Below the pieces are notes generated by a model. That model searched no databases. It was not told the DNA's origin and worked only from the letters and a program-made list of their open reading frames with translations. A DNA stretch of 11,878 nucleotides from an uncultured Nitrososphaerota archaeon. Lineage in GTDB: Archaea; Korarchaeota; Korarchaeia; Korarchaeales; Korarchaeaceae. The DNA lies in the NCBI GenBank assembly GCA_964618805.1, contig CAZUBM010000033.1, positions 1-11,878 on the forward strand, in the 5' to 3' direction. Of this stretch, positions 1 to 11,878 are shown piece by piece. Within the stretch, counting starts at the first letter, position 1; each line of letters starts with the position of its first letter. The translations under genes were made by a program, and so were the position numbers.

Positions 1-673
1 AACATAACGGGAGTCCCTGATACCGGAAAAGTCTTATGGCAGAACAATTTGCTGTAAAACAAGCTTCTCTTGGATATGCAACCTGCTTCATAACGGTTGA
101 AAGTCCCTCATCTTTTGTGGCAAGGGACTTAATGCAAAGATCACTGGCTATGGGCATCGATTGGGAATCGATAAAGCAGAAAATAGTGATCATAGACGCT
201 TCCAGTCACAAAGAGTTGAGGGAAGATATTCCATCTTTACTGAACACTTTAGCATACGCCATAAAGGAGTATGAGGAAAAGAGCGTTACAATAGACTCTA
301 TTACAGGCCTCTTTGAGGCAAAAGAAGTCTTAGCTAGGTCAATAGTGAGAGAAATCTTCAATTTCATGAAGAAAAGGGGTCAAACTGCTGTTCTGATATC
401 CCAAAAGAGAAGCGGGCATAGGGAAGAGACTGCGGAGGCAGCTGGAGGATATGCCGTCAGTCACATAGTGGATGGGACCATAGTGCTATGTAAGATCCTT
501 GTGAAAAGCAAGTGGGAGGAAACCTTTACAAGAAACCGATAGGAACAGTGATCAGGACAATAAGAATAGATGGTTGCAGGATGGTTGGACATGATACGTC
601 CACCCACCTGCTATACATTACAGAAAAAGGTCTTGTGAAGATAGGCCCAAAGTTGGAGGAGCTAAGGGGGTGA
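1..673 (+). pseudogene. KaiC-like RecA-superfamily ATPase (resembles the AF_0795/TIGR03878 family), 5'-truncated by the window edge, with two frameshifts (real pseudogene or homopolymer sequencing errors)
   Basis: Frame 1 from base 1 reads NITGVPDTGK (Walker A). Adding one A to the A-run at 27-30 joins it to SLMAEQF of ORF 36..542, which carries Walker B 'VTIDS' and 'AEAAGGYAVSHIVDG'. Adding one A at 520-522 continues as NLYKKPIGTVIRTIRIDGCRMVGHDTSTHLLYITEKGLVKIGPKLEELRG to TGA at 671-673, a typical KaiC C-terminus. Confidence 0.9.
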
Positions 674-677
674 TCGC

Positions 678-1298
678 GTGGGAATCATGGTAAGCCCGGC
701 GAAGAGGGACGTTGATAAAGAAGTACTGAGAATCTTCATGAAGAGCATCGAACTGCTAGGAGGTCCCAGGAAGCTCATCGAGTACAGGAATCTCACCTGG
801 CTTCCAAGCCTGATGGAGGCTTGTTATGCCATAGCTCTGAAGAACAGGTTTAAGACAGAAGAGGAAATCGCAAGGGAACTCGGAATAACGAAGCAAACAG
901 TCAGGAGGATACTTGAGTCGGATCCATCGGTGGTTATGAAGAAACTGACAGGTGAATATATTGGAAGGTTTGACGAGCATGTGGCCGGTGGAATAGCAAA
1001 ACTCGCATGGAGGGAGATAAAAAGAGGAAGAGAGGATGTTGAGTTGATGATAGATGCATCAAGACAGGTCCTAGAGGGGCTTGGTGGTCCAGTATGGGCT
1101 ATCCTCACTTTGATTAGGATAAAGGGCCTTGATTTCCCGATAGAAGAACCAAAGGTCCTTCAGGAGAGGCTAAAGGGGATAAAGGCCTTTGGTGTCGATC
1201 TAGAGGAAGCAGCAAAGGCCATAAGTTACCCTATAAGAAATCCAGCTGAGCTTCTTAACAAGCTCTCGAAGGAGATAAAGAGGCATGTAAGGGAGTGA
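678..1298 (+). CDS. KaiC-associated regulatory protein (TIGR03879-like domain with HTH, plus a small C-terminal helical domain resembling DUF2795/MTH865)
   Basis: 206-aa ORF 4 nt after the KaiC stop, with SD GGGGGTGA overlapping that stop. Motifs LTWLPSLMEA, HTH 'TEEEIARELGITKQTVRRIL', HVAGGIAKLA, and C-terminal 'IKGLDFPI...YPIRNPAELL'. Start is GTG 678 or ATG 687. Confidence 0.85.
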   Translation: MGIMVSPAKRDVDKEVLRIFMKSIELLGGPRKLIEYRNLTWLPSLMEACYAIALKNRFKTEEEIARELGITKQTVRRILESDPSVVMKKLTGEYIGRFDEHVAGGIAKLAWREIKRGREDVELMIDASRQVLEGLGGPVWAILTLIRIKGLDFPIEEPKVLQERLKGIKAFGVDLEEAAKAISYPIRNPAELLNKLSKEIKRHVRE

Positions 1299-1315
1299 TA
1301 CTTATCAATAAGCCA

Positions 1316-2602
1316 TCATCCCTCGACTATCTTAGCTATTTCATTATAATCTTGCTCTGTTATCTTCTCAGTATTTAGTTTCATGTAAAAGTAATCAACC
1401 CCTCTCTGCATTCTAGCTGGCATTTTCAATATCTGCCACATCTTTTCCTTTATCAAAACCGACTTCTTTAGCATTTCTCTCTTAAGCTTGGACTCCACCT
1501 CAAAAACTCTCCTGCGATAATACCCTAATATAACTCCGTCTATGAATGCCTCTGTCAACTCAGCCTTTGGCGTTTCTAGGCCCATCTCACCAAGGCTTGT
1601 CAGTGCTCCATAAGATGATGAGAGAAGTAGCTCATAAAGCTCGAACATTGGGAGTTCCTCTCTTGCAAACCTCGACCTAGCTATAGCCTCAGCGTGAGGT
1701 AAGGGATTCATTACATGGCATAGGCAGAAGACCTCCATTCTCTTTATGTCCTTATCCTTAGTTTTACCAGCCATGTGATAATCTGTCATCCAAGTGCCTC
1801 CCTCTCCAACTAAGTGATTTGCCACATGAGAATTAGTCATGAAGCCTGGTCCTCGCTGAATAGTTCCGTGCATTATGTCGTTATCGTGGTGCAGCCTCAG
1901 GTTGTATCCACACGAGGATCCTAACCACCTAAGGTAATCCTTACAATCTTCCTCTCCCAAGATCTTCTCAATTCCCGGAAGACTAAATGCATAGAGAATT
2001 TCATCCACCCTTATGTCTGTTGGTTCCAGGCAGAACACACAAGCAGCTTCAGTTTTTCTTGAGCCTTTGAGAAACTTGTTCATTAGATCCTCAAAACTCG
2101 TCCTGTTTAGATAGGAGAAGAGATCTCGTCTATTTTTCACTTCTATAACAAAGACGTTCTTGTAAATCCCTAAACCAATGGGTTCTGTTGCATGAAGATC
2201 GAGTTCTTTTGCCTTATTCATCCATTTTATCTCATTATCGGCCTCTTCGGGTGTCGAGAATCCCCATATAAGCTTTCCCGATCCTATACTTGCGTTAGTT
2301 AGGAAGTAGGTAAAGAGCTTCCTATCCCTTTGGATCGGACGGGACTTGCCAAAGGGAATGCCGATTGCTTTAGCCTTAAACCACATCCGATTTAATGGAA
2401 ATGTGATGGACCTGTTCCCGCTTATGTAAGCTAACAGGGAATTAATCCTTCTATCAAGCGGATTGCAAAGCACTGGTAATGTGTCTTTGTTGAAAGGATA
2501 TTTCGATGGATCAAGGAGCTTTGTCTCTCCTTCTATAAGGAAATACTCTGTCTTAGATCCCCTTAGTTTTTGGATAAGTCCTTCTATTGCAAGGTCCTTC
2601 AT
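1316..2602 (-). CDS. Hypothetical protein with a protein-kinase-like fold; divergent SelO/YdiU-like pseudokinase (candidate nucleotidyltransferase/AMPylase)
   Basis: 428-aa ORF, ATG start with GAGGT SD. Ordered motifs SGNRS(61-65), KAKAIG (K78), E124, PTDIRV (R198), HHDNDIMHGT (H245-G246-T247), NSHVAN (N262) and MTDY (D274) match the kinase/SelO motif order. The coding status is confident; the function is inferred. Confidence 0.65.
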   Translation of the reverse strand: MKDLAIEGLIQKLRGSKTEYFLIEGETKLLDPSKYPFNKDTLPVLCNPLDRRINSLLAYISGNRSITFPLNRMWFKAKAIGIPFGKSRPIQRDRKLFTYFLTNASIGSGKLIWGFSTPEEADNEIKWMNKAKELDLHATEPIGLGIYKNVFVIEVKNRRDLFSYLNRTSFEDLMNKFLKGSRKTEAACVFCLEPTDIRVDEILYAFSLPGIEKILGEEDCKDYLRWLGSSCGYNLRLHHDNDIMHGTIQRGPGFMTNSHVANHLVGEGGTWMTDYHMAGKTKDKDIKRMEVFCLCHVMNPLPHAEAIARSRFAREELPMFELYELLLSSSYGALTSLGEMGLETPKAELTEAFIDGVILGYYRRRVFEVESKLKREMLKKSVLIKEKMWQILKMPARMQRGVDYFYMKLNTEKITEQDYNEIAKIVEG

Positions 2603-2652
2603 AGGGATACCTCGTGGACAACATTAAGACCCATTTTACGTCTAAGTTAGCT

Positions 2653-3141
2653 CTAGGTCTTTTTAACCGATATCGGAATCTCGGTTGTCTCCTTGGCAGT
2701 CTTAAAGACCATGCATGTTAGGGTTTTCTCGATACCCTGCACTTTCCTAAGCTTGTTCACTACGAATTCTCCTACCTCATGGACATCACGCGCTTTAACC
2801 TTTATCAGAAGGTCCCAATCACCTGAAATTATGTGAACTTCCTGAACTTCATGAAACAGAGCTATTTTCTTTGCTATTTCTACCTGCGAAAGTGGTTTTT
2901 CTACCCCCGGAACTCTATATGCTACTGATGCTAGCACAAATGCCGTTGTCCCAATCCCTAACTTTTCGGCATTAAGTATCGCCCTATATCCTAATATTAT
3001 ATTAGATTGCTCTAATCTCCTTATTTTAGCATAAACTGTGCTTATAGGACTTCCAATCTTCTTTGCAATCTCTTTTGCTGCTATACGGCAGTTTTCCTGA
3101 AGCATTTTGAGCATCTTAAGGTCCTTAGAATCTAGCTTCAT
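2653..3141 (-). CDS. Lrp/AsnC family transcriptional regulator (162 aa)
   Basis: From ATG 3141: MKLDSKDLKMLKMLQENCR, HTH 'AKEIAKKIGSPISTVYAKIRRLEQSNIILGY', and RAM domain 'VQEVHIISGDWDLLIKV'. The ORF track's extension to 3288 is AT-rich promoter DNA. Confidence 0.95.
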   Translation of the reverse strand: MKLDSKDLKMLKMLQENCRIAAKEIAKKIGSPISTVYAKIRRLEQSNIILGYRAILNAEKLGIGTTAFVLASVAYRVPGVEKPLSQVEIAKKIALFHEVQEVHIISGDWDLLIKVKARDVHEVGEFVVNKLRKVQGIEKTLTCMVFKTAKETTEIPISVKKT

Positions 3142-3220
3142 ACTAGAAATATTACAATGAATGCATGCATATAATTTTTGAATTCTAGAAAAATTAACTA
3201 ATTTATGTAAATTTACAATC
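3142..3220. promoter_or_regulatory. AT-rich promoter/operator region of the Lrp gene with several palindromes
   Basis: On the minus strand, CAAAAATTATAT (BRE/TATA-like, about 3169-3180) lies about 30 nt upstream of ATG 3141, suggesting a leaderless transcript. Perfect palindromes: TGTAAATTTACA 3206-3217, TTCTAGAA 3183-3190, ATGCATGCAT 3161-3170. Inverted repeat TAATTTTT-N9-AAAAATTA at 3172-3196. Confidence 0.6.
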
Positions 3221-3384
3221 AAGGATCTAACTGGAAGATCAGATATGAAAATATCCAAGCGAGACAGAATTGAGTAAGAGAAAGTCACTAATGTCCCCTT
3301 AAATGCCTTGAAAGGAATTCATTGCCCAAGGTTGAAGCATCAAAAGCTGGGCTGAGCATTTTACAAAGACTCTACTTTCCCCTA

Positions 3385-3392
3385 TTTTATAA
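3385..3392 (+). promoter_or_regulatory. TATA box for the 3422-5303 unit
   Basis: TTTTATAA about 30 nt upstream of TTG 3422, with no SD; this fits a leaderless or short-leader transcript. Confidence 0.5.
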
Positions 3393-3421
3393 CTTAGGCT
3401 AGCATAGCTTTATGATCTAGA

Positions 3422-4666
3422 TTGGTTACGATAGAGGAACTCCTAGCAAAGCCTTTGAAACCGGGAGAGATCGTAGAAATAGTAGGAAAGGTATCTGAAC
3501 TGCTTCCAGTGTTCACTCTTGGAACTAAGAGATATGAGAGGATGGTTGTTTCAGATGATACTGGTAAAATCATCGTATCCTTTCCGTCTTCACCTAAGTA
3601 CTTCCTCCCAGGGGATGCAGTCAAGCTGAGGGGGAGAATGAGACAATGTCCGTACATGCCCATGGAGAAATGCATCGAAACGAACGCAGAGGACATTGAG
3701 ATACTTGAGCCCAAATGGATAAGACCACAGGATAGAAAAGAGCTTGATGAGCTGGGGGCTTTTACTTTGTTCGCCTTCCTAGCAGTAACAACTCTAGATG
3801 AGAAGAAGATGGAACCCATCCTTAAGACCAGGCTTGAACCCATGAGGATATATGAGGAAGCAAGGAAGAGGATTGAGTTAGGCAAGGATTTGAGTGATCT
3901 TATCGAGCTTCTAGAGGCTATGACGCTCTATAGTGTGTTTTTCAGATCGTTAAGTGCAGCAGAGGTGACGCAGAACTCCCTTATCATGATAAAAGGACTT
4001 AAAATAGGAGAAAAGTCAATTGCAAGAATTAAACTAATGGAGAAGTTTCTAAGGGCATTGGTCGATGTTGAGGGCTTTAGACCCTACATATCAGGACCAA
4101 AAGCGGGTCTTATAGAGACATATCCCTTAGGGAAGGAAGAAGAGTTAGAGAAGTACGGAGAACTAAGTAAGCCAGCAGTTGAAGTAGTTAAAAGCCTTAA
4201 AGGGGAAGGAGATGTTAGACTCATGATAGTTCAATTAAAGGGCTTCCTGGAAGGAATAGAAAAGGTTAGAAAGATCGTCGAAATAGCTGCAGGTGCTGGA
4301 GGTGCTTCTCTATTGACTTCAACCATAGATACAACCCTAGAAAACTTCCAAGAGGTAATGGAGGGGTTAGAGAGAATATCGAATAGGAAGGAGAAAACTC
4401 TTCTTTACATAGAAGGGCTTGAGATCCTAGCTCCTAGCAACCTTTTCATTTCAACCTTTGTTAAGGATCCAGATATTGCCTTAAAAGTTAGGAAGAAGAG
4501 TCTTAACCTGCTATTCAAAATCCTTAAGAACCCTTCCATCCTTATAGTTGCTGTAACGCCTTCCATAGCTCTAGTAGCCAAGGAGGCAGTTGAAAAAGCG
4601 GATAAAATAGTAGGAAAAGCAAAGAAGATTAAGAAGGGTGAGGAGTTCATTCCATATACAGTATAG
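3422..4666 (+). CDS. Hypothetical protein: N-terminal OB-fold, helical middle region, C-terminal degenerate (probably inactive) AAA+-like domain
   Basis: 414-aa ORF with TTG start. OB signature 'GEIVEIVGKV...VVSDDTGKIIV...LPGDAVKLRGRM'. C-terminal 'TLLYIEGLEILAP...NLLFKIL...ILIVAVTPS...KADKIV' follows the AAA Walker B/sensor-1/SRH pattern but lacks the catalytic residues. Confidence 0.7.
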   Translation: MVTIEELLAKPLKPGEIVEIVGKVSELLPVFTLGTKRYERMVVSDDTGKIIVSFPSSPKYFLPGDAVKLRGRMRQCPYMPMEKCIETNAEDIEILEPKWIRPQDRKELDELGAFTLFAFLAVTTLDEKKMEPILKTRLEPMRIYEEARKRIELGKDLSDLIELLEAMTLYSVFFRSLSAAEVTQNSLIMIKGLKIGEKSIARIKLMEKFLRALVDVEGFRPYISGPKAGLIETYPLGKEEELEKYGELSKPAVEVVKSLKGEGDVRLMIVQLKGFLEGIEKVRKIVEIAAGAGGASLLTSTIDTTLENFQEVMEGLERISNRKEKTLLYIEGLEILAPSNLFISTFVKDPDIALKVRKKSLNLLFKILKNPSILIVAVTPSIALVAKEAVEKADKIVGKAKKIKKGEEFIPYTV

Positions 4667-4685
4667 CCGGTAGAAGGGAGAAAAG

Positions 4686-6589
<1,904 letters not shown>

Positions 6590-6703
6590 CTATATGTCCC
6601 TCCATTACTTGTTCTCCTCAAATAATAATGTTGCTTTTCTAAGCTGCTAACAGTTTGAATGAAATGATTAAAAAGAGGTCTTCAACCACCAAAGTGACCT
6701 AAT
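6590..6703. promoter_or_regulatory. Divergent purA/rbcL promoter region
   Basis: 114-bp head-to-head spacer. GAAATGATTAAAAA (BRE/TATA-like, 6661-6674) is about 30 nt before rbcL ATG. Weak inverted repeat AGGTC-N15-GACCT at 6676-6700. Confidence 0.55.
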
Positions 6704-7990
6704 ATGAGCTATACAGATTTTGTCGATAAGAATTACAAACCCAGTAAGGACGAATTAGTTGCCCTCTTTTACGTTGAACCTGTTGAAGGGATATCACTTG
6801 AGGAAGCTGCTGGAAGAGTGGCTTCGGAGAGTTCTAATGGTACATGGACAGAAGTTGTAACGATGAGCGACAGGATTAGGAAATTAAGTGCAAAAGCGTA
6901 CGAGTTTAACGGTTTTTGGGTCAAGATAGCTTATCCTCTGGACCTATTTGAGCTTGGGAGCATGCCCCAAGTCTGGAGTTCCATAGCTGGAAACGTGTTT
7001 GGTATGAAAGCTCTCAAGAACTTAAGGCTTGAGGACGTTTACTGGCCCCCTGAAATGGTTAAATCCTTTCCAGGTCCTGGAAAAGGGATTAAGGGGATAA
7101 GAGAGACTTTAAAGGTCGAGAAAAGGCCGATACTGGCTACCGTCCCTAAGCCTAAGGTAGGAATGACGACAGAAGAACATGTAAGAGTTGCCTACGAGAT
7201 TTGGGTTGGCGGAGTGGACTTATTAAAGGATGATGAGAACCTGACTAGCCAGAACTTTAACAAATTCGAGGAAAGGGTTAGAGAATCGCTGAAAATGAGA
7301 GATAAAGCAGAAAAGGAGACAGGAGAGAGAAAATCATACTTAGTCAACGTGACTGCTCCTTTCTATGATATGAAGGAAAGGGCTGAAATAGTTGCGGATC
7401 TTGGAGGGGAGTTCATAATGATAGACATTCTAACCGCTGGATGGTCTGCACTACAGGCTATGAGAGAAGTCGCCAAGGATTTAGGTCTAGCGATACATGC
7501 TCACAGGGCATTTCATGCAGCTTTCACAAAGAACAGGAAGCATGGGGTGTCGATGAAGGTGGTTGCTGAGTCGGCAAGGCTCGTTGGGGTTGACACAATA
7601 CATGCAGGAACGGTTGTAGGTAAGCTTGTTTCACCCCTTGAAGAAGTTACTGCACTTGCTGACGTTCTAAGGAAGGAAAAAGTTGAGGAAGATTGGGAAA
7701 GGAAGATTCTTCCAAAGGATTGGTTGGGATTAAAGCCTGTTCTCCCTGTTAGCTCTGGTGGACTGCATCCAGGCCTTGTTCCAGATATCTTAAAGATACT
7801 TGGGACAGAAATAATGATACAGGCTGGAGGCGGAGTCCTCGGACATCCAAAAGGACCAAGAGAGGGAGCAGCCGCAATGAGACAAGCGCTGTATGCAGCA
7901 ATGGAGGGCATCCCTTTGGACGAATACGCCAGGGATCACAAGGAATTGAGAGCTGCACTCGAACACTGGGGTTATGTTAAGCCAGTGTAA
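6704..7990 (+). CDS. rbcL: Form III ribulose-1,5-bisphosphate carboxylase (archaeal RuBisCO large subunit)
   Basis: All catalytic motifs are present: ASESSNGTWT, AGNVFG, PKPKVG, GVDLLKDDE (carbamylated Lys), HAHRAFH, HAGTVVGKL (loop-6 Lys), SSGGLHPG and QAGGGVLGHP. Length 428 aa, with no small-subunit gene nearby. Confidence 0.96.
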   Translation: MSYTDFVDKNYKPSKDELVALFYVEPVEGISLEEAAGRVASESSNGTWTEVVTMSDRIRKLSAKAYEFNGFWVKIAYPLDLFELGSMPQVWSSIAGNVFGMKALKNLRLEDVYWPPEMVKSFPGPGKGIKGIRETLKVEKRPILATVPKPKVGMTTEEHVRVAYEIWVGGVDLLKDDENLTSQNFNKFEERVRESLKMRDKAEKETGERKSYLVNVTAPFYDMKERAEIVADLGGEFIMIDILTAGWSALQAMREVAKDLGLAIHAHRAFHAAFTKNRKHGVSMKVVAESARLVGVDTIHAGTVVGKLVSPLEEVTALADVLRKEKVEEDWERKILPKDWLGLKPVLPVSSGGLHPGLVPDILKILGTEIMIQAGGGVLGHPKGPREGAAAMRQALYAAMEGIPLDEYARDHKELRAALEHWGYVKPV

Positions 7991-8315
7991 GCTATAGGCA
8001 GAAATACGCTCCTAGAGTTGAGTAATAGGTAAGTTAAAATTAGCTCTTCCCCTAAAAGCGATAGAACTAAGCTCTCAACACGACGCAAAGGTAAAAATCT
8101 CTGGAATCCTAACAATCTTCGGTTTTTCATCATATGAGGCTATGGGTGACAGAGGTTACCCAGAAGGGTTATAAGCTCCTAAGAGAACTTTTAATTTTTG
8201 AAATATACGACCTAAGAGCTCACATTTGTGAGGAATAGTGCTTTCATCCATGTATGGGATAAACTAGTTTTTAGAATTCGATCAGATCGCGCAATAGATT
8301 ATATAAGGTGAGCTC

Positions 8316-9659
8316 TTGCTCCAAGATAAAAACGAACAAAAGGAGAGAAGAGTTACTAAGCCTGAATATGCCTTCTATGTAGCTGAAGCCCTTACTGCAG
8401 CTTCACCAGCCATGGTATCATCTGTCTACGTAATTTTCCTCTTGAGCAGAGGGCTTAACTTCAAGCAGGTTGCCATCGTAGACGGCTTCTATATGGCTGT
8501 TTCAGCGCTGGTAGACTCTCCTACAGGTGGGATGGCTGATAAATATGGCAGAGGTCTTATGGCAGGAATTGGAAACTTATTCATGGCGCTTGGACTTCTA
8601 TCATATGGAATGGCCAGGAGTTTCTTCCAGTTTCTCTTTTCTGAGGGACTGGCTGCAGTAGGATTTGCATTTTACAGCGGAGCCCTAGAGGCATGGCTCG
8701 TTGATTCGCTTAAGAAGTCAAAGAGGGAACACGATATCCCAAAAGTGTTTGGCACAACTGGTTTCCTATCTTACATTGTCATGGCACTTTCAGGGTTCTT
8801 AGGTGGAGCTATTGCTGAATTTGGGCAAGAAAAGGCCTTTATAGCCGGATCAATTGTTTCATTTGCAGGTACACTCTTCATCTCGCTTGTGATTGGAGTT
8901 GGTCAGGCCGATTCTTACACCACTAGAAGGAGAGCATACTTCTCCTACCTAAAAAGAGGTCTTAGAATTACATTTGAAAATGCTATCATAAGAGGATTGC
9001 TGGTAGTCCTTGCATTCACTGTACTTGCAATTCCTAGCTTTACACTGACGTGGGCTCCAAGATTAAGGGAACTTGGTGGAAGTATGTGGTTATTAGGGGC
9101 AACCAGCTCAATTCTTTTTGCATCAGCAGGTTTTGCTCAGTACATGGGAGGTAGGTTAGCTAGAAGGCTAGGGATTAAGAGGACTTCTCTCGCAGGAATT
9201 CTTCTCATCTCATCTTCCTTCATTCTAATGGCCTTCTCGCCATCTCCTGGCCTCTTCATAACATCAGCTTTACTTTTTGAGCTGGGATATGGTTTAAGGA
9301 TACCCTCCATAAGATCTTGGTTCAATAGAGCAGTTCCTAGCGAAGAAAGGGCAACTATTCTAAGCCTAAGATCAACTCTTTTGAGGCCTTTAAGTCTCTT
9401 GGGGATGGCAATCATGGGGATAATTGCTGATAGCTATGGCATACCAGCTACCCATCTCTGGGGACTTCTCATATCTCTGCCTGCCTGTCTTGTAATACTC
9501 ATTGTACCTGAAACCATCCCCTCTGAAAATAATTCAAGGTTCCTTGGCAAAAGGCATAAAAAAGATAAGGTGGTAAGAAGATCCTCCAAAATAATGCAGT
9601 CTCTCTGCAAGAACGTCGCTCATATTGGTTCTTTTATGTCTCTTTCAAAAAATAGTTGA
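8316..9659 (+). CDS. MFS transporter (about 12 TM helices, substrate unknown)
   Basis: Motif A 'PTGGMADKYGRG', second-half repeat 'GGRLARRLGIKR', 'FYSGALEAWLVDS' and 'VPSEERATILS', with multiple hydrophobic segments. GGTGA SD before the TTG start (start uncertain). Confidence 0.93.
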   Translation: MLQDKNEQKERRVTKPEYAFYVAEALTAASPAMVSSVYVIFLLSRGLNFKQVAIVDGFYMAVSALVDSPTGGMADKYGRGLMAGIGNLFMALGLLSYGMARSFFQFLFSEGLAAVGFAFYSGALEAWLVDSLKKSKREHDIPKVFGTTGFLSYIVMALSGFLGGAIAEFGQEKAFIAGSIVSFAGTLFISLVIGVGQADSYTTRRRAYFSYLKRGLRITFENAIIRGLLVVLAFTVLAIPSFTLTWAPRLRELGGSMWLLGATSSILFASAGFAQYMGGRLARRLGIKRTSLAGILLISSSFILMAFSPSPGLFITSALLFELGYGLRIPSIRSWFNRAVPSEERATILSLRSTLLRPLSLLGMAIMGIIADSYGIPATHLWGLLISLPACLVILIVPETIPSENNSRFLGKRHKKDKVVRRSSKIMQSLCKNVAHIGSFMSLSKNS

Positions 9660-9835
9660 ACTCCAAGGAAATCTACCTACTGATAAGCTTAATCTATTGA
9701 GAACCTCCATTTAGGGTATAGATTATCCAATTGAATTCTGCATTTTATCTGAAATTTCGTGCTTCATTAGATATGTTTTAGTACTACCCATGCTGCGTCA
9801 GCAATGAAAGGCAGGGTAGTGTACTTTGGCATTAG

Positions 9836-10918
9836 GTGTCCAAATTGCTCTACATCGTACTAACTACGGGAAAATGCAATCTAAAATGTAGATACTGCGG
9901 AGGAAGTTTTCCAAGAGATATGGTCCCCTGGGAGGTCCAATACTCAATTGACGACTTAATTAAGTTCTTATCTCGGGACAAAGATGCGATAGTGGCCTTT
10001 TATGGAGGAGAACCTTTACTTAATCCAGGTTTTATAGAGGAAATAATGAAGAGAGTACCTGCTAGACGCTTTTTAATCCAAACAAACGGCATTTTGATCG
10101 AAAATCTTAAACCAGAACTTTGGAGGAAAATGGATACCGTCTTACTCTCGATAGATGGAAGAAAAGAGGTAACTGACTTCTATAGAGGGAAAGGGGTGTA
10201 TGACAAGGTGCTAAAGGCTGCAGCTAGGCTTAGGGCCTTCGGGTTTAATGGAGATCTCATTGCTAGGATGGTAGTTTCTGAAAGGAGCAACATATACTTA
10301 GATGTAATCCATCTCTTGGGTCTAGGGATATTTGATCATGTTCACTGGCAACTTGACGTTATTTGGAGCGACTCTTGGAGAAATTTTGATTCTTGGGCAA
10401 AAGAATCATATTTGCCGGGAATTTCGAGGCTTATTGCCCTCTGGTTGAATGAGCTGAAAAAAGGTAGAGTGCCGGGAATAGTACCGTTTCAGGGAGTTAT
10501 GAAGGCAATGTTTCAAGGACGGATAAGTTCACCTCCCTGTGGTTCTGGAAGAGATGCCTTTGCCATATCGACAGATGGTAGGATATTAGCATGTCCTATA
10601 GCTGTAGATGTTAAATGGGCTAACCTTGGTGATATATGGCATGAAAGGCCTGAAGACCTGAGAGATTCTATTCTAATAGGAGAACCCTGCGTATCGTGCA
10701 GCTTTTTCCAATATTGTGGAGGAAGATGTCTTTATGCATACAAAGAAAGGTTATGGGGGGAGGAAGGTTTCAGAAAAGTGTGCGACCTCACGAAACACAT
10801 GATCTCGGAACTCCTTAGGATAAGATATGATGTTAGATTGCTCATAAGAGAGGGGATTGTTAAACTCAAGCAGATCCTTTATCCCGAGTATAATAACACA
10901 ACTGAGATAATTCCGTAG
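9836..10918 (+). CDS. Radical SAM/SPASM domain protein (resembles the AF_0577/TIGR04084 family)
   Basis: CxxxCxxC 'CNLKCRYC', 'FYGGEPLL', 'IQTNG', SPASM 'CGSG...STDGRILACP...CVSCSFFQYCGGRC', and C-terminal 'YNNTTEIIP'. Confidence 0.9.
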   Translation: MSKLLYIVLTTGKCNLKCRYCGGSFPRDMVPWEVQYSIDDLIKFLSRDKDAIVAFYGGEPLLNPGFIEEIMKRVPARRFLIQTNGILIENLKPELWRKMDTVLLSIDGRKEVTDFYRGKGVYDKVLKAAARLRAFGFNGDLIARMVVSERSNIYLDVIHLLGLGIFDHVHWQLDVIWSDSWRNFDSWAKESYLPGISRLIALWLNELKKGRVPGIVPFQGVMKAMFQGRISSPPCGSGRDAFAISTDGRILACPIAVDVKWANLGDIWHERPEDLRDSILIGEPCVSCSFFQYCGGRCLYAYKERLWGEEGFRKVCDLTKHMISELLRIRYDVRLLIREGIVKLKQILYPEYNNTTEIIP

Positions 10919-10972
10919 TTTGGTTTTAGCTCTTAATTTGAGTCGAAAGCTGTTCCTATTGGACTAAGGAGA

Positions 10973-11707
10973 TCAATCCATGTACCTTCCACCATTTATG
11001 TTGATAACTTCCCCAATTATATGGTCGTTTTCGGCTAGGAATATGATTGTATGAGCAATCTCTTCAGGTTTAGTTATTCTACCTTGTGGCGAAAGCTCTG
11101 CTGCCTTAATCTTAAACTCAGGAGTCAGAAAGTCGGTATCAACAGGTCCTGGTGCAACTGCATTGACTGTTATACCATAGGGAGCAAGCTCTTTGGCAAG
11201 TGCTCTTGTGAAACCTATTATTCCAGCTTTAGATGCAGCGTAGGCTACACCAACCATCCCTCCACTCTTACCAGCTATTGATGCCACACCAATTATCCTA
11301 CCAAGCCTTCTCTCAATCATTCCTGGTACAACAAGCCTTGTGACATTGAAAACTCCCTTTAAGTTGAAGGATAGCATCCTATTCCACTCCTCCTCTGTTA
11401 TCTCAGTTATCTTAAAGTGCTATGGAAAAACTCCAGCGTTATTCACAAGTATATCTATCCTCCCAAGATCCTTGATTACTTGCCTTACCATTTCTTCGCA
11501 GTCTTGAAAGTTAGAGACATCAGCTTTAGCAGCTATTGCCCTCCTTCCAATATCCCCTATCTCTTCCACGACCTCTTTAGCTTTGTTAACAGAGTGAAGG
11601 TAGTTCATGGCCACATCACAGCCCTTCTTTGCAAAGGCTATGGTTGTGGCATCTCCTACACCTCTGCTTCCTCCGGTTACTAGAACTTTCAACCCTTCCA
11701 ACTCCAT
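10973..11707 (-). pseudogene. FabG-like short-chain dehydrogenase/reductase interrupted by one in-frame TAG at 11420-11422
   Basis: ORFs 11420..11707 and 10973..11377 share a frame (offset 330 nt). Reading through gives NNAGVFP*HFKITEITEEEWNRMLSFNLKG, 244 codons in total, with TGGSRGVG, NNAG, YAASK and NAVAPG. GGAGG SD at 11715-11719. Confidence 0.9.
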
Positions 11708-11789
11708 TCCTAATCCTCCATAGAAGATGCTCTCAAAGAAAAAAGTAATCTAGACACGGTCTAGTTGACAGACCTATCCTAGGGAAGTG

Positions 11790-11804
11790 GAAAAGTCTTT
11801 ATCT
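11790..11804 (+). promoter_or_regulatory. BRE/TATA-like promoter for the PHP gene
   Basis: GAAAAGTCTTTATCT ends 23 nt upstream of ATG 11828. Confidence 0.45.
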
Positions 11805-11827
11805 GACCGTTACTCAAGATCGGGGAA

Positions 11828-11878
11828 ATGCTAGTAGACTACCACATTCACACATATCTCTGCGGCCATGCTACGGGA
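11828..11878 (+). CDS. PHP-domain phosphatase (histidinol-phosphatase HisJ-like), N-terminal 17 aa only, truncated by the window edge
   Basis: Translates as MLVDYHIHTYLCGHATG, containing the D-x-H-x-H-T..CxHA metal-binding start typical of HisJ-family PHP proteins. Not in the ORF track. Confidence 0.85.
   Translation, partial: MLVDYHIHTYLCGHATG

Follow-up and report, generated by a model that had tools for sequence, protein, structure and literature searches.

The gene at positions 1316 to 2602 of the window (the whole 11,878-nucleotide stretch of DNA that was analysed) was predicted to encode a soluble enzyme that has a protein-kinase-like fold with a SelO/YdiU-like N-lobe and that belongs to an archaeal family without a name. 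Judging from the structural model, the product probably represents a novel type of nucleotide-transferring enzyme. The best reading was SelO-like NMP transfer, to which we gave about an even chance of being correct. SelO/YdiU (PF02696; PDB 6EAC, 6K20, and 6LNA) is a protein adenylyltransferase/UMPylase pseudokinase that binds ATP in a "flipped" orientation and transfers AMP or UMP rather than phosphate.

A preliminary description of this DNA had placed an open reading frame at 1316 to 2602, and this was borne out by a 428-aa minus-strand frame with an ATG start. Homologues of the product formed 102 clusters of proteins from archaeal metagenome-assembled genomes (MAGs) and, as had been predicted, every named homologue was labelled "hypothetical," bar one JGI entry labelled "serine/threonine protein kinase." The family occurred in Bathyarchaeia, Methanomethylicia, Culexarchaeia, and related MAGs. 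No Pfam, NCBIfam, or PADLOC defence model matched the product, and phmmer and family-profile searches of solved structures returned nothing meaningful (best E of 0.36 to 0.37). We found no fused or longer family forms among proteins of 806 to 2300 aa, which is weak evidence, and no title or abstract among the papers surveyed described the family, although this does not prove that the family is unpublished. The features of the gene and its product are listed in Table 1.

Table 1. Features of the 1316-2602 gene, its product, and the gene upstream; counts are family members with the residue
Feature	Residues	Window positions	Strand	Basis
ORF of 428 aa plus stop codon, unnamed archaeal protein-kinase-like family	1-428	1316..2602	-	102 homologue clusters; AF2 model
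GAGGT, Shine-Dalgarno-like, 6 nt 5' of ATG		2609..2613	-	Direct sequence reading
Lrp/AsnC-family regulator, directly upstream, same strand, 50-nt gap		2653..3288	-	Pfam AsnC_trans_reg 5.8e-16, HTH_24 5.7e-12
Predicted N-terminal helix and enlarged beta-rich N-lobe, specifically SelO/YdiU-like	1-197	2012..2602	-	
SGNRSI	61-66			
S61-G-N-R64-S65 loop at glycine-rich-loop position, invariant Arg	61-65	2408..2422	-	S 50/51, G 49/51, R 51/51, S 50/51
FKAKAIG	75-81			
K76-A-K78-A-I-G81-I82-P83, strand beta3	76-83	2354..2377	-	K76, K78, G81, I82 51/51; model strand 73-78
WGFSTPEEADNE	113-124			
E120-E124, helix alphaC	120-124	2231..2245	-	E124 50/50; E120 = E 47, D 3; model helix 118-133
AKELDLHATEPIG	131-143			
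AACVFCLEPTDIRV	186-199			
P194-T-D196-I-R198-V-D200-E201 hinge motif	194-201	2000..2023	-	D196, R198, E201 51/51; D200 49/51
DIMHGT	242-247			
Predicted catalytic loop H245-G246-T247 ... N262	245-262	1817..1870	-	hhalign to Bud32 and RIO; H245, G246, N262 51/51
IQRGPGFMT	248-256			
Family-specific 10-residue beta-hairpin insertion, ending in invariant N257	249-258	1829..1858	-	Gap versus Bud32/RIO; model strands 247-250, 253-256
NSHVAN	257-262			
MTDY	272-275			
T273-D274-Y275, predicted DFG-equivalent metal-binding Asp	273-275	1778..1786	-	Aligned with Bud32/RIO DFG Asp; D274 51/51; Y275 = Y 38, F 13
Variable low-confidence linker	316-343	1574..1657	-	pLDDT < 50 at 316-331, 333-343; poorly aligned among family
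C-terminal helical region, invariant G360 and Y361	348-428	1319..1561	-	Helices 348-362, 371-391, 402-411, 416-427

All of the motif strings quoted in the preliminary description were present in the ORF at consistent positions, and its residue numbers (R64, K78, E124, R198, H259, N262, and D274) were correct. Conservation was counted in 51 family members (50 for E124 because of one gap), which extended down to 32% identity. The six residues that had been singled out for a conservation check were uniformly retained: R64, K78, R198, N262, and D274 in 51/51 members and E124 in 50/50. The positions invariant in all 51 members included R64, K76, K78, D196, R198, E201, H245, G246, N257, N262, and D274. 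We infer that the S61-S65 loop is equivalent to the GDGR loop of SelO, that K78 is the phosphate-binding Lys, presumably partnered by E124, and that K76, two residues before K78, lies where canonical kinases have the Ala that contacts adenine.

As had been proposed, a Thr replaced the catalytic Asp in the catalytic loop: the HGT of the product aligned with the HGD of Bud32 (hhalign, probability only 52%), and the T247 position was Thr in 47/51 members and Ser in 4/51, that is, Thr or Ser in all of them. The proposed insertion of about 10 residues in this loop was also seen, as a 10-residue gap in the Bud32 profile alignment opposite Q249-S258. Within the hairpin, N257 was present in 51/51 members, position 256 was T in 43 and S in 8, and position 258 was S in 46 and A in 5. 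The same Bud32 alignment (again at a probability of only 52%) placed N262 on the loop Asn and D274 on the DFG Asp, and hhalign to Bud32 and RIO suggested that N262 is the metal-binding Asn. Thus, on positions taken from hhalign to Bud32 and RIO, the family lacked the HRD catalytic Asp and contained the loop Asn and the DFG Asp. The suggestion that H259 serves as a substitute base became doubtful, as this residue was Tyr in 7/51 members, whereas N257 was invariant. The contiguous HG[VNS]xNxDN loop was absent from the product; H245 and N262 were 17 residues apart, compared to 7 residues in SelO (H240 to N247). The residue before N262 was Ala in 40 members, Gly in 10, and Cys in 1, whereas SelO has Asp there.

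An AF2 model of the product (pLDDT 90.1, pTM 0.89) was kinase-like. The model comprised the two lobes of a kinase, whose cleft contained Lys, Glu, Asn, and Asp residues, together with a SelO-type N-terminal extension and enlarged N-lobe. The best structural neighbours were SelO/YdiU and not canonical γ-phosphate kinases. When the N-lobe alone was compared, SelO/YdiU was ahead by 3 to 5 Z units; with the whole model, SelO (Z of 14.0) and PRPK/Bud32 (Z of 12.9) were nearly tied, about 1 Z unit apart. Foldseek TM-scores of the whole model to SelO were low (0.31 to 0.38), and a Foldseek search with the N-lobe alone gave no match at an E of ≤0.001. The preliminary description had named a model without a kinase-like fold, best structural hits to canonical kinases, and poor conservation of its listed residues as evidence against its reading, and none of these was observed.

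The structural alignments to SelO/YdiU ended at model residues 364 to 365, and the residues beyond 365 lay outside all of them. In the hinge, the last structurally aligned pair was model residue 197 with YdiU residue 176 and with P. syringae residue 182. R198, being the next residue, was therefore placed opposite a SelO γ-phosphate Arg (E. coli YdiU R177, P. syringae R183), and R177 was invariant in our 12-sequence SelO alignment. The flipped-nucleotide site of SelO is formed by N- and C-lobe insertions, with K113/E136, R176, R183, N253, and D262, as described in PMC8097203. The candidate Lys/Glu pair of the family was K78 in strand 73-78 and E124 in helix 118-133, and these residues may match K113/E136. 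R198 was the only candidate match to a SelO γ-phosphate Arg, because the position of the other (E. coli R170, or R176) was unconserved in the family (consensus AACxFxxxPTDxR, counted back from R198). R64 and K76 might compensate for this second Arg.

At the sequence level, the comparison with SelO gave a different result. The SelO profile consisted of 12 SelO/YdiU sequences, the genes for which were obtained by tblastn of plasmid and chromid records; a Riemerella locus was left out since its frame stopped early, and a search for E. coli SelO homologues was unsuitable for a profile because it gave solely enterobacterial sequences of at least 79% identity. The SelO motifs cited in the preliminary description occurred in the order given there in these 12 sequences (GDGRA, LKGAG, GDGRAVLRSxLRE, MHALGIPTTRAL, RVAxSHLR, HGVMNTDN, and TIDYGP). 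However, the proposed line-up of these motifs with the family was no better than chance: the family profile matched the SelO profile with an hhalign probability of 0.15% and a score of 16.8, and 12 block-shuffled SelO profiles scored 15.2 to 21.5, with 6/12 at or above 16.8. An hhalign comparison with the single E. coli SelO sequence yielded nothing. The Pfam SelO model PF02696 matched 0/51 family members at an E of ≤0.1 and left the 1316-2602 product unmatched at an E of ≤1. A PF02696 scan of the source genome, the 1316-2602 gene included, also gave no match, whereas four control genomes were positive. In addition, no canonical SelO was found in the 43 genomes of the source phylum; a 2012 report had, among archaea, described SELO only from Euryarchaeota (PMC3281104). 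The resemblance to SelO exceeded chance only in the predicted structure. Of the earlier proposal of remote SelO-clan membership, the SelO-like fold stood, and membership in the SelO family by sequence did not.

A protein language model also pointed toward the SelO set. The first named neighbour cluster was "MchC protein" (PF02696 on 35% of its members), with a score of 0.94 and 181/256 features shared; nine matches fell in the SelO set, and the Kdo/APH clusters scored merely 0.80 to 0.81. MchC/MceJ proteins are similar in length to the product (about 400 aa). MchC has been described as a distant SelO subfamily that is required to attach the siderophore to a microcin, and as a group that varies strongly in the HGD/HGV motif (PMC3281104). 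The MchC proteins in that report are bacterial and act, in microcin clusters, with a partner acyltransferase that resembles HlyC; the 1316-2602 locus has neither such a partner nor such a cluster.

Like SelO/YdiU, the product retains a loop Asn and a DFG Asp, along with a candidate Lys/Glu pair, but lacks the HRD Asp. An invariant Arg lies in the glycine-rich loop of SelO (GDGR) and in its putative counterpart in the family (SGxR), and R198 of the family is placed opposite R177/R183. Unlike SelO/YdiU, the family has the catalytic-loop hairpin and no Asp before the loop Asn, and it carries additional insertions, which separate beta3 from alphaC and follow beta4/5. The product is also shorter than SelO (428 versus about 480 aa). 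It ends in AKIVEG, with no Cys and no CxxC/Sec tail, whereas SelO ends in CSS, CGT, or CNT with an invariant C476.

In the mechanism that we propose, Mg- or Mn-NTP would be bound with its β- and γ-phosphates buried between the lobes, where K78, supported by E124, would hold them together with K76, R64, and the hinge residue R198. The metal would be held by N262 and D274. The α-phosphate would then be exposed to the acceptor, to which the NMP would be transferred as pyrophosphate leaves. The reaction would proceed with Thr or Ser in place of the canonical catalytic Asp, and the hairpin that ends in N257 would reshape the acceptor site. By analogy with SelO, our first guess for the acceptor is a protein Ser, Thr, or Tyr side chain. 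The invariant K76 is at position i-2 of beta3, where the residue that contacts adenine in canonical kinases is small and hydrophobic, and such a Lys would argue against canonical adenine binding. Counting against the SelO-like reading, E201 could be a canonical ribose-binding residue, like E127 of PKA.

Alternatively, the product could be an atypical Bud32/RIO/Kdo-type phosphotransferase or ATPase, which would bind ATP in the canonical orientation and hydrolyse or transfer the γ-phosphate, with another residue, such as T247, N257, or H259, replacing the Asp. The only detectable profile link of the family, a weak one, was to Bud32 (hhalign probability of 52%, E of 1.4e-4, 60 columns). In global mode, this comparison scored 26.5, compared to 0.7 to 8.6 for the shuffle null; the probability for RIO was 13%. 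In the whole-model comparison, PRPK/Bud32 (Z of 12.2 to 12.9) had the lowest rmsd (2.9 to 3.7) and came within about 1 Z unit of SelO. Pfam APH weakly touched 2/51 members (best E of 0.013), RIO1 touched 1/51 (E of 0.082), and the K-E-N-D set would be needed equally by a kinase. However, the SelO profile also had a 52% probability to Bud32, and the link to Bud32 therefore shows superfamily membership only. The catalytic Asp that is kept in the Bud32 and RIO profiles (HGD) was Thr or Ser in 51/51 members, and the Bud32 (TIGR03724) and RIO1 (PF01163) models matched other genes of the source genome (contig 10, 55289-55882, and contig 26, 18318-18827), not 1316-2602, at an E of ≤0.001. We consider this alternative unlikely. 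The missing catalytic Asp would also fit a non-catalytic pseudokinase whose only role, as sensor or scaffold, is to bind a nucleotide or a partner protein. Such a role is very unlikely in our view, since the phosphate/metal set (K78, E124, N262, and D274) and the further charged cleft residues R64, K76, D196, R198, E201, and N257 were invariant down to 32% identity, as is typical of an active site.

NIS siderophore synthetases (IucA/IucC, AsbB, and AcsD) and SidJ have kinase-related folds that attack the α-phosphate of ATP (adenylation), and both appeared among the structural neighbours of the model. A carboxylate-adenylating ligase on a kinase fold, like these enzymes and MchC/MceJ, would first place AMP on an amino-acid or peptide carboxylate and then join that carboxylate to a nucleophile. 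Consistent with this idea, MchC was the nearest named language-model cluster, SidJ headed the N-lobe Foldseek list (non-significantly, E of 0.07 to 0.3), the genes near distant-lineage homologues (described below) encoded amino-acid and peptide enzymes, and an Lrp/AsnC regulator preceded the 1316-2602 gene. However, those amino-acid and peptide-enzyme genes ran convergently or divergently, on the opposite strand, and may reflect lineage synteny only, no HlyC/MchD-like partner was seen, and the search for longer forms gave no fused ligase or carrier domain (weak evidence). A ligase of this kind is quite unlikely.

Kinase-fold enzymes with non-phosphorylating activities, such as SelO (AMPylation/UMPylation and, as recently reported, NAD hydrolysis), SidJ (glutamylation), and NiRAN, have repeatedly led to new biology. 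If the family is active, the range of SelO-type chemistry would come to include uncultured archaeal lineages. The family would also offer a naturally occurring variant whose catalytic loop is remodelled, which could reveal the residues that are truly required for flipped-nucleotide catalysis. About 100 clusters of "hypothetical" proteins would gain a name and a testable function, and the product, which is small, soluble, and confidently modelled, is suited to expression and assay. A bolder version, which is tentative and which we regard as somewhat unlikely, would make the product the first representative of a new SelO-superfamily branch confined to Bathyarchaeia, Methanomethylicia, Culexarchaeia, and related hydrothermal archaea. 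Here, the hairpin (N257) and the adenine-pocket Lys (K76) would shape an acceptor site with no counterpart among known kinase-fold enzymes, and the nucleotide-transfer chemistry would be undescribed for the fold in archaea; the candidates are protein NMPylation and adenylation of amino-acid or peptide carboxylates, linked to the adjoining peptidase, aminotransferase, and amidohydrolase genes in distant lineages and under Lrp/AsnC control in this genus.

The order of the Lrp/AsnC gene and the 1316-2602 homologue was kept in four relatives of the same genus (63 to 76% identity), with a 4-nt overlap in one of them, and was absent from distant loci. The 1316-2602 gene probably lies in an operon behind the regulator, within this genus only. 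A KaiC-like gene and a TIGR03879 regulator gene, together with the Lrp gene, flanked the homologue only in the four same-genus genomes and at 0/18 more distant loci. We therefore rejected this gene context, restricted as it is to the genus, as evidence for the earlier suggestion that KaiC is a substrate or partner. RuBisCO, the other proposed substrate, was likewise a neighbour in close relatives alone and absent from the 18 distant loci, which left it no comparative support. In the distant lineages, Aminotran_3 and Amidohydro_3 genes were downstream at 7/19 loci, and a Peptidase_S58 gene was upstream at 6. In Bathyarchaeia, an M20 peptidase gene was directly upstream at three loci, and a TPP enzyme gene was directly downstream at four.

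Within the kinase-like superfamily, the protein encoded by the target ORF was best described as a member of a new SelO-like family whose catalytic loop is remodelled. The translated ORF contained every peptide string and residue number of the preliminary description at its expected position, and a GAGGT sequence was located 6 nt 5' of the ATG. Pfam and NCBIfam searches at E ≤ 1 gave nothing above noise for the protein, and PADLOC returned no match. A word-indexed search yielded 102 homologue clusters (E ≤ 0.001; 31 to 100% identity), which were all unnamed or "hypothetical", as had been anticipated, with the exception of one JGI label, "serine/threonine protein kinase". An exhaustive phmmer search of 1.84 billion representatives produced 28 matches at E ≤ 0.001. 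All of these were full-length relatives or apparent fragments; thus, the family is isolated at the single-sequence level. At the level of titles and abstracts, no description of it was found in the literature on archaeal SelO pseudokinases, kinase-like folds, and KaiC-like proteins.

Among species-representative genomes, 23 loci were identified in MAGs of Bathyarchaeia/Bathyarchaeota, Methanomethylicia/Methanomethylicota, Culexmicrobium/Culexarchaeum, Thermoproteota, or Nitrososphaerota. In the window's phylum, the family was restricted to a single genus, g1, every member of which carried it (5 of 43 genomes). The sole match with a bacterial label (L064) was on a 1.9-kb (1857-bp) contig binned as Desulfobacterales. 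It covered only the first 110 residues (44% identity) at the end of this very short contig, which is probably a mis-binned archaeal contig and not a source of a bacterial homologue. No longer or fused forms of the family were found, which is weak evidence. The target homologue was split in a genus relative (G040 contig 42, L040/L041), where 268-aa and 191-aa frames jointly spanned the whole profile; it was split in the same way at L049 and into frames of 118 and 300 aa at L057 (Bathyarchaeia). These split homologues are possible pseudogenes or sequencing errors.

The preliminary description had aligned the motifs of the target, in order, with those of SelO/YdiU, the AMP/UMP-transferring pseudokinases (PF02696). 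The Pfam SelO model matched none of 51 family members at E ≤ 0.1, and it had no match in the window's own genome or in any of the phylum's 43 genomes; four control genomes were positive. We then compared the family by hhalign with 12 SelO sequences (the E. coli protein, two from other enterobacteria, and nine encoded by diverse genes of bacteria and haloarchaea in plasmid or chromid records). The probability was 0.15% and the score was 16.8, which 6 of 12 block-shuffled SelO profiles reached (15.2 to 21.5); the global score (3.7) was also inside its null range (-0.1 to 8.1). Bud32 and RIO profiles were built from 12 loci each in the window's phylum. The family matched Bud32 at 52% (E 1.4e-4; global score 26.5 versus a null of 0.7 to 8.6) and RIO at 13%, and the control comparisons gave 97% for Bud32-RIO, 52% for SelO-Bud32, and 0.1% for SelO-RIO. 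By these profile comparisons, the family belongs remotely but detectably to the kinase-like superfamily, at a distance from Bud32 similar to that of SelO, and the motif line-up was, by sequence, indistinguishable from chance. It was the predicted structure that vindicated the line-up.

An AlphaFold2 model built with the family alignment as input had a mean pLDDT of 90.1 and a pTM of 0.89, and only residues 316-343 were disordered. In a Foldseek search of the PDB, the seven top-ranked entries were all YdiU/SelO (E 7.5e-5 to 6.7e-4), followed by Bud32, PRPK, and IRAK4 (E about 7-8e-4). The modelled fold is therefore almost certainly kinase-like, with SelO/YdiU ranked first in the comparison that the preliminary description had proposed. 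The TM-scores against SelO were low (0.31-0.38), and the whole-protein preference for SelO was only about one Z unit. Because insertions peculiar to the SelO lobes are reported to build its nucleotide site (PMC8097203), residues 1-197 were folded (pLDDT 94.2) and searched alone. Six SelO/YdiU entries scored 8.5-8.9, with 126-132 residues aligned over model residues 3-197, and a seventh scored 5.8. A RIO-type kinase represented the next family, with 3.6, and SidJ scored at most 3.2. In the model, therefore, the N-terminal helix and enlarged N-lobe are specifically SelO-like. The N-lobe alignments stopped at model residue 197, which paired with YdiU 176 and P. syringae 182. Extrapolated by one residue, and so not a printed residue pair, R198 would fall opposite YdiU R177 and P. 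syringae R183. YdiU R177 was invariant in the 12-sequence SelO alignment, and P. syringae R183 is one of two arginines that reportedly hold the buried gamma-phosphate (PMC8097203).

Conservation was examined in an alignment of 51 family sequences with 32-75% identity to the target protein. The invariant residues were R64, K76, K78, G81, I82, G143, D196, R198, E201, P209, W226, G228, L235, H239, H245, G246, N257, N262, D274, E290, L294, P300, L301, G360, and Y361. The six residues whose conservation the preliminary description had proposed to check were thus all conserved, E124 being Glu in 50 of 50 sequences, with one gap. The Bud32 and RIO alignments agreed in placing H245-G246-T247 (T247: T 47, S 4) at the HGD position, with Q249-S258 inserted (S258: S 46, A 5), which bore out the proposed Thr at the catalytic-Asp site and insertion of about 10 residues; segment 247-256 was modelled as a beta-hairpin. 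Both alignments likewise identified N262 as the loop Asn and D274 as the DFG Asp. H259, the suggested substitute base, varied (H 44, Y 7), and that role is doubtful. In the model, K78 is in strand 73-78 and E124 is in helix 118-133, and we infer that they correspond to the usual Lys-Glu arrangement. K76 is on the same strand face, two residues before K78, where canonical kinases have a small adenine-contacting residue. R64 is at the G-loop position, at which the SelO alignment has an invariant Arg in GDGR. Together with the hinge residue R198, K76 and R64 may make a basic pocket of the site that holds adenine in canonical kinases, and such a pocket would fit phosphates-in (flipped) nucleotide binding.

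In an ESM-Atlas feature search, unnamed clusters ranked first (0.96-0.97). The first named cluster, "MchC protein" (0.94; 181 of 256 features in common), had PF02696 on 35% of its members. When the search was restricted to named clusters, 9 matches were in the SelO set, and Kdo/APH-type kinase clusters scored just 0.80-0.81. MchC has been described as a distant SelO subfamily in which the HGD/HGV motif is variable (PMC3281104).

The SelO-clan interpretation was thus right for the fold and the conserved residues, but its sequence evidence was overstated. Structural kinship specifically with SelO is probable on the models. Since it does not match the family model and several hallmarks of SelO are missing, the target should not be assigned to the SelO family itself: in contrast to SelO, no conserved residue of the family corresponds to the second gamma-phosphate Arg, the Asp before the loop Asn (SelO NTDN) is Ala or Gly (A261: A 40, G 10, C 1), the catalytic loop is interrupted, and there is no C-terminal Cys tail. 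For the chemistry, NMP transfer from a flipped nucleotide has about an even chance, and a protein acceptor is a more doubtful prediction.

The acceptor could instead be a carboxylate group, as it is for MchC/MceJ, SidJ, or the NIS synthetases, which likewise appeared as structural neighbours. The genes at distant loci offer a hint in this direction, because they point to amino-acid or peptide metabolism: a class-III aminotransferase and an Amidohydro_3 protein were immediately downstream on the opposite strand at 7 of 19 loci examined, a Peptidase_S58 gene was upstream at 6 loci, and in Bathyarchaeia a TPP enzyme was directly downstream (4 loci) and an M20 peptidase directly upstream (3 loci), both on the opposite strand. 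However, such opposite-strand neighbours may reflect lineage synteny only. KaiC and RuBisCO had been put forward as substrates, and nothing supported either. The Lrp gene upstream and the TIGR03879 regulator downstream recurred in all four of the remaining genus genomes, whose homologues were 63-76% identical, and the KaiC-like gene was present in the three relatives whose contigs extend that far, but none of these neighbours was found at the 18 more distant loci. The KaiC-like and TIGR03879 genes are an ordinary archaeal KaiC-regulator pair.

Features of the window around and beyond the target gene
Feature	Coordinates	Strand	Remarks
KaiC-like ATPase	36-542	+	Pfam/NCBIfam; likely cut by contig end
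TIGR03879 "near_KaiC_dom" helix-turn-helix protein	678-1298	+	E 5.5e-32; converges on target 3' end
Target ORF	1316-2602	-	ATG start; 428 residues
Lrp/AsnC-family regulator	2653-3288	-	Pfam; listed as 211 aa, GTG start
414-aa protein without assigned family	3422-4666	+	Sub-threshold OB-fold hints only
DUF3786 protein	4686-5303	+	Adjoins 414-aa protein
Adenylosuccinate synthetase	5300-6589	-
RuBisCO large-subunit homologue	6704-7990	+
134-aa downstream ORF	10973-11377	-	adh_short positions 105-189 (E 6.5e-30)
95-aa upstream ORF	11420-11707	-	adh_short positions 3-87 (E 2.9e-23)

The target ORF was separated by 50 nt from the stop codon of the Lrp/AsnC-family gene on the same strand, and the two frames overlapped by 4 nt at L038, a homologous locus in the genus. 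The listed Lrp/AsnC ORF is probably over-extended, since its Pfam domains start at residue 52 and some relatives' frames are about 162-164 aa; translation likely begins at the Met near residue 51. The KaiC-like frame is about 287 aa in relatives, so the window copy is likely truncated by the contig start. The 414-aa protein matched no Pfam, NCBIfam, or PADLOC family, and its gene and the DUF3786 gene were kept beside the Lrp gene in the genus. The adenylosuccinate synthetase and RuBisCO genes form a divergent pair that is conserved in relatives (85-91% identity); archaeal RuBisCO of this kind is usually linked to nucleotide (AMP) salvage. The window also carries MFS transporter and radical-SAM protein genes. 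The adh_short matches were divided over two ORFs, which suggests that a short-chain dehydrogenase gene was split by a frameshift, an in-frame stop, or an assembly error. Many genomes of the sister genus g4 had a 366-400-aa frame (e.g., G014 contig 1: 17643-17975) that weakly matched the Bud32 model (E 1e-6 to 1e-8, positions about 40-134) and had no match to the target family profile; these frames appear to encode another uncharacterised kinase-like protein of the phylum.
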